Positions 1 to 64,000 of a DNA stretch of 64,000 nt are shown here, one piece after another. This stretch comes from Methanocaldococcus sp. 28A. GTDB lineage: Archaea; AGJL01; Methanococci; Methanococcales; Methanocaldococcaceae. The notes below the pieces were generated by a model, which was not told the DNA's origin, did not search any database, and saw only the letters and a list, made by a program, of their open reading frames with translations. The stretch lies in NCBI GenBank assembly GCA_049852185.1, contig CP187540.1; one strand, given 5' to 3'. Each line of letters starts with the position of its first letter. The first letter of the stretch is position 1. A program made the translations under genes and the position numbers.

Positions 1-5
1 TATTA

Positions 6-2087
6 TTGATATTTGCTATACTTACCTGTGTTTATCCTTCAAACATTGAATATAAATATACAAGTTCAATTCCAATAGAATTTGTTCCATTATCAAAAGT
101 TAAAAATGTTGAGACGCTTAAGGAACTTTTGGATGATAATACTCTAACTGTGTTTTGTTTAGATAATAATTCAATTGATAACGATATTTTATACTATTTA
201 GGAATAAAGAAATACTTGCCATCAAAAATTCCTGATTATGGGAATTATACGTATGTAAATAAAAATGGAATTATTGTAGTGTATCCAAAGTCCAGTGTTT
301 ATGAGAAAGATGGAGCTTTAATATTTAATCCACCAAAAGAAGAAAATTACAGTGAGTATGAGTTTGTAAAACCATATAAAATAAAAGTTCCAAATCCTTC
401 AAGAATTCCTGACTATGATGGATATGTATTGATAAGAAATGCTACATTCATCCTATATCCAAAAAAATATATTGTTGTAGGAAAAGATGGAGAAATTTAC
501 TATAATCCACCAAAAGAACCATCAGAAGAATACTACTACAAATATTCTTATACTTATCCTCCTAAAGTTATTCCAGATTATTATGATTATGTATTTATTG
601 ATAACAATAGCAATTTTATAATTTATCCAAAAAAATATGTCATAAGAAATGATGATGGAGCTTTAATATTCCATCCACCAGCTGAAGTAAAAGAACTTCC
701 AATTTATAAGATTAATTATAAGAAAGTAGCAGATGGAGTTTATGAAATTAAGAAAAATAAACTTCTCTTCCTATACCCTACATCATTAGATGATGAAAAA
801 ACACTCAACATTATTGGAGAGTATATTGCTAAAAATGGAGGAGTTTTTGCATATATAAATAAAGTTCCACCATATTATAAGCATATACTCGTTACGGGAG
901 TAGCTGTAGATAAAATAATCCCTGATGAGAATGGGGATTATGCTATAGACGTTGCAGGACGAAAAATTAAAGTAGATGTGTTAGATGATAAAATAATAAA
1001 TAAAAAATTAAAATACATAAAAGCTTTAAATGCTTTAGGAATAAATGTAAGTTATATAGTAACTGGTAGTGAAGGAATTGATATTGTTAAAAAATCTGAT
1101 GTGGATGTAAATGAGCTTGAAGATTTATATAATGAGTATTGGTTTAAAAAATGGTGGACAAATTATACACATCTATACTTTAATCCAGAAAAAATGAACG
1201 ATATATATGCTGAGGATATATTGGCTTTAAGTTATTACCCTCTAATATATGTAGATAAAGCTCCTGAGACATTTAGAAATGACCCAATTGGAGGATTTTA
1301 TCCAAAAGTTATAAGCTATAAAGGAACTGCTGAAAATGGTTATTGGGAAGATGGGGCTAAGAGTGAAAATATTTATTATCATTTAGATTATGGAGAACCT
1401 TATTGGGATGGTAAGGCTAAAGAGCCATCAAAATGGTATTATGAGGGAGAACCTGTTTCAACAACAGAAGATAGCGAAATGTGGGATAAATATAAATACT
1501 TTAATCATTGGTTCGTAAAAAACTATGCCTATGCATTGGCAAGAGGATGTGATGGGTTATTTTTAGAAAGCTCAGATAAATACCTAATAGATGCAATTTT
1601 AGGTAATGATAGTGAGGACTTAGATTGGAAGTTAGATATAAAAGGAAAAGTTGATTATTTAGTTATTCCAGGTGAGAAAGGATTTGAAATATACGATGGA
1701 ATTCCGATTATTAGAATTCCAACACCACTAAAAGATGTTTATGGAGTAAATATTGTCGATACTCTTTATATTCCACCTAAAGGTGAGGACTTTGGAGTTT
1801 ATGTTGCAGACATTAGGAATTATAGCATATATAAAATTATCAAACTAAAAGAAAATGGAACTGCTGTAGTTTCATTTAAAGATTTAGCTAAGTGGCTTTA
1901 TAAATACACTAAAAACAATATTTTCTACAACGGAACTACTATAAAGGTAAAAGATAATAATGGAATAAAAATAACTATATTTACTAAAAAGAATTTAAAT
2001 ATTAGCAATTATGATTATGAACTTTATGACAAAGAACACTATAAATATATTATTGCAAACCCTCCAAAAATAATTCCTTTAAATTAA
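6..2087 (+). CDS. Large hypothetical protein, probably secreted or surface-located, with three internal ~55-60 aa repeats; 5' end probably lies upstream of the window
   Basis: 693-aa ORF beginning at the window edge with a hydrophobic stretch; three IPDY...YPK...DG...PP repeats; Tyr/Trp-rich C-terminal half. Confidence 0.75.
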
Positions 2088-2108
2088 ATCTTAATTTTGG
2101 TGATAAAA

Positions 2109-2903
2109 ATGAAAATAGGGTTTTATAATATTCAAGGAGGTACTGGAAAAACCACAATTGCCGCAAATTTTGCATATATTCTTAGTCATTCAGTTAAAAC
2201 TATTTTAGTTGATTGCGATATTTATGGAGGAACGTGTGCTTTGATGTTTGGGCTAGAAGGTAGAGAACATAACTTAAATACCTATCTATCTGGAAATTCT
2301 GCTGTAGAGGATATAATTTATAATTATGATGATTTAGCTATTATCCCCACAGGAGTAACTTCTGATGTTTTTGGATATAAAACAGACATTGAAAATTTTG
2401 TAAGATTAATCGAAGTATTGGAAGAAGAATATGACGTTATTGTTTATGATTTCCCACCAAACATATCTGAGGAAAATATCCTTATATCTTATGCAGGATA
2501 TGACCTTGTTAATAAAGTTATAATAGTTGGTGAAGATAGTATTCCATCTATTGTAAATTCATTAAAAACTATTGAACTCTTAAAAGATTTGGGTATTAGC
2601 TTAACTGGAATTATTGTTAATAAATATCAGGGGATTACTGATATTAGCGAGATTATTGATGATATTATTGGAGTTTTACCTTACGACATTAATGTAGAGA
2701 GACAATGGTCTGAAAACTTACCTATTACAAAAATTAAAACAAAATTCACTAAGGAAATGACTAAATTAACCAATGAACTGGCAAGCGTATATTTAGAAAA
2801 AGATTTAGCATCATTAAGAGCTTTAAAATTAGCAAAAACTATTTCAGGTATAACTGAAGAAGAAAAATTGGATAGGGAATTAGAATTTAAAGATTTAGAA
2901 TAG
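2109..2903 (+). CDS. MinD/ParA-family ATPase
   Basis: Deviant Walker A (QGGTGKTT), LVDCD and YDFPP motifs; GGTGA Shine-Dalgarno before ATG 2109. Confidence 0.85.
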   Translation: MKIGFYNIQGGTGKTTIAANFAYILSHSVKTILVDCDIYGGTCALMFGLEGREHNLNTYLSGNSAVEDIIYNYDDLAIIPTGVTSDVFGYKTDIENFVRLIEVLEEEYDVIVYDFPPNISEENILISYAGYDLVNKVIIVGEDSIPSIVNSLKTIELLKDLGISLTGIIVNKYQGITDISEIIDDIIGVLPYDINVERQWSENLPITKIKTKFTKEMTKLTNELASVYLEKDLASLRALKLAKTISGITEEEKLDRELEFKDLE

Positions 2904-2953
2904 GACTATCAGAGAATTAATTTTTATTTAAAAGCATAAGTGTGGAAGTCCTA
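2901..2953. repeat. Palindromic family B (short copy)
   Basis: TAGGACT...AGTCCTA. Confidence 0.6.
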
Positions 2954-2978
2954 TTAGGATTGAAATGAAGTGATATGG

Positions 2979-3797
2979 ATGTTAACAAAGAGAATAATTC
3001 CATGCTTGGATATTAAAGATGGGAGAGTTGTTAAAGGAACAAAGTTCTTGAATTTAAGAGATGCGGGAGACCCTGTTGAGTTGGCACAGTTGTATGATAA
3101 TGAAGGGGCTGATGAGCTTGTATTTTTGGATATAACAGCTTCAGCTGAAAAAAGGGATATAATTATTGATGTTGTGAAAAGAACAGCTGAGAAAGTTTTT
3201 ATTCCATTAACTGTAGGTGGTGGAATTAAATCAATTGAAGATTTTAGAAAGATACTGAGGGCCGGAGCTGATAAAGTTTCAATAAATACTGCAGCTGTAA
3301 AATATCCTAATTTAATTAAAGAGGCGAGTGAAATATTTGGTTCTCAATGTGTTGTTGTTGCTATTGATGCTAAAAGGCATTATGTTAATGAGGATGAGAT
3401 AGATGATATAGATAAAAATGTTGTTAAAGTAGAGGATGGTTATTGCTGGTTTGAAGTTTATATTTATGGAGGAAAAAAAGAAACTGGTATAGATGCCATA
3501 GAATGGGCTAAAAAAGTAGAAGAATTGGGAGCTGGAGAAATTTTATTAACAAGTATTGATAAAGATGGAACAAAAAGTGGTTATGATTTAATATTAACAA
3601 GAGAGATTTCTAAGAATGTTAAACTTCCTGTTATTGCCTCTGGCGGAGCTGGAAAACCAGAGCATGTTTATGAAGCTTTTGTTTATGGAAAAGCAGATGC
3701 TGCATTAATGGCAGGAATATTGCATTATAGAAAATACACAATAGAAGAGATAAAAAGATATTGTGCAGATAGGGGAATACCTATGAGATTTTTATAA
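2979..3797 (+). CDS. hisF: Imidazole glycerol phosphate synthase cyclase subunit
   Basis: [43 protein letters not shown]. Confidence 0.97.
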
Positions 3798-3808
3798 AAA
3801 CAAAAAAA

Positions 3809-4582
3809 TTATTGTATCTTTATAGATTTTAAAACCTCGTCCTTCAAAATATTTAAAATCTTTTTTCTATATTCAAGGAAATCTATACTTGTTCTATCTC
3901 TTGGCCTTTCTAAATCAATTTCAATAATATCTTTTATTCTTCCAGGTCTTGCAGTTAAAACAACAACCCTATCTGAGAGATAAACTGCTTCATCAACACT
4001 ATGAGTAACAAAAAATACTGTCTTTCTCTCCTTTTGCCATATTTTTAATAATTCATTCTGTAGTATATTCCTTGTTTGGGCATCTAATGCTGCAAATGGT
4101 TCATCCATTAAAACAATCTCTGGGTCGTTGGCTAAAGTTCTTGCTATGGCAACTCTTTGCTGCATACCACCACTCAACTGATGAGGGTAAGCTTCTTCAA
4201 ATCCTTCTAATCCTACCATTTTAATGAATTTTTTTGCTATCTTTATTCTTTCATTTTTTGGAATGCCTTTTAACTCTAAACCAAATGTAACATTTTTTAA
4301 AACAGTTCTCCATGGCATTAGTGTATATTGTTGAAACACAACTCCTCTATCAGCTCCAGGCCCTTTAACTTCTTTTCCATCCAATAAAACTTTCCCTTCA
4401 GTTGGATAATCTAAACCAGCTATAATTCTTAATAATGTGGTTTTTCCACAACCACTTGGACCCATAACTGTTAAAAATTCATTTTCATAAACCTCTAAAT
4501 TGATATTGTCTAATGCTTTGACCTTGTTTCCATTGAATTCAAAAATTTTTGTTAGATTTTCAACTTTCAACTTTACTTTCAT
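3809..4582 (-). CDS. ABC transporter ATP-binding protein (NitT/TauT/SsuB type)
   Basis: [27 protein letters not shown]. Confidence 0.93.
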
Positions 4583-4594
4583 TTTTATCCCTTT

Positions 4595-5371
4595 TTATTT
4601 CATCATTTTTCTCCATACGAAATACTTGTCTTCAATATATCTTAGTCCTCTATCTAATATTAGACCAATTAATCCAATAATTATCATACAGGCAATAACA
4701 ACGTCCATTCTACTTAATGAATAGGCATACATAATTAAATATCCTAAACCGGCATTACTTGATGGTAGCATCTCTGCTGCAACAACACACATCCAAGCTA
4801 TACCAGCTCCAACTCTAAGTCCAGTTAAAATACTTGGGGATGATGCTGGAATAACAACCTTTATTAAAATATCTTTTTCTTTAGCACCTAAGGTTAAAGC
4901 CGCTTCAATTAATGGGGTAGGAACACTTTTAACTCCTGAGATTGTATTTATTAATATTGGGAAGAACGCTCCAATGAATATTATAAATATCATTGACATC
5001 TCTCCAAGTCCAAACCATGCCAACGATAGTGGAACCCAAGCTAATGGAGGAATTGGTCTTAATAACTCAATTAAAGTATCACATAAGCTATTTATTGTTT
5101 TATAATATCCCATCAATATTCCTAAAGGTATTGCTACAATTGATGCTAATAAAAAACCACCTAAAACTCTTTTTATACTAATTATTGTATTGTCAATTAA
5201 ACTTCCAGTTCCTAAGATTCCACTAAAAGGATGAATTAAGACATTAATAACTGCTTCAACTCTTGGCAAAATTACTGGGTTATTTAAATATATTGCTAAA
5301 ATTTCCCAGATAACAACAACACCTATTGGAAGAATAACTTTTAATATTATATTTCTTAAACTTAGTTTCAC
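4595..5371 (-). CDS. ABC transporter permease (NitT/TauT/SsuC type)
   Basis: LRPIPPLAWVP, EAALTLGA (EAA loop), VVAAEM; probable GTG start at 5371. Confidence 0.9.
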   Translation of the reverse strand: MKLSLRNIILKVILPIGVVVIWEILAIYLNNPVILPRVEAVINVLIHPFSGILGTGSLIDNTIISIKRVLGGFLLASIVAIPLGILMGYYKTINSLCDTLIELLRPIPPLAWVPLSLAWFGLGEMSMIFIIFIGAFFPILINTISGVKSVPTPLIEAALTLGAKEKDILIKVVIPASSPSILTGLRVGAGIAWMCVVAAEMLPSSNAGLGYLIMYAYSLSRMDVVIACMIIIGLIGLILDRGLRYIEDKYFVWRKMMK

Positions 5372-5446
5372 ATATATCCCCTTCTTTTTTATAATACGTA
5401 TCTTAACTCGTAATAGTAATAATATATTAAAATTTTTTGCACAAAT

Positions 5447-5558
5447 TATAGTTGTGTGCAAAATAAATAAACTTTTATAATGGCAATTTGAATGCCTTTT
5501 ATAAGGAAGGCATTCTTTAATACCTTATTTTAATTAAGATAGTTTGCACACAACTATA
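5447..5558. repeat. Palindromic MITE-like family A
   Basis: TATAGTTGTGTGCAAA...TTTGCACACAACTATA with internal GAATGCCTT..AAGGCATTC hairpin. Confidence 0.85.
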
Positions 5559-5600
5559 ACAAAACTTTAAAAAGATTATGAAGTATTTAAATTTTATTAT

Positions 5601-6773
5601 TTATTCCCAAAGTGTTCCATTTAAATAGCTAATAATTTTATCGTTAGTTTTATTGTAAATTTTTCCAATTAACACTTTAATTTTAACTCCTTCATTGGTG
5701 TTAATTTCTTCAACATTTTTTATTGTTATAACCATCTTCATTTTTCTCATAAAATCTAAAAACTCATCAAAATCATCTTCATTATCAAATATTAGCTCAA
5801 AATCTTCAGAAACTCTTTTTCCATTAGCTACTTTACTAATTGTCTCGACCATTGGTAGTAAAATAGCTTCTCCTAAATCTTTAGCCCTCTTTTTTCTCTC
5901 CTCAATAGTTTCTTTAAACTCATAACTCATGAATCCTTCTCTTACAACCCTACTGAATATAAAGTCAATACCTAAATCAAAGAAAAATGTAAAGGCTGAT
6001 TTTAAATCTTCACACTGTGTAAAGTGTGTTGTGTATTTTATTGGGGGGATAGCCATATCAGGGTCTTTTAAAACTACTCCTTCTTTTTTTTCTTTATTTA
6101 ACTTTTCAATAATTTTCCTTACATGTATGTGAGCCTCTTCTTTATCAACAACTGCTAATGGCTTAACATAAGGCAGGTTATATTTTTCACACAACTTTAT
6201 TCTTTCTTTTATTGGTAGAGATTTGTTAGTTTCCCTCTCTTTTATATCAAATATATAAAATCCTAAATTTTCATAACCCCTATCGACTTCTTTATAATAA
6301 TAAGGAGTGTAAGGATTGTTTAAACCTATCATTTCCCCACATAGCATATAATAGTTATAATCATCTAAAATCTCTAAATTTAAGAATTTTTTAACTTTTT
6401 TTGTAGTGAATGGGCAGATGTATCCACTTCTCGTTAATGCATAAACTTCTCCATCTATTTTGACGATTCTTATATTATATCCATTTAATTTTTCTTCAAC
6501 AACAACTTTATCAATAAAATGGTTTTTTATTGTAGGATAGAGAGTTATGGCTCTATAGGTTTTTGGATAACCTCTAACAACATCAAGGTTATCGTTTAGA
6601 AATATAACTGTTCCTTTTTCTACTCCTCTAAATTCTTTTTTAAATAATAATGTTTTTGCTTCTTTGTATTCATTTTCCCTTAAAATTTTCTTTTTAAAAG
6701 CTTTATCTAAATCTTTTATAGATAAATTTAGTTTCTCCGCTATTTTATCTAAATCATAAGTAGAAATTTGCAT
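5601..6773 (-). CDS. ATP-dependent RNA ligase, archaeal Rnl3/Pab1020 family
   Basis: Motif I EEKLNGYN, LCGEM, FYIFDI, EGVVLKD, IKYTT. Confidence 0.9.
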   Translation of the reverse strand: MQISTYDLDKIAEKLNLSIKDLDKAFKKKILRENEYKEAKTLLFKKEFRGVEKGTVIFLNDNLDVVRGYPKTYRAITLYPTIKNHFIDKVVVEEKLNGYNIRIVKIDGEVYALTRSGYICPFTTKKVKKFLNLEILDDYNYYMLCGEMIGLNNPYTPYYYKEVDRGYENLGFYIFDIKERETNKSLPIKERIKLCEKYNLPYVKPLAVVDKEEAHIHVRKIIEKLNKEKKEGVVLKDPDMAIPPIKYTTHFTQCEDLKSAFTFFFDLGIDFIFSRVVREGFMSYEFKETIEERKKRAKDLGEAILLPMVETISKVANGKRVSEDFELIFDNEDDFDEFLDFMRKMKMVITIKNVEEINTNEGVKIKVLIGKIYNKTNDKIISYLNGTLWE

Positions 6774-6833
6774 AATTATCCACTCCTTAGTATAAAATTT
6801 ATACAGATTTTTTAAAAGGTTTATACAAGGTGA

Positions 6834-7547
6834 TTAAATGTCTAATGCTCTTCTAACTTTTTTAATAACTTTGCTATATACTTCTATATTATATCTACTC
6901 CCTAATTTTCCATAGTGCCATCTTGTTTTCCATGGATTCTTTAATAAGTTAGATTTTAATTTTATTAGTTCTTTAGTTTTTATTTCTAATAAATTTAAAA
7001 ATTCCTTTGGTGACAAATCATCAGGTTTTTCTATATTTAACTCACTAAATTTTATATATGCATTTCCAACTTCCCAAATAAAGTGTGCATCACTTCCAAA
7101 AGCCATCGCAAAATCATATTTTTCAGCATACTCTAAAGCTTTTAAATTTGGTTCTATACTACGACATCTACTATTAAATACCTCAACAATATGCACATAT
7201 TTTAAAAATTCTTTCTCCTCTAACACATTAAATTTTGCTAAACTTCTTTTCCTCTTAAAATCAAATGGATGAGGTAAATAAACCAAAGCTCCCTGCTCTC
7301 TAACTCTATCTAATGCCTCATACAAATCTAAGTTAGGAGGAATTTCTTCATTTAAAAATAAGCCAATAAACTCTCCTCTATTTGTAGCTATTTCCTCTCC
7401 AGGTATTGCAAAATTTAGTTTAGTTAGTTTATTATGGTCACAAATCGCTGGGATAATATTTTTCCTTATACAAAATTTTTCTAAGAACCTCTTTGGATTT
7501 AAGGAACATTTACTTACTATGGAATGAACATGTAAATCTACTTTCAT
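6834..7547 (-). CDS. PHP-domain metal-dependent phosphoesterase
   Basis: DLHVHS, ICDHN, PGEEI, LPHP, GSDAH. Confidence 0.9.
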   Translation of the reverse strand: MKVDLHVHSIVSKCSLNPKRFLEKFCIRKNIIPAICDHNKLTKLNFAIPGEEIATNRGEFIGLFLNEEIPPNLDLYEALDRVREQGALVYLPHPFDFKRKRSLAKFNVLEEKEFLKYVHIVEVFNSRCRSIEPNLKALEYAEKYDFAMAFGSDAHFIWEVGNAYIKFSELNIEKPDDLSPKEFLNLLEIKTKELIKLKSNLLKNPWKTRWHYGKLGSRYNIEVYSKVIKKVRRALDI

Positions 7548-7663
7548 TGATGTCCCCAAATATTATTTATATGAATTTTAAGGATTTATTCATTAACTTA
7601 ATATATTAATTTAAGTTTTACTACCATAAATTACCAATACTTTTATGATATCTGGTGATAATT

Positions 7664-8428
7664 ATGAAAAAAATTGGCATACTTGATATAGTTGTTATAT
7701 TAGCTATACTAATAACTTCTGTATCTTTAGCATATAAATTTTATAGTAGTAATGGAAATGATTATGAGTTTGATGGTAGTCAGATGTATAAATGTGCATG
7801 GGTTTGTGAAAATATATTAAATAAAAATTTTCCTTTAAACGCTACTGTAATTGGAAAATGGACATCCTCTAAAAAACCATTTAACGGAACTGTTGAGATA
7901 TACTATGCAAAAGGTGGAACTCTCTATGCCCTATATAATGGAACGCCAATAACTATTGGTGGAGAATTGGCTTATCAGGAAGACATAGCTGCAAAAAAAA
8001 TAATTTTACATCCAATAGGAAAATCAATAATAAAATATGAATTAAATCCAATTGAGGGGAGCTCATTTAGAGATATTGCAAACAATATAGAAAATACAAC
8101 AAAAAACTTTAAAGAGTTAAAAGTTGTTGATGTTATACTTGAAGGGAGTATTGGAGCTGATTCAAAAACATATAAGCCAGCTGAGAGACAAAAAATAATA
8201 AATAATCTAGATGTAGATATTAAAAAAGGAATGAATATATATTTTGTTGAGTATGGAGTTATATTTAATGGAAAAATGAACTTAAATACTTTAAAAAATC
8301 TTGATAGATATATAAAAGTTTCAAATATAACAACATCAAAATTAACAGTCTATGTAGTTGTAAATAATTCAATAGATGAAATACCCAATAAAATAAAAGA
8401 AAACTATGTTATTATTACATTGGGATAA
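7664..8428 (+). CDS. Hypothetical protein with N-terminal membrane anchor
   Basis: MKKIG followed by a hydrophobic helix; first gene of a tightly coupled operon. Confidence 0.75.
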   Translation: MKKIGILDIVVILAILITSVSLAYKFYSSNGNDYEFDGSQMYKCAWVCENILNKNFPLNATVIGKWTSSKKPFNGTVEIYYAKGGTLYALYNGTPITIGGELAYQEDIAAKKIILHPIGKSIIKYELNPIEGSSFRDIANNIENTTKNFKELKVVDVILEGSIGADSKTYKPAERQKIINNLDVDIKKGMNIYFVEYGVIFNGKMNLNTLKNLDRYIKVSNITTSKLTVYVVVNNSIDEIPNKIKENYVIITLG

Positions 8429-8429
8429 T

Positions 8430-9470
8430 ATGAGGAAGATTGAACTTCATCATATATTTGTTATATTATCTTGCATTTATTTAATATTTTCAAACGTTTC
8501 AATAAATTCAGCAATTGTATTTTTATTTTCCGCAATATTTTTTTACATATCTTTTATTGTTGGTAAGAGATTATATTATTTAATTGATATAAATAAAGAA
8601 AATTTAAAAACAAACGTAAAAAAGCATTATAACTTTGGAATTTCTTTAATGATAATTGGGTTGATAGCGATAATCTCTGATTTAATTTGGGTAAAAGACA
8701 TTCCTTTATTTAACCCGTTATCAAGAAAATTTTTAAATGTATATTTTACAACATTGTCTCATCTCTTTTTAGTAGGTTGGGCAGTAGTAGTAGCTTCTTC
8801 TGACATAGACAAGAAAAAAATCTTATTATATACAATTATATTTTCAATGCTAATTATGCTTCTTGGATATAGGACAAATGTATTAGTTTTATTAATTTCT
8901 ATTGGAGTAGTCTTATATTATAAAAATAAAATAACCAATAGAGAAATTTTAAAATATGGACTTCTTATTTTTATTTTTTTGTTGGGATTGTCAATATTAA
9001 GATTGTATGTTTTGGGAGTTGAAGGGAATCCAATTACATCAAGGATAGCACTAACTATGAGTGTCTATGATATAATATTCAATAATTTTAATGGAATGTT
9101 TAATGGTTATATTCATTATGCAGCAGTATTTTCTTACTTAGGACTGAGTAATGGGGCAAGGGTTGTTATAGCCAAGATTTTAGGAATATCTGGGGTTAGT
9201 ATAACACCAACCATGGTTGGAGCCGTTGTTGGAGATTATGGAATTTTGGGGATAATACCTTACTTTGGAATATTGGGAATATTTTTAGGATTTTTCTATA
9301 AATTGGCAAAAGAGTTAGGAGGGATTTATTTAGGAATTTTTGGGATATTATTTGCTTATACATTAATAGGGATTGAAAGTGGAATTTTAGATTTAGATGT
9401 GATTCTCTATTACTTCTTTGGGTTGATACTATGCATCTATGCAATATTCTTGAGAAAATTAAAAAGATAG
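8430..9470 (+). CDS. Oligosaccharide repeat-unit polymerase (Wzy-like) family membrane protein
   Basis: Polytopic; IPLF..R, LLGYR and ITPT..G..VGDYG motifs. Confidence 0.7.
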   Translation: MRKIELHHIFVILSCIYLIFSNVSINSAIVFLFSAIFFYISFIVGKRLYYLIDINKENLKTNVKKHYNFGISLMIIGLIAIISDLIWVKDIPLFNPLSRKFLNVYFTTLSHLFLVGWAVVVASSDIDKKKILLYTIIFSMLIMLLGYRTNVLVLLISIGVVLYYKNKITNREILKYGLLIFIFLLGLSILRLYVLGVEGNPITSRIALTMSVYDIIFNNFNGMFNGYIHYAAVFSYLGLSNGARVVIAKILGISGVSITPTMVGAVVGDYGILGIIPYFGILGIFLGFFYKLAKELGGIYLGIFGILFAYTLIGIESGILDLDVILYYFFGLILCIYAIFLRKLKR

Positions 9471-10552
9471 ACTTGTTTCATCCAGTATCTATTGTTATAA
9501 TTGGACATTTGATAATTTTTATTCTGGCAATTCCATATTTAGATGATATTGGATTATATTCTTTGCTTGAAATTTTAGGTGTTTTGTCAATTTTTATTAC
9601 GGGGTTTTCTTTGCCATTTCTTTTTTCTATGCAAATTAAATTTAATAAGTATCTCTTATATATCTCATTTCTTCTTTTATCTTTTTTATCAATATTTGGT
9701 GCTTTTAAAATTACACATTCTTTATTATTATCAATAATTTATTTACTCTTTATTCTTATAGTTGCAGAAATTTTTATAAGATTTTATAAAAAAAAGATAT
9801 TCTCTGATTTTTTGTTTGTTATTGGTGTTGTAGCATTTCTTTTAATAGTTTTGATTTATAAGGCTATTCCTTTATTTAATTATGAGGTAAGGATGGCTAT
9901 CAGTTCAGAACCTTTAAGATTAATATCCATGGGTGGTTTAATTTATGGAGGAATTGAAAATAAAGTTTATTTTATAATTGCATTTATAATTTTAGTATTA
10001 TTGGGTTATAAAGTTGGAGTTTTAATGCTTTTTATTGCTTATATTGTATATAAATATAGAAATATTCCATTTAAATATATGGTTTTATTGGCATTTGGAT
10101 TATTGATATTTTTAGGAGTTATGGGAAAAATCATTTTATTATCATCTAATCAGCAATGGAGACTAAATCCAATAGAGATTTTATGTTATAGGGCTTATTT
10201 TGATTTGTATGTTCTTAGCAAAATTATTGAAAGTAATATATTAACATTAGGAAAAATTACTTTAATTCCTAATGGAGAGCAACGTATAGGAGAGTTGTTG
10301 TTTAATTATAAACATAATATTACAACAACTTTATTTGGAACAATATATCTTGATTTTGGGATTTTTGGGATTTTATTTGCTATATTGTTAGGAATTGTAT
10401 CAAAATTTATATATGAGGGGGATAAAAAGCTCTATGCAATATATGCCTCTTTATTATTAGCTTATTGTGAAATAGGTATAAATTATGGATTTTTGGTAGT
10501 TTTATCTTTGTTATTCTATTTAAATGCAAGATTAAAACTAAAAGAGGGGTAA
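9431..10552 (+). CDS. Second Wzy-like polytopic membrane protein, paralog of the upstream gene
   Basis: IPLF..R, LLGYK and ITTTLFG..YLDFG motifs parallel the upstream gene. Confidence 0.7.
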   Translation: MHLCNILEKIKKIDLFHPVSIVIIGHLIIFILAIPYLDDIGLYSLLEILGVLSIFITGFSLPFLFSMQIKFNKYLLYISFLLLSFLSIFGAFKITHSLLLSIIYLLFILIVAEIFIRFYKKKIFSDFLFVIGVVAFLLIVLIYKAIPLFNYEVRMAISSEPLRLISMGGLIYGGIENKVYFIIAFIILVLLGYKVGVLMLFIAYIVYKYRNIPFKYMVLLAFGLLIFLGVMGKIILLSSNQQWRLNPIEILCYRAYFDLYVLSKIIESNILTLGKITLIPNGEQRIGELLFNYKHNITTTLFGTIYLDFGIFGILFAILLGIVSKFIYEGDKKLYAIYASLLLAYCEIGINYGFLVVLSLLFYLNARLKLKEG

Positions 10553-10553
10553 T

Positions 10554-11669
10554 ATGGAGAAATATATTATAAAAACTCAAAGAGGTTTTGAAAACATTGT
10601 TGTGAATAATTTAAAAGAAATTGTTAAAGATTTTAATTATATTGTCTCTCCTGATGGATTTCATGGAATTGTTATAGTTGAGAGTGATGAAGATATAGAA
10701 GATAAAATTTTACAAATTCCTGAAGTTGAGAGAGTTTTGAAGGTTTATTTTGAAACAGAGACAGATTTTGGCAAAATAGTTAATTTAGCAGAAAAGATTA
10801 AAGATTATATAAAAGAGGATGAAACTTTTGCAGTTGAAACTAAAAAAAGAGGAAAACATGATTTTAACTCAACAGATATAAACATTGTGTTGGGAGCTAA
10901 GATTAAAGATTTAACAAACGCTTCAGTTGATTTAAACAATCCAGATAAAGTTATTCATGTGGAAGTATTTAAACATAAAACTTATATATCGATAACTCCA
11001 GGAGAGAAGTATAAAAAATACACAAAAGAGAAAAAAGATGCAAGAAGATTATTTAAAAAAATTGTTATTGTGCAGATGCCTTATTTAGGAGAAAAAATTG
11101 TATGTAGAAGATTTGGAGAAGCTATTGGAAGAGCTGCTCAGGGATTTGAAGTTAAAGAGTTAATTATATCTCCAAAAGAGAAAGTAGATGCTTATGAGTT
11201 GATGGAATTTATTAGAGGAGTTAAGATAGGACAGAATTCAAGATATGAAATACAAAAAAGAGCTTATCCATTTGAGATTAAATTAGTTCCGGTAACTGTT
11301 CAAGATTTGTATCAGGTTGTTAGAGATAAGAGAAGAAATAATAGATTGTTAATAATTACTGACCCAAAAGGGGATGAGTTATCAAAAATTAAAGATAAAT
11401 TAGCAAAAGATTTAAGGGGAAAGAGGGAAATTATTGTATTTTGTGGTTCAAGGGAAGGGATTCCAAGGGGATTATTTAGATTTGCAGATTATGTAATAGA
11501 TTTAGCTCCACACATGACATTTGCTACTGAACATGCCATTCCAGCTGCTTTAATAGCCCTGTGGGGAGTTTATTGTGATGTTGATGAAGACTTAGAAGAG
11601 GAGGCAGGAGAGAATAACAATACAAATAATTATGAAGAAAAAACAGAATCTAACTCAAATGATGAATAA
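10554..11669 (+). CDS. THUMP domain + SPOUT-family RNA methyltransferase
   Basis: N-terminal THUMP (TFAVETKKRGKH, VDLNNPD); C-terminal SPOUT knot (GSREGIP..DLAP..FATEHA). Confidence 0.8.
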   Translation: MEKYIIKTQRGFENIVVNNLKEIVKDFNYIVSPDGFHGIVIVESDEDIEDKILQIPEVERVLKVYFETETDFGKIVNLAEKIKDYIKEDETFAVETKKRGKHDFNSTDINIVLGAKIKDLTNASVDLNNPDKVIHVEVFKHKTYISITPGEKYKKYTKEKKDARRLFKKIVIVQMPYLGEKIVCRRFGEAIGRAAQGFEVKELIISPKEKVDAYELMEFIRGVKIGQNSRYEIQKRAYPFEIKLVPVTVQDLYQVVRDKRRNNRLLIITDPKGDELSKIKDKLAKDLRGKREIIVFCGSREGIPRGLFRFADYVIDLAPHMTFATEHAIPAALIALWGVYCDVDEDLEEEAGENNNTNNYEEKTESNSNDE

Positions 11670-11700
11670 ATTTAGTCTTTAAATTTATATTATAGGTTAC

Positions 11701-11758
11701 ACCGCACCCACTATGGGGTGCGGTAGAGATATACACCCTACCTACTTTGAGGTAGGGT
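11701..11758. other. Twin GC-rich hairpins between convergent genes (possible terminator, small RNA or element end)
   Basis: ACCGCACCC-ACTATG-GGGTGCGGT and ACCCTACCT-ACTTTG-AGGTAGGGT, two perfect 9-bp stems. Confidence 0.6.
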
Positions 11759-11808
11759 TAAAACAGCATTTTATTAATTAATTTTTATCTTATTTAAAAT
11801 TTTTGCTT

Positions 11809-12633
11809 TTAAAACTTAATATCATTCAATCCTAAGACATCAAATGTATTATAAATACCTTCTTTTTTGTTAGCAATAAATCTTATAGCTAATATAACTC
11901 CATTAACAAATGCCTGCCTATTACTTGCTCTGTGAGTGAGCTCAATTCTCTCTCCATCTCCAGCAAATATAACGGTGTGGTCCCCTACAACATCTCCCCC
12001 TCTTAGTGCATGTATTCCAATCTCTTCTTTCTTTCTTTCTCCAGTCATTCCTTTTCTACCAAAGACAAAGACACTGTCAATTCCCCTATTGGCTTTTATA
12101 ATCTCAGCAGCTCTTAAAGCAGTTCCAGAAGGAGCATCCTTTTTATACCTATGATGCATCTCTATAATCTCAATATCATAATGTCCAAGCTTTTTAGCTA
12201 AAAACTCTAAAGTTTTAAAGAATATATTCACTCCAATTGCAAAGTTTTGAGATATTACTGCTGCAACTTTATTATCTTTAATAGCTTTTTCAATCTCCAC
12301 CTTTTGCTCTTCTGTAAAACCAGTTGTTCCAATAACTAAATTCACACCATTTTTAGCAGCTATTTTAACATTTTCAACACATGCATCTGCAATAGTAAAA
12401 TCAACCAACACATCAGGCTTAGTTTCTTTTAAAACTTTATTTAGCTCATCTGCAGTTGATAATGGAACGCCAATTTTACCAATGCCTATTAATTCACCTA
12501 CATCCTCTCCTTTTTTTGGATGATTATGAACTTCAAATGCACAAACTACTTTCATATCATCTTGTTGAGTTATGGTTTTAATTATATTACTCCCCATCCT
12601 TCCTAAAGCTCCAGTAACAGCTACTTTAATCAT
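11809..12633 (-). CDS. dapB: 4-hydroxy-tetrahydrodipicolinate reductase
   Basis: GALGRMG, VIGTTG, EMHHRYKKDAPSGTA. Confidence 0.97.
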   Translation of the reverse strand: MIKVAVTGALGRMGSNIIKTITQQDDMKVVCAFEVHNHPKKGEDVGELIGIGKIGVPLSTADELNKVLKETKPDVLVDFTIADACVENVKIAAKNGVNLVIGTTGFTEEQKVEIEKAIKDNKVAAVISQNFAIGVNIFFKTLEFLAKKLGHYDIEIIEMHHRYKKDAPSGTALRAAEIIKANRGIDSVFVFGRKGMTGERKKEEIGIHALRGGDVVGDHTVIFAGDGERIELTHRASNRQAFVNGVILAIRFIANKKEGIYNTFDVLGLNDIKF

Positions 12634-12689
12634 TCTATCACCAAGAAACTTTTAAAACCATAAGGCTTCGCCTATAGGTATACCCAAAT

Positions 12690-12798
12690 TTTTGATGAAC
12701 CTTTTTTTAAAATGTTCATAGTAATAGAGGGTTTCCCTATATGCTTTTAGAAAAAGTTTCATCAAAACGGATGCATTGCTTCCTAAAGGAAGCAATGC
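12690..12798. repeat. Palindromic repeat family C, followed by an 11-bp hairpin
   Basis: TTTTGATGAACCTTTTT...AAAAAGTTTCATCAAAA (12690-12767), then GCATTGCTTCC-TAAA-GGAAGCAATGC; related arm at 60690-60739. Confidence 0.6.
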
Positions 12799-12843
12799 CT
12801 CTTAATATTGGATATTTGGCTTAACTATTCCACTTAATCTATA

Positions 12844-13383
12844 TTATTCTTCTAAACATCTTTTATGTTCTTCAATATCAAAATCGATTTCATAATATTT
12901 ATAGATTTCATCTGCAAGGTTTTCAGCAAATTCCTTAGCTTTTTCTTTACTTTCAAACCCTAAAACCCAAATTCCCCACATTGTTTCCCAATTGGATGAG
13001 AGCTTACAACTCTCTTTTATAGGATTTTTTCCATTAAATTTGTGGATAACTATCTTTTTATTCTTCCAATCAATATATAATGCATAGTTTTCTCCTTCAA
13101 TGTTAATATTCTCTATGTTATCTCCATAAGCTTTATTTTTAACATTCTTTTCTAAGTAAATTTTAATGAATTTGTTTAATGGTAGTCTTGAAATCTTAAC
13201 TCTTACATTTTTTAACATCTCTTCTAATGCTTCCTCAATTTCCTCCTCCTCAATCCAATTTAAAGTTATTGGTGTTAAAATTGTTATATATCTATCTCCG
13301 TCTAGTTCTATATCTAAAATTTTTAAGTATTCATTATAAATGCCAAATTGCTGTAATATTTTTATTAGATTCTTCATATTCAT
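12844..13383 (-). CDS. Hypothetical protein, translationally coupled to the HEPN gene
   Basis: 179-aa ORF; its ATG overlaps the TGA of the upstream gene (ATGA). Confidence 0.75.
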
Positions 13384-13738
13384 TCCCCTAACATTATATA
13401 AAGCTTTAAGAGTTTTTCAATAATTTCAAGCTTTTCAATAATGATTGCTATAAGTTGATTCTCTTTATAGCTATACAGTTCCTGCCTTATTATATGCAAA
13501 TAGTGAAAAAATTTTAATTTTAGATAGCTCTCTTTAAATTCCTCCCAATGTTCCTCATAATGCTTTCCATGCTCTAATCTTGGGGATAAAATATAATCAG
13601 ACGCATGCCTATAAAGCTTTAAATCCATCAAAAAGTTTCTAATCTTTTTGTTGAAATTTGCATATCTCTCTTTATTATGCCGTTTGAAATAGTTTAATTT
13701 TTCATATGCAAATATATACATTTATAGATTATCATTAC

Positions 13739-13753
13739 CAAAAAGTTTATATG
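13739..13753 (+). promoter_or_regulatory. Putative BRE/TATA promoter inside mini-element copy 1
   Basis: CAAAAAG-TTTATATG; conserved as CGAAAGA-TTTATATG in copy 2 (42819-42833, minus strand). Confidence 0.55.
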
Positions 13754-13784
13754 TGAATATATATAAGTTTTAAATAGAAATTAT

Positions 13785-13967
13785 AACTGCCCCAAATGCG
13801 GGAGTGAAATGGAGTCCCAAGAGAGTAGTCATAGCCAAATTTTAATTGATGGAAGGAGCTGGGGTCCCCTCGACAGGGGCAGAGACCTAAGCCAATGAAC
13901 CCAGAGGGTTGATGACGCCCAAGTCCAACGTGGATTTATATATAATTGTCCATGTTGGACAGACCCC
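13785..13967 (+). ncRNA. Candidate omega-RNA/sotRNA scaffold (possibly HgcC-related)
   Basis: GC-rich island in an AT-rich genome, conserved in blocks with copy 2, lying between the tnpB 3' remnant and the element right end. Confidence 0.55.
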
Positions 13968-14128
13968 AATCTTCTATATTTTCTCTAATATAAAACTCAA
14001 ATGCATTTAGCAGATATAGCATTCCATAATAAAATCTTGACACAAAAGTTCTCAAATCAAATTCTTTTAATGCATTTATACAGCTATCTAAAAAATGAAT
14101 ACATTCTTTTAAGTATGTATTGTTTAGG

Positions 14129-15406
14129 TTATGCATTCTTTCCATCACCTAAGACATAAACTTTAAATCCTTCTTTTTCCCAAGCTGCCCTATTTATTAT
14201 ATTTTTTGTATCAAGGATTATTTTATTTTTTACTTTTGAGGCAATATTTTTAATATCTTTTTTATTAAAATCTTTGTATTCATTGTGGTCTGCCAATACA
14301 ACAATAATATCTGCTTTATCAACAGCTTCATCTAAACTACATAGTGGATAGATAAAATCTCTCGCATAGCTATCATAGCATTTAACTTCAAAACCATCTT
14401 CAATTAATTTTTTGACGACCTTTTCAGCAGGACTTTCTCTTGTATCATCTACATTTCCTTTATATGTTACTCCAAATATTGCCACTTTTCCAGTATCTTT
14501 TTTTATTATTTTTTTAATCTTCTCAACGACAAATAGTGGCATTGAATCATTTATTTCTCTTGCAGTTCTTATAAGCATAGCATTTTTTGATTTCTCTACA
14601 ATAAACCATGGGTCTATGCTTATACAATGCCCTCCAACTCCAGGACCTGGTTTTAAAATATTAACTCTTGGATGTTTATTAGCTAAGCTAATTGCTTCCC
14701 AAACATCAATGCCAATTTCTTCTGCAATTTTTGCAAATTCGTTGGCTAAGGCAATATTAACATCTCTATAAGTATTTTCCATTAACTTAACCATTTCTGC
14801 TGTTTTGGCGTCAGTTAAATATATCTTTCCAGTAACAAAGGTTTTGTAAATCTCTTTTGCCATCTCAGCAGATTTTTCATCAACTCCTCCAATAACTCTG
14901 TCGTTTTCAACCAATTCTTTTAATATATTTCCAGGTAAAACCCTTTCTGGACAGTGAGCTAAATAAATTTTTTTATCTTTTGATAAATTTTTATAAATAT
15001 CGTCAGTAGTTCCTGGGGGTATTGTACTCTCTATAATAATTAGATTTCCATCCTCAAGATAGGGCTTTATGTTTTCAATAGCCTTATGCAAATAGCTTAA
15101 ATCACATCTTTTTTCTCCATCACACTCTATGCAAGGTGTAGGTACACAAATAATATAAATATCTGCTTTATCTGGTTTTGTTTGCACTTTTAAATTTCCA
15201 GAGTTTATAGCTCCCTTAACTAATGTCATTAAATCCTTCTCTGTAGTTTTAAAGCTTAATTCTTTAATCTCTTTTACTCTTTTTTCATTAATATCTACAC
15301 CTATAACATCAAATCCATGTATTGCTAACATTGAAGCTGTAGGTAATCCTATGTAACCTAATCCAATTACACATATTCTTTTTCCATTATTATTTTTCTT
15401 TACCAT
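14129..15406 (-). CDS. wecC: UDP-N-acetyl-D-mannosamine dehydrogenase
   Basis: [46 protein letters not shown]. Confidence 0.92.
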
Positions 15407-15522
15407 TCTATCCCAATTTAGTGTTTTAGATTATTTATACTATACATAAAACCTTAAATAAAACCTTTGGTATAGTTATCTTCACAAATATTAATATAAA
15501 AAATATTCTGTGAGGGATTGTT

Positions 15523-16710
15523 ATGGAAAAAATTGCAGTTTTAGCCTACTCTGGAGGATTAGATACAAGCTGTTGTTTAAAGTTATTGGAAGATAAGTAT
15601 GGATATAAGGTAATTTCTGTCTGTGTAGATGTTGGACAGCCAGAAGAAGAAATAAAGGAGGTTGAAGAGAAAGCTAAAAAACTTGGAGTTTTAAAGCACT
15701 ATACCATAGATGCTAAGGAAGAGTTTGTTAAAGATTACATATTTAGAGCTATAAAAGCGAATGCAGTTTATGAGGGTTATCCATTATCAACAGCATTGGC
15801 AAGACCTCTAATAGCTTACAAAGTGGTAGAAGTTGCTTTAAAAGAGAATGCTGAGGCAGTAGCTCATGGATGCACTGGAAAAGGAAACGACCAATTTAGA
15901 TTTGAAACAACCATAAGAATCAAAGCACCACATTTAAAAATTATTGCTCCTATCAGAGATTTAAACTTAACAAGAGTTGAAGAAATTGAGTATGCAAAAG
16001 AAAAAGGAATTCCAATCCCAACAGAAAGTAAAAAATATAGTATAGATGAAAACTTATGGGGAAGAAGTATTGAAGGTAGTGAATTAGAGAATCCTGACTT
16101 TGTTCCACCAGAAGAGATATATGCATGGACTAAAAATCCAGTTGAAGATAAAGAAGAAGAGATTGTTGAGATTGAATTTAAAGAAGGAGTTCCAATAGCC
16201 ATAAATGGGGAGAAATTAGAACCTGTTGAGTTGATAAAGAAAGCTAATGAAATTGCAGGTAAGCATGGAGTTGGAAGAATAGATATTATAGAAGATAGAA
16301 TTATTGGATTAAAATCAAGAGAAAACTATGAATGTCCAGGAGCTGTTTTATTACTAACAGCTCACAAAGCTTTAGAGCAATTAGTTTTAACAAGAGATGA
16401 ACTTAGATTTAAAGAGATAGTTGATAGCTTATATGGAGAATTGATTTATAAAGGATTGTGGTTTGACCCATTAAGGGAAGATTTAGATGCATTTATAGAT
16501 AAAACTCAAGAAAGAGTTACTGGAACTATAAAAGTTAAATTATTTGGGGGAACTGCAAGAGTTGTTGGTAGATACAGCGATTATGCATTGTATAGTAAAG
16601 AGATGGTTTCATTTGATGAAAAAGAGATTGACCAAAATGAACTTGCAGGAATGGTTAAATATCATGGATTGCAGGCAATGTTGTATGAGATGGTAAAAAA
16701 TAAAAAATAA
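15523..16710 (+). CDS. argG: Argininosuccinate synthase
   Basis: [33 protein letters not shown]. Confidence 0.98.
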
Positions 16711-16746
16711 TAAATATTTATTTTTAACAATTTTTATCTTTTAAAA

Positions 16747-16838
16747 TAGGACTTTCGTAGGAATAAATATTTTATTGGAATAGACACATTAAAGGTGTCT
16801 AAATTCAAACATTAATATATAAAGTAGCGAAAGTCCTA
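16747..16838. repeat. Palindromic MITE-like family B
   Basis: TAGGACTTTCG...CGAAAGTCCTA with GGAATAAATA core. Confidence 0.85.
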
Positions 16839-17441
16839 TTAAAAGTCCTTATGAATTAGTGAAGGCATAACACTTTTTTGGTATGCATATTTTGATGTTT
16901 TCTTTTCACAATATCCTATTTCAGCAGGAGAGTTTAATTTAAAAAATATTAATTGTCCAATTCTCATGTTTGGATATAATATCACTGGTTTATCATGAGC
17001 AACAATTTCTAAGGTAATCTTTCCTTTAAAGCCTGCATCAATAAATCCTGCTGTTTGGTGAGAAGTTAAAAATACCCTTCCCAAACTACTTCTACCTTGA
17101 TAAAAAGAAGTGATATCTTTTGGAAGCTCTATGTATTCATTGGTAGTTCCTAAAACTCCTCCCTTAACAACATAATCTACATTATACTTTTCTTTGAAAT
17201 AATTAATTTTTTTCTCACTTAAATTATAATTTAGCGGACAAACTAAAATAGATTTTTTTATCTTTATTTTTTTGTAATTTAGTTGTTTTGATAAATCATA
17301 AACTTCGTCATTATAAATTATAAATTCATCGCCTAAGGTTACGTCATATGATGAAGGTCCTAAAAAGTCTCTATTAAATGGCTCTATAATTAATTTATTT
17401 TCATCTATTAATTTTAATATGTCTTTATCACTTAAAATCAT
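16839..17441 (-). CDS. dcd: dCTP deaminase (probably bifunctional, dUMP-forming)
   Basis: MILSDKDI, PSSYDVTLG, GRSSLGR, AGFIDAGFKGKITLE. Confidence 0.92.
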   Translation of the reverse strand: MILSDKDILKLIDENKLIIEPFNRDFLGPSSYDVTLGDEFIIYNDEVYDLSKQLNYKKIKIKKSILVCPLNYNLSEKKINYFKEKYNVDYVVKGGVLGTTNEYIELPKDITSFYQGRSSLGRVFLTSHQTAGFIDAGFKGKITLEIVAHDKPVILYPNMRIGQLIFFKLNSPAEIGYCEKKTSKYAYQKSVMPSLIHKDF

Positions 17442-17554
17442 TAATATTCACCAATTAGATAATTTGAAAATAATTAACAAAAGAAAATATTTTTAAAGTT
17501 TTTGGATTTTATTTTTAAAATTTAATATGAAAATATAACAAAAATAATTTTTAA

Positions 17555-17728
17555 TAGGACTTTCATATGAATAAATATTAAACGGAATTTTTAATGCTAA
17601 ATGCATTATTTTTTCCCTGTTAAGTATATAAACTACGAAAATCTTATTTTAATTTTTTGTAATGCTTGTTATAATATAATATATAAATATTAATATTATT
17701 AATATATTTATTCCTGCGGAAAGTCCTA
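17555..17728. repeat. Two adjacent diverged family-B copies
   Basis: TAGGACTTTC...CGAAAATCTTA, then TATTTATTCCTGCGGAAAGTCCTA. Confidence 0.65.
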
Positions 17729-17778
17729 TATTATTTCTCGATGCGTAATATTTTTAGGGTAAAACAATTTTGTAGCAC

Positions 17779-18009
17779 TTATGATACATTTATGTCCATA
17801 ATTTTTTGAGTAACGTTATAGGTTTTGTTTGCCAAATTTGTTACTGTCTTATTTGCAGTTTTTCCTGTTAAGTCCATTTGGGTATTTTTAATATTTTTTA
17901 CATAGGAATAAGCTACAATTATACTTACTAACACTGCAGATGCGACGATAATGCCGAGTTCTGTAGATATTTGCCCTCTTTTTGACGATATCAGTGAAGT
18001 AATGGACAA
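17779..18009 (-). CDS. Class III signal peptide (type IV pilin-like) protein
   Basis: KRG|QISTE followed by a hydrophobic helix; QxSxE motif of EppA-type substrates; N-x-T/S sequons. Confidence 0.85.
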   Translation of the reverse strand: MSITSLISSKRGQISTELGIIVASAVLVSIIVAYSYVKNIKNTQMDLTGKTANKTVTNLANKTYNVTQKIMDINVS

Positions 18010-18201
18010 TATATCACCTCAAAATACCAAAATAGAGAGTATTATAATATTTCACATTAATAAACAATATAATCAATATAATTAATATTTTATCTAATTT
18101 AATTAATCAATTTAAATTATTAGAACCATACTTTAATAAAACATTATTTATTAATTAAAAAATAAATTTATTTTAAAAAATAAAATAAAAAGTAAGTTAT
18201 A

Positions 18202-18429
18202 TTATGATACACTTATATTTGTAATTTGTCCTGTAATTTCAGATGCTTTTTGTGCTAATTGGGTTGTTGTATTATTTGCAACCTCTCCTGCTTTACTAGC
18301 TTGGGAGCTAACGTTCTTTACATAGTAGTATCCTGCAATAATTGCAACTAATACAGCTGCAGCAACTAATATCCCAATCTCCATTGAGATTTGCCCTTTC
18401 TTTGACAACAATTTTTTAATTAATTTCAT
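18202..18429 (-). CDS. Class III signal peptide (type IV pilin-like) protein, paralog
   Basis: KKG|QISME followed by a hydrophobic helix; GGTGA SD before ATG 18429; sequons NNT, NTT, NIS. Confidence 0.88.
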   Translation of the reverse strand: MKLIKKLLSKKGQISMEIGILVAAAVLVAIIAGYYYVKNVSSQASKAGEVANNTTTQLAQKASEITGQITNISVS

Positions 18430-18621
18430 TATTTTCACCCTCTTTATTATTGGAATCTTTATCATAGATTTGTGCATTGTAGGGTATATATACTTTTTTA
18501 TTTTTTGCATTACAAAGCAACATTTAGACTTTTCTTTTGTGTCTTTTTAATATTTATCTTTTTAATAACTTTTCATTTAATAATTTTTCATCTTTTTATC
18601 ATTTAAATTATAATCCTAAAT

Positions 18622-18903
18622 CTATTTAAGTATATTTCCTTTAGACAAATTCAAAATCTCATAAATATACTTTTTAAACTCTTCTTTCCCTTTATCAGTT
18701 ATTTTAATTATTGTTTTAACTTTTCCTTTTATTATTGATTTTTTTATTTCTATATAATTCTCATTCTCTAAGATTTTTAAATGATGTTCTAAATTCCCAG
18801 GTGTTAAATTTAATTTTTCTAATAAATACTTAAATTCACAATACTCTAACCCGTACAACAAAGCTAATATTTTAACTCTAACAACCGAGTTAAATATTTT
18901 CAT
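18622..18903 (-). CDS. Winged-HTH transcriptional regulator (ArsR/MarR-like)
   Basis: RVKILALL...LTPGNLEHHLKILE..YI...ITDKG. Confidence 0.85.
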   Translation of the reverse strand: MKIFNSVVRVKILALLYGLEYCEFKYLLEKLNLTPGNLEHHLKILENENYIEIKKSIIKGKVKTIIKITDKGKEEFKKYIYEILNLSKGNILK

Positions 18904-18907
18904 GATT

Positions 18908-19438
18908 TCACGTTTCTTTACATATTAAAAAACACAATGCAATTAAAAATTGAACCATAGCAAAAATTAGAAATTGATAGACATTAAAAATAAACATAGG
19001 TATTGAAGAAAAAATCATTAAGCTTCCTAAAATCTTCCTTTTTTTTGATTTAAATAAAATTCCATCAATTATTAATAAAAATCCGAAGAATACTGCAATC
19101 TCTATTCCAACAATATTTGGATAGGTATATAATGTAATGGAAGATAAAATAACAATAGTAATTATTCCATAAAATACAATTTCCTCAAAAATTTTTTCAA
19201 AATAGCAATGAGTTTTTTTAAATAGATTTTTTTGTCTAATAATTAATATTCCTCCAATAATAATTAATAATGAAATTATAAAAAGAATATTAAAACTCCA
19301 AAATTTTATGGAGATATGGATTAGGATAAAAATTAACCCACTTAAAAAATATGAAATAAAATAAACTTTATTTTTATATTTTACATCCTCTGAGGAGTAA
19401 CTTCTTTCTACTAACTCTAAAATTTCTTTTGCATCCAT
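18908..19438 (-). CDS. Hypothetical membrane protein
   Basis: 176-aa ORF with several hydrophobic helices, co-oriented in an operon. Confidence 0.75.
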   Translation of the reverse strand: MDAKEILELVERSYSSEDVKYKNKVYFISYFLSGLIFILIHISIKFWSFNILFIISLLIIIGGILIIRQKNLFKKTHCYFEKIFEEIVFYGIITIVILSSITLYTYPNIVGIEIAVFFGFLLIIDGILFKSKKRKILGSLMIFSSIPMFIFNVYQFLIFAMVQFLIALCFLICKET

Positions 19439-19448
19439 AAAAATCCCC

Positions 19449-19766
19449 TTATATCCTTAAATAAATATAAACCTCATATTTCTTTCCATTTTCATCTACA
19501 GCTACTGTTTTCTCTCTAATGTAATAAACATTTAAATCTTCATAATCATCAAAAATTTTTAGTTCTTTATCATTAATATCTAATAATATAATACCATCAA
19601 TATAACTATTTTCTTTTTTCCTAGCTCCATAATATCCAATTGTTTCATCAAAAAACTTTTCATAGCCATACACTCTACCTATAATCATCTTTGGCACTCT
19701 ATTTATCAATTCCAATAATCTCTCTTTTTTCATTAACTCTCCATAAGCGAATATATTATATTTCAT
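19449..19766 (-). CDS. Gamma-glutamylcyclotransferase/AIG2-like protein
   Basis: FAYGELM, FDDYE, Y.R...V motifs. Confidence 0.8.
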   Translation of the reverse strand: MKYNIFAYGELMKKERLLELINRVPKMIIGRVYGYEKFFDETIGYYGARKKENSYIDGIILLDINDKELKIFDDYEDLNVYYIREKTVAVDENGKKYEVYIYLRI

Positions 19767-21726
19767 CTTTTATACCACCTCTAACTTTAACTGCCAATCC
19801 ATAATCAAATTCTTTCAATTCTATGCTATTTAATATAACTGTTCCATAAGCTAAGAGTTCATCATCTTCATTTACTACTAAAACTTCTTCATAAGGTCTT
19901 AGTTCTTCATCACAATCAATAACAAATTTAGCAAATACATTTCTACCTTCTCTTGCAAATTTTTCAGCCTCTTTATTAACAACAACTCTATATCTTGGGA
20001 AAGGAATCTTTTTCCACAATAATTTAGCTCCTTTTTCAGAAGGTATTAAAAAATTGTCGTTACTTCTAATTGAGAATAAAATTTCTCCATTTTCATCTAA
20101 AACCTGCCTTAATCTACCTGTAGTTTTACTCCTAACAACATTTATTTTATCAATTAGCTCATCATCAATTATATCAAAACCATATTGATACTGTAACATC
20201 TTCCTAATCCTTATGGCATCAGTATTGATTTTTTTTGTAGCAGAGAAATAATTTATGTAGTAGTTGTAAGTCATTATATCTAATATATTGTCTTCTCCAA
20301 CTTTTTTCTTTAACCAATCAATAAATTCATCAACAAACCTCTTGTTTATTTCTTTTTCATAATCAAAGAGTTCAGGAATTTCATGTTGGGATAATGGATA
20401 TATTGTATCAACATAATATGGAATAAATCCAAAGACTGGGTCTTTAATTAAAATGTCAATATCTGTTTCAACTACATTTAAATTCTCGTGATATGGCTTA
20501 TCTATAGAGATTGATACGGTTGTTATATAAACTTTATTATATTTTATTCTCTTTAATCTCTTCTTATGTCTCAAAACCTCTGGTCTAAACATTGATTCAA
20601 TGCCACTATAGAAGAAGGCAGATTTTTTAGTTACTGGGTCGAATTTTTCTATATAATCCATATACTTCCTAACAACTCTATAACCCTCTAAAAGTTTTGG
20701 ATGGCATCTACATCTCTCTTCAACCAACTCCCATAAACTCCCCTCTCTTATTGCCTGTTTTATTCTATCTATCTCTTCAAAAGTTACATATAAATTATGT
20801 TCTGCCAATAATCTTTCTCTATCTTTTTTATTTAAACTGCTTAATTCTTTTGGTGTATAAGATGAGCAAACAGGACAGGAACAAGGGAATTCCTTTAAAT
20901 CTTTAATCTCTTCTAAGTGTAAGGTTCCTCTTTCAGTTAAGTATCTATCATCTTTAGCATATAAGGCATAAGCAGCAGAATCAAACAAATCACATCCTAA
21001 AGCAACAGCCAAAGCAAAGAACATTGGATGCCCACAACCAAATAAATGAACTGGCTTGTTTGTAGGTAGATACATCTTTGAGTTTATTATAATTTCAGCA
21101 ACTTCTCTATATCTATATTGTTCCATCAATGGTACAACAGCTCCAATTGGATAGATATCAAAGCCTAACTTTGTCATCTCTTTAGCAGATTTTTGCCTTA
21201 AATCTAAATAGGTTGAACCCTGAACAGTTCCATTTAGTAATAATTTAAATCCTTTCTCTTTTTTTAATTCTATTGATGCCTTAGCCCTCTTTAAAGTTTC
21301 TTCTAATTCTTTCTCAGCTATTTCTCTATCAACATCTGGTGGAGTTGGAATATCTAATATTGTCCCTACATCTACCCCTATCCTTTCTTGAAACTCTATA
21401 ATTTCTAATGGCTCTATCTCTACTTTTCCATAAACACCCAATTGAAAAGAACCACTGTCTGTAACAATTACTTTATCAAAGCCAATTAATTTATGAATCC
21501 CATATTCTTCAGCAATCTCTCTTAAATGTTTTGTTCTATAAGTTATGTATGAGTTTGTAATAATAACATCTGCCAATTTATTTATTAAATCCATTGATAC
21601 AATCTGTTTTTTTGGATTTGGGTGAATAACAGGCATTATTGTAGGAGTTTCAATTTTCTTTTCATTTATGTTTAAGATTCCAATTCTTCCCATTGCATCC
21701 CTGTGTTTTATTTCAAAAGTCATCAT
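19756..21726 (-). CDS. tgtA: Archaeosine tRNA-guanine(15) transglycosylase
   Basis: TDSGSFQ, HLFGCGHP, DLFDSAAY, CSCPVC, C-terminal PUA domain. Confidence 0.96.
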   Translation of the reverse strand: MMTFEIKHRDAMGRIGILNINEKKIETPTIMPVIHPNPKKQIVSMDLINKLADVIITNSYITYRTKHLREIAEEYGIHKLIGFDKVIVTDSGSFQLGVYGKVEIEPLEIIEFQERIGVDVGTILDIPTPPDVDREIAEKELEETLKRAKASIELKKEKGFKLLLNGTVQGSTYLDLRQKSAKEMTKLGFDIYPIGAVVPLMEQYRYREVAEIIINSKMYLPTNKPVHLFGCGHPMFFALAVALGCDLFDSAAYALYAKDDRYLTERGTLHLEEIKDLKEFPCSCPVCSSYTPKELSSLNKKDRERLLAEHNLYVTFEEIDRIKQAIREGSLWELVEERCRCHPKLLEGYRVVRKYMDYIEKFDPVTKKSAFFYSGIESMFRPEVLRHKKRLKRIKYNKVYITTVSISIDKPYHENLNVVETDIDILIKDPVFGFIPYYVDTIYPLSQHEIPELFDYEKEINKRFVDEFIDWLKKKVGEDNILDIMTYNYYINYFSATKKINTDAIRIRKMLQYQYGFDIIDDELIDKINVVRSKTTGRLRQVLDENGEILFSIRSNDNFLIPSEKGAKLLWKKIPFPRYRVVVNKEAEKFAREGRNVFAKFVIDCDEELRPYEEVLVVNEDDELLAYGTVILNSIELKEFDYGLAVKVRGGIKDEI

Positions 21727-21800
21727 TTTATCACAACACTTTAATTTGTTCTGTATATTTTTATTAAAAATTTCAAATTATTGATAATAAAAATTTTAAT

Positions 21801-21911
21801 TATAGTTGTGTGCAAAATAAAATAAACTTTAAAAAGGAAATTTTGAAGGCCTTCCTTATGGAGTATTCTTTAATACATTATTTTATTTAAGATATAGTTC
21901 TGCACACAACT
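21801..21911. repeat. Family A repeat, followed by a family-B right arm (21916-21934)
   Basis: TATAGTTGTGTGCA...TGCACACAACT. Confidence 0.8.
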
Positions 21912-21937
21912 CCATATTCCTGCAAAAAGTCCTATAA

Positions 21938-22177
21938 TTATTCATCTATTCTTTGAGTTCTTCTAACTGTGAAGGCAAATAATGCTGGTAATATAGCTCC
22001 TCCTAAAATTGCCTCTGTTAAAGCAACATCTGGGGCTAACAATGCATAGTATAAATAAGCCATACACAAACCAGCAAAGCCAGATAGTATAATACATTTA
22101 ATTAAATCTTTTTGTAGAAGGGAAGCTAAACTTGATAACAATGTCATTATTATAACTATGTAGTGTATGATTTCCAT
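21938..22177 (-). CDS. DUF4040/MnhB-related small membrane subunit (possible energy-converting hydrogenase subunit)
   Basis: LLAPDVALTEAILG motif, three helices. Confidence 0.8.
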   Translation of the reverse strand: MEIIHYIVIIMTLLSSLASLLQKDLIKCIILSGFAGLCMAYLYYALLAPDVALTEAILGGAILPALFAFTVRRTQRIDE

Positions 22178-22266
22178 TTAGCTCACCTTACAATGTTTAT
22201 CACTAATAATTTTATCACATAACCAATATAAAAAATTCTACATTAAAATAAAAAAGAGGGATTTTT

Positions 22267-23412
22267 ATGGATTACTATGTTACACTATCTCCAGGACTTG
22301 AAAAGATATCAAAAAATGAAATTGTATCTTTTGGAGGAAAAATTAAAGAGATTAGAGAAAATAAAGGCAGAATATTTTTTAGTGGTGATTTAGAACTGAT
22401 TCCTAAGATTAACTACCTTTCAAGAACTATAGAGAGGTTAAATATCTTACTATATAAGGAAGAAATTCCAAACATATCCTTAGATGATATTTATGAGAAA
22501 GTCTATAATATTGATTGGACTAAATGGATTAGAGAAGAGCAGGCTTTTGCCATTCGCCCATTAAGAGCTGGGGAGCATAACTTTACATCAATAGATATTG
22601 GAAGAGTTGCAGGAGAGGCCTTAATAAAATCATATCAAAAAGATAAAAATGTTAGGCTTAAAGTTAATTTAGATGAACCAGATGTTATTGTTAGGGTTGA
22701 AGTTATATTTGATGAGCTAATTATTGGAATTGATACAACGGGAGATACAGCGTTAGATAAGAGAGGATATAGAATCTTCAACCACCCAGCACATTTGAAT
22801 GCCACTATAGCAGCATCATTAATTTATTTAAGTGATTGGAAAGATGATGAGATGTTATTAGACCCAATGTGTGGAAGTGGAACTATCCCAATAGAAGGGG
22901 CTTTAATAAAAAGAAATATCCCTCCAGGAAAGTTTAGAGAGGAAAAATATGGGTTTAAGTTTGTTGATATTTTTGGTTATGAGCTTTTAAATAAAATAAA
23001 AAAAGAGATTGTTGAGAATAAAAATAACTATAAGATAATTGGATTGGATAAAAATCAAAAATATTTAGATGGAGCTAAAGAAAATGCCAAAAACGCTGAG
23101 GTTTTGGATACAATTGATTTTATTTGTGGGAATGCTACAAAACTGCATGAGAAATTTAATGATATTGATGTTATTATAGCAAATCCACCTTATGGTATAA
23201 GAATGGGAAATAAAAGAATGATTAAAAATTTATACAATGAATTTTTATTATCATCAAAAAAAGTTATGCATGGTTCTTCCAGGTTAATAGTTATAACTGC
23301 AGAAAATAAGAGTTTTAAAGAGGCAGTTTTTAAAAATAATTTAGAAATTAAAGAGGAGTTTGAAGTTATGTTTGGAGGATTATTGACAAGGGTTTTTTAT
23401 ATCACAGTATAA
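22267..23412 (+). CDS. trm14: tRNA (guanine(6)-N2)-methyltransferase
   Basis: THUMP domain plus DPMCGSGTI and NPPYG. Confidence 0.88.
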   Translation: MDYYVTLSPGLEKISKNEIVSFGGKIKEIRENKGRIFFSGDLELIPKINYLSRTIERLNILLYKEEIPNISLDDIYEKVYNIDWTKWIREEQAFAIRPLRAGEHNFTSIDIGRVAGEALIKSYQKDKNVRLKVNLDEPDVIVRVEVIFDELIIGIDTTGDTALDKRGYRIFNHPAHLNATIAASLIYLSDWKDDEMLLDPMCGSGTIPIEGALIKRNIPPGKFREEKYGFKFVDIFGYELLNKIKKEIVENKNNYKIIGLDKNQKYLDGAKENAKNAEVLDTIDFICGNATKLHEKFNDIDVIIANPPYGIRMGNKRMIKNLYNEFLLSSKKVMHGSSRLIVITAENKSFKEAVFKNNLEIKEEFEVMFGGLLTRVFYITV

Positions 23413-23424
23413 AGAGGGAAATTT

Positions 23425-24240
23425 ATGTTCCAAGGTATAAAAGATGATATTTATAATTTTATTTATAAGTATTATATTGAACCAGCTGAGAAAGGAACTG
23501 GCTACAACTTAATCCAAGAAATAACTTATGGAATTATCTTAGCATTGGCTTTGTATTTATTTTATAAAGCTCTAAGAAAGCTAAATATAAATATTGATGA
23601 AAAATTTGCAATTCCTGGGATTGTTTTTACTGTTTTAATTGCCTTGATAAGAGCTTTAGTTGATTGTGGATATATAGAAAGGACTTTTTTAACAATAACT
23701 CCAGGAATTGTATTTCTAATTGGTGGATTTTTTATATTGACTATTTTAACTACTGGATTGATATTTAAAGAAAATTATTATAAAGTATCTGCAATTGTAG
23801 GATTGATTCCATTGTTATACTTTTTTATTATATTTTTACAGCATGTAGTTCATTTAGAAGCAATATTATATGTTATAATTTTGGTAGGGGTATTTTATTA
23901 TTTAATTAAATTTTTAGATAAAAAATTAAACTTGAATATTTTAACATCAAAAATTGACCATTATGTTATAATAGGGCAGTTAATTGACGCATCAGCCACA
24001 ACTGTTGGAATTGGTATTTATGGTTATTGGGAACAACATCCAATCCCAAGATTGTTAATGGAAACTTTTGGAGTTTATTCTTTCATCCCTTTTAAACTTT
24101 TAGTAGTTTTATTGGCCCTCTATATTTTAAATAGAGAAGTTGAAGATAAAAATATAAAAAATATTATAAAGCTCTGCATAATGGCTCTTGGATTAGCTCC
24201 AGGACTTAGAGATTTATTTAGAACGGTTATGGGCGTATAA
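23425..24240 (+). CDS. DUF63-family membrane protein
   Basis: GYN...ITYG, TPG, DASAT..GI...[15 protein letters not shown]. Confidence 0.8.
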
Positions 24241-24268
24241 GACTTAATTTAAATTTTTTGGTGATTAA

Positions 24269-25054
24269 ATGAAATTTATAATTTTTTTACCCCTGCTTAT
24301 ATCTGTTGGATTTATTATAGGAATATTAGGAAGTTTACTTGGGATTGGCGGGGGATTTTTAGTAGCTCCAATTTTAACATTTATTTTTGATTATTTTGGC
24401 ATTCCAAATGGAATAAAATTTGCTATAGGAACGTCATTATTTGTTGTATTTATAAACTCAATAATATCAATATTTAGACATGCAAAAATTAAAAATATAA
24501 ATTGGAAGGCATCAATAATAATTGGAACTATTAGCTTAATTTTTTCATACTTTAGTGGGTTTTTAGTAGTTAATTATATTGACTCTTATATTTTAAAAAA
24601 GATATTCGGGATTTTTTTAATATCAACTGCAGTATATTTAACAAAATCGCATCATATTGACAAAATTTCTGAGAGGGACGATAACTTAGCTCATTTTGTT
24701 TTTTGTGGAATTATTACTGGTTTCTTATCAGGTTTATTTGGTATTGGTGGTGGGATAGTTATAATTCCAATTTTAGCAATGGCAAAATATCCTGTAAAAA
24801 GAGCTGTTGCAATCTCTGTAGGTGTGATTCCTTTAACTTCAGTTGGTGGGCTTGTCTCATATTTAATGGCTGATACAAAAAGCTATATTTACAATATTGG
24901 ATATGTATCAATTCCAATAGCTCTAATTATAGCAATTCCAATAATATATTCTTCAAAATTGGGCATAATGATAAATCAGAAAATTTCTCCAAAATATCTA
25001 AGAATTATACTTAGTGCCATATTAGGAATAATGGGATTGGTTATGCTTTATTAG
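24269..25054 (+). CDS. TauE/SafE (TSUP) family exporter
   Basis: Duplicated G(I)GGG motifs, AIGTSL. Confidence 0.85.
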   Translation: MKFIIFLPLLISVGFIIGILGSLLGIGGGFLVAPILTFIFDYFGIPNGIKFAIGTSLFVVFINSIISIFRHAKIKNINWKASIIIGTISLIFSYFSGFLVVNYIDSYILKKIFGIFLISTAVYLTKSHHIDKISERDDNLAHFVFCGIITGFLSGLFGIGGGIVIIPILAMAKYPVKRAVAISVGVIPLTSVGGLVSYLMADTKSYIYNIGYVSIPIALIIAIPIIYSSKLGIMINQKISPKYLRIILSAILGIMGLVMLY

Positions 25055-25064
25055 GACTTTTATA

Positions 25065-25178
25065 TATAGTTGTGTGCAAAACTATCTTAAATAAAATAAG
25101 GAATTAGTGAATGCCTTCCATAAGGAAGGCATTCAAATTGTCCTTATAAAAGTTTATTTTATTTTGCACACAACTATA
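25065..25178. repeat. Family A repeat nested inside a family-B element (25052-25225)
   Basis: Perfect TIRs, opposite orientation to the 5447 copy. Confidence 0.85.
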
Positions 25179-25222
25179 ATTTGGAATTTTGACTCCTTTA
25201 GGTATTTATATTCAATAACGTC

Positions 25223-25879
25223 CTATTTAACACTCTTCTCAATAAACTCTAAAACCTTATCAAATCCTTCCATTGTCTTTAAACTTAATAAAACAACTTC
25301 TGCTTCAGGATTTATTTTTTTAGCATCGTTTTTCATTTTATTTATGTTAGCTCCAACCGCCTCTGCCAAATCAATCTTATTGATTATTATTAAATCAGCT
25401 GTTTTCATAATTCCAGGATGTTTTTCTATTGTATCATCTCCTTCAGTTGTTGATACTACAACAATTCTTTTATGAGTCCCCAAATCAAAATCAGCTGGAC
25501 AGATTAAATTTCCAACGTTCTCTATAAATAATAAATCAATTTCTTCTAAGTTTAAATCCTCTAAGGCATGTCCTACTAAATGAGCATCTAAGTGGCATTC
25601 TTTACCTGTATTTAAAGGAACAACTTTAACCCCATGCTTTTCCATTCTTTCAGCGTCAAATTTTGCTATAACATCTCCAGCAATACATGCAATTCTATAT
25701 CTATCTTTTAAATTATCAATTAATTTTTCAATTAATAAGGTTTTTCCGCTACCAATAGCTCCCATAAAGTCAAATGCAACAACACCATGTTTATCTAATA
25801 GTTTTCTATTTTTATCAGCCAATCTTTTATTTGCCTTTAATATATCTTTGGCAATGTCTAAAATCCCTACAATGTGCAT
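25223..25879 (-). CDS. hypB: Hydrogenase nickel-incorporation GTPase
   Basis: GAIGSGKT, ECHLDAH, ENVGNLICP, INKID. Confidence 0.97.
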   Translation of the reverse strand: MHIVGILDIAKDILKANKRLADKNRKLLDKHGVVAFDFMGAIGSGKTLLIEKLIDNLKDRYRIACIAGDVIAKFDAERMEKHGVKVVPLNTGKECHLDAHLVGHALEDLNLEEIDLLFIENVGNLICPADFDLGTHKRIVVVSTTEGDDTIEKHPGIMKTADLIIINKIDLAEAVGANINKMKNDAKKINPEAEVVLLSLKTMEGFDKVLEFIEKSVK

Positions 25880-25896
25880 ATTATCACCAAAAAATT

Positions 25897-26547
25897 TTAT
25901 TCTTCTTCATCTTCTTCAACATCATCATAATTTGGATTCATCTTTTCATATAACTCATCAACTTCACTTTTCTTCTTCCATAACTCAAATTTAGTCCTTT
26001 TAATTTTTTGTCTCTCCCTTTCTAAAAACTTAAAAGTTTTTGCATGTGAAGCACCTCTTAAAAGCATTTCAACAGCCTCCTTAGCTATTTGAACTGGTTC
26101 ATGCTCTCCAACTATTGCAACTGTTTTTCCATAAACAGATACATTTGCTCCTGTTAGCTCCTCTATATACCTCCTTGACTTTCCTTCTTTACCAATTACT
26201 CTTCCTTTTAATCTTCTTACACCATTTTCAGAGCTTGTATAGTCTTCAATATCAATAACTTCTAAAATATATTCATCACTAACTAATTTTAGAGCAATTT
26301 CTGGATTAAACCCTCTGCCAATAGCTTTAACTATATCTTTCGCTTTCCAAACGGCTAAAGGGTCGTTCTGCTTATCAGTTCCATAAATGGTTACAGTTCC
26401 GTCTTCATCTATCTCTAACTTAACTCCCAACTCTTTTTCAATGGTTTTTTTAACATTTCCTTTTTTTCCTATTAAAACTCCAACTCTTTCTCTTGGAATT
26501 TTTAAAATCTCAATATTTTTATCTTGTCCAATATTTCCAAACACCAT
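25897..26547 (-). CDS. KH-domain rRNA processing protein (Dim2/Pno1/Krr1 family)
   Basis: Two KH GxxG loops, AIGRGF, RVIGKEG; ATG at 26547. Confidence 0.9.
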   Translation of the reverse strand: MVFGNIGQDKNIEILKIPRERVGVLIGKKGNVKKTIEKELGVKLEIDEDGTVTIYGTDKQNDPLAVWKAKDIVKAIGRGFNPEIALKLVSDEYILEVIDIEDYTSSENGVRRLKGRVIGKEGKSRRYIEELTGANVSVYGKTVAIVGEHEPVQIAKEAVEMLLRGASHAKTFKFLERERQKIKRTKFELWKKKSEVDELYEKMNPNYDDVEEDEEE

Positions 26548-26622
26548 TTTTATCACCAAAAAATAAAAATTAAGATTTAAAATTAAATAGGACATTTGTA
26601 GGAATAAAGAGAAATTCTTAAT

Positions 26623-27480
26623 TTACAATTGCTTAATCATCGCCTCGTCAATTGGGTCAATCTCTTTTCCAGTTATATATTTATATAACTCCTTATAATT
26701 ACAATCTACTCTCTTTCTTCTAAAGAAATTGCATATATTTATGCAATCCCTAATTAATAGTGGATGAGCTAAGGGATGTTGAGTTATAACACTCTGAGAA
26801 AAATCTATAAATACAGGTTCATCATCTTTAACTAATATGTTGTATTCACTTAAATCTCCATGAACCAATTCTCCCTCTTCATAAAGCTTTTTCATACTCT
26901 CTTTTATGATTTTAAAATATCTCTCCCAATCTAAATCTTGTATATCTTTTAATTTAGGAGCAGGAATTCCCCTATAACCAACAAAATCCATAACTAATAC
27001 GTTTTCTCTCCTTAATCTTGCTTTTGGGGCATTGATAATTTCAGAAGCCCTTCTTAAATTTCTAAATTCTTTTTCAACCCATGCGTGGATTATCTGCCTT
27101 CTACTGCTCTTTCTTAAATGAAATCTTGGGTCTCCTTGTATGTATTTGCTCATTGTTTTAAAATCGCATGTAGCAACTCTATAAACTTTAACAGCTCTGT
27201 AAAACTTTCCTTTTCGTGCTTTAAATACAACTGCCTCTTTTCCAGAATTAACTATCCCTATATATTCCGTTAAATGCTTTCCAGCTAATAAACTAAATAG
27301 AGTCATTAAAGTTCTTTTATCAAAAACTTCATTAGCAGTCTTTAAATCTTCTAAAAACTTCTTTTCTTTTTCTAAAATTTCTTTTTGGTATTCTTTATCC
27401 AATTGAAATTCTTCCTTTTCAGTTAATAATTTATTTAATTCATAGAGTTCTTCATCAATGTTTTTAGCTATATCCATCAC
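26623..27480 (-). CDS. rio1: RIO1 serine/threonine kinase
   Basis: SGKEAVVF, KEFRNL, VHGDLSEYN, IDFSQ. Confidence 0.93.
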   Translation of the reverse strand: MMDIAKNIDEELYELNKLLTEKEEFQLDKEYQKEILEKEKKFLEDLKTANEVFDKRTLMTLFSLLAGKHLTEYIGIVNSGKEAVVFKARKGKFYRAVKVYRVATCDFKTMSKYIQGDPRFHLRKSSRRQIIHAWVEKEFRNLRRASEIINAPKARLRRENVLVMDFVGYRGIPAPKLKDIQDLDWERYFKIIKESMKKLYEEGELVHGDLSEYNILVKDDEPVFIDFSQSVITQHPLAHPLLIRDCINICNFFRRKRVDCNYKELYKYITGKEIDPIDEAMIKQL

Positions 27481-27482
27481 CT

Positions 27483-27788
27483 TTATAACAACTCATCTAA
27501 GTAACCTTTTCTTTTAAGCCATTCAACTTGTGTTTTTGTGTATCTCCAAATGATATCACACTTCTGGTCTCCTTGAACTTCCCATGGTTTTACAATAACG
27601 ATATCTCCCTCTCTAACCCAAATTCTATTCTTTAATCTTCCTGGAATTCTTCCTAATCTTGTTTTTCCATCTAAACATCTAACTCTAACTCTACTAGCCC
27701 CTAACATTTGCTCTATAATACCTAAAATCTCATTTTCTTCTTTTTTTGGAATTCTTACTCTAATTTGCTGTTCTTGTTGTTCTGTCAT
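27483..27788 (-). CDS. eif1a: Translation initiation factor aIF-1A
   Basis: [21 protein letters not shown]...WVREGD; conserved aIF1A-rio1-KH cluster. Confidence 0.95.
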
Positions 27789-27945
27789 TAGTATCACCTT
27801 TTTACTTTTTTGTGTTTTGATGTTAATAGTTTTATGAGATTTTATTAAAAATGAGTGTTTCAAAAACATAAATTTTTGTGTTATTAAAGTATTTATTTTA
27901 TATATTGCTCTCTGTATATATATATTTGTTCATAGTTTATTTAAA

Positions 27946-27993
27946 TATGACTTCCGCAGTTTATTATAGACATTTACTCCTGCAAAAGTCCTA
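27946..27993. repeat. Family B (internally deleted)
   Basis: TATGACTTCCGCAG...CTGCAAAAGTCCTA. Confidence 0.65.
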
Positions 27994-28022
27994 TTAATTT
28001 TCTTTATTGAAGGTGAGATAAA

Positions 28023-29099
28023 ATGATAAGTAGAGAAGAGGCTATTAACTTCCTTAATTCTACATCCTCCAAGAATATATTGGATAAATTAACTCAAATT
28101 AACAATTTATTTAAGAGGGAATATATAACTTACTCAAAAAACGTCTTCATTCCACTATCAAAGTGGTGCAGAAATAAATGTGGATACTGCATTTTTAGAG
28201 AAGATAAACCAAGTTTAATGAAACCAAATGAAGTTAAAGAAATCTTATTAAGAGGAGATAAGTTAGGTTGTAGAGAGGCTTTATTTACATTTGGGGAACA
28301 TGTGGATGAAAATAAAGAGATTAAAGAGCAGTTAAAATCTATGGGTTATGATAATATATTAGAATATCTCTACGATTTAGAGGAATGGACTTTAAATAAT
28401 ACTTCTTTATTACCTCATACAAATTGTGGAATCTTAAATTATGATGAGTTAAAGATGCTTAAGGAAGTTAATGCATCTATGGGTTTGATGTTAGAAAATG
28501 CTTCAGAAAGATTAATGAATACAGTAGCACACAAACACAGCCCTGGAAAGCATCCAAAGTTAAGGATAGAGATGATTGAAAATGCTGGAAAGTTAAAAAT
28601 TCCATTTACAACTGGTTTGTTAATTGGTATTGGAGAAACTAACGAGGAAATTGTTGATTCCCTCTTTAAAATAAAAGAAATCCATGAAAAGTATAAACAT
28701 ATTCAAGAAGTTATAATTCAAAACTTTAGAGCTAAGAAAGGCATACCTATGGAAAATTATAAAGAACCTTCTCCTATAAAAATGTTAAAAGTCATTATTT
28801 TAGCAAAGTTGATTTTAAAAGATATTTCCATCCAAATTCCTCCAAATTTAAATAGAGAAACAGGACAGTTATTTTTATTGGCAGGAGTTGATGATTGGGG
28901 TGGAGTTTCTCCACTAACAAAGGATTATGTTAATCCAGAGGCTGAGTGGCCAGAGATAGGAGAGTTGAGAGATTGGACTGAAGAATTAGGGTTTAAGTTA
29001 AAGATGAGACTCCCAGTCTATGATAAATATATAACTGAGGAATGGTTAAGTGAGAAAGTTTATAATAAGATTATTGAAATTGGATGGTTAAAGGAATAG
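28023..29099 (+). CDS. cofG: FO synthase subunit 1 (radical SAM)
   Basis: [35 protein letters not shown]. Confidence 0.95.
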
Positions 29100-29556
29100 C
29101 GTTCTCGATTATAGATAATTGCTTTTTTAAAATATCTTCATATCTATTTTTTAATATTTGTAGAGCTTTATAAGTTGATTTTCCATCTAAATACATAACT
29201 TCCTCTTTTCCTCTTTCCATATATTTAACATAAGCCATGTTTTCATCAAAACTTATAGTTAAAGATATAAACTTATTTGAACTTAAAATGTCTTTTAACA
29301 TCTCTTCATAGACATTATTACCACAAAATAAATTTAACTTAGCAATTTCATTTATATCCTCATCTTCAATAAGTTTTTTTATCTTTTCATACTCAGTAAT
29401 ACACAGCTCTAAATTATCCACCAACTCTTTAAAACTTTCAGCTCTTTCAATTAAACAAATTAATTTAATTTCAATTTTTCCTTTTCCTTTCCATCTCCAC
29501 TCTCTATTTTTCCAATCTTTAATTTTTTCTTTAAGTTCTTTGAGATTTATATCCAT
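29071..29556 (-). CDS. Hypothetical protein
   Basis: ORF with GGTGA SD before ATG 29556. Confidence 0.7.
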
Positions 29557-29635
29557 AATTTCACCAAAAAACCATAAAGTATTTATCCACATAAGTGGGA
29601 AATTATATCCTAATAAAATATTTTTAGGTGGAAAT

Positions 29636-30406
29636 ATGATTAAAATATTGGTTGATAACATAGCCTATAAAAAATTTTTTGCTCAACATGGATTTTCAGC
29701 TTTAGTAGAAGTTAATAATAAAAGAATTTTATTTGATGCAGGTCAAAACCCAATAACTCTGAGAGAAAACTTAAAATTGTTTAATGAAAAGGAAGGATTT
29801 GACTATATAGTTTTATCTCATGGACATTACGACCACTGCGATGGACTAAAATATGTCATAGAGAATGATTTAATTAATGGGAAGGTTATAGCTCACAAAG
29901 ATGCATTCTTAGATAAATACTCTGGCAATAGATATATTGGTATAGATAAAGAAATAAAGGATTATTTACTAAAAAAAGCTGATTTAAATATTATTGAAAA
30001 GCCTTATAGGATAGATAAAGATATTATTGTCTCAGGTTATATCAAAAGAGAACATGAATATGAAATGGAAGAATTTCAGTGTATTAAAGATGGGAAGAAA
30101 GTAAAAGATAATATAAACGATGATATGTTTTTAATAGCAAAAGGAATTTTGATAACAGGCTGTTCTCACAGTGGGATTATTAATGTAATTGAATATGGAA
30201 AAAAGTTAAGTGAAATTAGGGGAGTTTTAGGGGGTTTTCATTTAGTTAATGTGTCAGATAGCTATTTAAATAAAGTTGTTAATTATTTCAAATCCCAAAA
30301 ATTCTGGTTTATGCCTATGCATTGTACTGGATTTAAAGCTTTAACAAAATTATCTCAATTAAATAACTTTGTTTATGGACATGTTGGTAAAATCATTGAG
30401 ATTTAG
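29636..30406 (+). CDS. MBL-fold metallohydrolase
   Basis: HGFS, FDAG, SHGHYDH, GCSHSG, GGFH, MHCTG. Confidence 0.88.
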   Translation: MIKILVDNIAYKKFFAQHGFSALVEVNNKRILFDAGQNPITLRENLKLFNEKEGFDYIVLSHGHYDHCDGLKYVIENDLINGKVIAHKDAFLDKYSGNRYIGIDKEIKDYLLKKADLNIIEKPYRIDKDIIVSGYIKREHEYEMEEFQCIKDGKKVKDNINDDMFLIAKGILITGCSHSGIINVIEYGKKLSEIRGVLGGFHLVNVSDSYLNKVVNYFKSQKFWFMPMHCTGFKALTKLSQLNNFVYGHVGKIIEI

Positions 30407-30415
30407 GGGTTAATT

Positions 30416-31267
30416 ATGAGAGATGTTGAAAAGCCATTGATTTTGAGTATTATTGGAAATCTTCTTTTAGGAGTAATAAAAATAATAGTGGGATATATTT
30501 ATTCAAGTATATCTTTAATTTCTGATGGGATACATTCGTTATCTGATGTTATAACAAGTGTTATAGGAATTATTGGTGTAAAAATAGCATCAAAGCCAGC
30601 TGATGAGTCTCATCCTTTTGGTCATTCAAGATTTGAATGCATATTCTCTTTTTTTATTGGTTTAGCTTTATTTTTTACAGCTTATGAAATTGGGAAATTT
30701 GCAGTAGAAAGAATTATTTATGGGAAAGTAATTGAGGTAAATACTATAATGATTGTAGTAGCTATTTTATCAATAATTGTTAATGAGTTAATGACTCAAT
30801 ACACTTTATTTGTTGGAAAAAAACTAAATAACCAAATTTTAATAGCAGATGCCTATCATCATAGAAGTGACGCTTTAAGTAGTATTGTAGTTTTAATTGG
30901 ATTGTTATTGCAAAAATTTGGAATCTGTTATGGAGATGCTATAGCTGGGATAATAGTAGCTTTTATGATAGCAAAAGTAGCTTATGATATATGTCTAACG
31001 AATATTCACTATCTAACTGGAAGAGCTCCATCTAAAGAGGTTTTTGAGGTTATTAAAAAAGAAGCTTTGAAGGTGGATAAAGTTATTGGAGTGCATGATA
31101 TAAAAGCTCATTATGTGGGACCAAAACTTCATGTTGAGTTACATGTAGAACTTCCTTCAAACATTTCAGCAAAAGAGATGCATGATATTGAGGTAGAGGT
31201 TAAAAATAGATTAGAAAGCTTAGATAATATTGAGAAAGCTTATGTTCATGTGGATATTGTTGATTAA
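30416..31267 (+). CDS. Cation diffusion facilitator (FieF-like)
   Basis: SDGIHSLSD, HPFGH.RFE, ADAYHHRSD. Confidence 0.92.
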   Translation: MRDVEKPLILSIIGNLLLGVIKIIVGYIYSSISLISDGIHSLSDVITSVIGIIGVKIASKPADESHPFGHSRFECIFSFFIGLALFFTAYEIGKFAVERIIYGKVIEVNTIMIVVAILSIIVNELMTQYTLFVGKKLNNQILIADAYHHRSDALSSIVVLIGLLLQKFGICYGDAIAGIIVAFMIAKVAYDICLTNIHYLTGRAPSKEVFEVIKKEALKVDKVIGVHDIKAHYVGPKLHVELHVELPSNISAKEMHDIEVEVKNRLESLDNIEKAYVHVDIVD

Positions 31268-31273
31268 TTTTAA

Positions 31274-31350
31274 TAAGACTTTCGCACTTTATATATGTAG
31301 CTATGATGCCAAAGGCATCAGCTACCTTAATTAATATTTATTCCTACGAA
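31274..31350. repeat. Family B copy truncated by the IS5-like element
   Basis: TAAGACTTTCGCA...TATTTATTCCTACGAA, then the IS TIR. Confidence 0.7.
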
Positions 31351-31841
31351 GAGTGTGTCTAAAATCAAGTAATATTTTATATATTAATTTATATATTAAT
31401 ACTACAAAATAAAAAAATATGGTAACGAAAAGATGGAACTCTAAGATAGATAATATAAACGAGATATTAGAAGTTTTTGATGAGATTATAGAGGATATTA
31501 AATTCTTATGGAGAGGGATATTTTTATAATTATGAAGAATACGATGACAAGAATACATTAAATAAAATAGTTAAATTCAACTACAAGCCAATAATAAAGA
31601 AAACAAAAAGAGGTAGTAAGAGCTATGGTGCTAAAATTAGGGATAAAATCTTCGATAAAAAAGAATATAATAAAAGAGGAATATACGAGGGTTTCTTCGG
31701 AGCTTTAACCAACATATTCGGAGATAAATTGAATACTTTCTTAACTTCGATTTCTATTACTCGAATCGCTATCTGGGTTTGCATATATTCTTTAATCATG
31801 TTGCTGAGGTATCGTATGTAAGTCCTATTTTAGACACACTC
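31351..31841 (+). mobile_element. Internally deleted DDE insertion sequence (IS5/IS4-like)
   Basis: Perfect 15-bp TIR GAGTGTGTCTAAAAT / ATTTTAGACACACTC; inside, a frameshifted ORF with a YNKRGIYEGFFG (YREK-like) motif near 31665-31700. Confidence 0.75.
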
Positions 31842-31849
31842 CTCTAAAT

Positions 31850-31903
31850 ATTTATCCATAAATGTCTATCTTTGTCTATAAAAAATTAATCTGTTTCAAA
31901 CGG
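31850..31903 (-). mobile_element. Left-end fragment of the IS607-like element (copy 3)
   Basis: Minus strand reads CCGTTTGAAACAGATTAATTTTTTATAGACAAAGATAGACATTT, matching the left ends at 13680, 42892 and 60738. Confidence 0.75.
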
Positions 31904-32454
31904 CAGTTTCTTTATCAAAACCATCAATTAATATATATTTAGCTCTACCATCAAGCATAGCCACATTATAAACCTTCTCAATAAACAAACTATCAGAGCT
32001 TAAACAAAAAAACATGGAAAAGTGTTTATGTTTGGTTAAGGAGATGAAATAATTAAATATTTCATAAATTAAAAATCCATTAATTTTCATATCACTAATT
32101 TTTTGTAATTCATCAATATTAGGAGTTTTTAGTTCATTTAAAGTATTCTTAGGCACTGGAATACCACTAATAACTGGTATGTTTTTAATCATACTTTTAA
32201 TAACTTTTATGGTCTCTTGTCCTCATTGTAATCTTTAAATAATACTTCAATAAACTTATCATATTTTGAGATAAAAATCCCTCTAAGGTTTATATAAAAT
32301 TTTATATAAAATATCTAATCTATTATTTATTACCTCGTTAATTAATGCTGTCTTACCACTTTATAGGTCCATAAATAAAATAAATAAAATTTGGTTCTCC
32401 CTCTAAAATTGATAAGATTTCTTTTATTTCTTTTTCTCTGTTGAAGAATTTCAT
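31902..32454 (-). pseudogene. Decayed archaeal (Methanocaldococcus-type, ATPase_2-like) P-loop ATPase
   Basis: MKFFNREKEI..ILEGEPNFIYFIYGP, frameshift, then SGKTALINE; later IDELQKI and LSSDSLFIE; truncated at DKETA by the IS607-like end. Confidence 0.8.
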
Positions 32455-32492
32455 AATCAACACCTAAAGTTTATTTTATTTTGCATACAACT

Positions 32493-33116
32493 TTATTCAT
32501 CTTTAACATAATTTTTTAAAATTCCAATACCCTCAATCTCACATTCTACAACATCTCCATCCTTTAACTCTCCGACACCTGGAGGTGTGCCAGTTGAGAT
32601 AATATCTCCTGGATATAGTGTCATTATTGAAGAGATAAATTCAACCAACTCATAAACATCAAAAATCATATTTTTTGTATTTGATTTTTGTTTAACTTCA
32701 TTATTAATTCTACACTCAATATTTAGGTTCATAGGGTCTATGTCTTTAACAATCTTTGGACCTATAGGACAAAATGTATCAAATGATTTAGCCCTTGTCC
32801 ATTGCCCATCTTTCTGCTGTAAATCTCTTGCTGTTACATCATTTAAAATTGTGTATCCCATTATATACTCATCAGCTTCTTCTTTTTTAATATTCTTTCC
32901 TTTTTTTCCTATAACAATAGCTAATTCAACTTCATAATCGACTCTCTTAGAGATTTTTGGTTTTATAATGTAGTCTTCATTGTAGATGATTGCAGAAGTA
33001 GGTTTTAAAAATATTATTGGATATTCGGGAATTTCCATATTTAGCTCTTTTGCATGGTCTATGTAGTTTAAACCAACACAGATAATTTTTGTTGGTTTAA
33101 TTTCTCTTATGTCCAT
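32493..33116 (-). CDS. Fumarylacetoacetate hydrolase family protein
   Basis: CVGLNY..HAKE, DYEVELA, NDVTARD, KSFDTF, TGTP.GVG. Confidence 0.92.
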   Translation of the reverse strand: MDIREIKPTKIICVGLNYIDHAKELNMEIPEYPIIFLKPTSAIIYNEDYIIKPKISKRVDYEVELAIVIGKKGKNIKKEEADEYIMGYTILNDVTARDLQQKDGQWTRAKSFDTFCPIGPKIVKDIDPMNLNIECRINNEVKQKSNTKNMIFDVYELVEFISSIMTLYPGDIISTGTPPGVGELKDGDVVECEIEGIGILKNYVKDE

Positions 33117-33137
33117 TCAACCACCGTATTAAATTAA

Positions 33138-33689
33138 TTATAAAATTACAACTTTTCCCTCAACAACATCAATTTTAACTAAGGTTTTAATTTTATATCC
33201 TGTTTTTTCTTCAACTATCTTCTTTCCTTCTCCTCTTTCAATAACACAGATAATGTCTTTTATTTCAGCTCCAGCTCTTTTTAATGCTTCAATTATAGCT
33301 ATCATTGTACCTCCAGTTGAGATAACATCATCTATAATAACAACCTTATCTCCTTTTTCTATACCGTTTAAATAGAGTTGTCCTTTACTATAACCTGTTG
33401 TTTGAAAGACAGGAATTTCTCCTGGTAATTTGTATTCTCTCTTTCTCATAATTACATAAGGGATATCAGTATATAGCGAGAGAATTGTTACCAAAGGAAT
33501 TCCCATAGCCTCAGCAGTAACTAATTTGGTAACTCCTTCAAAGTTTCCTATCTTTATTATTCTTGTTGCTACTTCTCTCAACAGCTTTGGTTCAACAACT
33601 GGCACTCCATCACTTATTGGGTGTATAAAATAATGATACTCTCCTCTTTTAACAATTGGGCATGATTTTAACGTTTCTTCTAATAACAA
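33138..33689 (-). CDS. hpt: Hypoxanthine/guanine phosphoribosyltransferase
   Basis: [25 protein letters not shown]; TTG start after GGAGGTGG. Confidence 0.88.
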
Positions 33690-33771
33690 TATTCCACCTC
33701 CAAGTTTATTATTATAGAACTTTCTCACTTTATATATTAAATAAGGAACTTTGACACCTTTAGGTATCTAT

Positions 33772-34356
33772 TTACAATGTTTTATAAACACCAGGGCTTG
33801 GTTCAAATATATCTCCAGAGTTTTTTAACTCGGATAAATACTTCTCTAAATCCTCTTCTGGAATATTAACCATTCCAGCGAGTTCTTCAAATGTGATTTC
33901 ACCAAATTTATCAATAAGAGCTAAAATCTTATCTTTTATGACATCTGGATTTAAAATCTCAGTGTATATCTCTTCTTCTAAATCTTCTTCAAATGGTTCA
34001 GCATTTTTTAATAAGTATTTTCTTGTCTTTTTAATTTCTAAATCTCTAAGCTTTATCCATCTTTCGTCTCTCTTTCTAATAATTTCAGCCAGAATATATT
34101 TTTCTCCATCGTAGGTTCTTGGTCTTCCAATAACATCTACTATATCCCCTTCTTCAATATAAACTGGCTTTTCTTCAAAGTATCTAACATTAACGCCTTC
34201 TACATAAAGAGATAGGATATTTCCAACGTTTATACTATCAACTTTTCCTAAAATCCTAACTCTCCTAACTTTTCTTCCCTCTATAATTAAAGCATTATCA
34301 ATTACTTCATTATTTAAAAACTCTTCTGGATAAATTTTATAGGCAACATATCTCAT
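33772..34356 (-). CDS. OB-fold + winged-helix protein (RPA32-like/RPA-associated)
   Basis: RVRILGKV, DVIGRPR, C-terminal GDIFEP..G.Y. Confidence 0.7.
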   Translation of the reverse strand: MRYVAYKIYPEEFLNNEVIDNALIIEGRKVRRVRILGKVDSINVGNILSLYVEGVNVRYFEEKPVYIEEGDIVDVIGRPRTYDGEKYILAEIIRKRDERWIKLRDLEIKKTRKYLLKNAEPFEEDLEEEIYTEILNPDVIKDKILALIDKFGEITFEELAGMVNIPEEDLEKYLSELKNSGDIFEPSPGVYKTL

Positions 34357-34370
34357 AATTTCACCAAAAT

Positions 34371-34479
34371 TATAGTTTTGTGTAAAAGTGTCTATGGTAA
34401 ATGAGGTATTAATGAATGTCTTCTAAAAAGAAGACCTTCAAATTTCCTTATAAAGTTTAATTTATTTTACACAAAACTA
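34371..34479. repeat. Family A repeat (diverged)
   Basis: TAGTTTTGTGTAAAA...TTTTACACAAAACTA. Confidence 0.7.
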
Positions 34480-35637
34480 CTAAATTTCCTCTACGCTTAA
34501 GAATAAACATTTTAGATATTCAGTGCCTTTGGAAGTTATTGGATGGTCTGGACTTTGTGAGCCATACTTTATAATCTTAGCCCATTTTTTTGCCTTTAAG
34601 CAGGCATCTATAACCAACGCTTTAAAAGCATCTGGTTCTACTGGCTGAGAGCATGAACAAGTTACTAACAATCTATCAGCCAATTTAGCTCCAAATCTGT
34701 TTAGCATGTGATATCCTCTAATAGCATCTTTTAAAGCTTTTTTTGATTGAGCAAATGCTGGAGGGTCTAAAATTACTATATCAAATTTCTCTCCATCTTC
34801 TATAAACTCTTCCATAACTTTAAAGGCATTCCCTTCAATAAACTCATACCTATCTTTTGGAATATTGTTTAGTTCCATATTTTCTTCAGCTGTTTTTAGT
34901 GCCTTTTTAGATAAATCTACTCCTACAACCTCAGCTCCTTTTATAGCACAATGAACTGAAAATCCTCCAGTATAACAGCAAATATCTAAAACTTTATCTC
35001 TTTCTTTCACAAATTTCTCTATCTCCAATCTATTTTCTCTCTGGTCTAAAAAAAATCCTGTTTTTTGTCCATCAAAGGTAACTTTAAATTTTGCATCCCC
35101 TTCTTTAATAATTGTTTCTGTTTTCTCTCCAGCTAATATTCCTTCAATCTCTGGTAATCCTGCTCTTTTCCTATTTCTTCCAGAACTTTTTTCATATATG
35201 CTGTCTATCCCTAAATCTAAAAGTGTTTCAACAACAACATCCTTCATCTTCTCAATACCGTAGTTGAATATTTGAACTGTAGCTATGTCGTTGTATTTAT
35301 CAATAACCAACCCATTTAACCAATCAGATTGAGTATAAACCATCCTATAAGTATCTTTAAACCCTAATTTTAACCTATATTCATTTGCTTTAATTATTTT
35401 TTCTTTTATGTAATTTTCGTCTAAATCTTCTTTTCTTAAGGTCATTATTCTTATTTCCCTTGGATTTTTAAAACCTCTTCCTAAAAATTTCCCTCTCTTT
35501 GAGTAGATATCTACGACTTCTCCAATTTCTATCTTATCAAAATCTTCTTTATTTAATATATTTTCTCTTGGAATAATTAAATTTCCCTTCTCTATTGCTG
35601 AATATCCTCCAAAATCAACATATAGCTTTGTGGTCAT
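34480..35637 (-). CDS. RlmI-like SAM-dependent RNA m5C methyltransferase
   Basis: GQKTGFFLDQRENR, LDPPAF, TCSCS, EYLK. Confidence 0.9.
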   Translation of the reverse strand: MTTKLYVDFGGYSAIEKGNLIIPRENILNKEDFDKIEIGEVVDIYSKRGKFLGRGFKNPREIRIMTLRKEDLDENYIKEKIIKANEYRLKLGFKDTYRMVYTQSDWLNGLVIDKYNDIATVQIFNYGIEKMKDVVVETLLDLGIDSIYEKSSGRNRKRAGLPEIEGILAGEKTETIIKEGDAKFKVTFDGQKTGFFLDQRENRLEIEKFVKERDKVLDICCYTGGFSVHCAIKGAEVVGVDLSKKALKTAEENMELNNIPKDRYEFIEGNAFKVMEEFIEDGEKFDIVILDPPAFAQSKKALKDAIRGYHMLNRFGAKLADRLLVTCSCSQPVEPDAFKALVIDACLKAKKWAKIIKYGSQSPDHPITSKGTEYLKCLFLSVEEI

Positions 35638-35664
35638 GGCTAATCCACCATATTTTTATTTTTT

Positions 35665-37947
35665 TTATTTTTCTTTTTGTTTTTCATTATCATTTGGTTT
35701 TAGTTTTTCTGTATATTTGCATTTTGGATAATTAGAGCAGCCAATAAACTTTCCAAACTTTCCATCTCTAATAATTAAGTCTCCTCCACATTTTGGACAT
35801 TTTCCTACAACTTCTTTTTTATTTATTGGTTCTGTATATTTGCACTTTGGATAATTTGAGCATCCATAAAAAGCCCCATAAACTCCCTTCTTTAAAATCA
35901 AATTAGCCCCACATTTTGGACATTTTCTATTTTCTTCTTTAACTTCAACATGTTTTAATGGACATTCTGGATTAATACAAACTTCTTTATCCCCAATTTT
36001 TAAAATAGGGGCTTTGCAGATTTCACAAACTTTGTTTAGAATCTTTATTCTACCTTTATCTGGAAGTGAATATTTTACATCACATTCTGGATAATTAGAG
36101 CATCCAACAAACCTACTTCTCTTGTATTTTATTAAAATTAAATCTCCTCCACATTTAGGGCATTTTCCAACGATTTTTGCTTTTTTGTTTGTAGCATCTA
36201 AGTTTTTTATAAGGTAGATTCCAATATCTTCTTCTTTCTTTTTAAACACTTCCAATATTTTTCTCAATCTTTTTTCTGCTTCTTCTAAAACATCATCTTT
36301 CTTAATTTTTCTAAACTGTATTTTCTCTAACTTCTCCTCTAAATCCCTCGTCATCTTTTCATCAATAATCTCTGGGCAGAATCTTTTTAATGTTTCAATT
36401 ACTGAAATTCCTAAGTCAGTTACTTTTAAAGAACCATCATCAATAACATAACCTCTTTTTATTAGTTTATCAACTATTTCAGCTCTTGTAGCCTTTGTTC
36501 CTAAGCCTCTCTTTTCTAATTCCTTAATAATACTTGCAACAGTATATCTCTTTGGTGGTTGAGTTTCTTTTCTTGTTATTGTAATTTTTTCAACTTTAAT
36601 TATGTCATTTTTCTTTAATGGAGGCAATTCAATCTCATCAAATTTTGGGAAGTAATAAATTTCATGCCAACCTTCTTTTACTGTCCTTGAGCCAGATAAT
36701 TTAAATTTTTCTCCTTTTATGTCAATTTTTACATTTAAATATTCCCTCTCTACATTATCCCAAAAAGCAGCTAAAGTTCTTCTTGCAATTAAATCATAAA
36801 TTTTCTTCTCTCTCTCTGAAAGCTCTTCTTTTGGAATATCTACTATGTGTATAGCAGGATGTGCTGGGTCTTCTTTTTTTCCTTCAACAGGTTTTAAATT
36901 CTCCTCTAAAATCCTCTCTGCCCATTTTCCATAAACTGGATGATTTTTTATTATATTTAGAATATCTTCTAAATATTTTCTATCTTTTGGAAGTTTTTGG
37001 CTTGATGTTCTTGGATATGAGATTAAAGCTTTTTCATAAAGATTTTGAGCAATTTCTTGCGTTTCCTTTGGAGATATTTTAAAATAACTGTAAGCTTCTC
37101 TTTGTAAAGTTCCTAAATCAAATGGAGGGAGTGGTTTTAATGCTCTTTTAGTTTTTTTAATTTCAACAACTTTGGCAAATTTTTCATTTTTTATTTTTTC
37201 AAAAATAGTTTTAGCCTCTTTTTCATCCCAAAATTTATCTTTCTCATGTGTAGCTTTTAAATTGTCCATTAATAAAGCTTCAATAACCCAATATGGTTTA
37301 GGTATAAAACTTTTAATTTCTAACTCTCTTTCAGTTAAAAAAGCTAATGCAGGTCCTTGAACTCTACCTATACTCATTGTTTTCCATCTATTCACTGCTC
37401 TTATGGCATTCATTAACGCCCTTGATAAATTTATACCAAAATACCAATCTACGATATGCCTACTCTCTCCAGCATCAACTAAACCATAATCAATTTCATC
37501 TGGATTTTCATAAGCTTTTATAATCTCTTTTTTTGTTAATGATGAGAATCTCATTCTCTTAGCTTTTTCTTTTCCACAACAGTATTTTAATGCATGATAA
37601 CCAATTAACTCTCCTTCAATATCCCAATCTGTTGCTATATAAAACTCATCTGCTTCTTTTGATAATTTTTTTAATACTTTTATGTATTTATTTACGTATT
37701 CTTTTCCTTTTTCAACACTTGCTGGAGCCCACTTTACATCAAAAACTGGATAAGTGCCAAATTCTTTATTTTCTTTTTCAACTAATGTAAAGAGATGCCC
37801 AACAGCACTTGCAACAATAATTTTTCTTCCATTTCTTTCCAATTCATAATATGGAACTCCATCAATACTTTTTTTCTTAGCTTTGCCTAAAGCGTTTGCT
37901 ATCTTTTTAGCAACACTTGGCTTTTCACATATTATTAATGTAGCCAT
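35665..37947 (-). CDS. topA: DNA topoisomerase IA with C-terminal Zn ribbons
   Basis: CEKPSVA, ATDWDIEGE, GRVQ, active-site ISYPRT, repeated CPKCG...GCSNYP.C. Confidence 0.96.
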   Translation of the reverse strand: MATLIICEKPSVAKKIANALGKAKKKSIDGVPYYELERNGRKIIVASAVGHLFTLVEKENKEFGTYPVFDVKWAPASVEKGKEYVNKYIKVLKKLSKEADEFYIATDWDIEGELIGYHALKYCCGKEKAKRMRFSSLTKKEIIKAYENPDEIDYGLVDAGESRHIVDWYFGINLSRALMNAIRAVNRWKTMSIGRVQGPALAFLTERELEIKSFIPKPYWVIEALLMDNLKATHEKDKFWDEKEAKTIFEKIKNEKFAKVVEIKKTKRALKPLPPFDLGTLQREAYSYFKISPKETQEIAQNLYEKALISYPRTSSQKLPKDRKYLEDILNIIKNHPVYGKWAERILEENLKPVEGKKEDPAHPAIHIVDIPKEELSEREKKIYDLIARRTLAAFWDNVEREYLNVKIDIKGEKFKLSGSRTVKEGWHEIYYFPKFDEIELPPLKKNDIIKVEKITITRKETQPPKRYTVASIIKELEKRGLGTKATRAEIVDKLIKRGYVIDDGSLKVTDLGISVIETLKRFCPEIIDEKMTRDLEEKLEKIQFRKIKKDDVLEEAEKRLRKILEVFKKKEEDIGIYLIKNLDATNKKAKIVGKCPKCGGDLILIKYKRSRFVGCSNYPECDVKYSLPDKGRIKILNKVCEICKAPILKIGDKEVCINPECPLKHVEVKEENRKCPKCGANLILKKGVYGAFYGCSNYPKCKYTEPINKKEVVGKCPKCGGDLIIRDGKFGKFIGCSNYPKCKYTEKLKPNDNEKQKEK

Positions 37948-37980
37948 AATTTCACAAAAATAATATTTTAGTCCTTAATT

Positions 37981-38089
37981 TATAGTTGTATGCAAAATAA
38001 AATTTTATAATGACAATTTGAATGTCTTCCTTTTAGAAGACATCCATTAATACCTTATTTTAATTAAGATACTTTTGCACACAACTATA
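37981..38089. repeat. Family A repeat
   Basis: TATAGTTGTATGCAAAA...TTTTGCACACAACTATA. Confidence 0.82.
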
Positions 38090-38175
38090 TATGCAACTTT
38101 AATTTAAAAAATTATTTAATCATGGAGTTATTTATTTAAGTTTTTAAATAAAATATTGAATAAAAATAGTTGTTT

Positions 38176-38824
38176 GTTATTTATACCGCACCGATCTGAT
38201 TTTAATAGGATATACTCCAAGCAGAAGTATAAGTTTCCATACCGAATCGGTCTTATTTTAATAAAAAAAGGAGGATATGTTGGGAAATTAAAAATGGAGT
38301 TTCCATACCGAATCGGTCTTATTTTAATTGAAATCAAAAAAAGGCATATATGAATATGATAAATTGATTTAGTTTCCATACCGAATCGGTCTTATTTTAA
38401 TAGTTTTTGATTTACCTTTACCACTCTTACCATACAATATTGTTTCCATACCGAATCGGTCTTATTTTAATGGTCTTATTTTAATTTAGCAGATAACAAT
38501 TTAAGCACCGCATACAACAGTTTCCATACCGAATCGGTCTTATTTTAATATTGCCAGAAAAACAACCGCCGTTTTTGAGTAATTATTTGTTTCCATACCG
38601 AATCGGTCTTATTTTAATAATCCATTAATATACATATTTTTTATTAAATCTTTACAGTTTCCATACCGAATCGGTCTTATTTTAATGAAGAAGTATTTAA
38701 ACAAACATTAAACACTGCAGGGGCATAGTTTCCATACCGAATCGGTCTTATTTTAATTAGCAATTTAGTAACTATAAAAAACACTGATTTAGTGGTTTCC
38801 ATACCGGATCGGTCTTATTTTAAT
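38176..38824 (-). CRISPR. CRISPR array: 9 full repeats + 1 degenerate terminal repeat; no cas genes in the window
   Basis: 30-bp repeat GTTTCCATACCGAATCGGTCTTATTTTAAT (+) starting at 38233, 38299, 38372, 38442, 38520, 38589, 38657, 38728, 38795; unique spacers mostly 34-43 bp; minus strand ends in GGAAAC. Confidence 0.97.
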
Positions 38825-39200
38825 AGGAGGCATTTTTTGAATTAAACGAAATTAAGCATTTTTAAATCTTTATTTTATAGGGGTTATATTACGACCCCCC
38901 AATTACTTGGTTTTTTTATATATCCTAACTAATATAAATACTTTACGGTATTGTGTTAATTAGGACAATAAAAACCCATTAACTAAAAAATCAAATTATC
39001 TATCGGGGAAATATAAATATAAAAATAATTATCTAAAATCTCCTAAAAATCTTACTAATTTAATACATCTAAATAAGTAAAATATTAAAAATAAGCTACC
39101 CTTAGAAATTAGCTAAAAATCCTTAAAATCAAAAAATATTCCTTTAAAAATTTCTAAATTAAAAATAAAAAACTTTTAGCGTGATAACAAAAAATTAAAA
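38825..39200 (-). promoter_or_regulatory. CRISPR leader
   Basis: AT-rich, ORF-free ~375 bp on the side opposite the degenerate repeat; TATA-like motifs on the minus strand near 38860-38870 and 38930-38944. Confidence 0.7.
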
Positions 39201-39202
39201 AA

Positions 39203-39937
39203 TTAATAAATATCAAATAACTCTCCTAATGTTATTTTTTTATCTGTCTTAACCAACTCTGGAATTTTTCCTTTAATACCAACTTTATCTCTAACAACAA
39301 CAAAAACTCCATCTATCTTTTCTATTTCATCAGCCCTTTCTAAAGCGTTAAATATCATCTCTTCCTCATCTCTTCCTCTTGAAGCGTTACATATTGATGT
39401 TGCTGCTGCATCTGCTATAGCAGAGCTTTTAGCAAAAACAGTAACTGCATCAGCCTCTCCAAAACTTATTGAATGCCCAACTGTTGCTGATGAAGTACAA
39501 ACACCATAAATATTTTTAATTTTCTCCTTATTTAATTTAAATCCAACCTCTCCAGTAATTTTAGAGTTTCCAGCATATAATCCAACAACAACATCTTTTT
39601 TAGCTCTTAAGCAGATATCTCCACCATTTTCAGCAATGATGTTTTTTGCTCCAATATTTTTAATTAACATCTCCGCTATAGCTCCAGCAACACTCGCCAT
39701 AGGTCCTACATTGGCAATTTCTCCAGCTACAGCCATTAACTTTACAATTTCTGGGGAATCTATCTCTATAGAAATTGGATAGTAAGATGTTAAAAAATAA
39801 GGATTTTTTAATATGTATCTCTCCAATTCTAACCTATTTTTTAAGATAATTTCCTCTGCTTTTTTAAAGTATCTCTTATTATCAATCTTTAAAAGTATAT
39901 TCGTTTCTTTTATTATGATTCTTTTTTTGAACCACAT
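39203..39937 (-). CDS. UPF0280 (ApbE-like) protein
   Basis: VGPMASVAGAIA, ENGGDI, CTSSATVGHS.SFG.ADA. Confidence 0.88.
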   Translation of the reverse strand: MWFKKRIIIKETNILLKIDNKRYFKKAEEIILKNRLELERYILKNPYFLTSYYPISIEIDSPEIVKLMAVAGEIANVGPMASVAGAIAEMLIKNIGAKNIIAENGGDICLRAKKDVVVGLYAGNSKITGEVGFKLNKEKIKNIYGVCTSSATVGHSISFGEADAVTVFAKSSAIADAAATSICNASRGRDEEEMIFNALERADEIEKIDGVFVVVRDKVGIKGKIPELVKTDKKITLGELFDIY

Positions 39938-39938
39938 G

Positions 39939-40919
39939 TCATTCCACCAAATTATAAAAATCTGAAATCATTTTTAAGTCATCTTCTAAAATTCTACCTT
40001 TTGTAGTTAAATAATTTCCAACCATTAATCCATCCAAAGCCATTAGAGCATAGGATTGTAAATCTCTCAAATTATATCCTCTTCCACCAGCCAATCTAAT
40101 TTCTGCATAAGGCATAATTATTTTATATAAAGCCAAAGACTTTAGAGCATCTGAAATACTTATTGTCTTAATTTCTCCATTTTTTATTTTTTCATAAGCT
40201 TTAGTTCCTTCAATTGGATGTAAAATATTTATTGGGACACTATCAACCCCTAAATTTTTAAGTTCAAAAGCCATTTTTATTCTTTCTTCTAAGCTTTCTC
40301 CAAGTCCAAATATCCCACCACTACAAACTTCTAAGCCAAGCTTTTTAGCCTCTTTTATTATTTTAACTTTATCTTCATAAGAATGAGTTGAGCAAATGTT
40401 TTTAAAGTGGTTTTTTGATGTTTCTAAGTTGTTGTGCAATCTTACATTTAATTTTTTTAATTCCTTTAATTTTTCTTTATCTAATAAACCCAAAGAACAA
40501 CATACTTTTAGATTTGTTTCTTCTTTTATGAGCTCTATAGCTTCAAGAATTTCTATAAATTCATCATCGTTAATTTTTTTACCACTTGTAACTATGCTAA
40601 ATCTTTCAACGATTCCATCAAAATTTTTAGCATAATCTAAAATCTCTCTTTTTGACTTTAATGGATATATTGGGATGTTGCAATTATTGTGAATTGACTG
40701 AGAGCAGAAAATACAATCCTCTGAACATTTTCCACTTTTAGCGTTTATTATAGCACATAATTTAATTTTGCCATTATTTATCTTATTTTTTATCTTAAAT
40801 GATAAATATAGCAAATCTATGGCATTGAAGTTTTTATAAAGATATATGGCATCATCAAAACTTATCCTATTTTTTAAAGATTTTTCTAAAAAAGTTTCAA
40901 TAACCATAAAAATCCCCAC
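39939..40919 (-). CDS. bioB: Biotin synthase
   Basis: NAKSGKCSEDCIFCSQS, HNNLETS, CSGGIFG, RLAGGR, GNYLTT. Confidence 0.93.
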   Translation of the reverse strand: MGIFMVIETFLEKSLKNRISFDDAIYLYKNFNAIDLLYLSFKIKNKINNGKIKLCAIINAKSGKCSEDCIFCSQSIHNNCNIPIYPLKSKREILDYAKNFDGIVERFSIVTSGKKINDDEFIEILEAIELIKEETNLKVCCSLGLLDKEKLKELKKLNVRLHNNLETSKNHFKNICSTHSYEDKVKIIKEAKKLGLEVCSGGIFGLGESLEERIKMAFELKNLGVDSVPINILHPIEGTKAYEKIKNGEIKTISISDALKSLALYKIIMPYAEIRLAGGRGYNLRDLQSYALMALDGLMVGNYLTTKGRILEDDLKMISDFYNLVE

Positions 40920-40985
40920 TCAATTTCTTAAAAATAGAACTTTGATATCCAAACTTAAATATTAAACTTTAGAGAAAGTTTTTAT

Positions 40986-41312
40986 TTAAAAGACTTTTTT
41001 GTAGTATTTTTCTGCTATATCTCCAAATATTGGGAATTTATATTTTTCACCATTGTAAGCTTTAATCATTCCAACAATCCATAAGATAATTATTGCTATA
41101 TTTATTAAAGTAGAGATTATCCATCCTACTATCATAATCTTCGAAACTACTAAAGCCACCAAATCTAAACTTAAAAATGTTATAAATGACTGCATTGCAT
41201 GAAATCTAATAAAATCATCTTCTTTTTCTAACAATAAAAATATTAATCCACTAACCCAAAACAGCAAATAACATAAGGCTCCCTCTATATTTTTATCTAA
41301 TCCAAAGGCCAT
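40986..41312 (-). CDS. DUF4870-family membrane protein
   Basis: ALCY..WVSG, FIRFHAMQS, KAY.GE.YKFP. Confidence 0.8.
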   Translation of the reverse strand: MAFGLDKNIEGALCYLLFWVSGLIFLLLEKEDDFIRFHAMQSFITFLSLDLVALVVSKIMIVGWIISTLINIAIIILWIVGMIKAYNGEKYKFPIFGDIAEKYYKKVF

Positions 41313-41341
41313 AATATCACCAACAAACAATATAATTTAGA

Positions 41342-42007
<666 letters not shown>

Positions 42008-42020
42008 TCACCGTGAGAGT

Positions 42021-42533
42021 ATGATAGTTCGAACTAAGATAGTTCAGATAAAAGATTATTTCATAGGGATGGTATTTAAAGATAATCAATTAGTTAGGAA
42101 TACAATCCCTCTAAGAAGAGAAGAGTTATTTAAATTTTTCAATGGAGAGATTAGTAGGGAGTGTAAATATTTAAGAGTGGCAGAAATTATATTAAAACTA
42201 TATCTTGGAAAAATGAATGATAAAGAAGCAAGAAAATTAATAGATTACAAATTAGAAGTCTCAGAATTTACAAAAAAGGTTTTAGATGTCGTTAAAGATA
42301 TAGAATTTGGAGAGGTATTAACTTATGGAGATATAGCCAAAAAAATAAACACTTCACCAAGAGCTGTTGGAAGGGCACTAAAAGCTAATCCTTTACCTTT
42401 AATAATCCCTTGCCATAGAGTTGTTGCTAAAAATTCTTTAGGCGGATATTTTTATGGTGTAGATAAGAAAAAATTTATCTTAGAGATGGAAAAAATTAGA
42501 AAAAATAGAAAAATAATAAAAAATAAACAGTAA
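42021..42533 (+). CDS. ogt: O6-methylguanine-DNA methyltransferase
   Basis: TYGDIA, SPRAVG, IPCHRVV. Confidence 0.93.
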   Translation: MIVRTKIVQIKDYFIGMVFKDNQLVRNTIPLRREELFKFFNGEISRECKYLRVAEIILKLYLGKMNDKEARKLIDYKLEVSEFTKKVLDVVKDIEFGEVLTYGDIAKKINTSPRAVGRALKANPLPLIIPCHRVVAKNSLGGYFYGVDKKKFILEMEKIRKNRKIIKNKQ

Positions 42534-42542
42534 AAAATAACA

Positions 42543-42792
42543 GGGGTCTGTCCAATATGGACAAATATAGACAAACGTCCATATTGGACTTGGGCGTCAT
42601 CAGCCTCATCTCCCTCTGGGTTCATCGGGAGCATATCATTGGTCTCCGCCCCTGTCATGGACATAAAAACCGTAAGGTTTTTAAGTTCTCGTCGCTTCGC
42701 TCCGAGAGAACCCCAGCTCCTCCCATCAATTAATATTCGATAATAACTGCCACTCTTGGGACTCCATTTTACTCCCGCATCTGGGGCAGTTA
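42543..42792 (-). ncRNA. Candidate omega-RNA/sotRNA scaffold, longer variant
   Basis: GC-rich; shares GGAGCTGGGGT, GACAGGGGC.GAGACC, ATGAACCCAGAGGG and TGATGACGCCCAAGTCCAA with copy 1. Confidence 0.55.
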
Positions 42793-42892
42793 TAATCCTC
42801 ATTTCTTATATATACCCACATATAAATCTTTCGGTAATGAAAATCTATAAATGTCTATATTTGTCTATGGAAAATTAAACAGTTCCAAACGG
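42543..42892 (-). mobile_element. Non-autonomous IS607-like mini-element, copy 2
   Basis: GG at both junctions on + strand; same ends, promoter and CPRCGSKMESQE remnant as copy 1; phased ATAGACA motifs at the left end. Confidence 0.8.
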
Positions 42893-42897
42893 CAATT

Positions 42898-43011
42898 TAT
42901 AGTTGTGTGCAAAATAAAATAAACTTTTATAAGGACAATTTGAATGCCTTCCATAATGAAGGCATTCACTAATTCCTTATTTTATTTAAAAAACTTTTGC
43001 ACACAACTATA
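42898..43011. repeat. Family A repeat
   Basis: Perfect 17-bp TIR, directly beside mini-element copy 2. Confidence 0.85.
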
Positions 43012-43027
43012 ATTAATTAGTGGGAAC

Positions 43028-43498
43028 ATGATAATAAGAAAATTTACATCTAATGATTTAGATGCTGTTGAAGAAATTGAAAAAGAAGCATTTAAAACTC
43101 CTTATCCTACTGAGTTAATTTTAGGAATATGGGCTATGTATCCAAACTGTTTTTATGTGGCAGAAGTTGATAGAAAAGTTGTTGGCTATATTTTAGGAAG
43201 TATGGATTGGGGAAATGGACATATTGTATCTTTAGCAGTAAAAAAGGAATATAGAGGACTTGGAATAGGAACGGCTTTATTAAAAACATTAGAAAACTAT
43301 TATTTCAATGTAGCTAATTGTAATTATATAGTTTTGGAGGTTAGAGTTTCAAACATTGTTGCAAGAAAATTTTATTATAAGATGGGTTATAAAGATAGAA
43401 AGCTCCTTCCAAAATATTATGAAGATGGAGAAGATGCCATACTAATGATAAAAAAGAAACCTAATGCTTTAGGACCATTAATAATAACCTTATGGTGA
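43028..43498 (+). CDS. RimI/Ard1-like N-acetyltransferase
   Basis: GHIVSLAV...RGLGIG, LEVRVSN..A..FY, YYEDGEDA. Confidence 0.9.
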   Translation: MIIRKFTSNDLDAVEEIEKEAFKTPYPTELILGIWAMYPNCFYVAEVDRKVVGYILGSMDWGNGHIVSLAVKKEYRGLGIGTALLKTLENYYFNVANCNYIVLEVRVSNIVARKFYYKMGYKDRKLLPKYYEDGEDAILMIKKKPNALGPLIITLW

Positions 43499-43504
43499 TT
43501 TAAA

Positions 43505-44218
43505 ATGATAATAATTCCTGCAGTTGATTTAAAAGATAAAAAGTGTGTTCAATTAATTCAAGGAGACCCTAATAAAAAGCATTTGGAGATAGATAATCCA
43601 GTCGAAGTTGCTAAAAAATTTGTAAATGAAGGGGCTGAGTATTTGCACATAGTTGATTTAGATGCTGCATTGGGGAGTGGGAATAACAGAGATATTATTA
43701 AAAATATTATAAAAGAAGTTAATGTGCCTGTTGAAGTTGGAGGAGGAATTAGAAGCTTAGAGATAGCAAAAGAATTAGTAAATATTGGAGTTGATAGAAT
43801 TGTAGTAGGAACTAAGGCAATTTTAGAGCCAAAATTTATAGATGAGTTAAATAAAGAGATTGGAAAGGATAGGATTGTTTTAGCTGTAGAATGTAAAAAT
43901 GGAAAAGTAGCAGTTAAAGGATGGAAAGAAACTATTGATAAAACTCCAATTCAAGTTATTAAAAAATTTGAAGATAAAATTGGCTATATATTATTTACAA
44001 ATGTAGATGTTGAAGGTTTGTTAAAAGGAATAAATATTAATGTAATTAAAGAAATAATAGATAAAACAGACATTCCTATTATTTATTCTGGTGGAATTAC
44101 TACCTTAGAGGATATAAAAGCATTAAAAGAACTTGGCATTCATGGAGTAGTTATTGGTTCAGCGCTATATAAAGGGTTGATTGATTTAAAGGAGGCTATA
44201 AAAATAGCTAAAAGTTAA
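43505..44218 (+). CDS. hisA: ProFAR isomerase
   Basis: IIPAVDL..KCVQL.QG, LHIVDLD, VGGGIR, YSGG. Confidence 0.95.
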   Translation: MIIIPAVDLKDKKCVQLIQGDPNKKHLEIDNPVEVAKKFVNEGAEYLHIVDLDAALGSGNNRDIIKNIIKEVNVPVEVGGGIRSLEIAKELVNIGVDRIVVGTKAILEPKFIDELNKEIGKDRIVLAVECKNGKVAVKGWKETIDKTPIQVIKKFEDKIGYILFTNVDVEGLLKGININVIKEIIDKTDIPIIYSGGITTLEDIKALKELGIHGVVIGSALYKGLIDLKEAIKIAKS

Positions 44219-44263
44219 AAACCACAAAACGTAGTTTCTATTTAAATACAATTCTATTTAAAA

Positions 44264-46177
44264 TCACTGAATATCCACATATATATCCCTACCCTCATCC
44301 ATTGCATCTAAAAGTTCTTTACCTACCTTTGTTTTTTTGTTTATCCTTACTGTTCCATCATTTCTAACAGTTACAGTTGTTAATAACTTTCCATCTATGT
44401 ATATCTTTATATTCTCTCCTGCAAAGTCTTCTCCAACATCCACAATTACATATTTATCAGTTTCATAAATCTTTGTTGATTCAAGCTCATTTACAAATTC
44501 ATACTTTCTATATATTCTTTCTAAATCTTTTTCTTCTTCTTTTTCCTTTTCTTTGACTGAAATCTTTAATCCAAGCATGTCTTCTAATTTTGATATCTCT
44601 CTACCACCTTTACCTATAATTGCTCCAACATATTTCTCTGGAACAATTAAATCAATTGAATTATCTCCAGTAACTTTTACCATTGGCTTGGCTTTTCTTG
44701 GAAGGAGTTTTTTCAATATCTCCTCCAATTTCTCTTCAGCATATCCATATATTGGTGCTTTTTTAGTATCTTCTCCTTTAATTGGCATAACAACTACTTG
44801 CTCTCCATAGGTATAGATTTCATACTCAACTTTTCCAGTTTCAAAGTCTTTAACTTCAATAACTGGCCTTGCCAAATCTTCTTCAACCATTCCATAAGGC
44901 ACTTTAACTGTAAAGTCTATTTCATAAACCTTCTGTATTTTTCCATCCTTTATGAATATCACTGTATCAACAACTTGCGGAATAACTCCAAGCTCAACTC
45001 TCCCAATTAATCTTTGTATAGCATCTATTGGTTTTGAGGCATGAACTACCCCAACCATTCCTACTCCAGCCATTCTCATGTCTGCAAATATCTCAAAGTC
45101 TCTTGTCTTTCTAACTTCATCATAAATTGTGTAATCTGGTCTAACTAACAATAATATGTCGCAAGTCTTTTCCATATCTCCTTCCAATGGGGCATATTGA
45201 GTTATTTCCTTACTAACCTGTAAATCTCTTGGACTTTCCATTGTCTTAACTATCTTTCCTTGACTTCTATAAAACTCTGCTAAAGCAGCAACAAATGTAG
45301 ATTTTCCGCTTCCTGGAGGTCCTGAGACAAAAATCCCTTCTGCTCTTTCTTTTAATCTCTGCATTAATTTCTCTGACAATCCATAATCCTCCAATGAAGC
45401 TTTAACTACTGGTCTAACTGCTGTAACTTCCAAAGCCTCAGAAAATGGAGGTCTTGCAATTGAAATCCTGATATTACCTAACTGAATAACTGTAGCTCCT
45501 TTTCTCTGAATTTCAAAGAATCCATTGTTTTGTTCAGCATACTTTATAATGTTGTCAATAATCTCTTCCATTTCTTCTTTAGTTAGCTCTTTATCTCCAA
45601 TAGGTACAAGCTTTACAGCTCCTGGCTTACCTTTTTTAGCATAAGGATGACAACCCTCTTTTAAATGCACAGACATTGTTTCTTCATCAAAGTATTTATC
45701 TAATACAAGCTCAACTTCTTCTTCCATAGCTTCTAAGAAGTATGCTTCAATACCCTGTGCTTTAGCTAAGTTGTACTGAATCCAATCACTTGTTAATAAT
45801 ATAGAGTTTGTCTCTTTAGCTACTTTTCTAATCATTGCATCTATCTCTCCACTTTTTGCTAAAAATATCTCTTCTCTTGTAGGTCTTTCTCCAAAGTATT
45901 CAACTTTAATGTTATGTTCGTTAGCTTTCTCTATTAATTTTCTAAGCTCTTCGATTCCTTTATATCCAATTTCTCTTCCCATATTTGCTTGATATTCTAA
46001 TTCAGATATTACAGCCTCTGGAATAATTATTGTAGCATCTTTTAATTTGTTTTTTTCAATTAATTCAGTTATTCTGCCATCTATAACTACACATGTATCA
46101 ACACAAACCTTTTTTCCGATTAAATCTAATTCATCTATAGACTTTGTTTCCATTTTCTTTCTTTCTTCAAGATTCAT
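44264..46177 (-). CDS. PIN-domain/VirB11-like ATPase with KH domain (PINA family)
   Basis: N-terminal PIN (VDTCVVIDG), GPPGSGKST, YDEVR, C-terminal KH (IIGKGG); exact start uncertain. Confidence 0.88.
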   Translation of the reverse strand: MNLEERKKMETKSIDELDLIGKKVCVDTCVVIDGRITELIEKNKLKDATIIIPEAVISELEYQANMGREIGYKGIEELRKLIEKANEHNIKVEYFGERPTREEIFLAKSGEIDAMIRKVAKETNSILLTSDWIQYNLAKAQGIEAYFLEAMEEEVELVLDKYFDEETMSVHLKEGCHPYAKKGKPGAVKLVPIGDKELTKEEMEEIIDNIIKYAEQNNGFFEIQRKGATVIQLGNIRISIARPPFSEALEVTAVRPVVKASLEDYGLSEKLMQRLKERAEGIFVSGPPGSGKSTFVAALAEFYRSQGKIVKTMESPRDLQVSKEITQYAPLEGDMEKTCDILLLVRPDYTIYDEVRKTRDFEIFADMRMAGVGMVGVVHASKPIDAIQRLIGRVELGVIPQVVDTVIFIKDGKIQKVYEIDFTVKVPYGMVEEDLARPVIEVKDFETGKVEYEIYTYGEQVVVMPIKGEDTKKAPIYGYAEEKLEEILKKLLPRKAKPMVKVTGDNSIDLIVPEKYVGAIIGKGGREISKLEDMLGLKISVKEKEKEEEKDLERIYRKYEFVNELESTKIYETDKYVIVDVGEDFAGENIKIYIDGKLLTTVTVRNDGTVRINKKTKVGKELLDAMDEGRDIYVDIQ

Positions 46178-46409
46178 ACATGTCACCTTCAATAAATATG
46201 ATTTAGAATTAAGATGATGAATTGAACAATTACAATTATATTATTTAAATGGTTTTGCCATTTAAACATTTTTTTAGAATTAAATATTTTTTTAGATAAA
46301 TTAATAACCCCTATCAGAAATTTTTACCTCTATAAATATTTTTCGATTTGTAGTAAATAGAAAACTTAATTATTATATAAAATGGTAATATAATAATTGT
46401 TGTGAATAC

Positions 46410-46502
46410 ACAGGACTTTCGCAGGAATAAATATATTTGTATGAAAAGATTTCTAAAGGTGTCAAAGTTCTAAAATAATAAAATTAATTGCGAAAGTCCT
46501 GT
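46410..46502. repeat. Family B copy directly upstream of mer
   Basis: ACAGGACTTTCGCA...TGCGAAAGTCCTGT, perfect 14-bp inverted repeat. Confidence 0.85.
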
Positions 46503-46504
46503 AA

Positions 46505-47521
<1,017 letters not shown>

Positions 47522-47589
47522 ATTAAGAGAATAAAACTCCCTAAATTTTTTCTTTTTTATCTTCTTTTATCTTTTTTAGTATAATATCT

Positions 47590-47652
47590 ATGAAAAAGCT
47601 ATTTTTTATTTTTATAATTGCTGTTTTGCTGTTTGGATGCATTACAAAATAA
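47590..47652 (+). pseudogene. Remnant of a lipoprotein gene (signal peptide only)
   Basis: MKKLFFIFIIAVLLFGCITK*, with lipobox LFGC followed by a stop. Confidence 0.45.
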
Positions 47653-47785
47653 AACAAAAAATATAATAATGAAATAATAATGAAATAAATTATATCAAAA
47701 CAAATAAAACTTTAAAAAAATGAAAATTTGTTTCAATAGGTTTTTCTCATGAATAAACATTCAGAAGCCTAAGAAAAGACTCTTC

Positions 47786-48865
47786 TTAATCTAAAATTTT
47801 ATATAAAGTAGTTCTTTCTTTGGGGATTAGCCCTACTCTTCTAATCATATCTTTAATTTCTTCAACACTCATATAAACACCATGTTCAGCTCCAGCACTT
47901 CTTGATATATTCTCCTCTATTAAAGTTCCTCCTACATCATTAGCTCCACATCTTAAAGCAACTTGAACCATCTTTTTTCCCAATTTAACCCATGATGCCT
48001 GGATGTTTTTTATTAATCCTTTAAATATTATTCTACTGATTGCATATACTTTTAAATCTTCAATCCCTGTAGCCCCAGCTCTTGCTTTTCCTTCTTTATA
48101 GATTGGAGCAAATTTATACATAAAAGAGAGAGGAACAAATTCAGTAAAGCCATGAGTTTCTTTTTGAATTTCTCTAATTATAAAAAGATGATTAACTATA
48201 TGTTTATACTCTTCGATATGTCCATACATAATAGTAGCTGTTGTAGGAATTCCTAATTTATGAGCTTCTTTAATTATATAAATCCACTCTTTAGTTTTTA
48301 TTTTATTTGGACAAAGTTCAGCTCTTATTTCGTCATCTAAAATCTCTGCCGCAGTTCCTGGCATAGAGTTGAGACCATTTTCTTTTAATATTTTTAATGC
48401 TTCTTTAATATCTAAGCCAGCATTTTCTGCTCCAAAATAAACTTCCATAGGTGAAAATGCGTGAATATGTATGTTTCCATAAGGTTTTGTAGCTTCATGA
48501 ACAGCTTTTAAAATCTCTGCTTGATAATAGGTGTCTATCTTAGGATGCAATCCTCCCTGAATACATACTTCAGTACAACCAAATTTTTTTGCCTCTACAG
48601 CTCTTTTAGCAATTTCATCAATATCTAAAAAATAAGCATGTTTATCATTTTCATTAGCCCTGAAAGCACAAAATTTGCAGTTTCCAATACAAATGTTTGT
48701 AAAGTTTATATTTCTATTTACCACATAGGTAACTACATCTCCAACTTCTTCTCTTCTCAGAGAATCTGCAAATTTAAACAGGTCAAATATATTTTCATTA
48801 TCTTCAAACAACTCTAAAGCTTCTTTTTTTGAGATTTCTTTTTCTTTAAATTTTTCAAAATCCAT
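47786..48865 (-). CDS. cofH: FO synthase subunit 2 (radical SAM)
   Basis: VTYVVNRNINFTNICIGNCKFC, SMPGTAAEIL, NIQASWVKLG. Confidence 0.94.
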   Translation of the reverse strand: MDFEKFKEKEISKKEALELFEDNENIFDLFKFADSLRREEVGDVVTYVVNRNINFTNICIGNCKFCAFRANENDKHAYFLDIDEIAKRAVEAKKFGCTEVCIQGGLHPKIDTYYQAEILKAVHEATKPYGNIHIHAFSPMEVYFGAENAGLDIKEALKILKENGLNSMPGTAAEILDDEIRAELCPNKIKTKEWIYIIKEAHKLGIPTTATIMYGHIEEYKHIVNHLFIIREIQKETHGFTEFVPLSFMYKFAPIYKEGKARAGATGIEDLKVYAISRIIFKGLIKNIQASWVKLGKKMVQVALRCGANDVGGTLIEENISRSAGAEHGVYMSVEEIKDMIRRVGLIPKERTTLYKILD

Positions 48866-48909
48866 AGTTTCACACTTGAATATTTTTAATTAATATAAAA
48901 ATAAATTAA

Positions 48910-49311
48910 TTACTTCTTATTTTTCATTTTTTCATTGGAATAATATTCTTCAGTTATTTTTAATTCTCCATTCTCTATTTTGTAATGGAAGCAGGAATAA
49001 TAACCTTCATGGCATGCTACTCCTTTCTGTTCAACGATAAATAATAAAGCATCCCCATCACAATCTCTATAAAATCTCTTTAATTTTTGGACATTTCCAC
49101 TCTCTTCTCCTTTTTTCCATAATTTTTTCCTACTTGTTGAATAGTAGTGCATATAACCTGTTTTTAATGTTTCTTTTAATGCCTCTTCATTCATAAATGC
49201 TGTCATTAATACATTTTTGTTTTCATCACAGGTTATTGCTAATATTAATTTTTCTCCCTCTATATTTCTAAATTTTAAGTTTAATTTTTTAATTATCTCA
49301 TCAATATCCAT
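48910..49311 (-). CDS. hisI: Phosphoribosyl-AMP cyclohydrolase
   Basis: YYSTSR..LW.KGEESGN.Q, DCDGD, ACHEG..SCF. Confidence 0.95.
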
Positions 49312-49316
49312 AAAAA

Positions 49317-50822
49317 TCACCAGTCATCTAAGCCCAACCATTCTCCAACTATATTTATATCTTTCCCACCATATATTCCATCAAATTTATCAATTTTAAC
49401 TATTGATGGGAGAGATATTGCTGTTCCAACGATAATAGCCTCCCCAATACCTAATGAAGCTAAGTCTTTCACTAAATCTTCTCCCAATTCTTCTGAAGCT
49501 CTCTGAATATATTTTTGGTCTTCTGGTTCTACTATCTTTAAGATTATTTTAGTGTTTGTTTGAGATAAAACATCAGGATGTAGTTGCTTAGGTCTTTGAG
49601 ATACTAATCCCAAACCAATTCCAAATTTTCTACCCTCTCTTGCTATTTTTCCTAACCATAAACTTGCTGAGGTTTGTTCATTTATTGGGATGAATATGTG
49701 TGCCTCTTCAACTATAATTAATAGTGGCCTTGTAACAATTTTATAGTGTTCTTTAATAGTTCTTAGATTAGATAAAGCTATTGTTTTTATTTTTTCATTT
49801 GGATAATTTACATCTTTTAATGATTTTAAGTATAATACTCTTTTTGATAGAATATGTTTCGCTATAAAGCTGACAAGAGTTATCATCTGATGAACCTCTA
49901 ATCCACTTAAATTAACAACATTTATTTTTCCAATTTCAAATTCTTCAATCATATCTTTGTCTCCAATATACAAAGCAAAATCTATCATAAACTTACCGAT
50001 AATATCATATAAAGAAATAATATTAATAAAATCTTTTTCTCCAGGTTTTCGTCTGTCATATTTTCTTTTTAGAGGGTTGTAGTATTTAATTTCCCATCCA
50101 ACTTCTGCTGATTTACTCCATTCGTACAACAAATTTTCTAACTTTTCAATAAACTCCATTCCCCTAATATTTGGGAATTCTTTTTTTACTGTATGATAAG
50201 CATATTCAAGATAAACTCTTTTATCAAAGTCATCTTTTTGTAATCCAATTAAATCAGAAAGTTCTTCTGGAGATAATATTGAAGGATTTATTATAGGATG
50301 AATTACTTTAACCTTTCCTTCTAAATCTTCATGATATAAAGTAGAATATTCACCATGAGGGTCCAAAACAATTAAACTTGCATTCTTTTTCCCCAATTCT
50401 TTACATAAAACAGCTACTGTGTTTGATTTACCTCCCCCAGTTACAGCCAAAACTGCAAAATGTCTTGAAATAAGTTTATTTGTGTCTAAATAAACTCTAA
50501 CATTTTCCCTTGTTAATAAATGTCCAATATTTAATCCATTTTTAGCATAGAAAATATTATTTAAAATTAGGTCATCACAAAATTTAACTTCTCCATTGGG
50601 TTTAATTGGACTTCTATTTACAGATATTTTATTGTTATTTAAAACGCCTATAACTTTTGCTTCACAAATAAACTTATCATCATTTTCAGCAACAACATTT
50701 TTTACAATTGCTAAAACATCTTCATCATCAGTATTTTTTGCAATAACATACTCCCCAAACCTTACTTTCTCTAAAGATTCAAAGGTAAAATTTGAATTTG
50801 TGGTTTTTCCAGTTACCTTCAT
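49317..50822 (-). CDS. HerA/FtsK-family ATPase
   Basis: N-terminal HAS-like barrel, [37 protein letters not shown]. Confidence 0.9.
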
Positions 50823-50854
50823 ATCTATCTCCCTAACATATAGAAATTAATAAT

Positions 50855-52573
50855 TTAAATGATAATTATCTTACTTAGTTCTTTTTTACATATTTCTAAA
50901 ATTTCCTCGCTTGGTTTATAATTGTTTAGGGATTCACAATACTTATACATTTCAATAGGTAACTTTTCTTTCAATTCTTTAATAAGTTTAAGAATAGCTT
51001 TTGATATTTCTTCATCTTCAATTTCTGTAATTATCTCTGACGTTTCAAGGTATGAAATATATATAAATGCTCCAATCGGATTTATATTAATATATCGGTA
51101 TAAGGTTGAAAGATGATATTGGATATGGTTTGGTTTATAATACATTACTGGAACATTTAATAGCGGGGAAGGAATTTCTAAGTTTGTTGGCTCTCTATTC
51201 ATTAATTTCTTAACTATTTCTTCAGCTTCATCATTTTGCAATAACTTTTTTAACTTCATAGCCATTGAAATAGCGTCATCAAACTTACCTGATTTTTCAT
51301 AGATAACTATTAGAGATTTCAATATATTAATATCATTTGAATCTATCCTTAATGCATTTATAAAGCATTCATGAGCTTCTTTATAATTTTTTAATTTGTA
51401 ATATATATATCCTTTAATTTTCCACCATTTGCTATTTTCTGGGTCTCTATCTAATAATTTGTTTATATATGATAGAGCTCCTTCATAATATTTTGAAATC
51501 TCAGTAATTTCTCCCAATCCAATTAATGAGTATATTGTTAAAACATCTATATCATTCTTAGATAAATCACTGTATGATTCCAATACCTTATCAAAAAAAA
51601 CTGTTGCTTTTTCAAAATCTTTTCTTTTATAATATAATATTGCTAAACCAAAATAAGCATAAATATTAGGATATAACTCTATAGATTTTTTATAGCAAGC
51701 TTCAGCTTCTAAACTATCCATTTTGCTTAAAATATCTCCTTTTTTAGCATAATATATACTTTTTTTTAATATAGATATTGCTTTATCTATATATTTAAGT
51801 GCTTTCTGATAATCTTCAAAAATCTCAGATACTACACTTTTGTAATAATAAGCAAAATCATTGGTATTATCTATTGAGATTACTTTATTAAAATGTTTTA
51901 AGGCATTTATATAATCCCCTTTATCTAACATTCTAATTCCAAACTCTATATTTTCATAAATATCAGTGTTTATAATTTCAATAATTTTTTCCATATAATC
52001 AACAATTTTCTTACATTTATGATTAGGTTCTTTTTCTAAAATTTCTTTAAATAATTTATAAGCATTATCTATATCTCCCAATAGTAAAGATATTTTTCCG
52101 GCCATATACAATGCATCAATATTATTTTCGTTTAATTTATATGCTTTTAAGTAATAATCTAAGGCCTCTTTATATTTTTTAAATTTTAATGAGAGCTCTC
52201 CTAATACTTCATACAAATCACTTTTCTTTATTTTCGTTGAAGCTTTAATAAAGCATTTATATGCTTCTTCAAAATTTTTAAGTTTGTAGAGTATAGAACC
52301 CTTCAAATACAAAAATTCTGGATTTTCAGATGATAGATGTAATGCTTTATTTATTGCTTCAAGGGCCTTTTCATAATTATTTAAATTATAATATGCATAA
52401 GAGAGATTAGCCCAGTCTATTGCTCTCATATTATTAGTTTTTATAGCTTTTAGATAACATTCTATTGCTTTTTCATAATTTTCTTCATCTAAATATCTCT
52501 CTGCTTTTATAATCCAATCATACGAATTTTCATTGTATATTAATACATTCAAAAATTTTTTAAGTGGTCCCAT
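50855..52573 (-). CDS. Tetratricopeptide repeat protein
   Basis: Many 34-aa A..C(Y/F)..A/KG repeats. Confidence 0.9.
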   Translation of the reverse strand: MGPLKKFLNVLIYNENSYDWIIKAERYLDEENYEKAIECYLKAIKTNNMRAIDWANLSYAYYNLNNYEKALEAINKALHLSSENPEFLYLKGSILYKLKNFEEAYKCFIKASTKIKKSDLYEVLGELSLKFKKYKEALDYYLKAYKLNENNIDALYMAGKISLLLGDIDNAYKLFKEILEKEPNHKCKKIVDYMEKIIEIINTDIYENIEFGIRMLDKGDYINALKHFNKVISIDNTNDFAYYYKSVVSEIFEDYQKALKYIDKAISILKKSIYYAKKGDILSKMDSLEAEACYKKSIELYPNIYAYFGLAILYYKRKDFEKATVFFDKVLESYSDLSKNDIDVLTIYSLIGLGEITEISKYYEGALSYINKLLDRDPENSKWWKIKGYIYYKLKNYKEAHECFINALRIDSNDINILKSLIVIYEKSGKFDDAISMAMKLKKLLQNDEAEEIVKKLMNREPTNLEIPSPLLNVPVMYYKPNHIQYHLSTLYRYININPIGAFIYISYLETSEIITEIEDEEISKAILKLIKELKEKLPIEMYKYCESLNNYKPSEEILEICKKELSKIIII

Positions 52574-52579
52574 AATTCC

Positions 52580-53569
52580 TCACCAAATTTTATGTCCAAC
52601 GTTATTTGCTTTAGTTATGATTATATCTCCATAACTTCCATATTTATCAAAAACTTCATTAGCTTTTTCAATAATTAATTTTTTATTCTCAAAGGCATAA
52701 ATTGTTGGACCAAAACTTGAAAGTCCTGCATAAACATTTTCATTATGTAATTCTTTAATTAAATCTTTGACAATATCTGACTGTAAATTAAGTTCAACTT
52801 TTTTAAAGCCTAAATATTGAAGTTTATTAACAACATCTCCAAAATCATCTAAATTTTTTTCAATAACTGCAGGCATCATCTTCATTAAAACTAAATGGCA
52901 GATTTTTTCAACTTCATTTAAAGGAACTGGACAGTATTTTTTAAATATATCTACTTCTTTTTTTCCATAAACATTTTTTCCTTTTGGTATTATTAAGATA
53001 GTCTCCCAATAAAAATCATGTCTAAATATTATGGGTGCTGGTTTAACGCCTTTTGAAGCTGAAGATGGTTTAAAATCCTCCTTATCTTTACCTTTACCAA
53101 AACTATGCCCTCCGTCAATTAAAAATCCTCCATATTCAAAAGCTCCTATCCCAATGCCTGACGTTCCTCCCCTCCCAGTAATTTTAGCTAATTCATAGGC
53201 GTTCATATCTTTATTATATATTTTTGTTATCAATTTACCAACAGCTAAAGATAGTTGAGTTCCACTACCTAAACCAGAATGAGCTGGAAATAACGATAAG
53301 ATTTTTAAATCAATCCCTTCTCCATTAACAACTTCTAAAACCTTAGTGGCTGTGTTATATATCCTATCTTTAATAGATTTTAAATAACTGTAACCAAACT
53401 TTTCAATCAATTTTTTATCAAACTCAATATTTATTTCATCACTTTCTTTTCCCTCAATTTCTATATTTGGCTCTTCTAAAGCTAAACCAATACCTCCATC
53501 TACTCTTCCAATTGAACCATTTAAATCAATAAGTCCAATATGAATTCTTGATGGTGTTTGAATTATCAA
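52580..53569 (-). CDS. Beta-ribofuranosylaminobenzene 5'-phosphate (beta-RFA-P) synthase family, GHMP-like
   Basis: TPSRIHIGLID, HSGLGSGTQ, GRGGTSGIG, SSFGPT; probable TTG start. Confidence 0.88.
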   Translation of the reverse strand: MIIQTPSRIHIGLIDLNGSIGRVDGGIGLALEEPNIEIEGKESDEINIEFDKKLIEKFGYSYLKSIKDRIYNTATKVLEVVNGEGIDLKILSLFPAHSGLGSGTQLSLAVGKLITKIYNKDMNAYELAKITGRGGTSGIGIGAFEYGGFLIDGGHSFGKGKDKEDFKPSSASKGVKPAPIIFRHDFYWETILIIPKGKNVYGKKEVDIFKKYCPVPLNEVEKICHLVLMKMMPAVIEKNLDDFGDVVNKLQYLGFKKVELNLQSDIVKDLIKELHNENVYAGLSSFGPTIYAFENKKLIIEKANEVFDKYGSYGDIIITKANNVGHKIW

Positions 53570-53605
53570 AATCTCACCATTATTAATGTTTTAAAGATAA
53601 TAACA

Positions 53606-53798
53606 TAGGATTTTAGAGAAAATACTTTCTTAATGCATATTGGTATCCATTAGGTATCTAACTAAACATTCATTAAATTCATTAAATAAATATAAACTGC
53701 AAAACTCCTATAAAATTAAGGAATTAGAGAATGCCTTCTTTATGGAAGGTATTCAATATTTCCTTTTTAAAGTTTATTTTATTTTGCACACAACTATA
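53606..53798. repeat. Family B element (53606-53710) abutting a partial family A element
   Basis: TAGGA...CTGCAAAACTCCTA, then GAATGCCTTC...TTTTGCACACAACTATA. Confidence 0.7.
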
Positions 53799-53845
53799 AT
53801 TAGATGTTCTATAAATTATGAATAAAAAAATAAAAATTTTAGACT

Positions 53846-54310
53846 TTATACTAATGCTTCTATTAAATCTCCTCTTGTAATTATTCCAACTAAATTACCT
53901 GCATCATCTACAACAGGCAATCTTTTAATGTTATTTTCAACCATTAATTTTGCCGCATCATTAATTGTCATATCTGGTTTTGCAACAATAACCTTTCTTG
54001 TCATTACATCTCTAACCTTTGTTTTTAAAGCTTTTTCTAAATCTTCCTTAAACTCCTCAATCTTCAATGCAGTTTTTAAAGGCAACTCTATTAAATCTAA
54101 TGGTGAAGGTAAAATAAGGTTTAAATCCTCATTATGTGTAACAATGGTTTTTACTATATCACTTTCTGATATTATACCGACTAATTTACCTTCCTTATTT
54201 AATACAGGTGCTCCACTTATCTTATTTTCTCTAAATAATTTTATTACATCAGTTAAATCATCATCTTCATAAACTACAATAGGTTTTTTCATAATATCTT
54301 TTACTAACAT
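53846..54310 (-). CDS. CBS-pair protein
   Basis: ISGAPV..GIISESD and IKRLPVV..GIITRGD. Confidence 0.92.
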   Translation of the reverse strand: MLVKDIMKKPIVVYEDDDLTDVIKLFRENKISGAPVLNKEGKLVGIISESDIVKTIVTHNEDLNLILPSPLDLIELPLKTALKIEEFKEDLEKALKTKVRDVMTRKVIVAKPDMTINDAAKLMVENNIKRLPVVDDAGNLVGIITRGDLIEALV

Positions 54311-54351
54311 TTAATTTCACCATAAATATTTTATTTTCTATTCAAAATTTT

Positions 54352-55386
54352 CTATTCAAAATAATCCTCAATATTTAGTCCCAACTCATCACAAATTTCT
54401 TTTAGTTGATTGTATAGATTTTCATCAATCTCAAATCCATTCTTTCTTTTCATTTTATTTCTCTCTTCTATTTCCCCAGGAATTAAAATTTCAAAACCTT
54501 CTGCAGGTTCTGATGTCTTAATCTCTTCTAATAACTCATCAACTTTCTTTTTAAACTCTTCTTTACCCATAAAGAATTCTGGATTTATAGCTATAAATAA
54601 ATCTCCTTTAGTGCAGCTCTCATATGGATTTGCTGTCCCTCTAACTTTAGTTCCAACCTCAGCCCCACCAATAGCTGATAACATTTCAATAGCTAATGCT
54701 AAACCATACCCTTTAGGCCCTCCAAATGGTAATATACATCCCTCCAATGCTTTGGCAGGATCTGTCGTTGGCTTTCCATCTTTATCTACTGCACAACCTT
54801 CTGGAATCTTTATCTTTTTCCTTAAAGCTTCTAAAATTTTCCCTCTTGCTATTGATGCAGTAGCCATATCTAAGGAAAATTTATACCTATTCCCTTTAAA
54901 TGCTATAGCAATTGGATTTGTTCCTAAAATTTTTTCTTTTCCACCAAAAGGAGCCATAGCTGGCTCTGTATTTGTTATTGTTATTCCAATCATATCTTGA
55001 TTCATAGCCAACTCTGAATAATAGCCAGCAACTCCAAAATGATTAGCGTTTTTTGTAGCAACAACTCCAACTCCAACATTTTTTGCTTTTTCTATGGCTA
55101 ATTCCATAGCTTTTTTTCCAACCACTTGCCCTAATCCAAAATCCCCATCTACAACTGCCGTAGCTGGGCTTTCTTTAACTATCTTTATATTCGGCTTTGG
55201 ATTTATATTGCCTAATCTTAGGGCAGTTATATATTGTGGAAACCTCCCAATTCCATGGGATGTGAAGCCCTTCAAATCTGCATCAACAAAAACTTCAGCG
55301 GTTATTTTAGCATCTTCTTCTGGAACATCAAATTTCTTTAAAACATCAATTATTAGTTTTCTTTCATTTTCTGGCTTTAAAATCAT
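54352..55386 (-). CDS. comC: L-sulfolactate/malate dehydrogenase (Ldh_2 family)
   Basis: SHGIGR, NHFG, GTNPIA, DMAT, GPKGYGL, IPGE. Confidence 0.85.
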   Translation of the reverse strand: MILKPENERKLIIDVLKKFDVPEEDAKITAEVFVDADLKGFTSHGIGRFPQYITALRLGNINPKPNIKIVKESPATAVVDGDFGLGQVVGKKAMELAIEKAKNVGVGVVATKNANHFGVAGYYSELAMNQDMIGITITNTEPAMAPFGGKEKILGTNPIAIAFKGNRYKFSLDMATASIARGKILEALRKKIKIPEGCAVDKDGKPTTDPAKALEGCILPFGGPKGYGLALAIEMLSAIGGAEVGTKVRGTANPYESCTKGDLFIAINPEFFMGKEEFKKKVDELLEEIKTSEPAEGFEILIPGEIEERNKMKRKNGFEIDENLYNQLKEICDELGLNIEDYFE

Positions 55387-55404
55387 TTTTTCCCTCCAAA
55401 TGTT

Positions 55405-55929
55405 TTATGGTCTTACATATTCCATATTGTAATAAACAATATCTCCATCTGCATCAACTATTGCTATAAGCAGTTTTTTTCTAACTGAGTGGGCTACTCT
55501 AACAAATCCTGTTAGCTCACTTAATTGAATAGAGCTATCTTCAGTAAATACCTTAACCAAATAAACAGAGTGTTCTTTTTCTATATTTGCTCCCCTATCA
55601 TAAAGCCTGAAATCAGCTCCATATTTTAGGCCGGTTTTTACTATGTAACCTCTTGTTTTTAAATCTTTATAAACTAAATATTTTAAGCATAGCCTCTCTT
55701 CAATATTTTTTGCATATTTATATAGTTCTTCAAAGCTCATAATCTTATTATCTTTATTTTTAACTTCCAACCATCCTAAGTTTATTAAATAAAGAGCTTC
55801 AACTAATGATAACAATAAAAAGTTCTCCTCAACGTTTCCATAATGCTTTGCTGATAGTTTAGATATTCCATTTTTGTCAAAAACTATAACTCTATCTCCA
55901 TCCAATAATCCAACAATTTTTTTGCTCAT
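55405..55929 (-). CDS. endA: tRNA-intron endonuclease
   Basis: [41 protein letters not shown]. Confidence 0.95.
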
Positions 55930-56079
55930 TTAATATATCACCAATTTATTTTATTTTGAGCATTGATAAGATGTAGGAATAAATTTTTTATATTGAATAT
56001 ACACACCCCTAAAGTTCTTTAAAATATTAACTGCATAATAATATTAATATTATGGGTTATTTAAACCGTAATACCCATC

Positions 56080-56230
56080 AAACATTCGTATATTTATTAA
56101 TATTAAAATTTTTTATATATGGTTCAAATATTTGGAAAATTCTCAATGAAGCTTGAGAAGGTTGTTTTGATGAATTTTCTCAATCTTTTTAAAGTCTTTT
56201 TAAAGTCATCATTATATCTTTTTTTGTCAT
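56080..56230 (-). mobile_element. Possible transposase fragment (IS982-like C-terminus)
   Basis: Minus strand reads MTKKRYNDDFKKTLKRLRKFIKTTFSSFIENFP, resembling the R.RK.IET.FS motif; short and degenerate. Confidence 0.3.
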
Positions 56231-56236
56231 TATGAT

Positions 56237-56300
56237 TATAGTTGTGTGTAAAAGTTTTTTAATTAAAATAAGGCATTAATGAATACCTCCTAAAAGGACG
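56237..56300. repeat. Family A repeat (partial)
   Basis: TATAGTTGTGTGTAAAAG...GAATACCTCC. Confidence 0.65.
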
Positions 56301-56353
56301 TTATGATGATAACTACCATATATTCAAATAAACAAATTAAAAAGAAATTATTA

Positions 56354-56444
56354 TAAGACTTTCGCAGGAATAAATATTTTATTGAACATTGCACCTCAAA
56401 GGAGTCTAAATTCAAAATTAATATATAAAGCTGTGAAAGTCCTA
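56354..56444. repeat. Family B copy upstream of argS
   Basis: TAAGACTTTCGCAGGAATAAATA...CTGTGAAAGTCCTA. Confidence 0.82.
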
Positions 56445-56498
56445 TATTAATAAAAATCTTAACAAATTTTTAATAAAAAGTAAAATTGAGGGAGATTT

Positions 56499-58199
56499 AT
56501 GGACATTAAATCAAATATTATCAATGCATTAAAAAAAGTAATTAGTGAAGAGATAAGTAAAGATATTGAGATAAAGCTGGACAAAACACCAAATTTGGAG
56601 TTGGGAGATTACTCTGTAAATATTTGCTTTAAATTAGCTAAAGAGTTAAAGAAGAACCCAAAAATTATTGCCGAAGAGATTGTAGATAAGTTAAAAGCTA
56701 TGAACATTGAAGGAGTTAAAGAGATAAAGGCAGTTAATGGATATATAAACTTCTATATTGACTACAATAAATTTGCTAAAAATTTAGTAGAAGATATTGA
56801 TGAAAAAGGAAATGATTATGGTAGAGGAGACAAAAAAGGAATAAAAATTATCTTAGAACATACATCAGCAAATCCTAACGGCCCTTTACATATTGGACAT
56901 TTAAGAAATGCCATTATTGGGGATAGTTTAAAAAGAATATTGGAATTTTATGGTTATGATGTTGAAACCCACTACTATGTAAATGATATGGGTAGACAGA
57001 TGGCGTTGGTTGTTTATGGAATTGATTTATTTGGTTTAGATAAAGAGAAAAAGAAAGACCATGCAATTGCTGAAACTTATGTAAAAATTAACAAATATTT
57101 AGAAGAACATCCTGAAAAAGAAGAAGAGATTCTTAAATTAATGAGAGAATATGAAGAAGCCTTAGAAAGGAATGAAGAAAATGATGTGGTTAAAAAATTT
57201 GAATTTGCCGTTAATTATGCATTAGAGGGAATAAAAGAGACACTAAAGAATTTAAATATTAAACATGACACCTTTGTTTGGGAAAGCTCTTATGTAAAAA
57301 ACGGGATGGTTAAAGAGGTTATAGAAAAATTAATGAAGACAGGAAAAGTAATTAAAGAAGAAACCTATATGCTCGATTTATCTGATTTTGGCATTGAAAA
57401 GAAAATGGTTTTAGCAAGGGCTAATGGAACAAGCTTATATTCTACAAGAGATATTGCTTATCATTTAGACAAATTATCAAAGTGTGATATTGGAATAGAT
57501 GTTTTAGGTGCAGACCATAAACTAACAGCTGAAATGGTTAAATCAGCTTTAAAATTACTTGGAAGTAAAGAACCAGAAGTTATATTCTATGAATTCATCT
57601 CTCTCCCAGAAGGTTCAATGAGTACAAGAAAAGGAAGATTTATTAGTGCTGATGAATTATTAGAAGAGGCTATAAAAAGAGCTAAGGAAGAGTGTAATAA
57701 GAGAGGAGCAGAAGAAGATATTGCATATGATATTGCATTAGGGGCAGTTAGATATAACATAGCGAGAATTTCACCAGAAAAGCCAATGGTATTTAAATGG
57801 GAAGAAGCGTTAGATTTTGAAAAAGTTGGATGTCCATTTATACAGTATGCTCATGCAAGATGTTGTAGTATCTTAAAAGAGGCAGAAAATAAAGGAATCA
57901 AAGCTGAGGCAATATTTGATTATGAATTAACTAATGAAGAGAAGGAGTTAATTAAAATGTTAGATGAATTTAAAGATATAATTAAAGAGAGTGCTGAAAA
58001 TAGAAAAGTGCATTCATTAGCTAACTACTTATTAGAGCTTGCTAAGGCATTCAATAGATTCTATGCAAAATGCCCAATTTTATTGTCAAAAGTTGAGAAT
58101 AACATTAAAAAATCAAGATTAGCATTAGTCAAAAGCACTAAAACGGTGTTAGAGACAGGTTTAGGATTGTTGGGAATAAATTGTCCAGGAAAAATGTAA
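56499..58199 (+). CDS. argS: Arginyl-tRNA synthetase
   Basis: EHTSANPNGPLHIGHLRN, MSTRKG, IQYAHAR. Confidence 0.97.
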   Translation: MDIKSNIINALKKVISEEISKDIEIKLDKTPNLELGDYSVNICFKLAKELKKNPKIIAEEIVDKLKAMNIEGVKEIKAVNGYINFYIDYNKFAKNLVEDIDEKGNDYGRGDKKGIKIILEHTSANPNGPLHIGHLRNAIIGDSLKRILEFYGYDVETHYYVNDMGRQMALVVYGIDLFGLDKEKKKDHAIAETYVKINKYLEEHPEKEEEILKLMREYEEALERNEENDVVKKFEFAVNYALEGIKETLKNLNIKHDTFVWESSYVKNGMVKEVIEKLMKTGKVIKEETYMLDLSDFGIEKKMVLARANGTSLYSTRDIAYHLDKLSKCDIGIDVLGADHKLTAEMVKSALKLLGSKEPEVIFYEFISLPEGSMSTRKGRFISADELLEEAIKRAKEECNKRGAEEDIAYDIALGAVRYNIARISPEKPMVFKWEEALDFEKVGCPFIQYAHARCCSILKEAENKGIKAEAIFDYELTNEEKELIKMLDEFKDIIKESAENRKVHSLANYLLELAKAFNRFYAKCPILLSKVENNIKKSRLALVKSTKTVLETGLGLLGINCPGKM

Positions 58200-58276
58200 A
58201 TTTTATTAAATTTTATTTTTTGAATTTTTATAGTATTTTGTTAATATAAATTTGGACAATTGGAGGATTGAGTAAA

Positions 58277-58870
58277 ATGACTACTAAAAAAGTGCTTGTT
58301 ATTGATAATATTGATTCCTTTGTTTGGAATTTAGTCCAATATGTAGGGACTTTAGGTTATAAAGTTAAGTTAGTGGATAATCAAATCACATTAGAAGAAA
58401 TAAAGAAAATAAATCCAGATAGAATAATTATTAGCCCAGGACCAAAAACCCCAAAAGAAGCAGGAAATTGTATAAAGATTATTCAGGAGGTAGATATCCC
58501 CATATTAGGAGTTTGCTTAGGACATCAATGTATTGTTGAAGCATTTGGTGGAGAAGTTGGGAGAGCACAGAGAGTTATGCATGGAAAGGCAAGTTTAATA
58601 GAGCACGACGGTGAGGGAATTTTTAAAGACATTCCTAATCCATTCTATGGAGGAAGATATCATTCGTTAATAGCTTACGAAGTGCCAAAAGAGTTAAAAA
58701 TAACAGCTAAGAGCTTAGATGATGGCTATATTATGGGAGTTAGACATAAAAAGTTGCCAATTGAAGGAGTTCAATTCCATCCAGAAAGTATATTAACGGA
58801 ATCAAATAAGTTAAAATTTCCAGATTTAGGACTAAAATTTATTAAAAACTTTGTTGAAAATGAATATTAA
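58277..58870 (+). CDS. trpG: Anthranilate synthase component II (glutamine amidotransferase)
   Basis: IDNIDSF, ISPGP, GVCLGHQ, RYHSL, QFHPES. Confidence 0.9.
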   Translation: MTTKKVLVIDNIDSFVWNLVQYVGTLGYKVKLVDNQITLEEIKKINPDRIIISPGPKTPKEAGNCIKIIQEVDIPILGVCLGHQCIVEAFGGEVGRAQRVMHGKASLIEHDGEGIFKDIPNPFYGGRYHSLIAYEVPKELKITAKSLDDGYIMGVRHKKLPIEGVQFHPESILTESNKLKFPDLGLKFIKNFVENEY

Positions 58871-58902
58871 TCTTAATATATAAACAAAAGAAACCATTTT
58901 AC

Positions 58903-59397
58903 GTGGAAAATATGGACGTTTATGAAATACTATACCAATCCTGCTTGGAATATAAAGTATTGTTGAATGATGAAGAAATTCCGTTATGGAAATTAAAAAA
59001 GGATGATTTAGAGAAAGCTAACTTAGATTTACCGTGGAATTCTATTAGAGATTTGGCTATCTATTTGTATGAGCTAAAAAAGAAACAACAAAATTCTAAA
59101 GAGCTTATTAAATGTGATATAATAGAAATTTTAGTAGGAATTGCTTTATTAAAGCCAGAAGAAGAAAACAACTACATGGGACTCGTTACAGAAGATATGT
59201 GTCTAACTTATTTAAGCGAGCTTATAACTGCAAGAATTAATTGCATAGCAAGATACTATTACATGATGAAAAAACCACAAAATACAAATATATTTGATGA
59301 AATTATCTTAAAATTTCCACAAAAAAAAGATATTAGGGCATCTAACTTAAACGATTTAAGGGAGTTAATTTTAAAAATTAGAAGCTATTTTAGGTAG
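58903..59397 (+). CDS. Hypothetical protein
   Basis: 164-aa ORF downstream of trpG; its stop TAG is the start of a family-B repeat arm. Confidence 0.7.
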   Translation: MENMDVYEILYQSCLEYKVLLNDEEIPLWKLKKDDLEKANLDLPWNSIRDLAIYLYELKKKQQNSKELIKCDIIEILVGIALLKPEEENNYMGLVTEDMCLTYLSELITARINCIARYYYMMKKPQNTNIFDEIILKFPQKKDIRASNLNDLRELILKIRSYFR

Positions 59398-59447
59398 GAC
59401 TTTTGCAAGCACATATTTAAATATTTTATTATAACATATCATGATAT

Positions 59448-60627
59448 CAGTATCTCCGAACATCATAAAATAAATAAAAAAGTTAATATTTCATAATATC
59501 ATAGTTATAAAAAAATAGGAGGTAATAGAACAATGAACGACATATGATTGTTAGCTATAAAATCATTTAACGAATTCATAAACAATGTTCTTCAAATTTG
59601 TCCAAGGATTTATCGAGTTGAAGATTATACAAGAGGATTTATAGAGGCGATGTCGAATAATATAATACATATTTAGAGACCATTAGCAAGCTAAATTATC
59701 CATCGGCAGACTCTTACTATCGATATATAAGGCAGGTAATTCTATGTTTAAAGAAATTTATAAATCTTTTGTTAAAAATATATTCAATGATTTAAAAAAA
59801 TAATAGAAATTTTTGCCTATCGATAGATACGCATTATGATGCCTATTATGGTAATAATTTAGATTTAGAATTAATTCACGAATATAGAAAAGAGAGGGGC
59901 AGTACTGGTTCGTATAAATATATAGCTGCTACTTTACATACAGAAGATTTTTCGTTAATAATCTATTGTGATATTCTTTTTAAGGAATATTCGTTGCTTA
60001 ATCATGTGTAAGGAATTTATGGACTTTACTATTAACGATTTAGAAATAAATCCATCTAATATTGTAGTACTTACCGATAGAGAGTTTAAAAATTTTGAAA
60101 TAATAAAAATTTTTGAAAAATACGGATGTAATTACATAAGCTTTATTCCGAAAAATGATAAAGTTAAATACTATCTTGAGGATGAATATAAAAAAGAAGA
60201 AAAATGGAAATTCGATTATGTTATTGATAAAAATACTATTCCTAAATTAGTTATTGCTGAGGACGAAATAATTACAAACAACAAAAGAAAAAAGGTATAT
60301 TATACCTTTTTAACTAATATCAACTTTGAAAATCAAGAATCTTACATAAAAATGTATAAAAAACGATGGAATATTGAAACACGATTTAGAATGCTTAAAG
60401 ATGCAGTTATAAAAACGAAATCAACCTCTTTAAAAGTTAGGTTGTTCCTTTTTATGCTTAAATGCGTTATTCATAACTTATGGATTAAAATTCGTAATAA
60501 AAAAGAATGTATTTCTTTAAAATTCTTCATCGTCGAAATATGTAAGTTATTAAATGAGTTCGATTATTCAATCATGGTTATGCGTAATACTTGGTTGTGT
60601 ATGTCTAATGCATATTCGTAGATACTG
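59448..60627 (+). mobile_element. Full-length but frameshifted ISH3/IS4-like insertion sequence (1180 bp)
   Basis: TIR CAGTATCTCCGAA / TTCGTAGATACTG (12/13); flanks GATAT and TATAT (near 5-bp TSD); DDE motifs IDTHYD, LTDREF, YKKRWNIETRFR spread over broken frames. Confidence 0.85.
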
Positions 60628-60737
60628 TATATTATTATTTATTAATTGAGCTATTTCATAAGGTAGTGATATATAATTCAAAGCATAAGTTTTGATAAAA
60701 CTTTTTTTCTAAAAGGTTCATATCAATAGGTGCGAAG

Positions 60738-60805
60738 CCGTTTGAAACAGATTAATTTTTCATAAACAGATATAGACATTTATAGATTTTCATTACAGAA
60801 AGATT
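60738..60805 (+). mobile_element. Left-end fragment of the IS607-like element (copy 4)
   Basis: CCGTTTGAAACAGATTAATTTTTCATAAACAGATATAGACATTTATAGATTTTCATTACAGAAAGATT; cut at its TATA box by a family-A repeat. Confidence 0.78.
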
Positions 60806-60916
60806 CATAGCTGTGTGCAAAACTATCTTAAATAAAATAAGGTATTAATGAATGCCTTCCATAAAGAAGGCTTTCAAATTTTCCTATTTAAAGTTTAGTT
60901 TATTTGTACAAAGCTA
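60806..60916. repeat. Family A repeat
   Basis: TAGCTGTGTGCAAA...TTTGTACAAAGCTA with GAATGCCTTCC core. Confidence 0.78.
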
Positions 60917-60931
60917 AAAAAATAGCAAATT

Positions 60932-61795
60932 TTATTCGACAATTGCTGATGCATAACCAACAACTGCTGAGTAATCTCCAGTTATATCCCCAGATGTTGC
61001 ATATGCCAATAATTTAGCTTTTTTAGCTCCTAAGGTTTTCATGGCTTTTAACATGGCTATTACTGGTCCATATCCGCACATTGAAATGTTGTAATTTATT
61101 ACATCTTCATACAATTCTTTTTCATTCATTTCCAAAATGTCTTTAATAACTATAGCATCCTTTTTTGATGCTACCTCCTGTGGTTCATAGTGGGTTAAAT
61201 CTGAAGATGCAATAATAACTACTCTTCTGTTTAATTCCTTAGCAATCTTAGCTATAAAATAACCAACCTCTACAGCAGTTTCATAATCTTGGAACATCAT
61301 ACATATTGGAACTATCTTAAATTTAGCTATATTCAATAATTCCAAATGCTTTAAAAATGGTAATTGCACTTCAATTGAATGCTCATTTAAATGGGCTGTT
61401 TCATCTAAATCAATAATCTCACACTTCCTCCAAAGTTCTTCAATAAATTCCTCATCACACTTCACATCTCCCAATGGAGTTCTCCAAATTCCATCCATTA
61501 CACTAACTCCTGAACCTAAACCAGTGTGATTTGGACCTAAAATAATAGCAGTTATCTCTTCAATGGTATCGACTCTCTTTGATAGTTCATAATAAGAGTG
61601 AGCTTGTATAGGACCTGAATAAACATAACCAGCATGGGGACAGAGCAAACCAACAGGTTTTTCATAAGTTCCATGAGTCGGCATTGATTTGGGTCCAAAT
61701 TTATGTAAATAACATTGCTCAATTAATTCTATAAGCTCATCAGGATATGATGGATAAAACATTCCTGCAACTGCTGGATATCTAATTTTACTCAT
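60932..61795 (-). CDS. MEMO1/AmmeMemoRadiSam protein B family
   Basis: [50 protein letters not shown]. Confidence 0.92.
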
Positions 61796-61966
61796 GATTA
61801 TCCCCTAATGAACTTATTATTAAGATATTATGTCTAATATTTAAATTTGTCTTTTGTAGTTTATATAAGTATTTGTGTATATTTATGGCACTATAATTCA
61901 CATAACAGAAAAGTTTTTATATTTTTACACATATGTGTATTATTAGAAATTAAGGAGGTGAAAAAT

Positions 61967-62278
61967 ATGTTTGGATGGGGAAGAGGATTTGGTAGAAGAT
62001 TTTGGAGATACTTCCCAGTAAGCTCTGTTGGAGGAAGGTATAGATATGTAGGACCTTGCAGATGTGGTTTAGGACCACATGCATTCTACGTTGATGAAAA
62101 AACTGGAATTTTAGTTCATGCATGGGATTTATATAGAGGTTATGTTCCAGAATACGTAGGAATGGATGAGAGAAAATATTTAGAGGAAATTATAAAAGAA
62201 TTAGAAGATGAGAAAAAAATATTAGAAGAAGAATTAGAGAGAATTAAAAAAAGATTGGATGAATTAAAGAAAGATTAA
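61967..62278 (+). CDS. DUF5320-like Gly/Arg-rich protein with C-terminal coiled coil
   Basis: GWGRGFGRR, GPCRCG.GPHA, coiled coil; GGAGGTGA SD. Confidence 0.75.
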   Translation: MFGWGRGFGRRFWRYFPVSSVGGRYRYVGPCRCGLGPHAFYVDEKTGILVHAWDLYRGYVPEYVGMDERKYLEEIIKELEDEKKILEEELERIKKRLDELKKD

Positions 62279-62286
62279 GTGATACA

Positions 62287-62487
62287 ATGGAAATGAAAAA
62301 ATTTTTATGCTCTAAATGTCAAAAAATTATTGAAGTCCCTTATGGAGTGCCAAAGCCCGATGTTTGTCCATACTGTGGAGCTCCAGCAACATTTATCCAT
62401 AGAATAGATGCTGGCGGAAGAGGGTTAGGAATTGGTAGAGGAAGAAGATGCGGAATGAGAATGATGGAAAAATTGGAAAGAGAATAG
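62287..62487 (+). CDS. Small Zn-ribbon/rubredoxin-like protein
   Basis: CSKC...CPYCG with Gly/Arg-rich tail. Confidence 0.75.
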   Translation: MEMKKFLCSKCQKIIEVPYGVPKPDVCPYCGAPATFIHRIDAGGRGLGIGRGRRCGMRMMEKLERE

Positions 62488-62587
62488 AAGATTAAAAACT
62501 TTTCTTTTTTATTTTTATATATCAATATATCCAAATTAATATTTCAAAAAAATATAAAAAGTAAAGATACTAAAACATCAAAGTCTT

Positions 62588-63409
62588 TTATTTTTTTCTA
62601 ATTTCTTTTAACGCCTCTTCAACATCTACATTTTCATGAACTATTTTACAAACAGCTCTTGTTATGCCAATAACATCATCATGTTGGAATATATTTCTAC
62701 CAACTGCTACTCCAACAGCTCCAGCTTCCATGGCATCTTTAATCATTTGCAAGAACTCTTCATCTGTATTAGTTTTTGGACCTCCAGCAACAACAATTGG
62801 TGCTGGACAGCCTTTAACAACTTCTTTAAATGAATCAATATCTCCTGTATAGCTTGTTTTAACAATATCAGCCCCTAACTCAGCTCCCAATCTTGCTGCA
62901 TGAGCAACTAACTCAGGGTCTCTTTCATTTTGAATGTGTTTCCCTCTTGGATACATCATTGCTATTAGAGGCATTCCCCAGTATTCGCATGTTTCAGCTA
63001 TCATCCCCAAATCTCTGTATGCCTCCCAATCTTCATCTGAACCAACATTTACATGAATTGAGACTGCATCAGCTCCCATTCTTATAGCTTCTTCAACAGT
63101 TGTAACAATAACTTTCTTTAATGGATTTGGTGATATTGATGTTCCACCAGATAGATGGATAATTAATCCTACATCTTTGCCATATCCTCTGTGCCCATGT
63201 CTAACTATTCCTTTATGCAAGAGAACAGCATTAGCCCCTCCTTCAGCAACATCATTTACTGTTTTTCTCATATCAATAAGCCCTTTAATTGGACCATTTG
63301 AAACTCCATGGTCCATTGGAACAATTACTGTCTTTTCACTTTCTCTGTTGAATATTCTTTCTAATCTCACAAGTTTTCCAAGATTTTTTATATCCTTAAA
63401 TAATTCCAT
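62588..63409 (-). CDS. aroA': 2-amino-3,7-dideoxy-D-threo-hept-6-ulosonate synthase (class I aldolase)
   Basis: [33 protein letters not shown]. Confidence 0.88.
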
Positions 63410-63533
63410 ATTCTCACATTTACATATTTTTTTATTAATTTATAATTATTGAATAAGAATTTAAGAATTAATGTTTTAAAGTTTTAATATAAAAATATCA
63501 ATATCAATATTTAAAATTTGTGTTGGTGATTTG

Positions 63534-64000
63534 ATGGTATTTAAAGCTTATGATATTAGAGGAGTTTATAAGAAAGAGTTGGATGAAAACTTTGCCTATT
63601 CATTAGGAAAATGTGTAGGGAAAAAATTTGAAAATAAAAAGATATTGGTTGGGAATGATGTAAGAATTGGTTCTAAAAAACTTCTACCATACTTTATAGT
63701 TGGTTTGAAAGAACATGCTGATGTATTTTATGCAGGAACTATATCAACACCTTTAATGTATTTTGGAACTAAAGGGAAGTATGATTTGGGAGTTATATTG
63801 ACAGCTTCCCACAACCCTCCAGAATATACTGGATTTAAAATGTGTGATAAAAAAGCTATTCCATTATCACCAATAGAAGAAATAAAACCAATATTTAAGA
63901 AATATAACTTATCAGAAAGTGTAAAAGAAGAAATTAAAAATTTAAAGTTGGATGAGTTCAAAGTTGATGTTATTGATGAGTATAAAAAGTTCTTTTTGAA
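63534..64000 (+). CDS. Phosphomannomutase/phosphoglucomutase family (3' truncated by the window)
   Basis: MVFKAYDIRG, GNDVR, STP, active-site LTASHNPPEYTG; absent from the ORF track because no stop occurs in the window. Confidence 0.92.
   Translation, partial: MVFKAYDIRGVYKKELDENFAYSLGKCVGKKFENKKILVGNDVRIGSKKLLPYFIVGLKEHADVFYAGTISTPLMYFGTKGKYDLGVILTASHNPPEYTGFKMCDKKAIPLSPIEEIKPIFKKYNLSESVKEEIKNLKLDEFKVDVIDEYKKFFL

Follow-up and report, generated by a model that had tools for sequence, protein, structure and literature searches.

A dispersed family of protein-less mini-elements in Methanocaldococcus, very probably derived from an IS607-family transposon, with the layout of stand-alone guide-RNA cassettes

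Introduction

In a stretch of 64,000 nucleotides from the genome of Methanocaldococcus sp. 28A (contig CP187540.1; the whole stretch is referred to as the window), two short elements are found which encode no protein and share one layout from end to end. This raises the question of what such elements descend from, and whether the part they have kept is the remainder of a protein gene, a signal in the DNA, or an RNA. A preliminary description, made from the sequence of the window, took both for derivatives of an IS607-family element that lost its protein genes, and proposed that each copy could express a different guide RNA for a TnpB supplied in trans. Here, the two elements are compared with the remainder of the host genome (1.556 Mb in 2 contigs, 29.7% G+C, 99.94% complete), with 16 congeners, and with 40 genomes of the order.

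Layout of the two elements

The coordinates of both elements and of their parts are collected in Table 1; the layout previously given for them, including every listed feature, was found again in the sequence. The copies share 82% column identity in a pairwise alignment, and the GC-rich region present in both is longer in copy 2 by insertions of 47, 8, and 8 nt; the 47-nt insertion consists of two hairpins, and the scaffold of copy 2 also bears the hairpin termed E. Each element begins with the left end CCGTTTG(A/G)AA, followed by phased motifs of the ATAGAC type, which in copy 1 are degenerate and in copy 2 read ATAGAC at 42868 and 42858 and ATAGAT at 42848, again with a 10-bp period. By analogy to the biochemistry of IS1535 and IS607 (PMC6188088), these repeats are presumed to be binding sites of the transposase TnpA. 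Behind them lie a TATA box and a 36-nt block whose translation is CPKCGSEMESQE in copy 1 and CPRCGSKMESQE in copy 2 (the Cys block); the GC-rich region leads to the right end, GGACAGACC, which is followed by CC.

Table 1. Features of the mini-elements in the window (positions are those of the window)
Feature	Position	Strand	Remarks
Mini-element copy 1	13680..13967	+	286-bp insert plus one shared CC core
CC core of copy 1, two occurrences	13680-81 and 13966-67	+	
Left-end subterminal repeats, copy 1	13704..13729	+	ATATGC, ATATAC, ATAGAT at 13704, 13714, 13724; 10-bp period
TATA box TTTATATG, copy 1	13746..13753	+	A-rich BRE-like stretch upstream
5' hairpin P1	13786..13829	+	Outer stem 13786-92/13824-29, inner stem 13800-03/13815-18
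Core RNA scaffold	13853..13965	+	G/C-rich helices and right-end hairpin
Predicted guide of copy 1, AATCTTCTATATTTTCTCTA	13968..13987	+	Flanking DNA; boundary from empty sites
Solo left-end fragment	31854..31903	-	About 50 nt, then another repeat
Predicted guide of copy 2, TGTTATTTTTTACTGTTTAT	42523..42542	-	
Mini-element copy 2	42543..42892	-	350 bp, both CC cores counted
TATA box TTTATATG, copy 2	42819..42826	-	
Solo left-end fragment	60738..60817	+	About 80 nt, with remains of the promoter region

The termini read CCGTTTG... on the left and ...GACAGACCCC on the right, and no terminal inverted repeats are present at the element ends. The earlier statement that the elements lack such repeats and have only CC/GG in common at their junctions holds for the termini; it does not hold further inward, where the right end carries GTCTAT/GTCCAT, inverted copies of the left-end ATAGAC motif, in a subterminal position (in copy 2 spaced at the same 10-bp period), so that inverted copies of one motif occur in both ends.

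Copies in the genome and in the order

A covariance model of the RNA (R1) was used to search the host genome and the order. It scores copy 1 with 191.5 bits (13780-13967) and copy 2 with 223.7 bits, and has nine matches above 150 bits in the host genome. Together with BLAST it revealed four further complete mini-elements on contig C1 (957096-957445, 638519-638848, 1265341-1265664, and 1425759-1426043) and three that are truncated at the 5' side. The one at C1:957096-957445 is 99% identical to copy 2 and lies at a different site; along with the open reading frame split by copy 1 (see below), this near-identity would speak for recent activity, as far as can be judged from sequence. Several copies are truncated, or broken up by other repeats. 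Left ends standing by themselves occur in the genome as well, and two of these are in the window (Table 1).

Across the order, R1 finds matches in 23 of the 40 genomes, with all five genera represented. Gene-less mini-elements in other genera (L073-L081) agree with those of the host in both ends, promoter box, and scaffold. Even the 47-nt insertion known from copy 2 was met again in another genus, where its hairpin has changed in a compensated manner (CUCUCG/CGAGAG to CUCCCG/CGGGAG). One genome (G039) has 46 R1 matches, a few of which are reverse-strand echoes of the right-end hairpin, next to four intact tnpA genes and 11 TnpB matches; another (G036) has 12 R1 matches and two tnpA-tnpB units, one of them with a TAG stop in tnpA. 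Intact tnpA-tnpB elements co-occur with mini-elements in the genomes richest in the latter. The elements of the window are members of a dispersed family, and their resemblance is not due to chance.

Boundaries and mode of insertion

How these elements reached their sites can be read from loci lacking them. When copy 1 and its flanks were searched against the 16 congeners for empty sites, the matches to the left and right flank abutted with an overlap of 2 nt in ten relatives; the joint, read in G014 and G001, is ...TTATTATG-CC-AATCTTC.... Since the flanks overlap by CC and the joint holds a single CC, the CC at the junctions is one shared core dinucleotide and no target-site duplication was generated; the core is CC on the strand of the RNA and GG on the opposite strand. 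The insertion splits an open reading frame of 160 aa, which is intact in G014 and G001, and in a relative with the intact frame the flanks are 95-97% identical to those of copy 1. In IS607, crossover takes place over an identical dinucleotide without duplication (PMC6188088), and a single CC core, no duplication, and no inverted repeats are the signature of an IS607 serine recombinase. A classical MITE was considered as well and dismissed for want of both terminal inverted repeats and a target-site duplication.

Of 45 distinct left junctions in the family, 40 have G at position -1 and 30 have T at position -2, an enrichment which points to TG|CC as the preferred target; the corresponding place in the right end is CC|CC. 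The pair TGCC (target) versus CCCC (self) parallels the TGGG target versus TCGG reported for the IS607 element CboIStron (bioRxiv 10.1101/2023.11.20.567912).

Full-length relatives and origin by deletion

The preliminary description left open whether a complete parent with the same ends exists; such parents are found in congeners and not in the host genome. A gene with a Resolvase domain is present in eight of the 16 congeners; in five relatives it is an open reading frame of 208-232 aa, adjoined by tnpB in four, and in G002, G005, G007, and G011 it lies directly upstream of a tnpB that bears the same Cys block and scaffold. In one such element (L033), the order is left end, tnpA, overlapping tnpB, Cys block and scaffold, right end. 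Its left end, TGCC-TTCCGAAACTGT...ATAGACAAATATAGAC, and its right end, ...TTGTCCATGAATGACCACGGTTGGGAAGACCCC, are homologous to those of the mini-elements, and its tnpA product (P0004) is recognized as "IS607 family transposase" by NF033518 with 237.4 bits (NCBIfam cut-off 110) and is composed of a MerR-type helix-turn-helix (MerR/HTH_17) and a Resolvase domain. R1 also matches the 3' ends of tnpA-tnpB elements (82-110 bits), so that the retained part of the mini-elements corresponds, as had been surmised, to the stretch between the tnpB 3' end and the right end, the latter included.

The host genome itself has an element that carries tnpB without tnpA (C1:1520552-1519080), which agrees with the mini-elements in left end, promoter region, Cys block, and scaffold blocks and encodes a TnpB of 444 aa (P0001). 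Compared with it, the mini-elements lack about 1 kb, and the deletion ends a few bases from the Cys codon; the tnpB-only element would represent, to go by its sequence, an intermediate form between parents and mini-elements. The comparison with the tnpB-bearing forms also bears out the proposal that the protein genes were deleted in such a way that the promoter came to lie some 30 nt before the RNA. A profile search with PF00239 gave no match to the Resolvase domain in the host genome, where the sole trace of tnpA is a remnant of 24 codons at C1:1012424, which shows that the genome once held a full element; the lack of tnpA bears on the present mobility of the mini-elements and not on their descent. 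The host's single Y1 tnpA belongs to a separate element at C1:829-831 kb. As regards structure and origin, the mini-elements are very probably non-autonomous deletion derivatives of an archaeal IS607-family element, the congeners' tnpA and the homologous ends shared with tnpB elements having substantiated the IS607 origin that was first proposed. Derivation from IS200/IS605 elements (as in PATEs, the protein-less derivatives of that family) was also tried and rejected, as the left end has phased direct repeats without a hairpin and the parents have a serine recombinase.

The RNA scaffold

The retained part was analyzed in an alignment of 22 mini-elements from seven genomes, the helices being obtained with RNAalifold and a column scan. 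The inventory comprises P1, which overlaps the former Cys-Pro-x-Cys (zinc-finger) coding block and shows changes on both sides in six of its ten pairs, several G/C helices, an optional internal hairpin, and the right-end hairpin of 12 pairs (13923-34/13949-60), in which 97% of the cells pair. In the chosen structure, which was drawn from the same alignment it was tested on and whose rows are related by descent, 94% of the cells pair and 15 of 41 pairs are altered on both sides. None of 500 shuffles reaches its paired fraction, its count of both-side changes, or its covariation score, and its count of further pair types is attained by three. With the 3' partners displaced by 1-3 columns, pairing falls to 31-51%. 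Covariation, whose absence the preliminary description had listed among the refuting observations, is present.

The direction of the RNA is also apparent. A conserved G-U pair occurs in 19 of 21 rows; as the opposite strand would have a C-A mismatch in its place, the pair fits an RNA of the + strand only. Folding of the + strand compared with shuffles gives z values of -2.2 (copy 1) and -3.6 (copy 2); for copy 1 the reverse strand was compared too, and it folds no better than shuffles (z -0.96). In the G012 lineage, TGC CTC TGA (with a stop) replaces Cys-Pro-x, the reading frame is lost and P1 is kept, by the compensated change of TGCCCC/GGGGCA to TGCCTC/GAGGCA and, in a sublineage, to CCACTC/GAGTGG. 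Such compensatory changes after loss of coding within mini-element lineages argue for selection on the RNA while these elements were spreading. The observations mark the retained region as a structured RNA under selection and point to RNA in preference to protein or DNA.

The core of the fold allows more than one arrangement. A candidate for a terminal pseudoknot, in which the last bases of the scaffold would join a 5' segment, is GGG/CCC (columns 85-87/256-258); it can pair in 17-19 of 21 rows, its columns being nearly invariant with one G-U, and in an alternative CUGGG/CCCAG pairing 90% of the cells pair. The helices at columns 90-94/146-150, 148-151/206-209, and 77-80/92-95 overlap, with a compensatory change in each; they may form a base triple or belong to alternative folds. 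The overlapping helices surround runs of GGGG/CCCC.

Hairpins in transposon ends need not act as RNA, and those seen here could be a recombination-site structure for the transposase, as in the IS200/IS605-derived PATEs, with no RNA involved. The loop of the right-end hairpin indeed holds GTCTAT/GTCCAT, the inverted copies of the left-end repeats, and this stretch surely also serves TnpA. As the sole explanation a DNA signal is nevertheless very improbable: the covarying helices reach about 180 nt inward to P1, beside the promoter, the conserved G-U pairing would be lost as C-A mismatch on the other strand, the left end has no hairpin, the parents' recombinase is of the serine type and acts on double-stranded DNA, and insertion at the 2-bp core produces no duplication.

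It had also been suggested that the RNA might be HgcC, known from M. jannaschii, and the idea of HgcC or another family already in Rfam is prompted by the high-GC island within an AT-rich genome and by the link, made in PMC4615843, between HgcC and a right-end-like tetraloop of IS1341-type elements. At gathering score, however, Rfam yields nothing relevant, whether the window or 14 related loci are scanned; the only match in a relaxed scan of copy 1 (E <= 10) is HgcG with E = 0.9, and the six sub-threshold matches of HgcC (RF00062) genome-wide all lie elsewhere, one of them beside an unrelated IS605-type tnpB. The HgcC identity is refuted at the level of Rfam models, and the chance that a family already in Rfam accounts for the RNA is negligible.

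Promoter and predicted guides

Nineteen of the 22 mini-elements have a TWTATATR box, which lies around position 67; its distance to the TGCC block downstream is 29-34 nt in 18 of them and 18 nt in the remaining one. The box is lacking in the other three. Promoters of M. jannaschii are reported to have the TATA consensus TWTATATA, with the start 23 +/- 2 nt past its 3' edge in 126 of 134 cases (PMC2699501). Applied to the two elements of the window, this spacing puts the predicted starts of transcription near 13777 in copy 1 and near 42795 in copy 2, with P1 following 5-9 nt downstream.

The predicted guides had been placed correctly to the nucleotide, with AATCTTC... starting at 13968 and TGTTATT... 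at 42542. That of copy 1 is antisense to the split 160-aa open reading frame, and transcription would be expected to run through it; in the flank of copy 2 a run of six T begins 5 nt into the predicted guide and might cause an early end of transcription. Ten right-end flanks were searched as guides against the host genome, allowing up to two mismatches over 16 nt. Behind a right end, all ten matched only their own flank, and no second genomic site with TGCC was found; the other matches are AT-rich near-misses or paralogous repeats, none with the TGCC motif. Some guides match another repeat beside which the mini-element had landed. For the copy at C1:1425757 a tRNA was considered as target, and none was found.

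The proposal of a distributed guide library finds no support in this search, since the matches of the guides are confined to their own flanks or to another repeat beside which the element landed; with no second genomic target, a library aimed at other loci is unsupported, and selfish retention is the likelier role.

The candidate TnpB partner

If the RNA is used in trans, it requires a TnpB. In the host genome, the tnpB whose scaffold is most similar to that of the mini-elements is a truncated pseudogene (C1:352 kb, a frame of 240 aa; 82 bits with R1), while the scaffold of the intact TnpB, P0001, has diverged (36 bits). None of the 13 TnpB homologues examined has the canonical RuvC Asp-Glu-Asp triad: the residue aligned to D361 of ISDra2, the RuvC-III Asp, is Gln in all 13 and lies within the motif (D/N)RQ(L/F)V, whereas the RuvC-I Asp is kept in 12 (Tyr in one) and the RuvC-II Glu in all. 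With Gln in this position throughout, cleavage by this TnpB clade is not assured.

Consequently a further reading has to be weighed, in which the gene-less, promoter-driven cassettes serve a non-cleaving or otherwise altered RNA-guided DNA-binding protein. Their natural guides would mark their own insertion sites, which could, for example, recruit the serine transposase or silence the split or the empty allele. The uniform Gln fits this, as do the score of P0003, 87.6 bits against the NCBIfam guided_TnpB cut-off of 100, and the report that TnpBs linked to serine recombinases have archaea-specific altered catalytic sites and that inactivated TnpBs have regulatory roles (PMC10691335). The same work argues, though, that conserved rearrangements of the catalytic site usually or often keep activity, and TnpB here may be active via such a rearranged site. 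Further, the RuvC-I and RuvC-II residues are almost completely retained, tnpB still resides in mobile IS607 units together with tnpA, unlike domesticated TldR-type genes, and the guides have no second TGCC-flanked match in the genome. Binding without cutting is altogether improbable.

Proposed mechanism and present activity

The features described can be combined into the following scenario. An internal deletion would have removed tnpA and about 1 kb of tnpB, leaving the left end with TnpA-binding repeats and BRE/TATA promoter, the whole omega-RNA scaffold directly behind it, and the right end. A TnpA serine recombinase acting in trans would move the mini-element, with crossover at the CC core within a TG|CC target. 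The promoter would drive synthesis of a scaffold RNA of about 190-250 nt which is read on into the flanking DNA, the latter being the guide; TnpB, also in trans, would load this RNA and recognize the restored empty site by TGCC and the match to the guide. The locus emptied by excision would be cut and repaired from a sister chromosome, and the mini-element be retained, which in this way would parasitize both TnpA and TnpB of an autonomous element. Methanococcales have many genome copies per cell, which would favor repair from a sister copy. The model for this scheme is the IS605 element and the IS607 IStron, for which excision by TnpA, cutting of the empty site by TnpB, and repair from the sister copy are described (PMC10055086; bioRxiv 10.1101/2023.11.20.567912). 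Transcription of the mini-elements, loading into TnpB, cleavage, and homing are all projected from this analogy and from the sequence features above; seen over the whole family, retention through use of the RNA in trans is the reading to be preferred and may be held with moderate confidence.

Its most serious rival takes the mini-elements for inert relics, decaying deletion products which spread while TnpA was present and which inherited a fold that is idle, at least here. In the host genome much agrees with this, as tnpA is absent, the tnpB copies are broken or diverged, several mini-elements are truncated or interrupted by other repeats, the promoter box is lost in three of 22, and the putative TnpA motifs of copy 1 are degraded. 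Mere inheritance of the fold sits poorly, in turn, with compensatory changes that arose within mini-element lineages after coding was lost (the G012 type), with a promoter box kept in 19 of 22, and with the greatest numbers of mini-elements being found where intact tnpA-tnpB elements exist. Idle relics are hence a rather unlikely, though by no means a trivial, account of the family. Activity of the retained RNA at present, in this particular genome, is doubtful, given that tnpA is missing, the nearest scaffold is on a truncated tnpB, and the scaffold of the intact TnpB has diverged.

Relation to known systems

The full-length relatives resemble IS607, IS1535, and the IS607 IStron of C. botulinum in that their TnpA is a serine recombinase with an N-terminal MerR-type helix-turn-helix. 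Typical of the IS607 family are also the lack of terminal inverted repeats and of target duplication, the subterminal repeats in both ends, a 2-bp core shared by the two junctions and the target, a target motif at the left junction that differs by two bases from the terminus of the right end, and, in the parents, a guide RNA which spans the 3' end of tnpB and the right end. Unlike the bacterial examples, the copies in the window encode no protein and their host is an archaeon; their core on the RNA strand is CC (motif TGCC) where that of the bacterial examples is GG (TGGG, AGGAG), and the Gln in the position of the RuvC-III Asp sets their TnpB clade apart from those examples.

A close precedent is provided by the PATEs, which according to Meers et al. 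(PMC10055086) "often encode omega-RNAs" usable by TnpB in trans; VNG_R0052 of Halobacterium has been described as a transcribed noncoding RNA derived from a PATE (Gomes-Filho et al., PMC4615843). As in PATEs so described, the ends are fused, the genes are lost, the region of the guide RNA is kept, and both transposase and nuclease are needed in trans. PATEs, however, depend on a Y1 transposase, which moves them in single-stranded form, and their ends are palindromic hairpins; the mini-elements are of serine-recombinase origin, with phased repeats in place of the left-end hairpin and an archaeal promoter directly before the scaffold. The concept has been published for IS605 PATEs; the mini-elements are its archaeal IS607 variant. 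In a literature search of limited reach, no description was found of IS607-derived, promoter-driven guide-RNA mini-elements, nor of this family in Methanococcales.

As for the RNA itself, the omega-RNA of ISDra2 is depicted as a multi-stem scaffold of just over 100 nt overlapping the 3' coding region of tnpB (PMC10097598). The scaffold of the mini-elements likewise ends at the right end, with the predicted guide taken from flanking DNA; it has no similarity to the ISDra2 RNA, as given there, in sequence or at the level of Rfam, and differs in the extra P1 in the zinc-finger coding block and the optional 47-nt module of two hairpins. The sotRNAs, sense RNAs overlapping the 3' ends of archaeal IS1341-type tnpB genes in elements of the IS200/IS605 type (PMC4615843), have a counterpart in the layout of the tnpB-only copy at C1:1520552-1519080, whereas the RNA of the window, in contrast to the sotRNAs presented in that study, stands alone without tnpB.

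Significance

With the mini-elements, the notion that a guide RNA can be encoded apart from its nuclease is widened from IS605 PATEs of bacteria to IS607 elements and to archaea of the hyperthermophile type. They outnumber their protein-coding parents, one genome having 46 R1 matches (a few being reverse-strand echoes) as opposed to 11 TnpB matches. They also amount to a clean natural experiment, with exact boundaries, a predicted TGCC motif, a promoter fused to the scaffold, a covarying RNA model absent from Rfam, and a TnpB clade whose catalytic site is unusual. Should the RNAs indeed be loaded in trans, the family would show that the guide RNA by itself can be the object of selection on a transposon, and it would offer candidate thermostable pairs of TnpB and RNA.

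The TnpB C-terminus and the RNA scaffold

All 13 TnpB homologues (P0001-P0003 and those of loci L030-L066) carry (D/N)RQ at the position of the DRD motif of ISDra2 (catalytic D361), and they have in common a conserved C-terminal tail of 60-90 amino acids (GG.GV...PNPNV...VY.V.NG), the coding sequence of which overlaps the RNA scaffold. The scaffold of some minis, copy 2 among them (see the table), contains an inserted 47-nt module of two hairpins; the module is likewise present in one tnpB-linked copy, where the C-terminus of the TnpB (P0002) is altered, and was found in another genus as well, where it bears a compensatory change.

Directly downstream of an unrelated tnpB of the IS605 type, the genome contains a weak match to HgcC (14 bits, E = 0.6). 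PMC4615843 connects HgcC with a right-end-like tetraloop of IS1341-type elements, a link with which the location of this match agrees.

Positions of features in the window and in the genome (contig C1)
Feature	Window	C1
47-nt module, copy 2	42654-42700	
47-nt module		632386-632472
47-nt module, locus L081 (genome G039, another genus)		
HgcC-like match		829308-829377
IS605-type tnpB		829441-829958
ORF of 160 amino acids	13380-14148 (-)	
CRISPR array, 9 repeats	38233-38824 (-)	
Palindromic repeat at copy 2	42894-43014	
Truncated minis		1512828; 1513106
CCGTTCTGGTT.TCCGCTAC repeats		1425757; 36384; 162405; 216179; 463941; 1281720
GTGTCTAAAATAGGACTTACAT repeat	~31810-31853	
Composite remnant		1012424-1012650

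Insertion sites, neighbouring repeats and remnants

Copy 1 interrupts a conserved ORF of unknown function after ...FYIRENIEDW; the uninterrupted form is present in two relatives (G014 and G001). Between copy 1 and copy 2 lies a CRISPR array, the repeats of which matched CRISPR-DR13 at 37-41.5 bits in an Rfam scan of the window.

The left end of copy 2 is adjoined by a palindromic repeat of ~118 bp with the ends ATAGTTGTGTGCAAAA...TTTTGCACACAACTAT, which may correspond to the palindromic element that Suyama et al. (2005) reported; ~20 or more copies exist in the genome and many more in relatives, and a truncated mini (C1:1513106) is broken up by this repeat. The members of a second repeat family open with CCGTTCTGGTT.TCCGCTAC, a sequence resembling the left ends of IS607-type elements; in one case the repeat sets in precisely at the core of a mini's right end, creating a head-to-tail junction in which the core is common to both. 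A further repeat, starting with GTGTCTAAAATAGGACTTACAT, occurs in the window, where one copy follows a solo left end, and at six other sites in the genome; at C1:1512828, a truncated mini likewise has similar sequence behind its right end.

The second contig, C2 (10,393 bp), consists of 2.67 units of 3,896 bp, repeated with 100% identity; most probably, the assembly turned a small circular plasmid into a concatemer. The contig contains an ORF of 970 amino acids and a short piece of TnpB (amino acids 343-379), the latter adjoining a stretch that resembles the promoter region of the mini family's element. On C1, a scrap heap of remnants joins tnpA codons 1-24 to a tnpB tail and scaffold. At ...TGATGACG|CC this scaffold is severed, and a second copy begins there with its left end; thus, one element inserted at G|CC into another element's scaffold.
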